Positions 1 to 64,000 of a DNA stretch of 64,000 bases are shown in pieces. This DNA comes from Octopus sinensis (taxonomy: Eukaryota). A model generated the notes under the pieces. The model was not told the DNA's origin. It searched no databases and saw only the letters and a list, made by a program, of their open reading frames with translations. The stretch is from NCBI RefSeq assembly GCF_006345805.1, contig NC_042998.1, positions 96,286,001-96,350,000 on the forward strand, read 5' to 3'. The number at the start of each line of letters is the position of its first letter. Within the stretch, counting starts at the first letter, position 1. A program made the position numbers and the translations under genes.

Positions 1-189
1 TTATAATCTCATAACATCGTTTTCGTTCTACCATTTCTCTTTCTTCATCTCTTTCTTTTCTTCTGTCGTTTTCGCTTTTTTTCCAAAATCTCATTTACAG
101 CGATTTGTTTCTTCCTCGTTTCCTATTTTTCTTTCATTCCCACTCTCTCTGCTTGTTTGTTTATCCGTTTGTTTCTTGCTGTTTCTTCT

Positions 190-190
190 G

Positions 191-261
<71 letters not shown>

Positions 262-353
262 GTCTATCTATCTATCTATCTGTCTGTCTGTCTGTCTGTC
301 TGTCTATGTGTATGATTTGGGCCCATCCCTATCTCTTCGTCTCTCTCTCTCTC

Positions 354-384
<31 letters not shown>

Positions 385-452
385 CCCTCTCTCTCTCTCT
401 CTCACTCTCTCCACACTCGCACACACATATATATACACACACACACACACAC
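190..452. repeat. Compound microsatellite (TCTA)n/(TCTG)n/(CT)n/(CA)n
   Basis: Directly visible; accounts for the low-complexity ORFs at 105-617. Confidence 0.95.
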
Positions 453-834
453 AGATAAGATGCATCCATATCCGTAAATGAAAGAAAAATATACACAGAA
501 ACAATTTGGAGAGAAAGAGAGAGGGGGAGGAGGGAGGGAGAAGGAGCGAATATGACGGAGAATTAGAGACAGGAGCGAAAGATCGTAAAAAAAAATCGTT
601 CTACCATCATCCATCAATATTATAATAACATTATTATTAACCAGATTACAGACACCTCATCATTTCAGCATCAACAACTATAGCAACTACTACTACTACT
701 ACTACTACTACTAGGAATTACAATGCCACCATTTCATCCGCTTAAAAGCTCCATACTAATCAAAACAAGTTCAACAGCAAACTAGATGAAACTTGCCCAA
801 AATGTGTTGGTCTAATATTCAGCCAAACATTGTC

Positions 835-1020
835 CTTTTACCTGTTAGAAATAGCAACTACTTACATTCTACTGCTTAAAATTAAAAAAAAAAAACGGAA
901 GAACACATTGAATGGTGTGTTTCTAGATGCAGTTTGTTTGAAATTTCGATGTGTTGGTCGTGGCTGAAAAACTTTTGATTATTTTTAGATTTGCACTCTC
1001 GGGGCTAATGGCGACAAAGA
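835..1020 (+). repeat. Degenerate copy of an interspersed repeat family (motif CTGCTAGAAATAGCAGCCAAATCTCCCTCAAATCACA); further copies near 17270-17470(-), 21320-21600(-), 22150-22240(-), 48095-48230(+), 53440-53590, 58240-58395(+)
   Basis: Shared motif recurs across the window, often ending in (CAA)n; class uncertain, probably a SINE tail. Confidence 0.55.
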
Positions 1021-1036
1021 TGGCATAGCTAAGAGC

Positions 1037-1410
1037 TTACTCTTTTACTTGTTTCAGTCATTTGACTGCGGCTATGCTGGAGCACCGCCTTTAGTCGAGG
1101 AAATTGGCCCCAGGACTTATTCTATCGGTCTCTTTTTGCCGAACCGCTAAGTTACGGGGACGTAAACACATCAGCATCGGTTGTCAAGCGATGTTGGGGT
1201 GGACACAGACAAACACCCCCCCACACACACACATATATATATATATATATACGACGGGCTTCTTTCAGTTTCCGTCTACCAAATCCACTCACAAGGCTTT
1301 GGTCGGCCCGAGTTTATAGTAGAAGACACACGCCCAAGGTGCCACGCAGTGGAATTGAACCCGGAACCATGTGGTTGGTAAGCAAGCTACTTACCACACA
1401 GCCACTCCTA
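1037..1410 (-). mobile_element. tRNA-derived SINE, family A (most abundant in window)
   Basis: Minus-strand head GGAGTGGCTGTGTGGTAAG...GGTTCAATTCC (A/B-box-like), central (TA/TG)n, tail ending AAGTAAAAGAGTA; closely similar to more than 12 other copies. Confidence 0.9.
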
Positions 1411-2368
1411 TAAATTATCTTTCAACCTCGTTAATTATCTTTCAACCACTTGAAGTACTTTTATTTATCAGCAAATTATTTTTTAAAAATATAGTTCTGC
1501 ATACTGTTGATGAAAATCACATTCATTTGTTTCTAGAAATTAATAACAAAGAAGTTGCATCACTGTAGAAAATTTGATAAAATAATCTGATAAAATTTTG
1601 GAATACTTTAAGTGGTTGGAAGAAACTTATCAAGATCTCATTAGCTTTCTTGTATGGATAACGATGATTTCAGACTAGAGAGAAGGGAAGCGTAACAAGA
1701 GTACTGAGTCTCTATGGTGGTTTTCAAAACACTAGATCCTAATCATAGGATAGGGCTATATGGGGGCAGGACCTATATGAAGTGGGTGAATGGGGTTAAT
1801 CTATGTATATATGGGTGATTTATGCCGGCCTACCTCCTTCCCTCCTCCCCTCCGCTCTCTCCCTCCGTTCTCTCCCTCCGTTCTCTTCCTCCGCTCTCTT
1901 TCTCCGCTCTCTCTATCTCCCATTCCCTTCCTCGTGTTTGTGTGTGCGCGATCACAATCTCACACATCCACAAAATTGATCAGAAGTCCGTATAGCAAGG
2001 TCGGACCAATGACTGCTGAGATCTTCCCCGTAAAGAGGAAAAAATAAAATAAAATAAAGAAATTACTGTTCTTTTGAACTTTGAGAAGATTCGTCCGCCC
2101 ATCTTCTCAGGACCCAAAAGCAGTCTTGTTCGCACTGACCCAAATTTCTCACGGACGCCCTGCCCTGAGAGCACAAAATCAGCAATGACAGATTAGCAGA
2201 TGAAAAAAAGGGTTATCTCTACAACTGGGATTGTTGTATCCATAAAATCATCATTGATTGTGTAGAGTGATCCTCTCATTCTCTCTCTCTCTCTCTCTCT
2301 CTCCCCCCCTCTTTCCCTCTCTCTCACTCTCTCCGTCTTTCTCTCTTAATATCTCTCTCTATATATAT

Positions 2369-2616
2369 ACTCTCTTTTACTTGTTTCAGTCATTTGACTA
2401 TGGCCATGCTGAAGCACCGCCTTTAGTCGAGCAAATCGACACACATATGTACGACGGGCTTCTTTCAGTTTTCGTCTATCAAATCCACTCACAAGGCTTT
2501 GGTCGGCCCGAGGCTATAGTAGAAGACACTTGCCCAAGGTGCCACGCAGTGGGACTGAACCCGGAACCATGTGGTTGGTAAGCAAGATACTTACCACACA
2601 GCCACTCCTACGCCTA
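2369..2616 (-). mobile_element. SINE family A, internally deleted
   Basis: Head and tail match 1037-1410, central part missing. Confidence 0.85.
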
Positions 2617-2630
2617 TATATATATATACA

Positions 2631-3337
2631 CTTTATTAATAAAGCTGCAAAGGCATCACAAAAACTGTTACTCAGAATTTCATGTTCCTGTTTGTCGAAT
2701 AGTTTTGGTTGAGAATGGTTACATATAAGGTTATATGTATAAATATACAATTACGTTAATTGATATACATTTGAAATTGGTTATATGAAATTAAAATTAC
2801 GAACAAGAGCACTTAGAGAGCGCAAACTTCCGCCAATGCAGCACCAACGTCCTCTCAACGATTAACCAGAGATGCTTTTTAAAATGAGAATATCTGAAAT
2901 GAACTCGACTGCTCTCACAAACGAGAATACTAAAAATGAACCCGACCGTTCTCAAAAGTTAAGTAAAAAAGCAGGAAAAAATAATCCAGAATCCTTGTCC
3001 TGTACCGAATGGACCCCAAAATCAGTTCGTGCCAGTCACGAGGCCAACCAAACATCCTTGAAAGTTTCATCGAAATCCATCCAGTGGTTCTCGAGATATC
3101 CTGTCCGCGGACAAACAAACAAACTAATAGACAATATAACCGATTATTGAAAAGACCGTTAGCTGAAAGGTACCAATGAAACAAAACCAATTTCAAATGT
3201 GTATTTATCAAGGTAATTGTATATTTATACATGTAACCTTTCTTTTTGTTCCATTCTCAACCAAAACTATCCCACGAACGGGAACGTGAAACTCTGAGTA
3301 ACAGTTTTTGTGATGTCTTTACTGCTTTATTAATAAG
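2631..3337. mobile_element. Inverted pair of ~150 bp repeats (2631-2782 / 3185-3337), each with a degenerate hammerhead motif; probable Penelope-like pseudo-LTR remnants
   Basis: Arms are diverged reverse complements. Right arm 3263-3308 reads AAAACTAT-CCCACGA-ACG GGAA CGT-GAAAC-TCTGA-GTA-ACAGTTTT. Confidence 0.7.
2802..3145. mobile_element. Helentron-associated (HINE/DINE-1-like) non-autonomous element between the inverted arms
   Basis: Starts AACAAGAGCACTTAGAGAGCGCAAACTTCCGCC and contains AAAGTTTCATCGAAATCCATCCAGTGGTTCTCGAGATATC followed by (ACAA)n, the layout of these elements. Confidence 0.55.
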
Positions 3338-3412
3338 TCATATTACTCTACCTCCGGTATTCGAGTACTATTTTTTTCCATCTTGCTTCGCAGTTATATG
3401 CTTACTCTTATA

Positions 3413-3844
3413 CAGGGAGCGATGAGTGAATCGTCGCCATTTTATACTTTTAATTTCGCGCATGCGGCTGGTGTTTTTGACTACACAGTATTGTAGGGTT
3501 AGTTGGGCACTGTCTGTGAGAAAAACCACACAATGACGCAATGCACTCAGAAATTTGGAAACGACATGCTGTACTGCTTGTCATTCGCACCAGAAGCTCC
3601 AATACGAACATGTACCGAGAGTGATAAAAAATCAAACATCCAGTCAACATCAAGGTCTTGCAGGAGATTCCGAAGTCGTCTGGAGGCCGTGGTTGAAGCC
3701 AATAGCGATTTTATTGAATACATTTACTCTTTAGTATTTCAAGATATTTTTATGTAATTTCGGTAAATATATCTGTTAAAATGAAATGTCAGTGTTCTTT
3801 TCATTTTTGCGTAATTTAGACAGCAGTTAATTCACCACACTCTG
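3413..3844 (+). mobile_element. Internal-deletion derivative of the maT-like Tc1/mariner at 61600-62878
   Basis: TA-flanked; CAGGGAGCGATG...CACTCTG termini; three blocks collinear with the long copy. Confidence 0.9.
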
Positions 3845-3852
3845 TATATATA

Positions 3853-4711
3853 TAACTTGTAGGCTCAGGCCAGGTCTAACTTTAATAGCATCACCTGGTG
3901 AAGTCTTTTAGTCATATATGGAGCACCATATATAACTCTAGCAAAGAGTTATTATTGTTGAAGACATATCCGGGTGTAGGAGGTTGGTCTGGGATTTTTT
4001 GAAGAAATTTGTCCAGTGAACTTTTGAATTTTATGGAATCCGTTTCCGTTTTGACGTATTATGGTATGATATTAAAGAGAGCTGGACTGATTGAGGTAAC
4101 GTAGTTGTGACGTAAAGTTATGTGTCCTGAGTTCGATTTTTGTAATGGGCAGATAGCACAGGGGCCAAGTCTTGGGTGGATTTTAAAACTGATGCCAACA
4201 TCATTTGTGCAATATTGATGGAATATTTTCCACATCATACAAATGATGTAGCGTTCCGGGGGACGTTGGAGAGAGTAGAGATTGAGTTTTTTTAGTCGAC
4301 CCCAATAGTCAATGCCTCTCATGCCGTCTGTCTTTCTTGTTATTGACCGCTGGAGTGCTTCCACTTTAATAATGAGTTGCTTCACATGGGAAGACCATAG
4401 TGAGCAACAATATTTAAGGTGGGGTCGGACAAAAGTAGAGTAGTGAAGGATGATGGTGTGGGCATCTCTAGACCTGAAAGTTCTCAGAATCCAAGGGCAC
4501 ATCTTGCGGGCCAACTCAACCTTGTTATTTACGTGGGAACTCCAGCTTAGATTGTTATCAACATTTACTCCAAGGTCTCTGGTATTGTTGGATGACACTA
4601 GGGAGTCATTCGAGGGAAGAGCATATGGATGTTTCAGAGTATCCACTTTTCCAAAGTGGATCAAATTGAACTTATCTTCATTTAGAACTATATTGCTTTT
4701 TCTCCGCCCAT

Positions 4712-4712
<1 letters not shown>
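3853..4712 (-). pseudogene. 5'-truncated CR1-clade LINE (RT C-terminal region plus 3' UTR)
   Basis: ORF 4059-4799 contains RDLGVNVDNNLSW, YSTFVRPHLKYC, RLKKLNLYSLQR; continues past a stop as FKSSLDKFLQKIPDQP. Confidence 0.92.
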
Positions 4713-4713
<1 letters not shown>

Positions 4714-4799
<86 letters not shown>

Positions 4800-5050
4800 A
4801 CACGGATATTATAGAGTAACAGTTATAAGTATTGATGTAATTGTTGAATTAACCGGATATAAGTATATATTTCTTTTATAAGTGACTATGATCTCTAGTA
4901 TTGAACTATCTAATGCAATTCATTTATTTAGTACCACTCCTTGCGCCAGTCCCACATCCTTGGTGTATGTATGTATGTATGTATGTATGTATGTATGTAT
5001 GTATGTATGTATGTATGTATGTATGCATGTATGTATGTACGTACGTATGT
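4714..5050. repeat. (AT)n at 4714-4797 and (TATG)n at 4963-5050
   Basis: Directly visible. Confidence 0.95.
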
Positions 5051-5894
5051 AATATGCGTATATTTGAATGTGTATATGTAAGTTGACTGCATAAAAGTTA
5101 CTTTAAGATTTGCACTGATCGACTAGACATTTCTAAAATGATATTTTAACAAAGAATTTTTCTTGAAATTACATTGAAAGGTACTTAGAACTTTATCTTT
5201 CTGCTAAGGTATAATTTATTTTCCGTGGTTCCATTTCGATCGAGTTATTATTTTCCTTTATGTAATATATCGAAATATTGTATCAATATGTACTTCAAAG
5301 ACTTAACGAATTATCATTGGATTGATCCTGTGGTATAGAGCTATTGATCATTCAATATCTCTTTCACTCTTTGATCTTTTATCTCTACACATCTCGAAGG
5401 TGGTAATATGGAACCAACTTCTTGTGGTGGAGGCAGGGACTGTGAGGATTTTAAAAATGGTTAAACAAATTGCTATGTTTAATAAAAGCAAGATGGTCTC
5501 TGCAACACCATGACGAAAGAAGGTTTGTACGGATAAAACTTTATTTTGTCGAATAAAATACCTTGTGATGTTTGTTGAGGTTCTTTACGTTCTACGTTCA
5601 AAATCCCACCGAAATCAACATTGTCTTTCATCCTTTCGGGGGTCGTCGTACAATTCAAGTACAAGGGTCAACAATATCAACTAATCACCTTCTCTTAAAT
5701 GGCTTTGCGCCTAAGTTAAATACAAATAATGGAGAATAGGGAAAGGAAAAACAAATTTCACGAATGTGTTTTTTGATGGGTGAAGCACTGGTATTTACTA
5801 GTTTGAGAAACTCAGCTTTTAAACTACCCTATCGCGAAATCTATGCTGAATCAAAGCTGACTTAGTGCTGACAGAAACCACCACAACGACGACA

Positions 5895-6255
5895 ACCATC
5901 GCTCATTCCGATATATTCTCTTCCAGCGTTTCACTGAGCTCTATTTTACGTTGTCTAAATAAACTATTGTTATATTTTGGCGTTTACCATTGAATCGACA
6001 GTTTATGATTACAATTACATTCGGGTTCCAGTTAGATCTTTGAAGCTTGTTTTATATTATATTTCTTCTGCAACTGTTGCTCCGACCTTGATAGTTCTTT
6101 GTTGTGGCTGGATGGGAAAATGTTCTCTGGTTGAATCTGAGAAATCCCTAGAAACATTTGGCATTAGTTATTTTAAGAACAAAGGGTTGAACGAACCATG
6201 TGTGTGTTTGCCAGTTTGGTTTGGTGATGCGATACTGCTGTTTGTGTCTGGTTAA
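5895..6255 (-). pseudogene. Decayed Penelope-like retroelement fragment (RT-endonuclease linker and GIY-YIG start)
   Basis: Manual minus-strand translation across frameshifts gives, in order, FNPLF, EHFP, RTIKV, CNC, CRFNGK, IVY, REYIGMS; this parallels the FNPPF..HFP..TVKVSY..CNC..CPLxG..VVY..YIG pattern of Penelope-like elements. Confidence 0.7.
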
Positions 6256-7151
6256 GAATTTAAACCTCCTTTAAACGGTTTCATTCCAAGGCGTCTTTGT
6301 AAATATAACCAGCTTAATTAAAAGTAGGGCCGAAAGGAAGATATATTATTCCCCTACTTATCTTACTAACTAAACGTTATACTAATTAATAATATGCCCT
6401 TACTTATATTACTAAATAAATATTAAATGGGTGGATGTCTTTGTTGTTATCTATCTATCTATCAATCTATCTATCTATCTATCTATCCTTTGTTTTATGT
6501 TAATTGTAGAAAAATAATTATTATGAGTCATTTTAAGGCTGAAATAATTAAAAGAGTTTATCAGGTCTTTACTATATCCAAGTCATTTGTACGGAGAATC
6601 ACTGCACTGATAGTCGCGCGCACACACACATATATAGAGAGAGAGGGAGAGAGGTATATTTGTATGTAAATCTAAGTGATTTGATCTGAGACAGTGTGTT
6701 GAAACGAAAACGATTACAGCGCAGAAAGCATGTTAGCCATTGAAAAACACACAAAGACTGTTAACTTCACTGAGACATTCATTATTTGTGATGTGTGTGT
6801 GTGTGTTGTGTGTCTGTGTGTGTGTGTGTTATAAAAAACGAATTCAGTTGTTAGCTTATCTAGAGTGCACAATTGTGCTAGTTCACAAAGCTCAACTACG
6901 TCATATCTCACCCATGCAGACATCGAATAAATCTTTGTCATTTTACATTGATATATCATTAAAGAGCATGCATACACATATATAATAATACATTGAAATA
7001 CATAAGCTGTTTGTGAAAAGGATATTAAATACACTCTTTGTTCGTTTGGTAGATTTTCTCACGTGAATTGACCTGTCGTTTAACCTAATCAACAAAGTGG
7101 AAACAAATCTACAGAAAACTAGAAACTTACTAACGTGTGGCCGTGAAGTAG

Positions 7152-7340
<189 letters not shown>

Positions 7341-7534
7341 ATATATAAATGCATTACTATATTATCAGTATCAGTAGTAACTATTGTTAATAATGGCATC
7401 AAGGCATCAAAGTTACAGCGGCGTTAGCTTCTCAAAACTGACACTTGGTTTAAAAAATATTCTATGGCCTTGAAGAGACTATAATGAACAACAAGTACTG
7501 AGAATCAAGTTCTGATGGACATCTTAATCTTTTA

Positions 7535-7866
7535 TCACAACGTGGAGCGTAGGGCATCAACAAGAGATCTATATCTGTCTGGATCCTTGGCAATAGATTG
7601 CAGCTGTCTCCGGGTATAGCCGCCTACCGCTACGTCCGTTTCTGTCGACCTTCACAACGTTGCTTTTGGCCTATTACGCTTGCGTTTCCTTTGAGTTATC
7701 TTCGAAGAATTTGCCTTATGATATTGGAAACAGATTGTGTCCCAGCTAATCCCCAATTCCTTCTCTTGATCTTGGTTTTGAAAGGTTCTTGGTTCGCCTG
7801 TTATTACAAGACTTTGTTTTTGAATGTCTTGCCATCCTACCCGAAAGATGTTTCGGAACTTCACTA
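7535..7866 (-). pseudogene. RTE-clade LINE 3' end fragment
   Basis: RNIFRVGWQD...QRKRKRNRPKATL*RS...LQSIAKDPDRYRSLVDALRS resembles the RTE ORF C-terminus (GKRKRGRPKxT..AQDR..W..LV..LC). Confidence 0.8.
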
Positions 7867-7883
7867 AATTATTATCTTAACTC

Positions 7884-8026
7884 ATACATACATACGTACG
7901 TACGTACATACATACATACATACATACATACATACATACATACATACATACATACATACATACATACATACATACATACATACATACATACATACATACA
8001 TACATACATACATACATACATACATG
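7884..8026. repeat. (CATA)n microsatellite
   Basis: Directly visible. Confidence 0.95.
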
Positions 8027-8815
8027 TATGATGGTTGCGACTCGATTTCGGGCAATGCCATCCCTTGATTGTTTTCTTAAAGCACACAGATGTGACTTTT
8101 CAGCCCTCCTAGGGACCTACACTCTTTTGCACAGATTTGCCGATGTGGTAGTGACGAGTATCTTTTGCAGCAGGTATCAAAATGTACTTTCCCAACTACT
8201 CAGACACGTGCCTTCATTCCATTATGGAATTTTTCATTGAGCGTTTTTCTTTTTTTGGTTATGGCCCGCCATACTAAGCAACACACAGCTGAAATGGTAA
8301 ATATCAAGCGATTCTTGTGCCTGAAACCTTTTAAAGTTAGTTGCACGGGGCCAATCCCACGCTCTAAGCAACGTATGCATCTTGTCTAAAAGAACTATTC
8401 TACAGTATTGGGTGCAGACAAAATACAGCTTTATATCAGAGTTTTCCTTCTTCCAGAGAGATGTCTAAGCAAAGACAAGGGGTCCTTGACTCCCAGCTAT
8501 TAAGATGGCCTCTGACTGTACTGAGTTCATCTATTCGTTGACAAGTTTTGATTTCCATCCCGCAGAGTGTCCAACAAACTCCACCACCCTTATATTCAGA
8601 CAAATAGACAGACAGACAGGCAGACAGAGACTTGCCCATAGATATATATCAAGAATACCATAATTCTTCCGAGTTTTACAACGTTAGCTGATAAAAATAT
8701 AAGTGGGTGGCTCAGATGCGAATCGAAAACTTGACATTCATGCTTTACGAGCGCGAGACACGGTCTCCTACGAATGTACTTCTAGCGTGCGTACACCCCA
8801 CTCCCATACATGGTC

Positions 8816-8987
8816 TGTATAATATGTGTATGTACCCCGCCTCATATATGTGTATATATATACATATATATATACACCCTGGTGAACATGGTATATAGGT
8901 ATAATCTACTGCTATCTCGCCCTATGTACTATGTAATAAATAAAGACGTCTAAGTGTTGTAATACTGACACACCCAGAGTTATAACA
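8816..8987 (+). mobile_element. Possible short solo LTR
   Basis: TGTATAAT...TTATAACA termini, internal TATATA and AATAAA; no exact target-site duplication. Confidence 0.3.
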
Positions 8988-9127
8988 TGTCTGTGGAATT
9001 TCCTGGGAAACACTCTCCACTTTCATTCTCCCATTCAGGAGTTTCAGTTTGTATTATCCTTTATATGATGTTCCCTTCCTCTCTTTCTAATACACACGCA
9101 CGCACGCACACACGCACACACACACAC

Positions 9128-9163
<36 letters not shown>

Positions 9164-9258
9164 CTTCCTTTATCCTCTGTCTCTATTTTTTCTGCCTATT
9201 CATATATAATTCCTCATTGTCTCTCTCTCTGCCTTTCTCAACCTGGGCACATGCGCGT

Positions 9259-9299
<41 letters not shown>

Positions 9300-9491
9300 A
9301 ACAAACAAACAAACAAACGTCGATACTTGCAGAACGAATGAAATAAACAATACGCAATACATGTTTGTGTGCATATATAATAGGTATGGGTGTATATGTA
9401 CGTATGTAATACTAACGGATTGTTTTTATTTTATGGTTCCAAGTCAACCATACAATGAGTATCAACCATGATGCGTATGTAGTTGACCGAA

Positions 9492-9768
9492 CAAGGCTTT
9501 GGTCGGCCCGAGGCTATAGTAGTAAAAACTTGATGAAGGTGCCACGCAGTGGGACTGAACCCGGAACGATGTGGTTGGTAAGCAAGCTACTATATTTTAT
9601 TAAATTTGTCATAAAGACAGTACAAAGAGTAAGGTAGCTTTGCGGGCTGGACAAGACATTAATGAAATGAATGATAACGATATAAGGATGATAAGGATGG
9701 GAGAAGACAGACAGCGCCCGGCGACCCTCTGCTTCTCTACAACACTTACCACACAGCCATTCCTGCGC
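9492..9768 (-). mobile_element. SINE A head region split by a ~150 bp insertion (9591-9742)
   Basis: AGCAAGCTAC resumes as ACTTACCACACAGCC after unrelated sequence. Confidence 0.8.
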
Positions 9769-9855
9769 TTAGATGAAAGTATTTTGGGGATTTTTAAAAT
9801 TTGTTATTTCATTGTTTATTTGCTTGATGTTGAGTGACTGTTCATGTTGTTTTCA

Positions 9856-10028
9856 GGCGTAGGAGTGGCTGTGTGGTAAGTAGCTTGCTAACCAAACACA
9901 TGGTTCCGGGTTCAGTACCACTGCGTAGTATCTTGGGCAAGTGTCTTCTGATATAGCCCCGGGCCGACCAATGCCTTGTGAGTGGATTTGGTAGACGGAA
10001 ACTGAAAGAAGCCTGTCGTATATATATG

Positions 10029-10094
<66 letters not shown>

Positions 10095-10318
10095 GTGTGT
10101 GTATGTGTTTGTGTGTCTGTGTTTGTCCCCCTAGCATTGCTTGACAACCGATGCTGGTGTGTTTACGTCGCCGTCATTAGCGGTTCGGCAAAAGAGACCG
10201 ATAGAATAAGTACTGGGCTTACAAAGAATAAGTCCAGGGGTCGATTTGTTCGACTAAAAGGCGGTGCTCCAGCATGGCCGCAGTCAAATGACTGAAACAA
10301 GTAAAAGAGTAAAAGAGT
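9856..10318 (+). mobile_element. SINE family A, full length
   Basis: GGCGTAGGAGTGGCTGTGTGGTAAG head to (GTAAAAGA)n tail; CpGs largely retained. Confidence 0.92.
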
Positions 10319-10429
10319 ATATCTGCGACGCATGGAGTTTAAATGTAACTGTATATTCTTAACAGTTTTAACTCATCACTAAGTTTGTCTGTCTGTGGGT
10401 GTATATGTGTCTGGGAGTGTTTCGCGTGT

Positions 10430-10464
<35 letters not shown>

Positions 10465-12952
10465 ACCAGCATTACATTTTTGCGCAGGATAGACAAGCAC
10501 GATATGGAAATGTTTTCTCAGTAACTTATCAACCCAATCAAAATTATGTCTGACTGCTACATAATTTGTATAATCACCGCTCTTACTATTGTGTGTGAGA
10601 AAATATATTTGCCGACTTCACCAAAAACAACAACAACAATAAATCCACTGGGAATGTTATGAGAAGAAAGCTTTTCTAATATGTCCTTCGTTACAAAGAT
10701 ATATATATTTTGAGGTAATGTCTTGAATTAGCAACTGCCTACAAAATGAGTGGCAGATTGCGCTGCGTTCCAAAGTTGGTTAGACGATAGCCAATTCCTA
10801 TCTATGGTTCTGCAAATATTAGACTATACCCAAGTCTATGGAACTATTGTTTTTAATCCCACAGCCCTCACCTGTAAAGGAAAACTGCATACCGAATTCC
10901 AAATTAAATTAAGTTTAATTAGAATTAGATTTGCTCAAACTAAATATAGATTCATAAGCAAATAAACGAATATACATACACACGCACACATACATTCACA
11001 CACACACATACATACGCACACATACATACACACACACACACACACACGCCCGCACACACATACACACACCCGTATATATAGAACACTGCGCATGTGAGTA
11101 ACAGGTGGTTGGATGTCTGTAAGTCTGCAAGATTATCTGTTTTTCGTCACCGTATTTCTCATTTACAACTGCGTATATTCGCAGTTCCGCTATTTCTGGT
11201 TCTTTTCTATAAATGCAGAAGATCATTTCTCATGTTCTCTAGAATTCTTCAAAAATGAACATACTGACAGCCATAATTTCACGCATGCGTCATAGATCTT
11301 TACGCCTACACATATATTAACTATTTGCACACATACGTACATATATATGTATGTGTGTGTGTGTGTGTACGTACATATAAATATATACATATAAGAATAT
11401 ATACGTATGCATAAACATTATATATATATAAAAATCAACGTGGGGTGTATTTAATCCCTCCTTACTCTATAATTCTAAAGAAGTTCTAAAAAATATTTGT
11501 GTGTGTGTGTGTGTATGTGTAAAATCGACATGGGGTGTATTGAATTCCTTATTTGATAAATTCTGAGGAATTTTGAAAAAATATACATATATGCTGACGT
11601 TTACAAAACTCTTAATATGTAGGTATTTAGCCGCATTTGTAACATGTTAATATCCACCACTACACTTTCAAGTACCTGACATTTACAAATGCCTTACTTA
11701 GCTGAATTACCTTCGATCGATAACATATCGAAACATTGGCGGCAAACATCAAAACTATACAAAGTCAGCTTCCGGCTGAACTATATATCTAAGACATTTT
11801 TCAAGAAACTGGTGACTCTCTATATCTCAAACGTAACATGCTGTTCTGTTGGAAAATCTATACACACATTTTAAAATTGTTCTCGGATATTTCTTATATT
11901 TCTATTAAACAAAATTCTGCGATCAGGTACCATATTTTCTTTCTTTGTATCAGCATGGTGGATGATTTCCTTTCTTAATAAATAACACCAGTTTTGTAGA
12001 TTTCAGTGGCACTGCGGGAGCGGACACATTTATATACATGCATGTTGGTAATTACGATGATGATATGTGTGTTAGTATGTGTTATGTGTGCGTGCGTGTG
12101 TGTGTTTGTGTGTGTGTATGTGTGTGTGTGTTTACGGCTGAAAACAACGAGTCGTTACTCTTGAGTTTCCACGTGTAACGTTTCTTCAAGCATAAAAATT
12201 AAACCGTTGCATCTTCTTAAACTTATTCCCGACTTTCCTCCAGCTCCTATAAGGTCGGGGGAGACAAACTTAAGGGCCGTCCTGGGCAGCACACACTCTA
12301 GCTACGCCGCTTTTTGTGGCACTGAAAAAGAGAGTCAATTTTTGAGCTAATATGGGTTTCTAATCTTGGTATCAGTCATTTAGCTAATGCTTTAAAAAAA
12401 ATTACAAGTATCACACGATATCACAATATTTTCTCCATAAATCCAATCCAAAGCATTGTTTCTATGCAAGAAATCAATATTACTAAAATGGAAGTAAACT
12501 TTGTTAAGTGTGTTTAAGTATATATATGTTTGAGTGTGAGTGTACGTATGCATATATAGATGTTGAGGTAGTGGTGGGTAACCTCATGCAGAAGTGCGAT
12601 TCCAGTGTGGCCTTTAATGACTCTAAGTATATTACTAAGTTTGTGTTTTCATATAATGAATGCCAATGGAAAATGTCAAGTGGAGTGAGAAAGCCTAATA
12701 AGTAATTATGATTATATTGGAATTTTTTTCCCTTGAGAATCGAAATCAGCATACTATTGGTTGGATTGAATTTTATTGAACTCCAGAAACGAGCAAAATC
12801 AGTTAAGATTTAATCAGAATGCTTGGGCATTGAACTAAATGAAGTGAAATATTAAGTCGGTGTTCATTGCTTTGGCCATCTCCTCCCAAGAACTATCTTA
12901 GGTAATTATATAAAGAAAATCATGCATATTTTAGTGATATTATGGATTAATC

Positions 12953-13525
12953 TGTGTGGCTAACAAAGCTTGCTTTCCAATCATGTGGTTTCGGGTTTAG
13001 TACCGCTGCGTGGAATCTTGGGCAAGTGTCTGCTACTATAGCTCCCGACCAACCAATGCCTTCCGAGGTCTGTGTTCCCTCACCATCGTTTAATAACCAC
13101 CGGTGTTGGTTGGTTTGCGTCCCCGATAGAATAAGTACCAGACTTCAAAAATAAATACTGGGGTCGATTCGTTCGACTAAACTCCTCAAGGCGGTGCCCC
13201 AGCATGACCGCAGCCCAATGACATTAGCAAGTAGAAGAAGACAAAAAATAGAAAGCATCACATTTATAATTTTGCGTTCTTGCACCTTCGTAAGAAACCA
13301 GTTTCTAATAATTGACGTTATATTGGTTTCTGATTTTGGCACAAGGCTAGGAAGTTTAGAGAATGGGTAAGTCAATTACATCAACTGGTACTTATTTTAT
13401 CGACCCCGAAAGGATGAAAGGCAAAATCGACCACAGCGAAATTTGAACTCAGAAAGAAACGGTAGACGAAATACCGCAAAGCATTTTGCCTGGTATGTTT
13501 ATGATTCTGCCGGCTGGCCGTCTTA
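12953..13525. mobile_element. Degenerate SINE A (+, 12953-13245) and SINE B (-, 13320-13525)
   Basis: Similarity to better-preserved copies in the window. Confidence 0.8.
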
Positions 13526-14260
13526 ATAGCCGATGTTATAATGAAATGAAGACGACACAATGGGAAGAGAATTTGGTTCTAGTTGGTATGAACCCTACAA
13601 GTATAGTCCAGAGATGTTGCTCTTGATGAGATGGATGCGGCATCGTTATAAGTTTATATATTAATAAATCGTCGGCAAATACGTTGTCGCATCTGTTATC
13701 AATTAACAAGTAGGCACAGTAAAAGCAGCACTATTAACGGTAATGATTTCTATGAAATTGTTAAATAACAACTGGACCGAATATGAAATTACATTAGTGT
13801 CGAGGAAATGCCCACAACGTTGAAGACATAAGTAGGAAAGAACATCTGCGATAAAAGAATAAATAAATGAATATGTAAACATTAAGATTTTCAGAAGGAA
13901 AAATTATATAAAATTAAATTATCAATTTATTAATTATATATCTGATTTCCGTAACGTATAGTTATAGGAAGAGAATGAACACTTATACTGATGTATATGA
14001 CATTTACTTTTGTTTAATATAGCGAGCCGTACTTTCGTTATTTTGATGGGAAAATGTTTAGGGAAGGAATAGAGCGAAAAATGTTGCAGATGAAATAATA
14101 AAACTTTAACCAAGGAGCTTTTATTATTCTTTGCACGTAGAGACGGAGCAGGGGATATTGCAAAGGAGTTTTGCTTCAGGGGGTGTTCTCATAGAGTGGG
14201 AGAGAATTTTTCTTTTGTTCCATGGGTGCTTTTGTTCGGATCCTGGCTTAAATAGCCAAT

Positions 14261-14495
14261 CTATTTCTTTACTACCCACAAGGGGCTAAACACAGATGGG
14301 ACAAACAAGGACAGACAAACGGATTAAGTCGATTATATCGACCCCCAGTGCGTAACTGGTACTTAATTTATCGACCCCGAAAGGATGAAAGGCAAAGTCG
14401 ACCTCGGTGGGATTTGAACTCAGGACGTAACGGCAGACGAAATACGGCTACGCATTTCGCCTGGCGTGCTAACGTTTCTGCCAGCTCGCCGCCTT
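14261..14495 (-). mobile_element. SINE family B (Meta-domain-like core GACTTTGCCTTTCATCCTTTCGGGGTCGATAAA), full length with TSD
   Basis: Head GGCGGCGAGCTGGCAGAA...GAGTTCAAATCCC; flanking duplication TGGCTTAAATA(G/A)CCAAT at 14244-14260 and 14499-14515. Confidence 0.92.
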
Positions 14496-15189
14496 TATTG
14501 GCTTAAATAACCAATCGTCCTTCAGTAGCAGTAACTTCTGTGCGATCTGAGTCCGTGACCCGGTTTCTATTTTCACTCGTTGCTAATTCACTTCTTCTGC
14601 GCCGTTGATACCAATAGAAAGAAAATGTATTAACATCTCATACACTCTCATACTATCAATCCTCTGTAGATTTGGTGCTTTGTGCCAATCAGTAGATTTT
14701 ACTTAAACAGGGAGACCAGACAAGCTAGCAACATATATCATTCAGTAGAATACCAAACTGAACATGGTATAATTAGAAAAGTTTGGTTAACTAATTAGAT
14801 TGTCATTGCAGTGACATTTGAAGCAATATATTGACAGAGAAAGGTCAACTTAGCACGGCAGGTAACAAGAAGATCAAGGTCAGTCGACAAAATATCTCGC
14901 TTAACAGGATTAAAACAAAGTACTATTAATCTTCAGAACATGATCTGTATACGATCAAGAGTATTTAGTGACAGATTGTTCGGTAGGAGTAACTTCCTAG
15001 TTGAGAAAGCTTCAGATTATCGTTTGCTTACTCGTAATTCTATTGAAAATAATACTCTTATTTCTAATAGTAACATGAACTTCTTTTCACTTGGTACACT
15101 TGAACGTGTTGTTGGAAAAACATTGTTAATTGTATAAATTAGTCTCGAGTTTTTATCTGTAAATCGTATCCTTTATATTGTTTTCTCCA

Positions 15190-15395
15190 CTAGGCACAAA
15201 TCAAATTTTTTAAGGGACGGGGCTGATCGATTATATCAACCCTAGTGCTCGACAGGTACTTATTTTAATCGACCCTGAAAGGATGAAAGGCAAAGTCGAC
15301 CTCGGCAGAATTTGAACTCAGAACATAAAGATAGACGAAATGCAACAAGGCAATTTAGTCCGACGTACTAACGATCCTACCTGCTCGCCGCCTTA
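15190..15395 (-). mobile_element. SINE family B; more copies at 16295-16510(+), 16700-16820(-), 17864-18078(+), 21940-22142(+)
   Basis: Same core motif. Confidence 0.85.
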
Positions 15396-15713
15396 ATTGT
15401 GTCTTAAGAAAGTAATAACACTGTCTGTTTCACTGCAGTTCTTTACAGAAACGTCTAAACTTCATTACTAAAGGGATTATTAAGCGGACCTTTTCTATCA
15501 TTTCTAAATGCTAGTTTTCTAATTTATATTTTCTCACAAACACTGTAGTAACTGGTGTATCAGCAGTGTAAGATACATAGATGGCTATTTTTTTATTTTG
15601 TGATTTTTAAAAAAAGATTTATATTCATCTAATGTTTTCTTCAACAGCCGACAAAATACTTATATAATCTGCAAGATCTTAAGTTTAAAAAAAAAAACTG
15701 GATTATATCTTAC

Positions 15714-15873
15714 AGAATATACAGTCCAATTTCGTTTTCTTTCTTCATCCACTCCTTTCCTTTCATCTGTTTGCACAAAAGTAACCGAGGCCAACACTGC
15801 TACTTTCAGTACAGTTAAAGGTGAATCTTTCGTTGAGTCCTCTCTCAATATAAAAGTGGGTGTTTCTTTTCAT
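15714..15873 (-). other. Candidate 160 nt spliced exon (non-coding or UTR)
   Basis: Strong acceptor TCTCTTCCTTTACTTTTTGTGTTACAG| and donor |GTAAGA; all three frames contain a stop. Confidence 0.3.
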
Positions 15874-16946
15874 CTGTAACACAAAAAGTAAAGGAAGAGA
15901 TGAAAGGAAACAAAGAAAACGGAGGATGTTACTCAAAATAATGCTCCTTGAATGAATGTGAATTTCAAGCATATGATTGCAATTTTCTTTAGAAGTAAAT
16001 TATTCTTCAAATATAAAAGAAAAATACTCAAAGAAAAAGGGTCCCCTTTCCGGGTTCAGATATGATTCATTATTAGCGGACGGACGATGAAGGATGACTG
16101 ATACCTTTCACGCTTTATGGTTATTAACTAGAAAAGATGAATCCCAAATGCTGTTTTGATTATTGCATTTAATGACTTAAAGGAGGAACGGGAGCTCCCA
16201 TAAATTTTTTCAAGACTTTCATGACTTGTGGGGAGGGAACCTATCTTTAGATGGAAGGCGTAAATGCACCAAAGAGCCAGGTGGTAATATTATAAACTGG
16301 GCCGACTGCCAGAATAGTTAACACGCCGAGCAAAATGCTTAGCGGCTTCTCGTTCGTCTTTACGATCTGAGTTCAAGTTCCGCCGAGGTCGACTTTGCCT
16401 TTCATTCTTTCGGGTTCGATAAAAAAAGGCACCAGTTGAGCACTGGGGTCGATGTAATCAACATACTCGCTTCCCCAAAATTGCTGGTCTTGTGCCAAAA
16501 TTTGAAACAAATATTATAGACCAGACGAACACCACTCACAAAACTTCAGTCGACCCGAGGCTTTGGTCAAAAAGATACTTACCCCAGGTATCGAACACGG
16601 AAACTGATAGCAAGCGAATTGCTTAACCACACAGCTACGCCTACTAGTTAACATAAGTAGAAAATTTTGAATTTGATATAGTACTAATAATTTCCTTCTA
16701 ATTTTTGAGACAAAGCCAGCAATTTTGATGGGAGGGGAAGTCGATTACATCGACCTCTGTACTTGATTGATCCCTATTTTACCGACCCTAAAGGATGAAA
16801 ACCCAAATCGGCCTCGGTGACATTAATAATAATAAAACAGTGGAAATTATGATTAAATAAATTAGTATCTTATATAGCTTAGTCACGCTACACAGGTCAC
16901 AATAAACCAAATACTACTCGTTAACATAATATATTGAAATCTTATT

Positions 16947-16983
<37 letters not shown>

Positions 16984-17481
16984 AGCATTTTATGACCAGT
17001 TTCAATAATTGAACGATACTACAATGCAAACTGGAACAGTTTTATTAATAGAACTGATTCGATGTTGATACATAAACAGTGTTGGCACTGCGTTACAGTG
17101 GGTGTACGAATAATAATAAGAGAGTCTTCTGGTCTGTTTCTTATGAACTCAAATATGAACAAACAATGTATTTATTACCATGGTGAATCAATCAATAGAC
17201 TGCATTCTGGTTAGCATATCTCGATGTCTCATCCAATAGTTAAAGACAAATTGTAGCTGTTGTTACTAGTGCCGTTGTTGTTGTTGTTGTTTGGCACCAG
17301 GTCTTGATAAAGTAGACCTATGGTCAAAGACATTCAAGTTGTGTCCATCTCGCCTTTTTAGATTTATATAAGACTATATCATCCAATGTGTCGTTTTCTT
17401 TATATACTTGTTAAGACGGCAAGGTGTGATTTGAGGGAGATTTGGTTGCCTTTTGCCGCATCTGACGAGGTCTTCATAGTG

Positions 17482-17517
<36 letters not shown>

Positions 17518-18299
17518 ACACATGTATATATAGAACGTTTATTTCATTTTTATTATCCTGGTACTTGTTTCAGTAGGGATACTATTTTTTGAACAGAAAT
17601 GATTGCGCTCTAACTGCGAAAAATCCAGATTTTTCAGTTATTAGTTTTCTGACATGTTAACATAGAAAGTAGAAATAAGACATTTCATTACCTCCGTAGG
17701 TGTATTGTGTGACAGGTCATGGTTGACTACCTAACCTTGGTCACAACGATGTTATAAGAATGAGATCATTTGTGGTGGAAGAAATTCTGTGATGGCAATT
17801 GCGTTACTGAGAGGGTGAAAAATGAGCATTCGAAGTTGAATCGTTATTATCGACATATTTATGACTGGCAGAATCGTCAGCACGGCGGACTAAATGCTTC
17901 GCATCATTTCGTCGTCTGTAGGTTCTGAGTTTTAATTCTGGGTCGACTTTAATTCGAGGTCGACTTTGCCTTTCATCCTTTCGAGCTCGATGAAATAAGT
18001 GCCCGTTGAGCACTGGGGTCGATGTAATTGGCTTATCCCTTCCCTAAAATTGCTGGCCTTGTGTCAAAATTTAAAACTATTTAATCTATTATCAATAGAA
18101 GATATTCTATCGTACTGCCTGTAATCCTATTCAAGTACTGAAGCCGATTTCATACCCATATAAAGTAACGTTGGTGCGAATGAAATTGTAATAGAAGACT
18201 TAAGTTTAAGGATCTGGTTTCATTAACAGTAACTGCAAAGGTGCGTCTCTGTGCATCAAGATAAAGGCGAACTTGTGACAAAACTATCAAGAAATGTGC

Positions 18300-18772
18300 A
18301 ATGGCATGTGAGTGAATTTAGTAAGTGTATGGATGCCCGTTGGAAACTGTATGGGAGCCCGTTGTATGTATGTGTGTATGTTTTGGATTTGTCCAACATC
18401 TACTCACCGCTTAACGACAAATGTTGGTTTGTTTATGTCCCTGTACCTTAGCCGTTCGGCGAAAGAAAACACTACAATATGTACTTTTCTTAAAAATGGA
18501 TACTGGGGGCTATTTGTTCGACAAAACCCCTCTTCGAGGCGGTGCCCCAGCATGGCTGCAGTCCCATGGCTGAAACAAGAAAAAAATACATATATGGCGG
18601 AGGAGAGGCTGTGTGGTAAGTAGCTTGCTTCCCAACCACATGGTTCCGGGTTCAGTTCCACTACGTGGTACCTCGGGCAAGTGTCTTCTACTTTAGCCTT
18701 GGGCCGATCAAAGCCATGTGAGTGGATTTGGTAGACAGAAACTGAAAGAAGCCCGTCGTATATATGTATGTG

Positions 18773-18816
<44 letters not shown>

Positions 18817-19060
18817 GTGTGTGTGTGTGTGTGTACATGTTTGTGTGTCTGTGTTTGTCCCCCTAAGATCGCTTAACAACCGATGCTGGTGTGTTTACAT
18901 ATCCGTAACTTAGCGGTTCGGCAAAATAGACCGATAGAATAAGTACTAGGCTTACAAAGAATAAGTCCTGGGGATCGATTTGCTCGACTAAAGGCGGTGC
19001 TCCAGCATGGCCACAGTCAAATGACTGAAACAAGTAAAAGAGTAAAGAGAGAGTAGAAAA
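18300..19060 (+). mobile_element. Two tandem SINE A copies (old partial 18300-18585; full length 18596-19060)
   Basis: Family motifs; CpGs retained. Confidence 0.88.
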
Positions 19061-19802
19061 GAATATTTAAACCAATTACATTAAGCTTCTTCGTATTCTT
19101 TGACTTTATCTCTTAGCGTAAACGCGGCACCGTTGTTAAGTATTTTCCTGTAAACTAGTCAGACGAACTGTATGTTCTATAGTTACATAATGTCTCACAG
19201 AAAGATAACACAAGGAATGTAATCAGTTATGGAGCTGTCTGCGAGTGTTACCCTCGAATGAATATTGATATAGATTCTGATCCGGTTCATAAGCGTTAGT
19301 AACTAAGTCTATTAAAATACTACATATTTTATATAATATGCATGTATGTATGCAGTGGATAGATTCATATATCTTGGAATTCAGAACGTTACTGATTGCT
19401 AAAAGCGCGCGAGCACACACACACACACACACACACATTCAAATATCTTGGAATTCAGAACGTTTACTGATAGCTAGCTATAAGTCATTGAGGTTCAGTA
19501 AGCCTGGATATAATCGGACATATTTTCATATGTTTCTTTATGTATGGATACTTAGGCATCGCCTGCGTGTGGGTGGCGAATATGAATTTAGTTTGGATGC
19601 TCTTGTACCAAGATGTATGGAATGCATATGATTGGCTGTTAGTTTAAACGTTTTCGAACACAAGATCCGACGTATGTTCGATAAGGTTTTCTTGTCTGAA
19701 TTTCGCAATAAATATTCTTTTCTAACATAGGCACAAGGCCAGAAATTTCGTTGGGATGGACGTCTTTGAATGTAGAGAGCCGAAGCAAATTTCGCAATAT
19801 TA

Positions 19803-20022
<220 letters not shown>

Positions 20023-22599
20023 TCGGGTGGCTTTTAAGCTAGCTCCTGTGGAGGGCTCTTCATTAGGCCTTGGGCCCAACAATGACACTTCATGCATTGA
20101 GTACATATCAAATTTTATTAAACTTGGATAATATTTTTCAAGCAATGAACATTTTTCATCAAAACAATGATATAATTTGTCCACTTAGAACTTATTGCAA
20201 AGCTGCATGATAAACAACAGTCCCACCACCATCGCTACCACATCTACCATATAAAACCATTCAGACTTCTGACGCCACCACCATCAATATCTTTGATTTC
20301 GCCGCCTTCCCCTCCACCACCATCATCACTGTCTTTCACAGTTCTTACTCTCACCGTCATCCCTGACCGCCTCGGCTACCACTACCATTATCACCGCCGC
20401 CTCCGCCTCTATCACAAACAACTACAGTTCATACTATTACTATCACCCCATTACCATCACAAAAAGGCTAAATGTGTGTGTGTAATGTTCGTTTAGTATG
20501 TTTGTTCAGTATATACACATTATGTAATACAATTGTATAAATAACACATGACCAAATGATTAAGAAGTTCGTTTCGCAATTATGCAGTTTCAGTTTCGAT
20601 TTCGTTGCGTAGCATCGTAGGCAAGTGTCATTTTCTATAACTTCGAGCTGATACATACTTTGTGAGAGAGTAGAATTGGGTGGACGAAAGCTGTGTAGAA
20701 GCCCATCGGATGGATTATACCTGGAAGTCAAACGTTCAGCCATGTCAGACTGTTTCACCTTGATTCCGCCTTTTAATTGCATTACGCGTACATATATCTG
20801 TGGTGTACTCAGCCACTTTCACGCTAATTCAGTGAACCTGGTAGTTTAGTTCATCGAACACCTGAACACTCGTGACCGGATATTCTGACCGAGATTCACC
20901 CAGTTAATATATATAGTAATACAATGAAGCCCATTGTTATGTTGAAGTTTTACTTTAATAAACATAGATATTATCAGTATAAAGTTACAGTGAAAGCTAT
21001 ACTACTAACTATGAGTGCAGAAATATTTTGTTCTCAATAAAGGGTGAATGAAGTGATATCCGGTGTAACGCATTCATTTGTAGTGAAAAAGAAATTATGA
21101 AAAACCTGTTCATTTACTCACTACTGGGAAGTTTTGTTTCATAAAATTATTGTAATAATATGCTATATAACCTTGGAATAAAGTTGGGAAATATTTGATA
21201 TAAAAGATATTGGTTTTATGTAATTATGTATGATATTAGCTGAATCTTTGAAATATTTCTTGCTAAGCACAATGACGAAGGAATGTGTGACCTTTGTCCT
21301 TTTTCCCAAGATTTTTTTAACGTTGGTGTCGTTAAGCTCCCAGGCTCAGCTTTGAACCAGCTGACCTATGGTAGGAAACATTTCATCTGTAACTACTCCC
21401 TCTTTATTTTTCTGGCAAAGTACCCTTCTTTTATTAGCATTGTTGTTTAGCAACAGTTCAAATGTGAACCAATATATATATGATTAAAGACCAGCTGCGA
21501 CCACCCCGTCTTAATTTATTCTTCGGATATAGTGCCCTTTCTTTTTAAAGCACTAAAGGTATAATTTGTGAGAGTTTTGTTGCTATTTCTAGAATGCTTC
21601 CTTCGAGCACATTTTCCTTGATGAATTTCAAGATCAACCCTGATCGAGTAAATCTCTGATGAGAAACGTTCTACTTATGACTCTCCTGTCTTTCAAACAA
21701 TACATATCAACACATGTAACCTTCCGTCTATATAAAGACGATAAGATGGAATTTAAAGGAAATTTTGTTATTTCTATGATATTGGGCGACCAGTTTACAG
21801 GCTCTCTCGTTGTTTCAGTATCTTTAGTTGGCAATGCTTCGGTATCGGTATGCAGATTGCCGGTATGAGGAGACATCATTCACCCTTTTTTATTATTTTT
21901 TTTTTCAGCCTAGCCTCTTTATCTATATCATGAGGAAACGTTGTTGGCTAAATAATGTCGTCAACAAATACCGAAAGATTGCCCTTTAGTGTCCATTTTG
22001 AGTTCAAATCCGCCGCGGTTAACTTTGCTTTCCATTCCGCTGAGATCGATAAAATAAAATACCTGTGTACGACTGGAGTTGATCTAATCGACTAAACCAC
22101 TCCCATGAAAATTGCTAGCTTTTGCGTAATTCTGAAACCATTACCCTGTCCGGCCTCCTTTATTTAAAACAGTATTATCTAATTTGAGAGAGATTGGCTA
22201 CTATTCCTAGCAAGCGGAACGTCCAGGTACAGGCTTCCTCGTTTGTTTGTTAGGCATCGCATTAATTATAAAGTCCAGAGTGTGCATTAAGTGGACGTGC
22301 ACTGGAGTGTTGGGTTGTGTTAATACAAATGCAGCGTGATCAGTGGCTTTTCACAATGAGAATGCTAGCTTCTTGGCATTCTTTTGGTTACATTGTTGTC
22401 TAATTTAACTTTAACAACCTTCTTTATTAACTTACGTAATTTACACGTAGGGAAAGACATAAGCATGAGGTAATTAGATCAAGTTCTAAATCTTCACATG
22501 AACACAGAACAATTAACAAAACCACTTTCATTGTAAACAGAATTTTTGGTCAGTCCGTTTCAGTTTCGTTTATGAACTCGCCAACCTCCTGTCGTATTC

Positions 22600-22730
22600 C
22601 CATATATATATAAGCTGTCAAATGTATCTATCTAGCAAGCTGGTGTGGAAAAAGAATCTACAATTTTAATCGCTTCTGCCTACCAGTCCTTGTGAATTCT
22701 TAAACTTTTTATATACTATGTCAGTTCACA
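22600..22730 (+). promoter_or_regulatory. Candidate core promoter (TATATAAG near 22606; Inr-like TCAGTT at 22721)
   Basis: Repeat-free, CpG-retaining stretch upstream of the candidate signal-peptide exon; motifs are short and could be chance. Confidence 0.25.
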
Positions 22731-22904
22731 AGATTAGAAGCGCGAATGAGTGGGTGTTAAATGAAGCAGTTCAACACAATTCTATTCATATTGTATTATT
22801 TTATTTATTTTTTTCGTACCCAAGTTAACTAAATGTCACTCCGTAGAGAGAGAAAAAAAAACAATAAAAACAAATTCAAAAGGAAAACAAAAGCAACGAA
22901 AAAC

Positions 22905-22988
22905 ATGTGCTGCAAATTTCAACAAATTATTTCACTTTGCTGTTTGGTCGCAGTCTTTCTTTCCAATTCTGCTTGCAGTCCAGAGGAG
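22905..22988 (+). CDS. Candidate first coding exon: signal peptide MCCKFQQIISLCCLVAVFLSNSACSPEE of an unidentified secreted or membrane protein
   Basis: AAAC-ATG context after an A-rich leader; basic n-region, hydrophobic h-region, small-residue c-region; phase-0 donor GAG|GTCTGT; CpG depletion starts about 1 kb downstream. Confidence 0.45.
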
Positions 22989-23877
22989 GTCTGTCTTTTT
23001 CGTCTTTTCTTCAACCACTACACATGTTTGAGGAAATAGGATTTCAACTTTTCTTTTCGCGGTATGTCACCTGTTTGTTGATTGTTATTCTAAGCTTTTA
23101 TAATAACTTTCATATCGACCGATTATTCCATGTGCGAAATTTATCTTAGAATTTATTGATTTTTATCAAAGCAAAAACAAAAAAATGTAAAGCTAACAAA
23201 AAAATTCAATGCACAACAAAAATCTATTTTCAACTCATTAACCTAGATTTTTGCACTGAAATGAAATGTAACTACGCCAAACCTGGTCTTTACACAAGAA
23301 TGCGTGTATTTTATATTTGACGATGTGTGTGTATGTGTGTATTCATATCTCTACATAAGTTTCTATCTATCTATCAATCAGTTGCCAAAAGTGCCATGTG
23401 TATATGAGTGTGCTTGTGAGTGAGAGAGAGAGAGAGAGAGAGAGAGAAAGTGTGTATACGTTATCTCTCTATATATATGTGTGTATAAAGTGTGATAATG
23501 AATATATACTAAATTTCTCTCTATCATTATATATGTATATATCTATCAGCCTGTCTCTAAGTCTCTCTCTCCCCTTCTCTGCATATATATATATATATAG
23601 TGTGTGTGATACAAGCAGAAAAAGTAGAACTCAAGACATGAGTATATGTATATATTTTCATTGATATTTAACAGAAGTAACAGTGACTCGGCCCTTGTTG
23701 CTTCTGCTAAACATTAATTTTAAAAAATGTGTGTGTGTGTGTTTGCTCCCATCCTACCGCTTGACAACCCGTGTTGGTTTGTTTACGTCCCCATTACCTA
23801 GCAGTTCGGTAAAAGGATAACCACTAGAATAAGTACTAAGCTTTGAAAATAAAATAAGTACTAGGATTGATTTGTTT

Positions 23878-24181
23878 GAGGCCCACAGCCTGCAGACTTT
23901 TATCTTGCAGCCCGCTTGATACTTTCTTGAAATGGGCTTATCTAAACAAACATTTTAAAATTTTATCAAAACTTAAATATTGTAATGAAAAGTAAAAAAG
24001 AAAGATACTACTGTTTTTGCAACGATAATGTTTCGTGTTGAATCAATGATTATTCATTCATTATTGTAATAATAGCATGAGAAAGCAAAATGCTTTCAAT
24101 TTTGTCAGTATACAAGAGGCCTTCAAAAAACTTTCTGTGATTAAGGTAGACCCGCAATGTCATTCAAGTTGGCCAAGTCTG
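23878..24181. mobile_element. hAT/Charlie-like MITE remnant inside a SINE A copy (23726-24250)
   Basis: Right TIR GTTGGCCAAGTCTG and decayed GCGGCCC-type subterminal motifs; SINE resumes at 24182; left TIR not seen. Confidence 0.55.
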
Positions 24182-24619
24182 GACTAAACTATTCGTGGCA
24201 GTGCCCCAGCATGGTCACAGTCAAATGACTGAAACAAAAGATAAAAGATATACAAACATATACACACACACATATATATATATATATTGATAGATAGACA
24301 GAGATAGGTAGGCTGGTAGATAGTTGGTAGGGAGGGAGTATGATTGTGTCTCCATATGTGCCTGTGTGCAGTTATAATAAAATAAACATTTACTACAGAA
24401 TCAATTGCTTGGCCTTTTATGATCAGCATTATTGATTAAAGACTGGGTATATAGAAGTCTTATCGTTCAACTCTTTTTCAAGGACGTTTGAGAGATCAGT
24501 GAACCAGCTGCGGCCGGGATTCAAATCTGCTTGTACACTTAAGTTTACCTGCAGTTTAATCAATGCTACAAAACACACACACACACACATATGTGTGCAC
24601 ACATCATTTTATCTTTTAA

Positions 24620-25020
24620 TTTTTTACTTGTTTCAGTCATTAGATTGTGACCATGCTAGATCACCGTTTTGGAGAATTTTTTGTCAAATGAATCAACCCC
24701 TGCACTTATTCTTTGTTAAGCCTGGTACTTATTCTATCAGTCTCTTTTGCCAAACCACTAAGTTACAGGGACATAAACACAGCAACACCAGTTGTCAAGC
24801 AGTAGAGGACAAACAGAGACACACACACACACATATATATATATATGCATATATATGAAAGATCTCTTTCATTTTCCATCTACCAAATCCACCCACAAGG
24901 TTTTGGCCAACACAAGGTTATACTAGAAGACACTTGCCTAAAGTGCCATGCAGTGGGACTGAAACCAGAACCATGTGGTGGGGAAAGCAAGCTTCTTACC
25001 ACACAGCCATGTCTGCACCT
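24620..25020 (-). mobile_element. SINE family A, heavily CpG-decayed
   Basis: CCAAACCACTAAGTTACAGGGACATAAAC versus CCGAACCGCTAAGTTACGGGGACGTAAAC at 1139-1167. Confidence 0.85.
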
Positions 25021-25087
25021 GTATATATTCTATCTAATAGGATTTTTAATCCAACATTCTACATGCTATTATTTATAGCTTCATCTA

Positions 25088-25684
25088 TTGGGTCATCCCG
25101 TAAATAATGCGTTTTTTCAGTTGCATGAACTAAAAGTCCGAGGGGGATGGGATAAACTACATGTATCAACTTGCTATAAAAGCAGGTAGTAATTTCACCT
25201 TGTACTTATTCTTAGTGCAAGTTTTGAAGAGTGCTATTTGATTTCAGCAGTTATTTTTCAAAGCTATATTGGAAGTGACAAACGAACATATTCGGCATAT
25301 TTTGCTTTATGAGTTCAGTAAAGGTAACAGCGCGATGGAAAGTGCAAGGAATTTTAATGCAGTATATGGGAATCAGACAACGTAAATCAGTGCCAACGGT
25401 AATTCCAAATTATTCCAAGCCAGAAACTACAGCCTAGAAGACAAGCTTCATCCTGGAAGATCTGTAGAGTTCAATGAGGATGTCTTGCAAACCCTGTTGG
25501 AAAAAAATCCCATCATAACTGTTGAGGAACTAGCAGAGAACCTTGGATTTGGTCATTCAACCAGTCATTCAAGTCAGTGCTGGAAGAAAAACAACCATCT
25601 TTGGTTTCAAAATGAAAGGTGTTCTTCCATCAGGATAATGCTCGGCCACATACAGTGAGGATGACATCCCAGAGGCTGGAGCAG
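25088..25684 (+). pseudogene. Mariner (Hsmar/SETMAR-like) transposon fossil, internally deleted and 3' truncated
   Basis: TA|TTGGGTCATCCCGTAAATAATGCG end; translation EHIRHILLYEF..NAVYG..SLED..GR..TVEELAENLG, then HQDNARPH. Confidence 0.9.
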
Positions 25685-25709
25685 TATACACACAGTATAC
25701 ACACATGTA

Positions 25710-26120
25710 TACTCTTTTACTTGTTTCAGTCATTTGCCTGCAGCCACACAGGAGCACCACCTTTAGTCGAGCAAATCGACCCCAGGACTTATTCTTTGTA
25801 AGCCTTGTACTTATTCTATTGGTCTTTTTATGCTGAACAGCTAAGTTACGGAAACGTAAACACACCAGCATCGGTTGTTAAGCGATGTTGGGGGAACAAA
25901 CACAGACACACAAACATATACACACACATACATGTATATATATATACATATATACGATGGGCTTCTTTCAGTTTCCGTCTACCAAATCCACTCACAAGGC
26001 TTTGGTCGGCCTGAGGCTAAAGTAGAAGACACTTGCCCAACGTGCCATGCTGTGGGACTGAACACAGAACCATGTGGTTGGTAAGCAAGCTACTTACCAC
26101 ACAGCCACTCTTGCACCTAT
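25710..26120 (-). mobile_element. SINE family A
   Basis: Family motifs. Confidence 0.9.
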
Positions 26121-26289
26121 GTATGTAAATTTTTCTTATGAGACTTAGTTATATTTTTTATCCATGTGCTGAATCCATGGCTGTCTCTAAAGTGGCAAAG
26201 CTCTTTTGTTGATGACATCACTTGAAGCTAATTGTTTTTTTTTGGGGGGGGGGGGCGTGTATGTGGATAAACTTACGCTCACGTAGTGG

Positions 26290-26363
26290 GTGTGTCTGTC
26301 ACTTAAGAACGCAAGTGCATGCGTGTGTCTGTCACTTAAGAACACAAGTGCATGCGTGTGTCT
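26290..26363. repeat. Tandem repeat of ~31 bp, about 2.3 copies (GTGTCTGTCACTTAAGAAC(G/A)CAAGTGCATGC)
   Basis: Directly visible. Confidence 0.85.
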
Positions 26364-26939
26364 GTGTGTTCCATAATTATTATGTAACTGTGTGCATGTC
26401 ATCAGGTCAGAAGCTCCAGATGTGTATGTATGAGCATCTTTATGCTTATTTATATGAATATGGAAAAAAGATGGAAAGAGAGATGAGTAGATGTAAGGTG
26501 TCAGTATTGGAATTTAAAGGTCTTTGAGTTCAGTTTTGGTTCCCCCCACCCCAAAACTTACTGCTATGATCCATGTATATAACTCCATAGTCATTACATC
26601 AAGGATGAATGATTGTGACTAAAGATTAAAGCTATGTTTGAAGTTAAAAGATTTGAGCTCAAAGAAGATTTTATTAGAGAAAACAATTATTAAGGATATC
26701 TTTATTTTATCTTTTGTGACTGTGGTCATGCTGGGGCACTACCTTCAAGAATTTTTATTCAAATAAATCGACAACAGTACTTATTCTTCTAAAGCCTGGC
26801 ACTTATGCTATCCGTATCTATACACACACGCACGTACATACATACACCAAAACCAGTTGATAAGCGGTGATGGGAGACAAACACAGATACAGAAGCACAC
26901 ATGCACACCCACACACACACATATACATGTATATATATA

Positions 26940-27330
26940 TTATATAAAATCTGTCGTCTGTCTCTATGTATCTTCTAGGATCTCGGGCATCCTCCATCCG
27001 ATTGCGCTCAAATTTGATATGTAGACACTGACAGTATCAGGGCATGTATAAGTCTTGAAAAAATTACAAAAATCAATTCCAGGTGAGAATGCGATCGATA
27101 AAGCCGTGGGAATTTGTTTTTATATGCGCAAGTACATCAGCTGTTGCAATCGATACTATGCGTACATGAGAAAAATGCACATGCAGTTTGCGCAAAAAAA
27201 GCCAGCTGGCTTGAAATAATGCCACAAAATGGGATGGTCAGACAAGTTGTTTTGAGAAAATTTGGTTTAAATGTTTGACAAATCCGCACCATCCACTGGA
27301 CGGCGGCGGGGGGGGGGGCGTTTTGCTCGT
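26940..27330 (+). mobile_element. Probable non-autonomous Helitron nested in the (TA)n core of a SINE A (26703-27450, minus)
   Basis: TATATAAAATCTGTCGTCTGTC start, GC-rich end ...GCTCGT; SINE halves flank it. Confidence 0.55.
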
Positions 27331-27639
27331 GTATATATATATATATATATTATATATATATATATATACATATACAATGGGTTTCTTTCAGTTTCTGTCT
27401 ATGAAGTCCACTCAAAAGGCTTTGGTCAGCCCAAGGCTATAGCAGAAGACATGATATTAATATATAAGAAAATATGATTTTAAAATTTGTTTAAGAAGAT
27501 AGCAGTTTAAAATTGATGAATGAGAAATAGTGTCTTTCAGAAGGATCAATTTTGGGGAAAAAGAGTGATTGATATTTTACCTTTGAGAATGAAACATAAT
27601 GAGAAAAAAGTAATATAATTAGGAAGACATAACAAACTT

Positions 27640-28050
27640 ACTCTCTCTCTTTTACTCTTTTACTTGTTTCAGTCATTTGACTGCGGCCATGCTGGAGCAC
27701 CACCTTTAATCGAGCAACTCGACACCGGGACTTATTCTTTTGTAAGCCCAGTACTTATTCTATCGGTCTCTTTTGCCGAACCGCTAAGTAACAGGGACAT
27801 AAACACACCAGCATCGGTTGTCAAGCGATGCTAGGGGGACAAACACAGACACACAAACACACACACGCATATATATACATATATACGACGGGCTTCTTTC
27901 AGTTTCCGTCTACCAAATCCACTCACAAGGCTTTGGTCGGCCCGAGGCTATAGTAGAAGACACTTGCCCAAGGTGCCACGCAGTGGGACTGAACCCGGAA
28001 CCATGTGGTTGGTAAACAAGCTACTTACCACACAGCCACTCCTGCGCCTA
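27640..28050 (-). mobile_element. Young full-length SINE A with TSD ACAAACTTA
   Basis: ACAAACTTA at 27632-27640 and 28054-28062; near-consensus body. Confidence 0.92.
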
Positions 28051-28416
28051 TATTACAAACTTAGCTTTGTTTTTTTTATTAACGATGCTATAAACTTTGT
28101 ACAAACAGACTGTTGCAGTAAGCATTAATGCAAGCAGGAAAAGAATCTGTTAAGATTCTTTCTTTCTCTCTAAGTTGATGATGATGATATAGAAAATTAT
28201 TTATATTCATTCTTACTCATAGTTATATTTACAACCGTAATCATTAGACTTCCTTACAAATATTTATGTTGTAACCTAGAAATGCTGGTGGCTTCTAAAA
28301 AGAAGAGAAAAGTCAGCTTGCATCTTCTTTAATCAATCAATGAAAGTAATCAATTGCCAGTTTTAAGAAATTGCTTGTTTCAGTTTATATATATGGTCAT
28401 GTGTATGTATGCATAC

Positions 28417-28780
28417 TTTATCTTTTACTTGTTTCAGTCATTAGACTGCAGTCACGCTGGGACACCACCTTGAAGAATTTTTGTCGCATGAACTGACCCC
28501 AGTGCTTCTTTAAGCTCTTTTGCTGAACTGCTAAGTTATGGGGACATAAACAAACCAACACCTTGTCAAGCAGTAGTGGGTGCCAAATAAAAAACACACC
28601 CACACACACACACACACATATGACAGGCTTCTTTCAGTCTCTGTCTACAAAATTTGCTCACAAGGTTTCAATTGGCCTTAGGCTATAGTAGAAGGCACTT
28701 GCCCAAGGTGTCACACATTGGGACTGAACCCAGAACCATGTGGTTGGGAAGCAAACTTCTTACCACACAGTCACACTTGC
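28417..28780 (-). mobile_element. SINE family A, CpG-decayed
   Basis: Family motifs. Confidence 0.85.
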
Positions 28781-30046
28781 ATGTTGAAATGAAAATTTAA
28801 AACAACTTCAAGAAGTTACACTGATTAAAATGTCAGCATAGTTACTTTTATAGTGTGGGTAACTAACTCATTCAGCATTATAATTGTATTTTAATGTTGT
28901 TAGTGCCTATGCACTGAATAAACTGCTTGTGTGAAATGTGTTTTGAAATATAGAAGGAAAGAATATAGAAAGGGAATTTGTCTTAAAATGAAAACAACAA
29001 AACAAAAATGCTAGAAATAGAATCAAAAATATAAAAGGAAAATAGGGAAATAGATTTCTCTACTACATACAACAAATGGAGTATCATTAAGAAATATTTA
29101 TAGGATGGTCACTAGTGAATAGATAAGGTTCGTACAGTGTAGAGAGATAAAACTATCATGTTCTAGGATGTCAGATGAAAACAAAAAGCAAAGTGAAATG
29201 GAGTAAAATTAAATAAAATAGATATGACTTGACTTCTCACATCAGACAATATTATATCCTGAATGGAAAGCTAAATTATCTGACATCAAATACCCAATCC
29301 ATTGCCTAATAGTCATTGTATTTTTGTCAGACAAATGTTTGTCGACATTAGAGATAACATTTTTAATCTATCTTTTACTGCAGGGCTAGCTTGTTAGACA
29401 TAAGATGTTCTTTGTTTCTCTTTCTATTGTATTTAGTTGACTAAACAGCTGCCTCTCCTGTTACATCATTTTTAGTTAAATTTGCATGAGAATAATCTAG
29501 CTGTCATTGACCCAAAAGATTGTCTGATCTAGACTTCTAGACTAAACATGCTCAAGGTTTTTGTATCAGAACCCAACGTTTTTTTTATATGCAACAAAAA
29601 AACAAAACAAAAAAATTGTTGGCTGAAACCTAATGGGTAGAAAATGAACCTAATCAACAAAATCAGTTTGGAAAAGGAAGGAAAAAGCATTTAGTATGTT
29701 GCATTTTCACTTACATTGATATATAACTAGAATCAACTTAACTGCAAGATATTCAGTAACAAATACTTGGAGGAACAGTCATGCATAATATGTAAACAAC
29801 GCACCATTTGAGAAACACAAACCATCACTACACAAGTTTTACTGTTTCACTAATTTGACTCTAACACCATTTCAGTTATATGTGGTCTTCGGCTCAGTCC
29901 CACTACACAGTAGCTCAGACAAGTGTTTTCTACTGTGGCCCCAAGCCAACCAAAGTGTTGTGAGTGGTTTGCTATATATAAACTGAAAGAAACTTACATC
30001 TATTTGTGTGCGTATATATACATATATATATATATAAGTATATATA

Positions 30047-30123
<77 letters not shown>

Positions 30124-30194
30124 ATGCATATATATATATGTATATATGTGTATATATATATATATATGTATATATATATGTAAATATATATATG

Positions 30195-30225
<31 letters not shown>

Positions 30226-30246
30226 ATATATATATATATATATATA

Positions 30247-30533
30247 CTGAGACCCCCTTCGGTCATGACTGACCATGGGATTGCACCTAGAAAGTTACCC
30301 TCCCAGCAAACGTCCAGGCAAGGTTACTTGTGGAAGACCAGCAGTTGCCCATGCATACCGGCCTCCCCTCTCCGTGCCACCAATGTTATCCAAGGGAAAG
30401 GCAAAGGCCGATACAGCTTGGCACCTGTGACATCGCAACACATATCTACAGGTGAGTGAACTGGAGCAATGTGAAATTCACAACCTCACGATCGTAAGCT
30501 TGACGCTCTAACCACAGATCTATGTGCCTTCAC
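30247..30533 (-). mobile_element. tRNA-derived SINE family C, internally deleted, within (AT)n
   Basis: Reverse complement of 52689-53019. Confidence 0.88.
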
Positions 30534-30541
30534 TATATATA

Positions 30542-30612
<71 letters not shown>

Positions 30613-31759
30613 TGTTTGTGTGATTGTATGTGTATGTTTCTGTGTCATGCATGCATTTAAAATTCTAAAGATGAATTCTTATGATATTTATACTCACAAT
30701 CTCGTGCTCACCCACACAATCACATATATGCATACACACACACACAGATATACCTATTATACATACATGTGTGCATATATATACTCACACATACACATAC
30801 ATAAATCCGTACTCACAAACACACATATGGCTGTGTGTATTGTCCTTCCTCATTTATGCTCTTGTGGCTAATAAAAGTTGTAATTATTATTATTATTATT
30901 ATTATTATTCACTGAACACTATAGTATCACATTACCATGGGAGTATCACAATTCCATGACTGGTTATTAGTACTTGACATGCCATGGAAAGGTGAAACCC
31001 AAAGTGTAATATGATACTTTATAACATTTGGTTAATAATTTAAAAAAAATATATTATGCTCTGCAAACAAGCAATAACTTATCTTTTCTTTTATATTTGC
31101 TTCAAATTAGTATATGTGTGGGTGGGTGGGAGGAGAGATGGGAGTTTAAGTTGGCGGAATTGTTAAAGCAGCAGATAAATTGTTTTATAGTAATTTTTCT
31201 GGCGCTCTTTGTCCTGAGTTCAAATCCTGCTGAGGTCAACTTTGCCTTTCATCATTTCTGGGGTCAAATGAGTGCCAGTCATGTACTTGGGTGAAATGAT
31301 TCTACTTTCTGTTTCTGTTTTCTGGAAGAAAATGGTTGTGTCAGACCTGGAGCAGGATAGACTCCACCAGGTCTAAAAATGCTCAAGATATACCATATGT
31401 TATGATGGCATGTTTATGATTCTATCATAGGAGTTAAGGGCCCAAAGATAAGGCAAAGCAATATCTGTATATCTATCCTCATCATCACCATCATTGTTAT
31501 AATGCCCACTTTTTCATGATCGCATGGGTTAGACGGAAGTAATTTGTCTATAAGTAGATGCCCCTCCTATCACTAACTGTTTGACCATGGCCAGATGTTT
31601 CTCAATAGCCTAATGTTCTACAATCAGGAGCAAACTGCATAGTCACACTGCTAAATCTGTACATACCATGTGTGTGTGTGTGTATGTATGTGTCATCATC
31701 ATCATCAGCTCATCCTTTGAATCCAAGGATTGATTTCTTATCCTAGTCAAATATTTGGA

Positions 31760-32370
31760 CCATTAATGGTGAATATGGTTAACAAAGCCAATCCTCACAT
31801 AGAACACACAACTGAATTGACCCCATATGAATGTCAAAGTCCTTTGTGGTTGCTGCTGTCTGGCCCTCCATTGCCATTGTCTCTACTCATCTTTTCTTAT
31901 TCTTTGTCTTTGAAACAATATTATATTATTGTTTATGTTCTGTTGGTAACTGGGACGGTTGGTTATGTGTCTGCTTTGGAGTTGATTTGAACTGTTCTTT
32001 GTAGTGTTGAAGAGGGGCTCCTCATTATCTTTTCCTGGTTGTCAGTTTGCTAAAGAGGATTTGATGAGGAAATCATTCATTGTTCATCCTGATGATATGA
32101 CTGGCTCATCGAAGATGATGTCCAATGATTAGGGATTTGATGCTCTGGCTATTTGCTCTTTCTATCACAGTTATTGGAGACATAGTCAAAATACTCAATG
32201 TTTATAGGAGTGCCACAGGCGGACTCTCCCCCATCAACCAACAACTCCTTAACAACAGATCAAGCTGAAAAAAAAACTCTCGTATTGCTATGGTTAGATG
32301 TGCTCATCGGTTTATGGTAGCGGATGAGGGAAACTCCATACTTCACAGCTATGAAGGTGTGATTCAACCA
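31760..32370 (-). pseudogene. Decayed RTE/BovB-like LINE 3' end
   Basis: Minus translation CEVWS...HLR*ASHIIRMNNE*FPHQILFSKL..KR..GAPLQHYKEQ, compared with QLRWAGHVxRM..RLPKQLLYGEL..GKR..G..KRYKD. Confidence 0.8.
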
Positions 32371-32459
32371 TAATTTAGAATTTGCAGTTTCATTTCAAAA
32401 TTCTGCCTGTCTCATGCTCCTTACATGTACATACACACGCACACTCACACACACACACA

Positions 32460-32491
<32 letters not shown>

Positions 32492-33189
32492 TACACATAC
32501 ACATGTATTTATGGCACTCCACCATTTCTGCACCACCCACACAACCTACCTGACATTCCAGTTTATAATAATAATTTTTTACATTGACACACACTTACTC
32601 CTCTTACTGGTACAAGACTGCATACTTTAGCAGAAGGGTGTAGTTTATTTAATCAATTCCATTTGTGGCTGGTACATTTATTGCCATGGAAAGATGAAAG
32701 ACTAAATCATTCTCACTGGAATTTTTTAATTCTCACGTAAAAGAATGCCACAAAGTATTTTATCTAAAATCTTACCGGTTCTGTCTCTCTGCTGTCCTCC
32801 TACACAAAGCCATAATAAGGTATGTGAAGTCACACAAGCTTCAGCAAAGGTATTGCTTGTTTACATTAACTCTAGTTCCTGATTGGTAATTATTTATTTC
32901 ATTGCCTTGTCTCCAGAATGATGAAAGGTAAAGTTGACTATTGTAGGATTGGAACTCTAAATGTAAAAGGCTATAGTGAATAATGGAAAATATTTTGTCT
33001 TCCACACTACTCATACCCTGTTAAAATCTTTTTGATTGATCCTCATCAAAATCAAGTTTGCCATTCACATTCCCTCTAATGTGTAGCATACAGTAGAGTT
33101 GGTTTGATATGTATAGATCTGTCTGAGATCACACTGATCTGTGGTTTCCTTTTCACATTACTAATATAAAGTTCCAACCACTTTGTTAA

Positions 33190-33437
33190 TGACCACATGA
33201 CTGACCAAGCTATCAGATGTTGTTACACATCGCTGATCACAATGCACTTTTGCATTGTTTTAGCCTTCAAATGACACCGCCCCACTGGCTAGGTGAGCAG
33301 GGCAGCATTCCCTTCTGATCGAAGGGGGACTGGAGCAACATGAAATGAAGTGTTTTGCTCAGGAACATAATGCACCAACCAGTTGGGAAATTGAACCCAT
33401 GGTCTAGTGATCATGAGTGCCACAACCTAACCGCTAG
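33190..33437 (-). mobile_element. SINE with family-C-like head and core but a different tail
   Basis: Minus TTCCTGAGCAAAACACTTCATTTCATGTTGCTCCAGT core after a decayed tRNA-like head. Confidence 0.65.
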
Positions 33438-34359
33438 TACCGGACCAAAATCTTAAACTCTGCATTCAGAAGAGTTATGAACCAGAAAATCATTGACAAC
33501 AGTCACTTTCTGTTCTTCCTCTACTACATGACTATTGCCCTTGTTCACAGAACTGGGAAATCTTTCATCTGCTGTCATTTGTTGTAGGGAAAAAATGATA
33601 TCCATGTTACACTGTGGCACATCTAGCATCGTCTCGTAGCATGCCAGTGTGCTGCAGAATACTACTTGTGGAGCACTGGGTTAGATTGATAGCAATCTGG
33701 TAGAAATGTGAGTTTATTTAGTTACCTGTTTCTCTTATTTCTATGTTCAACCTTCACCAATGCTAAATTTTCCATTCATGGGTCAAGAATCAATATCAAA
33801 GGTTCCTATAACACTCTGGAACTAATCCAATTAACTCTACCCTTTCGCCCTTTCACTCTTCCCTATCAACCTCTGGCCTTGTGCCAAATGAAGGAATTTT
33901 CATTATGATTTCTTTGACTCAACACAATACAAATATCTTGTAGAGTCAGCTAAAACATTCACCCTACTAATTAGCTGTTAATTGTTTTATCTTCAAAGTC
34001 AATCTCAGAAATGTATTAGCTGATAACAAATAAAAAAAAATAAAATAGAAATATTTTTTAGATCTAGAATAGATGAAAAAACAAAACAAATAATAGATTT
34101 TAAGTGTTCTTGTAGCAGTTATGATTATGATAATACTAATAAGTGTTTCCAATTTAGGTACTAGGCAAGAAATTTGTACAGGATTGGGAACAGTCACTTC
34201 TGTTGACTTCAGTACTTGACTGATACTATATTTTATCAGTCCCAGAAATATGGAAAGCAAAGTTTACTTCGGCAGGATTTGAACTCATTGTTACTCTCAT
34301 GATCACTTCTGGGGTGACTTTGTTTTGACTTGCTCTGAAGTATATTGTGCTTTTAACAT

Positions 34360-34654
34360 TGTTGTTTGTTCCTTCTTGAGCCATGCCTGGCTCATAGGGC
34401 CAGTTTCCTTGGCATATAGGTTCCCCACCGGGATGGGACGCCGGTCCATCGCAGCTGAGCTACAAGATGCAGGACAAAAGAGTGAGAGAAAGTTGTGGTG
34501 AAAGACTCAGCGGAAGTTCGCCATTACCTTCTGTCGGGGCCACATGGAGCTTAGGTGTTTCGCTCATAAACACACACATCGCCCGGTCTGAGATTCGAAC
34601 CTGTGTTTCCTCGACTGCGAGTCCGCTGCTTTAACCACTAGGTCATGTGCCTCC
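34360..34654 (-). mobile_element. tRNA-derived SINE family E; a related tail fragment lies at 58050-58145(+)
   Basis: Head GGAGGCACATGACCTAGTGGTTAAAGC...GGTTCGAATCT; tail GATGGACCGGCGTCCCATCC...(CAA)n. Confidence 0.8.
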
Positions 34655-35169
34655 ATGCTTTTAACATTATTGATGTTTAAAGAGAATTTTCCAGGTCAAA
34701 AATCCATAGCTTCTGGTGTTTAAACAACGCACATATGTTGTATTGATTAATGTTGTTATTGAAGAGCTTGTTTCTATTGCATAATTCAGATACTTATATG
34801 TTAATACATGTATGCATATATGGGTGTGTGTGTATTTATATGTATATTTATACATAAATATGTGTGTGCGTTTGTAACCTATAAAGTAAACATACAAACA
34901 AAGCAAGTTTAACTATTCTCCTGTAATCAACTTTTGAACTTTATTTGGGTGTCTGCATCACTTGACCAACCTCAGAGAGACAAGTAGTCAATCTTTTTAT
35001 ACACTCAAGAAATCCAGTAGCTACAGAGAAGTGGAGTGACTAATTTGCATACCATAAGTCTTTAACACTTTATTCTAATATCAGCAGCCTGTCAACAGGG
35101 ATTTCAGTCCACACAGAATCAAAGTATGGTATAATATATGTAACCTAAGGACAGGCTTCTTTCAATTTT

Positions 35170-35398
35170 GTGCCTGTGCCACGTAAAAACTGATCGTGGC
35201 CATTGCCAGCCTCACCTGGCACGTAAAAAGCACCCACTACACTCACGGATTGGTTGGCGTTAGGAAGGACATCCAGCTGTAGAAACACTGCCAGATCAGA
35301 CTGGAGCCTGGTGCAGCCTCCTGGCTTCCCAGACCCCAGTCGAACCGTCCAACCCATGCTAGCATGGAAAATGGACGTTAAACGATGATGATGATGAT
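35170..35398 (+). mobile_element. Repeat family D ending in (GAT)n (SINE or RTE-type tail); copies at 37300-37500(+), 38810-39000(-), 41455-41641(+), 44075-44310(-), 47177-47650(-), 52245-52620
   Basis: Conserved GGTTGGCGTTAGGAAGGGCATCCAGC...CCCATGCTAGCATGGAAAA..GGACGTTAAACGATGATG. Confidence 0.85.
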
Positions 35399-35872
35399 CT
35401 ACCCAATCCAAATCAATTTACTAGGCTTTGATTGACCTGAGGGCCCAAAATGGCATTCAGTGGGACTGAACCCAGAACTAACATGGCTGGTAAACCACAT
35501 ACCTGTAACAGCACCTAATTCTAATGACATTAAATGGAACAAAAGAGACAGGAAGCAAAAAAAAAAAAAAGAAAAAAACCCACAAGATTAACAAGGCAAT
35601 AGTGGAAGGTGGTGGTGTGGGAGAGCATCGTTAAATCTCCCAAACAAGAAAATAAATGCCTTGTCTCTAATGTATTTCTTCTGTTTGGTTAGATTAGAGC
35701 AATTTCTTCAATGTTAACCTGTATGTTCCAGTTTTCTTCTATTAGTTTCACTTTACCTTGGTTCATTAAGTACACAGTGAATCGATTGTGTTCTTTTTAA
35801 AATAACAACAATGATTGGACATTGTTTTATATCTTCCTCTTTCATGCCCTACTCTCTTTCTTTCTCTCTTTT

Positions 35873-35912
<40 letters not shown>

Positions 35913-35985
35913 TCCCTTTTTCTCATTGCCTGTCTATAGTTATCCACCTATTTGTCTGAATAGTCATTTGTCTGTCAATCCTTAA

Positions 35986-36041
<56 letters not shown>

Positions 36042-37671
36042 GTATATACATATACATGTGTGTGTGTGTGTCTGTATATATATATATATATCATCATCAT
36101 CGTTGTGTGTGTGTGCATACATATACTCCTATATAGTGCACATAAGTGTAGAAAATATATGTGTGTACACATTTATATATGTATACATATGTATAGATAT
36201 GTGTGCTTCTACATTCATACTTATCTACAATCATCCATATCAACCTGCTGATCTCTCTCTCTTTTCTCTCTTTCTCTCTCACTCTCCCTTTATCTATTTA
36301 GCTCTTTATCTATTTATCTATCTATATGCTCATTAGTTATCTCATTAGTTATCTTTCTTCATTTGCTCACTGTCTGAAAACACACACACACACACACACA
36401 CAAACAGACAAAACACTATTTTCAATATTACTTTCAACATACATTTAGATCCCCCAACTCTTGAATTGTTTGGCATGAACTAATTACTAGAAAAGCTTCA
36501 ATTATACACCACCACCACTACCACCACTGCTGGTACTACTGCTACTACTACAACTACTACTTTATATTAGTATATCTTTTAAGGCTGAATGTTAATGAAA
36601 AATCAGCTACAGTCAACATGGCTGCCACCACCCAGCAAGTTGATAGTAAAAATAGACTTATAAATTGAGGGAGTTGAACTGATTCAGTTATAGTAAACAC
36701 TGATTATACTCTGCTTTTTCATTGATCTTTCAATGGCATCTCAAATCTAACCTTGCTCTTTGTGACAGATTCCTGTGTTTTTTTTTAAATTTTGTATATT
36801 TTTTCGTAGTTGCTTTCTTATTTTCTTCTGTACATATAGTTAATGCCTTTTGTTTAAATCTAGCAGTTGTGTGGCAGCTAATTCATAAGTTGTTAGTCTT
36901 CATAGGTTTATGTGTGAGTTAATTGTCAACCACACTACACACACATACATATGCACACACAGACACACACGTGTGTATCATCATCATATATATACACATG
37001 TATACACACACACACTTTGAAACATGTATGCATCTCATATGATTCCACCTGCAAGTTAGGTATACATGTACTACATGTCTCTGTTTCAATATTACATACT
37101 ACTTACATACACATAGTACTTGTGCACTTGCATTAAGGGTCATACATACAAACACACACGCACATCAGAATTTTAAGAATCTGCTCAACCACAACCACTT
37201 CTCTCATTCTCCTATCTTAACTCCCACACCATCAAGCATTAGGATGTAGTACCAGACCCTTCCTTGGGTTTATAGACTGGTGAGTTACATGATGATGACT
37301 GCGATATTGCTGGTGTCTTGGAAAAAGTATCGAGTACACACTGTAAAGTGGTTAGGGTTAGGAAGGGCATCCAGCTGTAAAAACCATACCAAAGCAGACA
37401 CTGGAGCCTAATGTAGTTCTTGGACTCAATGAATCCTGTCAAACCATCCAACCAATGCCAGCATGCACAATTGATATTAAATGATGATGATAATGATGAT
37501 TAATGTATGTTTAATAATAGTAGCTTATTTATATGTATGTGCCAGAAATATATTTCAGCTTTAGTCACATCTTCAATATATATATATACATATATATGCA
37601 AATGAATAATAAGAAAATTGAGATATTGAAGTTAATAAGAGTTTATTATCATAAAGAAAAATCGATCATTA

Positions 37672-37754
37672 TCCCTTACAGCTGTTTCAATTACACTTAG
37701 TGAATTTAAATAACTATTAAAATAATATTTTTCAGCTTAATCTCTTCAGAGGGA
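37672..37754 (-). ncRNA. Type-I hammerhead ribozyme motif (minus strand)
   Basis: UCCCU-CUGAAGA-GAUUA...UAAUU-GAAAC-AGCU-GUA-AGGGA: 5 bp stem I, intact core boxes, palindromic stem III, GUA cleavage triplet. Confidence 0.75.
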
Positions 37755-37835
37755 AAAAGAATATATCCTTAGACATATTGTGTGTTAGTTTTTAGGGTTA
37801 AAAAACACACATTATATCCAAGGGTGTATTCTTTC

Positions 37836-37901
37836 TCCCTCTGAAGAGATTAAGCTCAGAAATATGATTTTAATAAGCTTAATTGAAACAGCTGTAAGGG
37901 A
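37836..37901 (+). ncRNA. Type-I hammerhead ribozyme motif (plus strand)
   Basis: UCCCU-CUGAAGA-GAUUAAGCU(loop)AGCUUAAUU-GAAAC-AGCU-GUA-AGGGA; predicted cleavage after 37896; the first pair of stem II is G.U rather than G-C. Confidence 0.8.
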
Positions 37902-38133
37902 TAATGATCGATATTTTTGCTGATATTAAACTCTTATTAACTTCAATATCTCCATTTTCTCATTCATGTGCATGACTATAAACCATCGTTTATATATAAA
38001 CCTATTAATTTATGGATATTAACCTGCCACCAAAAATATTAGGTATTGAACCAGTATTTTTTTGGATGATACCATCCCTTCATGAGGCCAATATAACCTC
38101 TATTTGAATTATATACATACATACATATATATA

Positions 38134-38174
<41 letters not shown>

Positions 38175-39401
38175 AAAGTTATGGAATGACTATTTCCAAT
38201 CCCATACAAATTTCTGGCCTTCTACCCTCATTCTTCAATATGAAAATCATCCACAACCTTTCATCTTAATAAACCACTATTGTCCCTGAAAGTTGTTTTT
38301 TTTATATTTACTATGGATTGCTTGAAGCTAACTTGGGTTACTTGGTACACACACAGGCACACACACACACGTTTCTTATACATATTACCTTTATTCATAT
38401 TTGCCTTACATATATACAGGCAGCACATATATACCTATGTTATATAGTAGACTACACACACATACACACACACATCTGCATTTCAAGCAAGCATCCTTTC
38501 TTACTTCTTCATTCACCCACATCATATCATTTGTTTATTTATTTATTTTTTGATGGGGTAAGTTTTCTTGATTTTTCATAGACCCTTGTGTCAAAATATA
38601 GACTCTTCATTACAAATTAGAATTTACGGAGAATTCGTTTTGGAAATTATGAACAATAGCCACCGTACAATATAACGTTTGAAGAAAATCAATTTGCTGC
38701 TTTCTTATTGAATATATCGTTATTTTTGATTATCAAAACAGTGAATCACCGCAAATTCTTGGGCTTGGTAAATTGAGTCAAAGACGTATTCATCAGAAAG
38801 AATACACCATCATCATCATCCCCATCATCATCATCATGATTTTCCACGTTTTCGATGCTGGCATGGGATGGATGGATGGTTTGACAGGTTCCAGCAAGCT
38901 ATGAGACTGCCTTGAGTACTAATGTCACCTTTGGCATCAATTTTTACCCTTGATTCTTTTCCTAACACCAAAATACTCACCCAATTGCTAAGATACCTTT
39001 TCTAATGCCAAGATGCTGCATCATTGTTTGAAATTAGAAGGCATAATTAATATGTTGTCCCTGATTCAAATTAATTTATATTTTCTTTTCATTCATTGTG
39101 TTTTATTTTGAAATGCTGAGTAATGACAAAAATACACACAGACACATGCTCATACACAGAACCCACAGGCACACATGCTCAAATCACCATAAACATATAT
39201 AGTCACACAAATACAAATATATACAAGTTCTTTATACATACTCATGTATGTACTTCTATACACTTGTGTCACATGCATATGTGTTGCACATGTCTACGAA
39301 TACCTTGTATATTAGCTTCATTTGTTTACATACATGTACCACTCAGATATACAAATACAGCTGTACCACAAGCAGCATATACTTCATTAACCCCCTACTT
39401 G

Positions 39402-39433
<32 letters not shown>

Positions 39434-39602
39434 CATACACACATTTGCACTTACATACATACAATATATATATATATCTATATATAAATTACACACTCAC
39501 ATATATGTGTAATTTATCCAAGGATTTTTTAAAACCCAATATTAACACGCTATTATTTATAGCTTTATCTGATTCTATTTATAGCTTTATGTGTGTGTGT
39601 GT

Positions 39603-39637
<35 letters not shown>

Positions 39638-39846
39638 ATAAGTGAATTTTTGGAAATATGTTCCTAATTATAGGCCTTGGTTTTGCTCTTACATGGTTGA
39701 AATTTTGCATCAGGAAAGTGAGTTTTCCTGAAATTTTTTCTTATTAATTTTTAACACATGAAAAAATATAAAAGTATTTTATACTCCCCTCAACTCCAAG
39801 TATTGAAATAGACATTAAAAAATTTACTAATCAAAAAAATAAATCA

Positions 39847-40347
39847 TCTAACATAATAAATGTGAATGTCAGTGTGTTACACTTTTTCAACTTTACTCCT
39901 AGAGGCCGTAGCCCAAAATATCATACCATTTTGGAATCAGACCAACTTGGTGAGTAAATTAAAAATATTCCAGGCCAAATCTGGACCCGCAATCCTGAAA
40001 TTTTGGATTCTGAAGTTACTGCAATTGTTTTCGGTAATTCTTTTACATGATTTTTTTTGTGATAAATTTTCTTGTACGATAACAATTTTAATAACTTGGA
40101 AATAAATTTTGGGAATAATTAAAATTAATTGCAAAATCTAGGGATTATTTTTGGCAATTTTTTTTTTTTTTAATTGATTTTTTGCAACAAATATGATCAT
40201 TTTGGGGATATGACTCTGGAGGAAGCAATTGCACCAAATTCTCCAAAACAAGTCAGAGCTCTGTTCGCAGATCTTCCTATTTAGGGTCAGTAGCTTAAAA
40301 CCTATATCCTAGCTTAAGAGATGCCCAATAGGGTGGCTTAAGCTAGT
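39847..40347 (+). mobile_element. Non-autonomous Helitron retaining a short Rep/helicase-derived coding fragment
   Basis: A|TC start, 3' hairpin GCCCAATAGGGT then CTAG|T; 40190-40270 translates DHFGDMTLEEAIAPNSPKQVRALFA, compared with Helitron HW..TLEEA....SP.QLR.LFA. Confidence 0.75.
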
Positions 40348-40467
40348 TAAAAATAATTACAGAAATTAGTACAATATTTTGGAAAAACAAAGACATGTTT
40401 GACAAGTGTTTGTTTACATCCTTGTAACTAAGCAGTTTAACAAAAGTCACTGATAGAATATTGGATT

Positions 40468-40683
40468 ATTGGTTTCAAATTTTGGCACAAGGCCAGCAAT
40501 TTCAGGGGCAGAGGTAAGTTGATTATATCAACCCCAGTGCTCTACTGGTACCTATTTTATTGACCCTGGAAGGATGAAAGGCCAACCTCAGTGGAATTTG
40601 AACTCAGAATGTAAGGATGGACAAAATGCCACTAAGCATTTTCACTGGCTTGCTAACAACAATTCTGCCAGCTCACTGCCTTC
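40468..40683 (-). mobile_element. SINE family B, CpG-decayed; similar copies at 31145-31295, 34140-34290, 43650-44070 (two), 46040-46243, 46835-47032
   Basis: Family core with TpG/CpA replacing CpG. Confidence 0.85.
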
Positions 40684-40923
40684 AGCTATTTAAAGATTAC
40701 TACACGCATTTTTTAAAATGGAATTTATCAAAAATATAAGTAAATTCATGTGATTATATATTAGGTGTAAATAGACGTGGGCAAAGCCAGATACAGCTGC
40801 TGTGTGTGCACATGTTTATGCATGTGTGTACATGTGTGTATCCGTGTCTTAATATGTTGGAGTATATGTACTAATCTGTATCTCTGCAGTTGATATATGT
40901 ACATATACATCCAAATCATATAC

Positions 40924-40954
<31 letters not shown>

Positions 40955-41420
40955 CACACACACATATTTCCATATATAGTTAGATATATACGTTAACACA
41001 TAAGTGTACGTGTGTGTTTGTTTATAGAATTGCATGTGAGAGTTTGTCTAATCCTAAATGGTTGTGTGTATGTATTACAGGTGGTTTATATCTAGATGTT
41101 TCTATTTTTATTTACGGCTTAGTCATCTCTGGACTCTCGTTTTCTGCTGCCAGTTGTTGGGCTGCTATAGAGAACAATAAGCTAACACACAGATACATAG
41201 ATACCACAAAGTATCCTGTCTGATGCTCTAAACAATTTTGCCAATCCACTGCTCTTGACTGATACTTTGTTTATTGGCTCCTAAACGACTATGAGATTTG
41301 AACTCAGAGTGCAGACAGCCAGACCAAATCCTCCCAAGCAATTTCTTCTAGTTTGGCCCTGAGATCATCCATGTCTTGTGGGTAAATTTGGTTCATAGAA
41401 ATTGAACAAATTCCATCAGA

Positions 41421-41451
<31 letters not shown>

Positions 41452-41679
41452 GTGTGGCACGTAAAAAACACCCACTACACTCGCGGAGTGGTTGGCGTTA
41501 GGAAGGGCATCCAGCCGTAGAAGCACTGCCAAATCTAACTGGGCCTGATGAAGCCTTCCGGCTTCACAGACCCCAGTTAAACCGTCCAACCCATGCTAGC
41601 ATGGAAAACGGACGCTAAATGATGATGATGATGATGATGATGTGTGTGTGTATATATATATATGTATATATATGTATAT

Positions 41680-41897
41680 GTTTCCTTCCGGTCTTTCAAA
41701 ATGTGACCTCGTGTGTACCGTTGGCGATTTTTTTCCTCTGTCTTCCCTTCTCTGGATCTTTCCTTCTCCTATGTTTCCGACGAAGAGCTCCACTCGAAAC
41801 GTTGAACCCTCCTTCTTTCCTGAGCGTCCAATAATACTATATTTGTTCCACGTCCTCGCGTTGTTGTGTTTTTTTGTGCTTTCTTGTTTGGATTAAG
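41680..41897 (+). mobile_element. Short element within TA-rich microsatellite carrying a minimal hammerhead-like motif (41773-41807)
   Basis: GUUU-CCGACGA-A-GAG CUCCA CUC-GAAAC-GUU-GAAC; core has C in place of U4. Confidence 0.65.
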
Positions 41898-41909
41898 TAT
41901 GTATATATG

Positions 41910-41940
<31 letters not shown>

Positions 41941-42325
41941 GTATATGTATATATGTATATATATATGTATATATATGTATATGTGTATATATATATGTAT
42001 ATATATGTATATGTATATATATGTATATGTGTATATGTATATATATATGTATATATATGTATGTATATGTACATATATGTATGTATATGTATATATATGT
42101 GTGTATATGTATATATATATGTATATATATGTATGTATATGTACATATATGTATGTATATGTATATATATGTATGTATATGTATATATATGTATGTATAT
42201 ATATATGTATATGTATGTATATGTATATATATATGTATATATATGTATATGTATATATGTATATATATGTATATATGTGTTATATATATATATATATAAA
42301 TATACACATATATGTGTGTGTATAT
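41898..42325. repeat. Long degenerate (TATATG)n/(TA)n array
   Basis: Directly visible; source of the 140-217 aa Y/I/M/C ORFs. Confidence 0.95.
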
Positions 42326-42774
42326 CAGCCTCGTGATCACTTCATCATTGTTTTGATGTCTACTTTCTATACTTGCATAGGTCAGATAAGAGGCCATTGG
42401 TGCAAATATTTTGTGCAGCCAGACACCCCTCCTGTCACCAACTCTCACCTGTTGAGCGATAATAGTCTCTTCCAGTCTATCAAACAGCAAACAGCCCAGA
42501 AATGTTTACATGAGAAACTGAATACAAATGTAGCACTGTATTCTGTGTACATTTTAAATATTAAAATCTCATAACACATCAAGAATCCTGGACATGCTTT
42601 TATGATGGACTGCAAGCAAACAATATCCTTTCTTAACTACCAGTGAATGAATTTGAGAGGAAAATACAATCTCATACCAGCACAAAAATGCACACATACA
42701 CACATACCTATCTATCTGTTTAGCTACACACACATGCATGTGCATGCACACACACGCACGCATACACAAATGAA

Positions 42775-43010
42775 AGCATTAGCTCAGTGGTTAGAGTGTA
42801 GGGCTTACAATCGTGAGGTTGTGAGTTCGATTCCCAGACTGGGCTGTGTGTTGTGTTCTTGAGCAAGACACTTTATTTCACATTGCTCCACTCCACTCAG
42901 CTGTAGAAATGAGTTGTAACATCACTGGTGCCAAACTGTATCCTTGTACAACATCATTGGTGAGGAAAGGGGGATATTGGTTTGCATGGACGACTGCTGG
43001 TCTTCCACAA
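42775..43010 (+). mobile_element. SINE family C, truncated and abutting an inverted SINE A fragment (43011-43160)
   Basis: TAGCTCAGTGG (A box) and GTTCGATTCC (B box); body matches 52689-53019. Confidence 0.85.
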
Positions 43011-46000
43011 ACGGGCTTCCTTCAGTGTCTGCCTACTAAATCCACTCAAAATGGTTTGGTCAACCTGAGGCTGTAGTAGAAGACACCTGAGGTGCCATAC
43101 TTTGGGACTGAACTTAAGCCACATTATTGATGAACTAACTTCTTAACCATGCATCCTTGCTTGTGTCTCTGTGTGCATGCACACAAAGGAGCATTATATA
43201 TTATGCAAGGGTTACATAAGCTTATCATAAAACTACATTCTATAGTAAATATACTGGCAAATTAACAGAGTCAAGCCTATTTTAAGGATAGTTCTGTTAA
43301 TGAGGAAATAACTGCTTTATTTATGCAAACTAATGTCTTCTCACTTGTGTAGGCTTCTATAGTTGTTGCTTCATGAATAATTAATTTCTTATTTACATGC
43401 AAGGTTACCAAAATTCGTAGAGGAGAAGGGGAATTAGTTTTCATGATATTTATAACTTACTTCCCCAGTGTACAACCTATATGAAGTGTGTTGGCATTGG
43501 CCACAGATTATTAGTGTAAGTGCATAATTGGCAATTCTTTTAATTGATACAGTTGTTAATGCTTTGCTCTGTCGTCTCTTTCCCTAATTGCTTTCAGCTA
43601 TATTGTTTGTTATTCATACATTAGCCGTATTATTATTGGCAGAAAATGACAGTGGCTTGGCAGAATTGTTAGCACAGTGAACAAAATGCCTTGTGTGCTC
43701 CTCCTCATCCCCCACACACACATGGCTCTTAATGCTGCAAGTTCAAATCTCATCAAGATTGCCTTTGCCTTTCATCATTCTGGAGGTTGATGCAATAAAA
43801 ATGTCAGTCAAGTACTAGGCAATATAATTAACTAACCCCTACTCTAATATTTCAAGCCTTGTTCCTACACTTGAAAAATTGGTTATATTCATTTTATATT
43901 AAGTCATTGTTTTGCCTCTTTATGTTACAAGTTCAAATGCTGCTGAGATCAGTTCTACCTTTCATACACTCTGGGTCAATAAAATAAGTATCAATTTAAG
44001 CATGGGGGTTGATGTAATCAGCTTTCCTCTCACCTTAAAACTGCTGGTCATGTCCTATAATTAGAAAGAATATTAATAGTCATCATCATTGTCGCTTGAA
44101 CATCTTTCATAAATCAGATGGCTTGAGGGGAAATGATAAGTACAAAGACTGCATCCTGCTCCACTGTTCTCTTTAGCATAGTTTCTACAATTGGATGCCT
44201 TTCTAATGCCAACCACTTGACAGAAATGTACTGGATGTTTTTTATGTGGCACCAACATCAATAGGAATGTCAACCACTTTACAGAGTGTACTTGTGCTTT
44301 TTATGAGGTCTCCAACTAACTTGGAAGAAAAAAATTCTTCAACTGGGAGGGGATAGTAGTATTGAGGGAGGTGGTTTTGTATCGTTGGTGGGAGATCAAA
44401 AGTATAGAGGGATAGAGATAGATGTCTTGCTGTTGAGAAGATGCTTGCTGGAAAGAAAAGGAAAAGAGAGTGAGTTAGAGAGTAAGACAAAATGAGTGTA
44501 CGTACGTACGTACATACATACATGCATACACACACACACACACACAACATTTGCACTCACACATGCACATACGATGGGCTTCTTTCATCAGTTTCTATCT
44601 ACCAAATTCATTTACAAGGTTTTAGTTAGCCTGGGTCTATAGTAGAACAGACTAGCCTAAGGTGCCATACTTGTGACAGACAACTGGACAAATTTTTGTT
44701 CTGGACCAACTTGTAAAATTGTCAACTATTAAATCTGATATTCTCTGTTGTGGAGAAAGAATATGCAGTGAAGAGTGTGTGATGAACATACCATGGATGA
44801 TTATGGACACTTATAGCAGATTTATATTTTGTGTTATCAGTTTATGCATTTTCAGTATCCTACAGCATGTACAGTTGATGTGTAATGGGACAGAGTCAAT
44901 GTATTTCATATTGCTTTATGTTTATTGGTCAAATCATTAATTTAGCACAGGGCCTCCGAAAATTAGGTTAAAATATAATTATTTAATGCCTAGTTAGATA
45001 ATGAATCATGATTTGTGGATAGAGGGAAGATTTCTTGTATAACTGAGTGATATGTCAAGTTGAAATTAAGTTAATTTATGTGATTTGTTTATGTAATAAT
45101 GTAGAAACAGCTAAAAAGGAATCTGATTATTAAATCAGGGTTTTTTTTTTGTTTATTTTTTTAACTTTCTATTGAACGACAGCTGAATACCCTCTTATTG
45201 AAATACCCCTTTACAAAGCAACATTTACATTTTTTTTTATTAGGTTATCCATGAGTGAATAGAATAAAATGACATCAGATATTCAGAAACCAAATTAACA
45301 GACAACTTGTATTTATAACTTGTATATATAATGTAGGACCTTGTAATTTATTCATTCATACATCATGTTACAACTATGTTAAACCCTTTCTAGTATAGCA
45401 TTTTATAGTGTGATGAAATAGGAAAGTACAAGCTGATCATCTGTACAGATTCTATGATGTCTACACCACACTGTTGCTCTCTCTCTCTCTATATATATAT
45501 ATATCTATTTGCTATTATTCTTCTATATTTATTATATAAACTTTATGTTCACTATTATACTTCTATATTTAGGGTGCTGGCATACTTGTGTGATTAAGAA
45601 ATTTGCTTCCTAACCACATGGTTTTGGATGCAGTTCCACTGTGGCATCTTCAACAAGTGTCTCTGAGTCATCCAAAGCCTTGTGAATGGATCTGGTCGAT
45701 GAAAACAGAAAAAGCCCATCACTTGTACAGACATACATGCATGCATGCATATTTATGTCTGAATGTGTATTTAAGTGTATGTTTGTGTTTCTTTGTCTTG
45801 ACACCACATAATAGTTGTAAATGAGTGTCACTGTCATACAAACAGTGTCATTCATTTCTAATATCCTGAAGAAAGATGTCTGGTCATGGCAAAATATACC
45901 TTGTTTGGAAACAGGTGAAGTTTGGCAACAGGAAGAGCATCTGGCTGAAGAAAATCTGCCTCAAATAACTCTGACCACAGGCAAGCCTGAAAAGTGGACA

Positions 46001-46319
46001 TTAATATAATAATAATAATAATAATAATAATCTCTACTATAAGCACAAGGCCTGAAATTTGATGGGAGGGGACTAATCGATTGCATCAACCCCAGCATTT
46101 CATTGGGACTTAATTTATCGACCTTGAAAGGATGAAAGGCAAAGTTGACATCAGCGGTATTTGAACTCAGAGCATAGTGATGGGCAAAATACTGCTAAGC
46201 ATTTTGTCCAGCATGCTAACAATTCTGCTATCTCACTACCTTTAATAATAATGATAATAACAATAATAATAATTATTATTATTGTTATAATGACGATGGC
46301 AAGGATATTTATTATTATA

Positions 46320-46668
46320 TAAGTATATTTACGATTATACTTCTTCATTTACTATCATATCTCCATATTCACTTTTACATCTGTATAGTTACTATTTTAT
46401 CTCTACATTTAGTACAATTACTTCTTTATTGACAAATATAACTCTGTATTTACTATAATACTTCTGTATTTACTATTATACACTTCTGTATTTACGCTAA
46501 TACTTCTATATTTACTTTTATGCTGTAATATTTACTATTACAGTCATATCTTTCGTATTATATCTCTGTATTTACTGTTACAACCTGTATTTACATACTA
46601 AAACTTCTCTATTTACTAATATACCTCAATATTCACAGTTATGCCTCTACATTTACCATCATACCTCT
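46320..46668. repeat. Degenerate 20 bp minisatellite, consensus about ACTTCTGTATTTACTATTAT, roughly 17 units
   Basis: Periodicity visible in successive 20-mers. Confidence 0.85.
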
Positions 46669-47176
46669 TTAATATTAAGCCCCTAAACTTCAAATCCCAG
46701 TGAAGTTAACTACCTTTCCTCCTTCTAGAGCCAGGTGAAAAAATACTGCGGCAAGTTTTGAAGTCAATGTCATTGACTGTTCTCTCTGCCATGTAGCTTT
46801 GCACCTAAGAAGACATCATTATTATCTCTATAAGGTGATTATCTGACAGAACCATTATTTCACTGGGCATTTAGTGGCATTTCATCCATCTTTAACATTC
46901 TGAGTTCAAATTCCACCGAGGTTGACTTTGCCTTTCATCCTTTCGAGGTGCCAGTTGAACGCTGGGGTTAATGTAATCAACTTACCCCCTCCCTTGAACT
47001 TTCTGGCCTTGTGCCAAAATTTGAAACCATTAGTATATATCTCTATATCAGTGTTTCTCAACCTTTTTTACCCTTGTATAACCATTAGAATAAATTACAT
47101 GTCTCAAGGAACCCTTGCACAAAAAAAATTATATACCATATACTTTTCTTGTAGTTCACATGGTAAATATCATATA

Positions 47177-47650
47177 TCATCATCATCATCATCATCGTTG
47201 TCGTTTAACGTCCGCTTTCCATGCTAACATGGGTTGGACGATTTGACTGAGGTCTGGCAAACCAGATGGCTGCACCAGACTCCAATCTGATCAGGCTGAG
47301 TTTCTACCGCTGGATACCCTTCCTAATGCCAACCACTCCGAGAGTGTAGTGGGTGCTTTTACATGCCACCGGCACGAGGGCCAGTCAGGCGGTACTGGCA
47401 ACGGCCACGCTCAAATGGTGCTTTTTATGTGCCACCTGCACAGTAGCCAGTCCAGCGCACTGGCAATGACCTTGCTTGAATGTTTTTTCACATGCCACCA
47501 GCACAAGTGCTAGTAGGCGACACAGATAACAATCACGCTCGGAATGGTGTTTTTAATGTGCCATTGGCTCGGAGGCCAGCTTGTTGCTCTGGCCCCGATC
47601 TCACTCGTATGGTTCTCTTAGCACTCCACTAGCATGGATGCCAGTCATCG
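47177..47650 (-). mobile_element. Family D repeat with internal tandem array of ~60 bp units
   Basis: GGTGCTTTT(T)ACGTGCCACC...CACGCTC unit recurs about five times from 47350. Confidence 0.8.
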
Positions 47651-47677
47651 AAAAACACTGAAATTCTGCCTTCAAAC

Positions 47678-47934
47678 CTGTGATTCTCAACCATTTTTGA
47701 CCTCTGGACTTCTTTAATTTCCATTTTATTCTACTGGACCCCTTTCCCTAGCCATTTGAAGTTTTAAAAGATTCCATTATATTTTTGTAATTAAATATTA
47801 GGAAATGTATTTAAAAAATTGCTAAAATATTTTGTGTATTATAGAAGTATAACTGATTTATCACACATGAATTTTAACACGAAAATTATATATGGATCCC
47901 CAAGGGTCATGAGGACCTTAGTTGAGAACCTCTG
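47678..47934. mobile_element. hAT/Charlie-type MITE; another left-end fragment at 47049-47165
   Basis: TIRs CTGTGATTCTCAAC / GTTGAGAACCTCTG. Confidence 0.75.
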
Positions 47935-48889
47935 CTTTAGAAGTTCAAGTATTCTAACCAAAGTATATTCAATTGAGACGTAGGATAGCGTGAATTGTTA
48001 TGCAAAATTAAAATTGATGAATGAATAAATTGTTTTGTTATGTAGGAACAACAGAGAACATAACATGTTCAAAGCAAAGGAATCCTCTATTTGTTTGCCT
48101 TCCTGCTAGAAATAACAACCTAATCTCCCTCAAGTCGCATTTCACTGTCTTAAATAAGGTACAAACATCAGATAGTTTAGTCATAGATACTGCAAGTAAC
48201 ATAATCAGAATTGGTCTGGAGTTAAACAGTAATATGGCTGAAGTATCAGACTCAATGGAGCTGGAAAATTAATGGTGCACCTGCATACAATATTTTGAAA
48301 GTTACTCTAAGGTGTTAACTGCAATTAAACACTAACCGCAGTCGGGTGCCAGTCTGCTGACTGGAAGGTTGATGGTACATATTGTTTGTCAGTTCCATTC
48401 CATTACAGTAAATAGACAAATTGAAGAAATATAAATCACCATAAAGGCAGCAGCAACAGCAGTAACAGTAGTAGTAGTAGTAGTAGTGTATAAACTGTTC
48501 AGTGTTTTATTACTATGCTCTGCTGGAGCTAAATCTTTCTATAGTTCCATGACAATGTGGAAACTCCTTGGTATGTCTATGCTAAGAAAATGTAAAATGT
48601 GTTTCTTTTGCAGAAGCATGTACAGGTATATGTGAACATTCAACATTACAACTCAAAGATAATGTCATTGGAAATATCATGCCATGTCAAATTTATAATC
48701 CATTACAACAAAGAAAAGAATCTTTGAAAAACTTGTACGACCTGTTCGCTTTGAAATAACTATGCCAGCAACTCTTTCTTGGTCGGTTTTGTTGAGTGAG
48801 TAGTACCCTGGTAGATCTGTAGAAATATCTAACAAAGATTGAATGTAATAATGAGTCAACAGTCAATTGTTGATACAATATATCAACAT

Positions 48890-49275
48890 AGGTGCAGGAG
48901 TGGCATGGCTGTGCGGTAAGTAACTTGCTTACCAACCACATAGTTCCGGGTTCAATCCCACTGCATGGCAAGTGTCTTCTACTATAGCCTCAGACTGACC
49001 AAAGCCTTGTAAGTGGATTTGGTTGAGGGAAACTGAAAGAAGCCCATCGTATATATGTGTATGTGTCTGTGTTTGTACCCCTACCATCGCTTGATAACTG
49101 ATGTTGGTGTGTTTATGTCCCCGTAACTTAGTGGTTCGGCAAAAGTTATCGATAGAATAAGTACGAGGCTTACAAAGAATAAGTCCTGGTATTGATTTGT
49201 TCAACTAAAGGCAGTGCTCCAGCATGGCTGCAGTCAAATGACTGAAGCAAATAAAAGAATAAAAATTAAAAGAAT
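48890..49275 (+). mobile_element. SINE family A, partly CpG-decayed
   Basis: Family motifs. Confidence 0.88.
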
Positions 49276-49429
49276 CTGATAGGCATGAAATTTCAATTTT
49301 TTTTCTTAAAGTTTTGTCTTACCCTCCCCAAATAGGAAGAAGGCCTACATACTTTTGTACATAATTCTATGTACTGAACATTCACCTTTGATGAGTTGTA
49401 AGTGCACCTGAGCACTATACACGATAATT

Positions 49430-49467
<38 letters not shown>

Positions 49468-49588
49468 CCACAGTAAATAATTCAAAGCAACAGCCAATGG
49501 CTGATGAGAATAATGAGGATGAGGATGATGATGATTGTAGTTATTTACTATATTGCTATTATCTTAAAATTACTAAATTCTTCTAATT

Positions 49589-49864
49589 CAGTGGTTCCCA
49601 AACTTTTTCAGGCTACCGCCCCCTTGACACCCAGGTCGCATTCCCAGCACCTCCACCCCAAGTAACCATCACAACCATGGACCTCTTTCTGAAGCAAATA
49701 CAAAGCAATTGCATTTCACAAATAAAACTGAACCTAATGAACCCATTATTTTGTGTTGTTTTTACATGAATCACTCCCTCGTTATTGCCCCACATTTCTT
49801 CAACACCCCCAGGAACTTTCTGCCAACCCAAGGGGGACAATACTGTCCAGTTTGGGAACCACTG
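49589..49864. mobile_element. hAT/Charlie-type MITE, 276 bp
   Basis: Perfect 16 bp TIR CAGTGGTTCCCAAACT; 8 bp TSD TTCTAATT/CTCTAATT. Confidence 0.9.
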
Positions 49865-50172
49865 CTCTAATTATATCTTTATTACCATAAAGGTATAATG
49901 GCTTCTAACATAACAGACACAAGGCCATGCATGTGATGTGACGGAACAACTGATTTAAATCTACCTTAATAACTTCATTGTTTCTTACTTTAACAGCACC
50001 AGACGAATGAAAGAAGTGAAGTCAACACTGGCTGTATTTGTTGTCAGAGCATAAAAGAATACAACTAAAACACCATGAAACATTTTCCCTAATATTCTAC
50101 CAATTCTCGTCCCCCCAAATTTCAGGCCTTATGTCTATAGTAGAAAAAATTATTATTATTATTATTATTATT

Positions 50173-50623
50173 GAGTAAGACTGGGGTAAAATACACGAAG
50201 CCCAGTATACCCATCTGATAAGGGCACACCAGACACATGCATTACAACCATATGTGTGTGACATAGTGATCTCATATCAGGATAAACAGCTCAAATGGTC
50301 CCTGAATAAAGATTGTTTAAGGATGTTGTATGAACCACCCATGTTTCCAAAGATGAATTATCCAAACCTCCAGGAATTCCTTTCAACACACAGCTATGAT
50401 GCTCCCCCACTACTCCTGCTCATGATCAAAGAGCACATATGGTCAGCCACTAAAGGACATGGTCAACTGGTTAAGGTCAAGCAACTGACAAGCAAATCTG
50501 TGGTAGTGAGCAGAATATTTGCTGTAGCCCATCTTTTATACCAAGACAAAGCAATGTACATGATAACACTTCCAATCAGTTAAGATCAGAAGCCATGGGA
50601 GCCACTGTCTGGTACTGCATCAG
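50173..50623. mobile_element. Unclassified ~450 bp element flanked by (TTA)n on both sides
   Basis: Higher-GC block between (TTA)n tracts at 50149-50172 and 50624-50642. Confidence 0.5.
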
Positions 50624-51621
50624 TATTATTATTATTATTATTGTTGTTGTTGTTGTCTCATCAACATGGGACCTCAGTTTCTTAGAAGAAGGAAATAAAG
50701 GTTTGTGATTTCAGTTGCAATGTAAATGAAGCTTTTCCCACTGGGAAATGAAACTGGGTCAGAATTAGAGTAGCTAACACACACACACATATATATTTTA
50801 TATATCATCATTGTTTAACATCCGTGTTCCATGCTGGCATAGGTTAGACAGTTTGACTGAGGACTGGTAAGCCAGTACGCTGCGCCATATATTATATATA
50901 GATATTGATATATATACTCAAAGAAAAATTATAAAAAATAATATATATATATATATATATATAGTATACAACAGAACAAGGAGTTTTTAGTAAAATCAGA
51001 CTGTGTCATATCTTGTTGCCTGAAATAAAATAGAGTTTAAAGTAGGACACACCCCCATTCATGACTACAAGGAAGCATTATTCATTTGATATTGCTTATA
51101 TTTCTGAATCAAAACAGAATGAATGTGTCATAGATATGCTTCTTTCGAACTCCTTCTCCTGATAACAAAAGTTTCTTCTACATGGGAATGGTAACAAAGA
51201 AATCAGAGAGTATAACTCTAATTTCGTAATAATAGTTAAACAGATATGACCAAATTGTGAACATAGAAAATTATTGTTCACTAAGGGATAGTTGAACTTT
51301 GAGACGAAGGTGGACAAACGTATGTAAAGGTGGAGAAAACTTATATAATGACAGATAGAGCTATATAATGTATTATCTAAAAATATTGAATCATACTTCA
51401 ATGCTACACATATGCATACACACACATTACATATGCATGTACATATATATATATACGTACACATATATATTCATATGTACATATATACAGATTACATATA
51501 CATATATTTATATTTGTATAAACACACGTGTTTATATATATATATATATGAATATATATATGTATGTATGTGTGTATATATATATATATACATATTTATA
51601 TATATATATATATATATATAT

Positions 51622-51825
51622 CTGGCTGGCCAGATTGGAGCAATCTCAAGATTAATCAGCCAAAATTGCGAGGATGATCCGGTTCTTGACTGAGGATAAA
51701 AGGCTTTGAATGACCCGTCCTTGTTTTTTTGTATTGGCTATCTGGATGTTTTGTTGTCCCTTTTTGTATCATCTAGTTGTCCGGATGTTTTGCATTCTTG
51801 TCCCATTTTGTATTTTGTTTTTTAT
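51622..51825. mobile_element. Unclassified short element in (AT)n with an internal ~45 bp duplication
   Basis: GGATGTTTTG...TTGTCCC.TTTTGTAT occurs twice; sharp microsatellite borders. Confidence 0.5.
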
Positions 51826-51848
51826 ATATATATATGAATGTATATGTA

Positions 51849-51880
<32 letters not shown>

Positions 51881-52688
51881 GTAGAAATGTATGATTTGAC
51901 AGAGATATATTTGTTATTGCTAAACAGGTTGAAATACAACATAAGGCAGAGGCATGGATAAGCATTAAAATTGTTGCAGCTACATATTCCCCCTTAACCT
52001 ACCCCAATTCCAACCTCCACAGGTGTCATGTACAAAAATGAGTTATGTGAAAATTGTGTTGATTGTGACATTTAGTTCTCCAGCCCAGTTTTATTTCAGT
52101 GCAAGTTTCTATATCCTCAGGAAATAGCTTCAGCAAATATTTCCATAACAAGCCTAGGTAAAAGAAAAGAATATAACAGGTAACTTCCTCACCTGCTGAT
52201 ATTAACACCTTAGTAGATTATATGCTATCGAGGATGTCTTTTGTATCATCATCATCATTTTAATGTCCACCTATCCAAGGTTTGTTGTGACAGATGCCCT
52301 TCCTGTTACCGACCCTCATCTTTTTCTAAGCGAAGTAACATTTTCTTATGGCCAAACATGTTTTTGCAAAAGAGTGAACATGAATGACACTGCTTGTATA
52401 ACAGTGACACTCATTTACAACTATCATACAAGGACTGTGCCATGGTCTATAGTCTGCTTTGGTGTGGTTTCTTTGGCCGGATGCCCTTCCCAATGCCTAC
52501 TACTTTACAGAGTGTACTGGGTGCTTTCTGCACGTTACCAAAGAGCACCCATTACACTCTGTAAGTGATTAGCATAAAAAAGGGCATCCAGCTGTAGAAA
52601 CCATGCCAAAGCAGACAGTAGGTGTGTGTGTATATGTGTGTGTGTGTATGTATGTTTGTGTATATATATATATATATATATATTGGCT

Positions 52689-53019
52689 AGGCGCATGGCT
52701 CAGTGGTTAGAGTGTTGAGCTTACGATCGTGAGGTTGTGAGCTCGAATCCCGGACCGGGCTGCGTGTTGTGTTCTTGAGCAAGGCACTTTATTTCACGTT
52801 GCTCCAGTTCACTCAGCTGTAGAAATGAGTTGCGACGTCACTGGTGCCAAGCTGTATCGACCTTTGTCTTTCCCTTGGATAACACTGGTGGCGTGGAGAG
52901 GGGAGGCTGGTATGCATGGGCGACTGCTGGTCTTCCATAAACAACCTTGCCCGGACTTGTGTCTAGGAGAGTAACTTTCTAGGTGCAATCCCATGGTCAT
53001 TCCTGACCGAAGGGGGTCT
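52689..53019 (+). mobile_element. tRNA-derived SINE family C (Nin/Deu-like core), full length
   Basis: GGCGCATGGCTCAGTGGTTAGAG...CTCGAATCC head; GTTCTTGAGCAAGGCACTTT..CCAGTTCACTCAGCTGT core. Confidence 0.9.
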
Positions 53020-53197
53020 TAAATATATATATACACGCAAATACACATATATGTATCATCATCACATTAAACGATGATGATGATGTATATATGTGCATTT
53101 GTGTATGTATTTTTATGTGTGCTTGTGTGTATATAGGTGCGTGTATATAAGTATGTGCATATATATATATATATATATATGTGTATGTATATATATG

Positions 53198-53259
<62 letters not shown>

Positions 53260-53633
53260 TGTGTATGTATGTATACCTGTATATGAGTATATGTGCATGT
53301 GTTTGAATAAATGCAAATTTTCATATAAATTTCCCCCTTTTTTTATGAATGAGAGACCCCAGTAAAACAAGTAGACACATGTTCTATGTATCCTTATTTC
53401 GGTATATGGCTGGGATTTTTAACAATTCATGTTCTGGTTGATGTACGAGCAGTCGCCTCTAATAATGATATATACTATATTTTTAACGCAAGAGGTCATG
53501 GGTGGGACGCCTTTGATCAGGTCTGTCCCTAGGCAACAACATAGAGAATTATGTGACCATTTCAGCTAGTATCGCTATTTGCTTTGCTGTACTGTTTTGT
53601 TAAATTGTACGAAAATAGTACCTACAATACACA

Positions 53634-53667
<34 letters not shown>

Positions 53668-53799
53668 AAACACGCATATGTGTGTGTAGAAAGAAAGAAA
53701 GGAAGAAAATTGAAATTCAGGGAATTCTCGAGAGTGCACTCCAACAGCAAAACAAATAATAATTGAAGAGAAATTCCTATGTCAAGTTTTGACTTGAGA

Positions 53800-54430
53800 A
53801 GAAAATGTGTGTGAGGGGGAAGGAGAGAGAGAGAAAGAGACTGACAAACAGACAGACAGGCAGACAAGGGATAGGTTGAAAGAATTGAATCAACATAAGT
53901 GAAAGTAACAGCAACAGATATAGAAGCGATAATGAGAGTGAGAGAGAAGAGGAAAGAGGGAAGGAAGAGAAGAAGCTATACGTATGAGGGAGAGACTGTA
54001 AAAAATTGGTGTGTGTGTGGGAGAGAGAGAGAGAAAGACACAAACAGACACAGAGAGAACGAGGAGAGAAAAAGAAAAAATAAACTATTTAAGAGGAAGG
54101 GAAGAGAAAGAAAAGAGCTGTGCAAGAGAGTGAGGAAAAAAATATTGTGTTTGAGTGAGAGAGGGAGATAGAGAGCGTTATTGAGGAGAAATGCGTTTGT
54201 TTGAGCCAAAGAGAAAAGGAGAGTGTGAACGAAAGATTGTGTGGAAGAGAGTCACAGAGAAAAAGTGAGGGAGAGAGATGTTATGTGTATGTGAGAGAGA
54301 AAGAGTGAGAAAGGTTGTGTGAGCAAGTGAGAGAGGTTGTGAGAAATAGAGCTAGTGAGAGAGAGAAAAAGAGAAATGAGGAGTGAGAAATAGAGAGGAG
54401 GTAGGAGAGAACGACAGAGAGACAGAAATT
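53800..54430 (+). repeat. GA-rich low-complexity purine tract
   Basis: Directly visible strand asymmetry. Confidence 0.85.
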
Positions 54431-54671
54431 GAAAGGCACTGTGTGTGTGTGTATGTGTGTGTCACATGTGCCATTCAATCGGTCTGCACTGGTAATAATC
54501 GTCTGTTGCCCTACTTTACTTGTTGAAAGTCAGGCATTTCGTTCCTATTATCTCCCCATTTCTATCGCCGGTATCTGTAATACAGACATTTGTCTGTAAA
54601 TTTATTCATAGTGCAGTACTACACAACGTTTTTTCGATCATTTCAAATGATCCTTTGTTAAGAAACATTCA

Positions 54672-54713
<42 letters not shown>

Positions 54714-54714
54714 A

Positions 54715-54756
<42 letters not shown>

Positions 54757-54899
54757 GTTTGTCTCTCTCTCTCTCTTCCTCTGTATGCTCGAATGTACGT
54801 TAGACTGACTGACAGACAGACAGACAGATAGACAGTTAAATAGATAGATAGATATTCGTTCGAAGCTGAAGACAGTTTCTTTAGACGACTACAAAAGAG

Positions 54900-55306
54900 G
54901 GATCTTTTCGGTTTGAACGGCAGTTTTTGTCTAGCGGTGTCATATGAAATTGTCACCCATAATTATGACCCTAGTATCGATCTATTGCATTTCAATCTGT
55001 TTTAGGGTTAGGGTTAGGGGTGGGGGAAGGGTATCTTTTTTTCTTCAGAAATATAAATAAACCCAATCTGTTTCTTAAACGAGGGACATATTCATACGGC
55101 ACAGAATGTTTTTTAACTCAATGGACGTCATCGATTGGTAGAAATTGAAGAAAAAAAACAACAAATATCTTACAAACTATAGAATTTCTTAATAAAGCCA
55201 AGAGAAAAAGATGTTTTATAAACACATTCTACCAGTATACGAAGTTTAAAATTTTTTAGTTACCTAGAAATTATGTTAAAAACTGCCGTTCAAACCGAAA
55301 AGATCC
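54900..55306. mobile_element. 407 bp MITE with 29 bp perfect TIR, 8 bp TSD and internal TTAGGG repeats (Merlin-like)
   Basis: GGATCTTTTCGGTTTGAACGGCAGTTTTT at both ends; CAAAAGAG at 54892-54899 and 55307-55314; (TTAGGG)3 at 55002-55019. Confidence 0.9.
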
Positions 55307-55640
55307 CAAAAGAGATGTCATATGGAGGATTACGAGAAGCGATATGCTCCGAGTAGCGACGAATGAATCATCATCGGCTTAAAACCAATAAATAAACACT
55401 TATTTATTTACATGCAATACGAATCTTTACTCTTGTTTGGTGTATCTTGTATCCAGACATGAGTGTGCATGTGTGTATATATATATACACACATACACAC
55501 ACGTTCTTGACGTCATAAGAATTTTATAGAGAACGTGAAATAATTCTTCTTTGGAATAGTTAATATGGGAACACATAACGTTATAACCAGCAGCATGTAA
55601 ATAATGAGCTGAAAAAGCTCTTTTGAATAGAAAAGGTCAA

Positions 55641-55713
55641 AGGCTGCCAGTGGGACTCGAACCTACATCTCCTATAGATATGACAGATGTTTTACCATTG
55701 GACCAAAGCATAT
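55641..55713 (-). pseudogene. tRNA pseudogene or isolated tRNA-like SINE head
   Basis: A box TGGTCCAATGG, B box GGTTCGAGTCC, recognisable anticodon and T stems, downstream T-runs; acceptor and D stems mispaired, anticodon loop non-canonical. Confidence 0.65.
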
Positions 55714-57496
55714 GTAAGCGCGTGTGCTTATTATGTTGGGGCAGGTGTATGGGTTGCTGTGTGAGCTGTACTTTACCTGTTTTGAAAGTAATCAACAACA
55801 GGTGTCCATGATGCTCATACTGAGTATTGATCTCTTTGCGCATGCCCTTGTGTGTGTGTGTGTTTGTGTTTGTGTGTGGTTCTGGATGTATGCAACTTTG
55901 ATGCTAAGGATGACGTTCAATATTTTCCTACTTCCTTCATTGTCTGTTTTCCTCATTTAACGGTAGAAGTATTTTCAAAAATATTTTTATCACTTTGGGC
56001 ATAGTAAAGGCATTTTTTCTTTCATAAATCTTTTAAAAGAGATTGTTTATGCTAAAAGTAGTAAAATATTTTTCACTTGTTTTACTTAAAATTCCGTAGA
56101 GATTTGAGTTAATAAGTCGTGTGTGTTTTGTTATAGTTTCCGTAACCAGTTATATTAAATATGTGTATGGTTGTAATATATTTTGTCAATATATAACCCA
56201 ACGCGTACACACACATACGCCATCGCACACACAGACGTCATCGCATACACAAACACCATCGCACACACACACAAGTAACTTGACTTTGATTAACTACAGT
56301 TTCCAAAGAATTAGTAAAACGAGAAAAATAGGATTTACTACACTAAAGTTAGAAAAATTATTTTGCCACATTTCAGTATGTATATGTACGTATGTTCTCA
56401 TCTGTTTTTAATTATTTGAAAAGTTCCTTGAAGGAAGGAGCTTGTTTCTAACGAAGATAGATACAAAGCTGTATCGATGGAATGTAAATAACAAAGCAAA
56501 TTCACATTTTGAAATTGAGAAAAGTCTTGCATACTTTTACTGTTCTGCTTACAGATTGTATTTGTAATGTTCGCGTTAGTTGGTTGATTTCCTTTTTGAA
56601 AACCCTAACTTTTCTAGATTGTCACTAAGGCATTTACCAACAAAACCGTCCGTGCATGTATGCTACCCTTTAACTCTCGTTAAAGTATGTCGTTAGGAAA
56701 TAATTAGTCTTATATAATGTCTGGGGAGTGTTATTTGGGTAAGTCATGGTACGAACGTGTACCATTTTTCTGCTCTTAGACTCTCTAAAACATGCGGCCG
56801 GTCCTGTACTAGCCTTTATCAGTGTAACCACATCATCTGTGTGGGTAGTCTAATAGCTTAGTAATCTTCTGCGGAAAAATGATTTTTTAAAATTGAATTC
56901 TTGGATCTCCATATCTCAAAATCTATGGGAGTGTCTTTTACATGCACACATGCAGATATATAATAGATTATGTAATGTATAATTGTGTAATATACATGAT
57001 AAATTATATAATATATATATAATACACACACATATAGTCAGTGCTGGTCAAACCACCAACGGTTACAATATATGTATGTTTGTGTGTCAAATTATTAAAT
57101 AAATACTGGCGAAAGATGACATGCTTTTCTAATACATTTAACTATAACATTAAATAAATAATTCTTTAAAAGAATGAATTTCAATAGTTATGCCATATAA
57201 ACTATTCTGTGCTGTGGATACAAAAACCACAAGAGCAGATTAACTCTAGTTTTTGTAGCAAGTATCAAGTGTATCATGTTTTCACCAAAGACTATATATA
57301 GTAAACTAGCATCCTCTCCCAAAAGGGAAAATGTAACTTTATATAATGAATGAATTCTATCAGAAAGAGTAGAGTAATAATCTTTTGTGACTTATTTATT
57401 TTTCTCTCAAAGTAAATTTTCTTTTCGTACCATCGAAACTCGTTCAGGTTTTCCAAAAACGCATGAAATCATAATAGACCAAGATGCTGAACTTTT

Positions 57497-58048
57497 AAGG
57501 CAGCGTGCTGGCAGATTCATTAGCATGTCGGGAAAATGCATAGTGGTATTTCTTCCGACTCTAGCACGCCGGGTGAAATGCTTAGCGGTATTTCGTCTGC
57601 CGTTACGTTGTGAGTTCAAATTCCGCCGAGGTTGACTTTGCCTTTCTTCCTTTCGAGGGTCGATTAAATAAGTACCAGTTACACACTGGGGTCGATATAA
57701 TCGACTTAATCTGTTTGTCTGTCCTTGTTTGTCTCCTCTGTGTTTAGCCCCTTGTGGGTAGTAAAGAAATAAGTATTTCGTCTGCCGTTACGTTGTGAGT
57801 TCAAATTCCGCCGAGGTTGACTTTGCCTTTCTTCCTTTCGGTGTCGATTAAATAAGTACCAGTTACGCACTGGGGTCGACATAATCGACTTAATACCTAT
57901 GTCTGTCCTTGTTTATCCCCTCTATGTTTAGCCCCTTGTGGGTAATAAAGAAATAGGTATTTCTTCCGACTCTTTACGTTCTGAGTTCAAATCCTGTGGA
58001 GGTCAACTTTGCCTTTTATTTGTTCGGGGTCGATAAAATGAAATACCT
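57497..58048 (+). mobile_element. SINE B containing a nested tandem dimer of a younger SINE B variant
   Basis: GGTATTTCTTCCGACTCT duplicated at about 57545-57562 and 57956-57973; two ~185 bp units between them. Confidence 0.88.
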
Positions 58049-58449
58049 GGCCTTGAACGGACCGGCGTCCCATTGAGGAGGAATGTTGTGATCTCGGTCA
58101 CTTATACGCCATGGCAGCCGGTCTTATGAGTTCTAGGGCTGAGACTGCAGTGGTTCATATTTTGTCACTGGAGCTATTTGTTTTATGACCAAAGCATTTA
58201 AATTTCTAAACAGATAGACCAACAAGGGAGTCTTTGAATAATCGCTCGACGCAGTAACCAAATCTGTCTTAAATCACATCCACCCTCTTTGAAAAAGGAG
58301 GTACACTTTGGATAACATAGTCTTAGAACAGAAAGCTTGCAAGGATTGATCGTGAGTAATCTAGGGTTGATGAATGGCTTACGTCAACAACACAACAACT
58401 GCAGGTGTTAAGTTATTTGTTCACTGACTACACTGGTTATCTTATACAG

Positions 58450-58599
58450 CGGGGCTGGGGAGTCGAAACAAAAAAAAAATTGACTCCGACTCCTCTACTA
58501 TTGGCGCCTCCGACTCCACCACGTAATTAAGTGATTGTGGTCTATTTTACCGACTCCGACTACCACTCCACGACTCCCGAGTCCGATTCCACAGCCCTG
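58450..58599. mobile_element. hAT-type MITE with CCGACT(CC) subterminal repeats
   Basis: CGGGGCTGGGGAGTCG / CGATTCCACAGCCCTG termini; TSD TTATACAG/TTATACAC. Confidence 0.8.
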
Positions 58600-59243
58600 T
58601 TATACACATAATGTTTCTCCTCTTGGCACAAGGCCAGCAGTGTTTTTGATGGGAGGTGGGAAGTCGACCCTAGTGCTCTACTGGTGCTTATTTTATCTAC
58701 ACTGAAAGGATGAAAGGCAAAGCCGGCTCAGCTGAATTTGATCTTAGAAAGCAAAGGACCGGAAAATATGCCGCAAAACATCTTGTCCTGCTGCAAATAC
58801 TCTTAACTGCATTTCCTAAAACCACGTTGAAACCTGGAAATGTTTTCATTCCCCTAGAAAAGAACAGTAAAACTACCTTGCTTTACTAATCTTCAGTATA
58901 TGATAGCTGTCTTTAAAGCATTTTAAGGTTTTTTTCTTCTTTTGATGTTACCAGAAAGACATGTTCATACCTACACTACATCGATATTAACATAAAAGAA
59001 TGTCTCGTACTTTCTGAACTCAGGCAAAAGCTGTTTATATTATCTTTTTATGCATTCACACACTTACATATACATATATTTGTAGTATATATTCATATAT
59101 ATATATAATCCAATAACCCTGTCTTTTTACTTTACGAGTTTCTACGTGTATCATGACTTCACCGTAAAAACAGATCAACAAACCCTGCTGGAAGTCCTTT
59201 TTCTTTTCATCTTTTTTGGTATCTAGCTCTCTCTTTATGACCA

Positions 59244-59244
<1 letters not shown>

Positions 59245-59338
<94 letters not shown>

Positions 59339-59970
59339 AGCTGCCAATGAAATTATTGCTCCGGAAATACCATTGTTAATCTGTTTGGGTGTCTTTCTCA
59401 TTTGGAGACTTTACCGCAACAGTTATGTATGTAATAAATTTTCTTCTCCTAATTTCGTATCGAGTCTATCTCATAAACGATTACTATAGGACGGAAAACG
59501 TTAAGTATTTCCTGGCGCACCTTCGAAATGATTCTCTTGTTTTGTACGAATTAAAACGTGTTTTTCAATGGCACTTGTGTCTATAGATGCGCGCTTGTGC
59601 ACACACATACGGATACGGCTTGGTGAAAGTTTGTATACACAAACCGTGGGACAGTACTCAAAACATGAAATGGGATTTATATAGTTTATTACAAACTGAA
59701 GGTTCCCAGATAGTAGTAGCTGTTAGTAAGTTTCACGCTTCCAGTAGTTTCATGGTTTAAATATATATACATATATATATAAAATTTATAGATAGATAGA
59801 TAGATAAATAGATAGACAGACAGACAGATAGATAGACAATTGCTTCTCTTTCACTCTCGTTCTCTGCTTGGGCGTATCTTACAATTATTTAACCTGTTTA
59901 CGCCGTTCGTTTTTGTTTTACAAGCTCCACCATTCAGTACAAGCATGTCGTACTATTACCTCCACACCCA

Positions 59971-60019
<49 letters not shown>

Positions 60020-60034
60020 GTTACTACTACTACT
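59245..60034. repeat. Microsatellites (CTTT)n/(CT)n 59245-59336, (GATA)n 59788-59838, (CTA)n 59972-60034
   Basis: Directly visible. Confidence 0.9.
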
Positions 60035-61599
60035 GTGATTGCTCCAAATTTGTCATAGATCTCATGACGTGTGTGGGCGCCTGCCACTGACTATTCGAAA
60101 ACTAAATAATATATTGGTTCTGTTTTTAATACAAAATGCTCTATTTCATGACAAAGTGTTTAATCGTCCATGACTAAAATAGTGGATGTTATATGTAAAA
60201 CGAGGATGCTGATGATGATGACTTGTGTGTCTGTCTGTGCGTATTCCTGTGTGTCTGTAAGAGCAAGGTGCAGAGATACAAATATAATAGTACTTAAAGA
60301 AATGTAGTGTTACGTATGTGTGTGTATGTAGGCGTATGCTCTGTGTTTATCGTCTTCATACAACATAGCCACATGTTACGACTCGCGTCTCCTCAGAGAA
60401 AACTTACTTTACTCAGTAACATTAAGTTCTTGTTGAGATTATATAGATTTCGATCTCCTAATTGAAATCTATGCAATAATACATACATACGTTTAACATA
60501 AGTGTGCATATTTGTGTGTGTGTGTGCGTGTGTACATGCACAGAAGCCGCCATTAAAGAAGTGGATATTGAATTTAAAATGGTGACGTATGTATGTATAT
60601 GTATATAAATATTTCTTCCATGGTTCATCCGTAATATATAATTTATACTAATCCTTTTGCTTTCTTTTACTCATAAATGTTTCAGTATCCATAAACTCTG
60701 CTTCGTCATTCAATATTTCACCCCAAAAGACTTCGAATGCCGAGGTCAACTGAAACATTATGATTTCTTATAAATGCACATTTTGACATTTCCTTTCAGT
60801 TGAGGGAAGTGGGAAATTGCAACGTCATTTCTTTCCCTGGAGCATTAACAACTTAAAAGCAGAGAACTGGTTCAAGCTAGGATTGAAAGCTAGATCTGGG
60901 ATTTGGCTCATTAGGAGACATTATGCTTACTATGGTGCCCTCTATTAATAACTTGAGCTACCACAATGGCTCGAGGTCATAAATTTTTAGTGAAGGAACA
61001 TGATCGATAAATCAAATCCTGTGAGATGGAATGTAAAGTTTGTCTCGGTTTGTCATGATCATATTAACTGTGGCCAAGCTGTAGTGAAAACTGAATTGCG
61101 CTTACGATCTCGGTCTGCGCACACTTCACAAATTCTCACTATAAGTACCTTAATAATGGAGTTCTTTATGTGGAAGTCATTCGTATAGTGTCATATTTAT
61201 AACAAAGTTTACTCAATTGTTTTGTCAATTTCCTCTTCCTCTGAAAATGAATGACCTTTGTCACAATGCTGGGACATCCTACTTAAACACAGCTCTTGTA
61301 AAACTATTACAACAGTGAGCTTTGTTCTACTCATTCAATTTAATAGTTTATAAGGCATTTAAGTCACCTCAAACTTTATTGTTTAGTAAATAAAACAAGA
61401 CTGTGGTAGTAGTAAAAAGAAAACAGGAGCAGGTTTTAAAATTGCATTTCTATGAATTGAACAAGATGTGTACTTAAACGTAGTGGGTTCCAATTCAGTT
61501 ATAAGAGTATTTGAAGTATTAATTTTTGGAAGATATTAGAAGATGGCATGGATGTAAGAATGGCTGTGATATTCGTGTTTCCGAGAAAATTCATATATA

Positions 61600-62878
61600 T
61601 AGGGTGCGATGGGTAAATTGTCGCTATTTTATATTTTTAATTTCACGCATGCGCATTGTTTGTTTTTTGATTTTGTCGACTTCACAGTGTAGTAGGGTCT
61701 GTTGGGCACCGTCTGTGAGAAAAACAGCACCATGGCACAATTCACTGTGCGAGAAATTTGGAAGCGACATGCTGTACTGCTTGGCATTCGCGCCGAAAGC
61801 TTCAATACGAACATTTCAGAGTGTTTGGGTGTCAATCTGAGGATAATGCAGAGGATTCAGAAAGAGTTGGATGAGTCTAATGGTAATTACGGAGGTATGG
61901 AGGTTGGAAAACTCATTCTGATCGTTATAAATAAAGAACTGAATTTATTGGGGAGATCCAGGCCATGATTGACAATGATCCCTCCAAGTCAATCAGGTCC
62001 ATTGTCAGAGACATGGGAGTGACTGAGTTTCTTATCAGGTAGGTAGTGTATGAAAACATTCGGTATTCCTCATACAACATCAGAAAGGGCCAATTTTGAT
62101 CCCAAGCCACCAAGGAGAAGAAAGACCGCGCTACGAAGTTTTTCAATAAACTCAAATATCCCCTCCAACCGAACATGCTTTGATTTTTCTCAGACGAGAA
62201 AAACTTCTACCAGGATCATATGGTGAACACACAGAACAACCGTTGGCTTGCCGTATCCCCAAAACATGTACCGAAAGTGATAAAAATCACATCCAGTCAA
62301 CATCATGGTGTTTGGAGTGATCACAAGTGATGGCGACGTTATGCCTCTATTCATCTTCCCACACGGCCTCAGATTCAGTACGGAGGCCTACATCAAGTAC
62401 CTGGAGGAGGTCGTTCTACCCTGGTTCAAGAGGGTGGCTGCTGGAAGACCCTATGTCTGGTAGCAGAACTCTCTGCACCATGCCTCACAAGTAGAAGAAC
62501 CCAGACACTTGCTGCGACCACATTACCCCTAACATCTGGCCACCTAACCCCCCAGACTGCAACTCCCTTCATTATTATGTGTGGGGTGCAGTTGAACTAG
62601 AGACAACGAAACTCCTTGTAACACCAAAGATGAACTGAAGGCAAGGATTATGGCAGTATTCACCAACTTAAACAAAGAGAGTGTCCAGAAGAGTTGCAGG
62701 AGTTTCCGAAGTCGTCTGGAGGCCGTGGTTGAAGCCAATCGCGATTTTACTGAATAAATTAATTCTAATATTTCAAGGTATTTTTATGTAATTTCGGTAA
62801 ATATATCTGTTAAAATGAAATGTCAATGTTATTTTCATTTTTGCGTAATTTAGACGACAGTTTATTCACTGCACTCTG
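61600..62878 (+). mobile_element. Near full-length Tc1/mariner element, maT (DD37D)-like
   Basis: TA-flanked, imperfect TIRs AGGGTGCGATGGGTAAATTGTCG / CGACAGTTTATTCACTGCACTCTG, 1.28 kb. Confidence 0.92.
61732..62757 (+). pseudogene. Inactivated DDD transposase
   Basis: MAQFTVREIWKRHAVLLG...FFSDEKNF...MVFGVITSDG...PYVW*QN...IWPPNPPDCNSLHYYVWGAVE...FRSRLEAVVEAN; several stops and frameshifts. Confidence 0.9.
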
Positions 62879-64000
62879 TATGAAATGGTTTTATTCTAAA
62901 CACTCGTTCGGAGCTGTATATTTGTCGTCCTAACTCGAAGTCGTTGTTGAATCATTTTAAAAGCAATAAGAAAAAAAAAGCCTTTTGATTTGATTGAATC
63001 ATATATAGACACAAAACTTTCAATATCTGAGTAGACATCTATCAGAGATATTGATAAGTAGATCCAACACCTGATAAAATATGTTTGCGTATCGTTTGGT
63101 TACACAAACGCATTTTATCTTCTGAGAAGACTAATGTATGCAGATCATTCATGATCTGAGACAAACAGACATTAGTTATAGAGAGTGTGAATCTTTATAC
63201 ATACATACATACATACATACATACATACATACATGCATACATGTATGCAGAGAGAGAGAGAGAGAGAGTGTGTGTGTATGTGTGTGTATAATATATATAT
63301 ATATAGAGAGAGTATTATATATGTGTGTGTGTGTATACAATCACACGTACATACATGCGCTTGAAGTTATATACATTCATATGTAAATTCATACATTAAT
63401 GGTGAATGTGCTAAAACCATTAGAATGTCGAGAATCAGACTTTGTTAAAACAAACCGACTCCACCTAACAACTCGATTGAATCAATGACAACATTAAACT
63501 GCTGTAAGTAGCGTTAATTATACTGTTACCGTCTCAACAGCGTACAGTTACCTGCACTGTATACTCAGGAAGAAAAGCATGTCTGAGCTATCAGGTGTAA
63601 GGTAGACGTCACTTAATATCATGATATGTGTGCCAATGTCACTCAACACCATTTCACACTAACACGATCATTGACTGATAGATGTCAATGTAATTTTCGT
63701 TATTTACTTTTAGCTAGTTGATGTATGTTTGTGTAAATATATATATATGAATGTATCTCATTTTAAGTATGAATTTGATTAATTTATGTATGCGTATGGT
63801 GACCTGAGCAAGAACATAATCCCCAAGAAGCCAAAATGTACATATGATAGTGCATATGGAGGTAGAAGGACACGTGCACGTGTCTTAGTGACTATTTACT
63901 TTACACTATACTTACATGTTTGTTGATTGTGTAATTACCCGTTCTTTGTCTTCACGAAACAAGAATCGGATTAATGATTAAGATTACTGTATAATGTGTC

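Follow-up and report, generated by a model that had tools for sequence, protein, structure and literature searches.

A head-to-head pair of truncated, hammerhead-bearing 3′ ends of a Penelope-like element in Octopus sinensis, probably an old insertion in neutral decay

The window analysed here is the whole stretch of 64,000 nucleotides at positions 96,286,001 to 96,350,000 of contig NC_042998.1 of Octopus sinensis (assembly GCF_006345805.1), and positions given without a locus name refer to it. At 37596–38109 lies an insertion of 514 bp, best read as two 5′-truncated pseudo-LTR (pLTR) ends of a Hydra-clade Penelope-like element (PLE) placed head-to-head. The inverted arm (37596–37793, minus strand) stops near the short 3′ end of the family and has no tail, and the direct arm (37804–38109, plus strand) extends as far as the long one. 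The truncated 5′ ends of the arms are separated by an inversion junction of about 10 filler bases (37794–37803). The ~140-nt tail (37966–38109, plus strand) is confined to the direct arm and ends in a stop-interrupted relic of a Hydra-clade ORF N-terminus (38050–38109, plus strand). On both sides the insertion abuts (TA)n target sequence (37576–37597 and 38110–38172), which hides any target-site duplication, so that none is readable. The extent of the whole insertion follows from the two fixed 3′ ends and the 5′-truncation gradient of the family described below. The initial annotation of this DNA had described a foldback of ~350 bp; the inverted repeat is there, with 37608–37786 pairing with 37804–37964, but the unit extends further since the plus arm runs on to 38109. 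The arms had also been said to differ only by an indel of ~20 nt in stem-loop II, whereas the gap is 17 nt and identity is 88.5% over 157 aligned columns (11.5% diverged), with many substitutions. Both polyA-type hexamers are present: AATAAA (37642–37647, minus strand) is a family trait and a putative polyA signal, while ATTAAA (37925–37930, plus strand) is a private substitution of the family AATAAA. A short dispersed repeat, very abundant in the genome, is present twice to the left of the region (35251–35398 and 37349–37497), and 4059–4808 (minus strand) is presumably a fragment of the C-terminus of a non-LTR retrotransposon reverse transcriptase (RT), as recognised by eye. With respect to gene context, none of 144 repeat-masked frames of at least 52 aa matched Pfam, a search that short exons would escape.

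Each arm carries a type-I hammerhead ribozyme motif with an intact core. The two motifs are divergent and lie where they had originally been placed, and nothing else in the 64-kb window fits a strict type-I descriptor; in both, the core elements CUGANGA, GAAA and UH are joined by three helices. The plus-strand motif (37836–37901) consists of stem I (37836–37840, closing with 37897–37901), CUGAAGA (37841–37847), stem-loop II (37848–37884) and GAAA-CAGCUG-UA, with H17 at 37896, after which cleavage is predicted. The minus-strand motif (37672–37754) has H17 at 37677, with cleavage predicted after 37677. Helix III is a 2-bp stem with a 4-nt loop, and helix II of the family has 12 bp with a ~30-nt loop. 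The stem-loop II of the minus arm is 54 nt long with eroded pairing (5 bp, then mismatches), and that of the plus arm has a private 17-nt deletion leaving a 9-bp stem. The gap is assigned to a deletion in the plus arm because stem-loop II is ~54 nt in the family copies, a length that does not fit the term minimal hammerhead used in the initial annotation. The G10.1–C11.1 pair is absent, being G-U in both window arms and in 20 of 25 aligned rows, and G-C in 3 of 25. An Rfam search, which had been suggested as a check, gave no hammerhead in the 64-kb window at E≤1 or in 37640–37930 at E≤10, with only sub-threshold hairpin matches; the likely reason for missing both motifs is the long stem-loop II. 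Hammerhead-like motifs with a long stem-loop II and a palindromic helix III are also present in Hydra-type elements at L109 1188–1290 and L231 ~7500 (minus strand), and a long stem II may thus be a clade trait in this genome.

The hammerhead stems covary modestly across 25 rows selected for the core. Paired bases occupy 85.5% of stem cells, and 15 double changes were counted against 7.8 in shuffles (0 of 500), both figures being inflated by related rows; the pairs having a double change number 6 against 4.5 in shuffles (109 of 500). An example is the replacement of C-G by U-A in stem I in 4 of the 25 rows. Folded alone, the plus arm has a predicted hammerhead fold of −10.2 kcal/mol against a minimum-energy fold of −15.7, and the minus arm an enforced hammerhead of −4.5 against −10.7. 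Since the minimum folds are not hammerheads, helix III has only 2 bp and its 8-mer is predicted to pair with itself at −11.1 kcal/mol, the modelling points to an activity that would depend on dimers. Dimer cleavage is the subject of Lunse et al. 2017, as cited in the review PMC6765202.

The palindrome is genuine, and not the assembly artefact considered at the outset, because contigs of three of the four public runs compared span its centre. One contig of run X5 covers 37667–37856 and one of run X2 covers 37736–37856, both with 0 differences, and one of run X6 covers 37742–37875 with 3 differences and 2 gaps; in run X1 the longest piece listed has less than 31 nt on one side of the centre. One of the four runs possibly represents the assembly's own sample. 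Over 121–190 nt the centre is identical in runs that carry two other organism labels. None of the public runs listed as containing the sequence is of RNA, an outcome uninformative on expression.

The arms belong to a dispersed family. In the 2.7-Gb assembly, the arm query gave 730 first-look candidates (40 scored) and the tail-segment query 931, while successively more 5′ segments gave 66, 45 and 11, a 5′-truncation gradient. One exact 26-mer spanning helix III is present 29 times in the genome, and only at 37596–38109 does it form a pair. The copies end near positions equivalent to 37965 or 38109, usually followed by TA or CA repeats, and show an insertion preference for (TA)n. The search for copies, orientation and linkage, which the initial annotation had called for genome-wide, revealed a dispersed family colinear with RT and GIY-YIG remnants, and the copies and this linkage bear out the earlier attribution of type-I hammerheads with a palindromic helix III to a PLE. 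On one strand of locus L139, an ORF end is followed by 3′ UTR segments and these by the unit's initial 311 nt. Locus L224 has, also on one strand, RT/thumb remnants and then the unit with an intact hammerhead, the endonuclease (EN) part not being detected there. In L235, which represents a sister subfamily (69–72% identical), the tail arm, an RT remnant and the short inverted arm succeed one another as in the textbook arrangement. At L182, L224 and L225 an RT remnant is physically joined to UTR pieces of the family, and these three remnants share 77–83% DNA identity, against mostly 65–75% with other families. Among the loci examined, none was a full-length copy in which an intact ORF is joined to this pLTR, and the link between ORF and pLTR is assembled from overlapping decayed copies.

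The RT and GIY-YIG remnants of the family gave no match in a Pfam search and were identified by their likeness to intact relatives. A query with one remnant retrieved the intact 960-aa ORFs of a younger family, which carry RWR, DKT, CxCX5C, CxxC and CxH, motifs that agree with those given for the Hydra clade by Craig (2021, PMC8557442). L182 has a C-terminal endonuclease with a CxCX5C linker, and the EN piece of L183 is 43% identical to L237, an intact relative that showed no CCHH on visual inspection. The family's own remnants end before the RWK/DKT positions, and the decayed relative L228 reads DKA, not DKT. From the C-terminal EN, the CxCX5C linker, the (TA)n targets and the motifs of the intact relatives, the family appears, at the sequence level, to be an EN+ PLE of the Hydra clade. 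The younger Hydra-clade family (L237 ~1669–1790 and 2249–5128; L236 5693–8572, minus strand) has asparagine-rich ORFs; its hammerhead lies ~600 nt upstream of the ORF and combines a stem-loop II of ~90 nt with an AGCU loop in helix III, as here.

Likeness to Hydra-clade N-termini was also found in the tail. Of 39 tails, 6 contain the full Hydra N-terminal motif and 8, including that of the window, the short one; among 11,700 shuffles these numbers are 0 and 12, and the 39 antisense sequences have neither. The test is post hoc, the likeness having been spotted by eye and the motif then written from L237 and published N-termini. The relic ORF start (38050–38109) has in-frame TGA stops common to most copies, which may mean that the spreading templates already had a dead or relocated ORF start.

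Several other candidates for the source element were set aside. L067 belongs to a separate family that shares (TA)n targets and has its own inverted repeat; at L067 3315–5118 an unrelated PLE remnant, which has RT, GIY-YIG and an inverted pLTR of its own, adjoins a copy of the present family. The young family in L137 is also separate, 30 loci having shown no real link between it and the unit. This C-terminal-EN PLE family (L137 5400–8260, plus strand) has 1095 candidates, the best copies being 97–99% identical, and the L137 element is inserted in an old copy of the hammerhead family, at a TA run. L131 and L109 represent further separate families sharing (TA)n targets. A Naiad origin, prompted by a note on a 'half core' (Craig 2021), was ruled out by the C-terminal position of the endonuclease, and a hammerhead-like match 1.4 kb upstream of the L228 ORF was set aside as lying beyond a truncation and a TA run. 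A literature search, with Repbase and Dfam outside its reach, found no paper on this family.

The best explanation of the locus, with a probability of about 90%, is an old insertion of a Hydra-clade PLE in which two 5′-truncated, hammerhead-bearing 3′ ends were joined head-to-head, likely in one event, and have since been decaying neutrally. By analogy with published PLE biochemistry, the protein of the element would nick an AT-rich target and reverse transcription would begin at an internal site, the long end giving rise to the tail, and stop after ~300 nt. A further copy begun at the short-end start site would then be joined in inverted orientation by self-priming or template switching. The ribozyme would be selected only in source elements, where its palindromic helix III would let it act as a dimer on tandem precursor RNA, probably aided by protein. 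Such dimerisation is not available within one transcript of the present locus, because the two motifs lie on opposite strands.

Copy statistics are consistent with this decay. An alignment of 59 arms spanning the motif was made without three segmental duplicates and the L235 subfamily, and the main test was made, after removal of CpG columns, on the 28 arms that the hammerhead query had not retrieved. In these 28 arms, rare changes are as frequent in the core and helix III (30 of 488, 6.1%) as in the flanks (167 of 2671, 6.3%; p=1.0), whereas columns with shared variants are absent from the core (0 of 18) and frequent in the flanks (43 of 105; p=0.0003). Thus the conservation of core over flanks, which had been proposed as a test, exists for shared variants and not for rare changes, implying that the core was conserved in the spreading elements and that the inserted copies decay regardless. 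The shared-variant contrast is weaker in all 59 arms (2 of 18 vs 36 of 105, p=0.056), and the core is kept in 16 of the 59. Both cores are intact in one of ten pairs with both arms spanning the motif, that of this window, against 0.7 expected by chance. This neutral decay is a family-level result with which selection at one single locus is compatible.

The initial annotation had instead proposed a self-masking cassette, in which read-through RNA locks the ribozyme in a long duplex and centre-initiated RNA can cleave. Its thermodynamic part holds, as the whole-palindrome transcript is predicted to fold at −185.5 kcal/mol, and at −115.4 when the hammerhead is imposed; the duplex being favoured by ~70 kcal/mol, masking would be expected on read-through. 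This masking is likely a by-product and not a device. Both intact cores, and the presence of the locus centre under three organism labels, might also speak for co-option, but head-to-head pairs are routine in the family, many lack one or both ribozymes, and the core is lost at the neutral rate, so that two intact cores at one locus are no more than chance predicts. The window arms are 11.5% diverged, with no rare changes common to both, and stem II of the minus arm is eroded, as its enforced fold reflects. The proposed central transcription start falls on a truncation junction with 10 filler bases, and both promoter and host gene are hypothetical. Single PLE hammerheads, in the assays described by Cervera and De la Pena (2014, PMC4209133), show no cleavage in vitro. 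A functional cassette is therefore very unlikely. The same low credence attaches to its extended form, a transcribed, domesticated stump whose duplex would shield read-through RNA and feed ADAR or Dicer, and whose centre-initiated RNA would cleave through trans-dimers of a long-stem-II hammerhead peculiar to the Hydra-clade elements of this animal. The copies bear no ADAR imprint, with A>G at 0.0208 and T>C at 0.0188 per site and no strand bias.

The distribution of head-to-head pairs bears on whether the palindrome was formed at insertion or moved as a unit. The survey was based on top matches of several queries and is not a census; it comprised 106 pieces in 66 clusters, with 25 head-to-head junctions in 24 of them, or 22 junctions in 21 of 63 loci after four segmental duplicates of one insertion were merged. 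The arms lie within 20 nt of each other at 14 junctions, 12 of which consist of one short and one long end, and in 6 of these 14 tight pairs an arm is cut within or after the 5′ stem of the ribozyme. No tight tail-to-tail pairs were present among the surveyed loci, and the two convergent arrangements, 745 and 754 nt apart, are between successive units. The recurrence of such pairs, together with three junctions that nearly coincide (~287/313, two of them at one locus), could be taken to indicate a palindromic non-autonomous element, MITE-like or retrozyme-like, moving as one foldback unit. However, the remaining tight junctions are at varying places, never at the 302/312 of the window, most copies are single arms, the ends are asymmetric (short vs tail), the arms are 5′ truncations of a multi-kb element, and none of the 66 clusters has the head-to-tail tandem hammerhead monomers of retrozymes. 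A mobile foldback unit is accordingly highly improbable, and recurrent pairs with differing junctions argue for formation at insertion. Family unit position ~287, which precedes stem I by ~55 nt, is the start of many copies and inverted arms and may be a hot spot of truncation or fold-back, although alignment drop-off may contribute. In three pairs a ribozyme-killing change is common to both arms: a deletion through GAAAC at C7:60683031, a change at position 9 at C5:92660613 and one at position 12 at C11:64086110. Either dead-ribozyme templates were still inserted or the arms were converted, those at C5 being 97.8% identical.

It is hardly credible that the arms were inserted separately into one microsatellite, or that a local inverted duplication arose afterwards. 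In favour, the family targets (TA)n, where unrelated PLEs lie side by side (L067, L137), one wide pair joins two subfamilies (64.8% identical) and the window arms resemble each other no more than they resemble other copies. Against this, the junction has only its filler bases and no TA run, tight pairs are always head-to-head and 12 of 14 are short/long, and some pairs have lesions common to both arms.

A single truncated and inverted insertion thus remains the preferred reading, and the locus is an ordinary dead transposon insertion whose by-products are of modest value to PLE specialists. The copy statistics, which separate selection in active elements from neutral decay, provide a cheap test for claims of functional genomic hammerheads. 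Because several Hydra-clade families have a very long stem-loop II and the window pair is missed by Rfam, such motifs may be undercounted. Co-option of the locus would make it an uncommon example of a ribozyme gated by orientation, but nothing here points there.

The overall architecture is already published (Cervera 2014, Arkhipova 2013, Craig 2021), and the unusually long stem-loop II, missed by Rfam, is a minor novelty. Dual PLE hammerheads on opposite strands, 100–700 bp apart, are described in PMC4209133. The min-hammerheads of Schistosoma and other metazoan PLEs treated there resemble those of the window in a short helix I, a palindromic helix III and a long helix II; in contrast, helix II here is longer still, helix III is 2 bp with a 4-nt loop, and G-U replaces G-C. 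Head-to-head inverted pLTRs with a tail on one are the commonest arrangement according to Arkhipova (2013, PMC3846280), whose Adineta vaga Penelope is also alike in that pLTR and tail hold the first ORF codons. The tail of that element is 31 bp and its target-site duplications are readable, whereas here the stump alone was inserted. An inverted 5′-truncated copy and a tail in PLEs are reported in Craig (2021, PMC8557442). The Hydra-clade EN+ PLEs described there, including Hydra-1_Obim, share the C-terminal GIY-YIG, the CxCX5C linker, the (TA)n targets, a type-I hammerhead near the 3′ end, 5′ truncation and inverted 5′-truncated copies. They differ in the lengths given: stem-loop II is 12–22 nt in the six novel Hydra rows of its File S2 against ~54 nt here, the tail is 30–40 bp against 140 nt, and total length is <3 kb against a 3′ UTR of several kb. 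The present family differs further from that set by its G-U at 10.1–11.1, and identity with any listed family is not claimed. Internal reverse-transcription starts account for the tail in PMC11167929, where the Anolis PLE hammerhead is reported to need protein and to be dispensable for insertion. Animal non-LTR retrozymes, as presented in bioRxiv 10.64898/2026.07.22.740005 (see also PMC7229834), are alike in their type-I hammerhead and PLE ancestry, but they are head-to-tail tandem monomers, whereas the locus in the window is a head-to-head truncation product.
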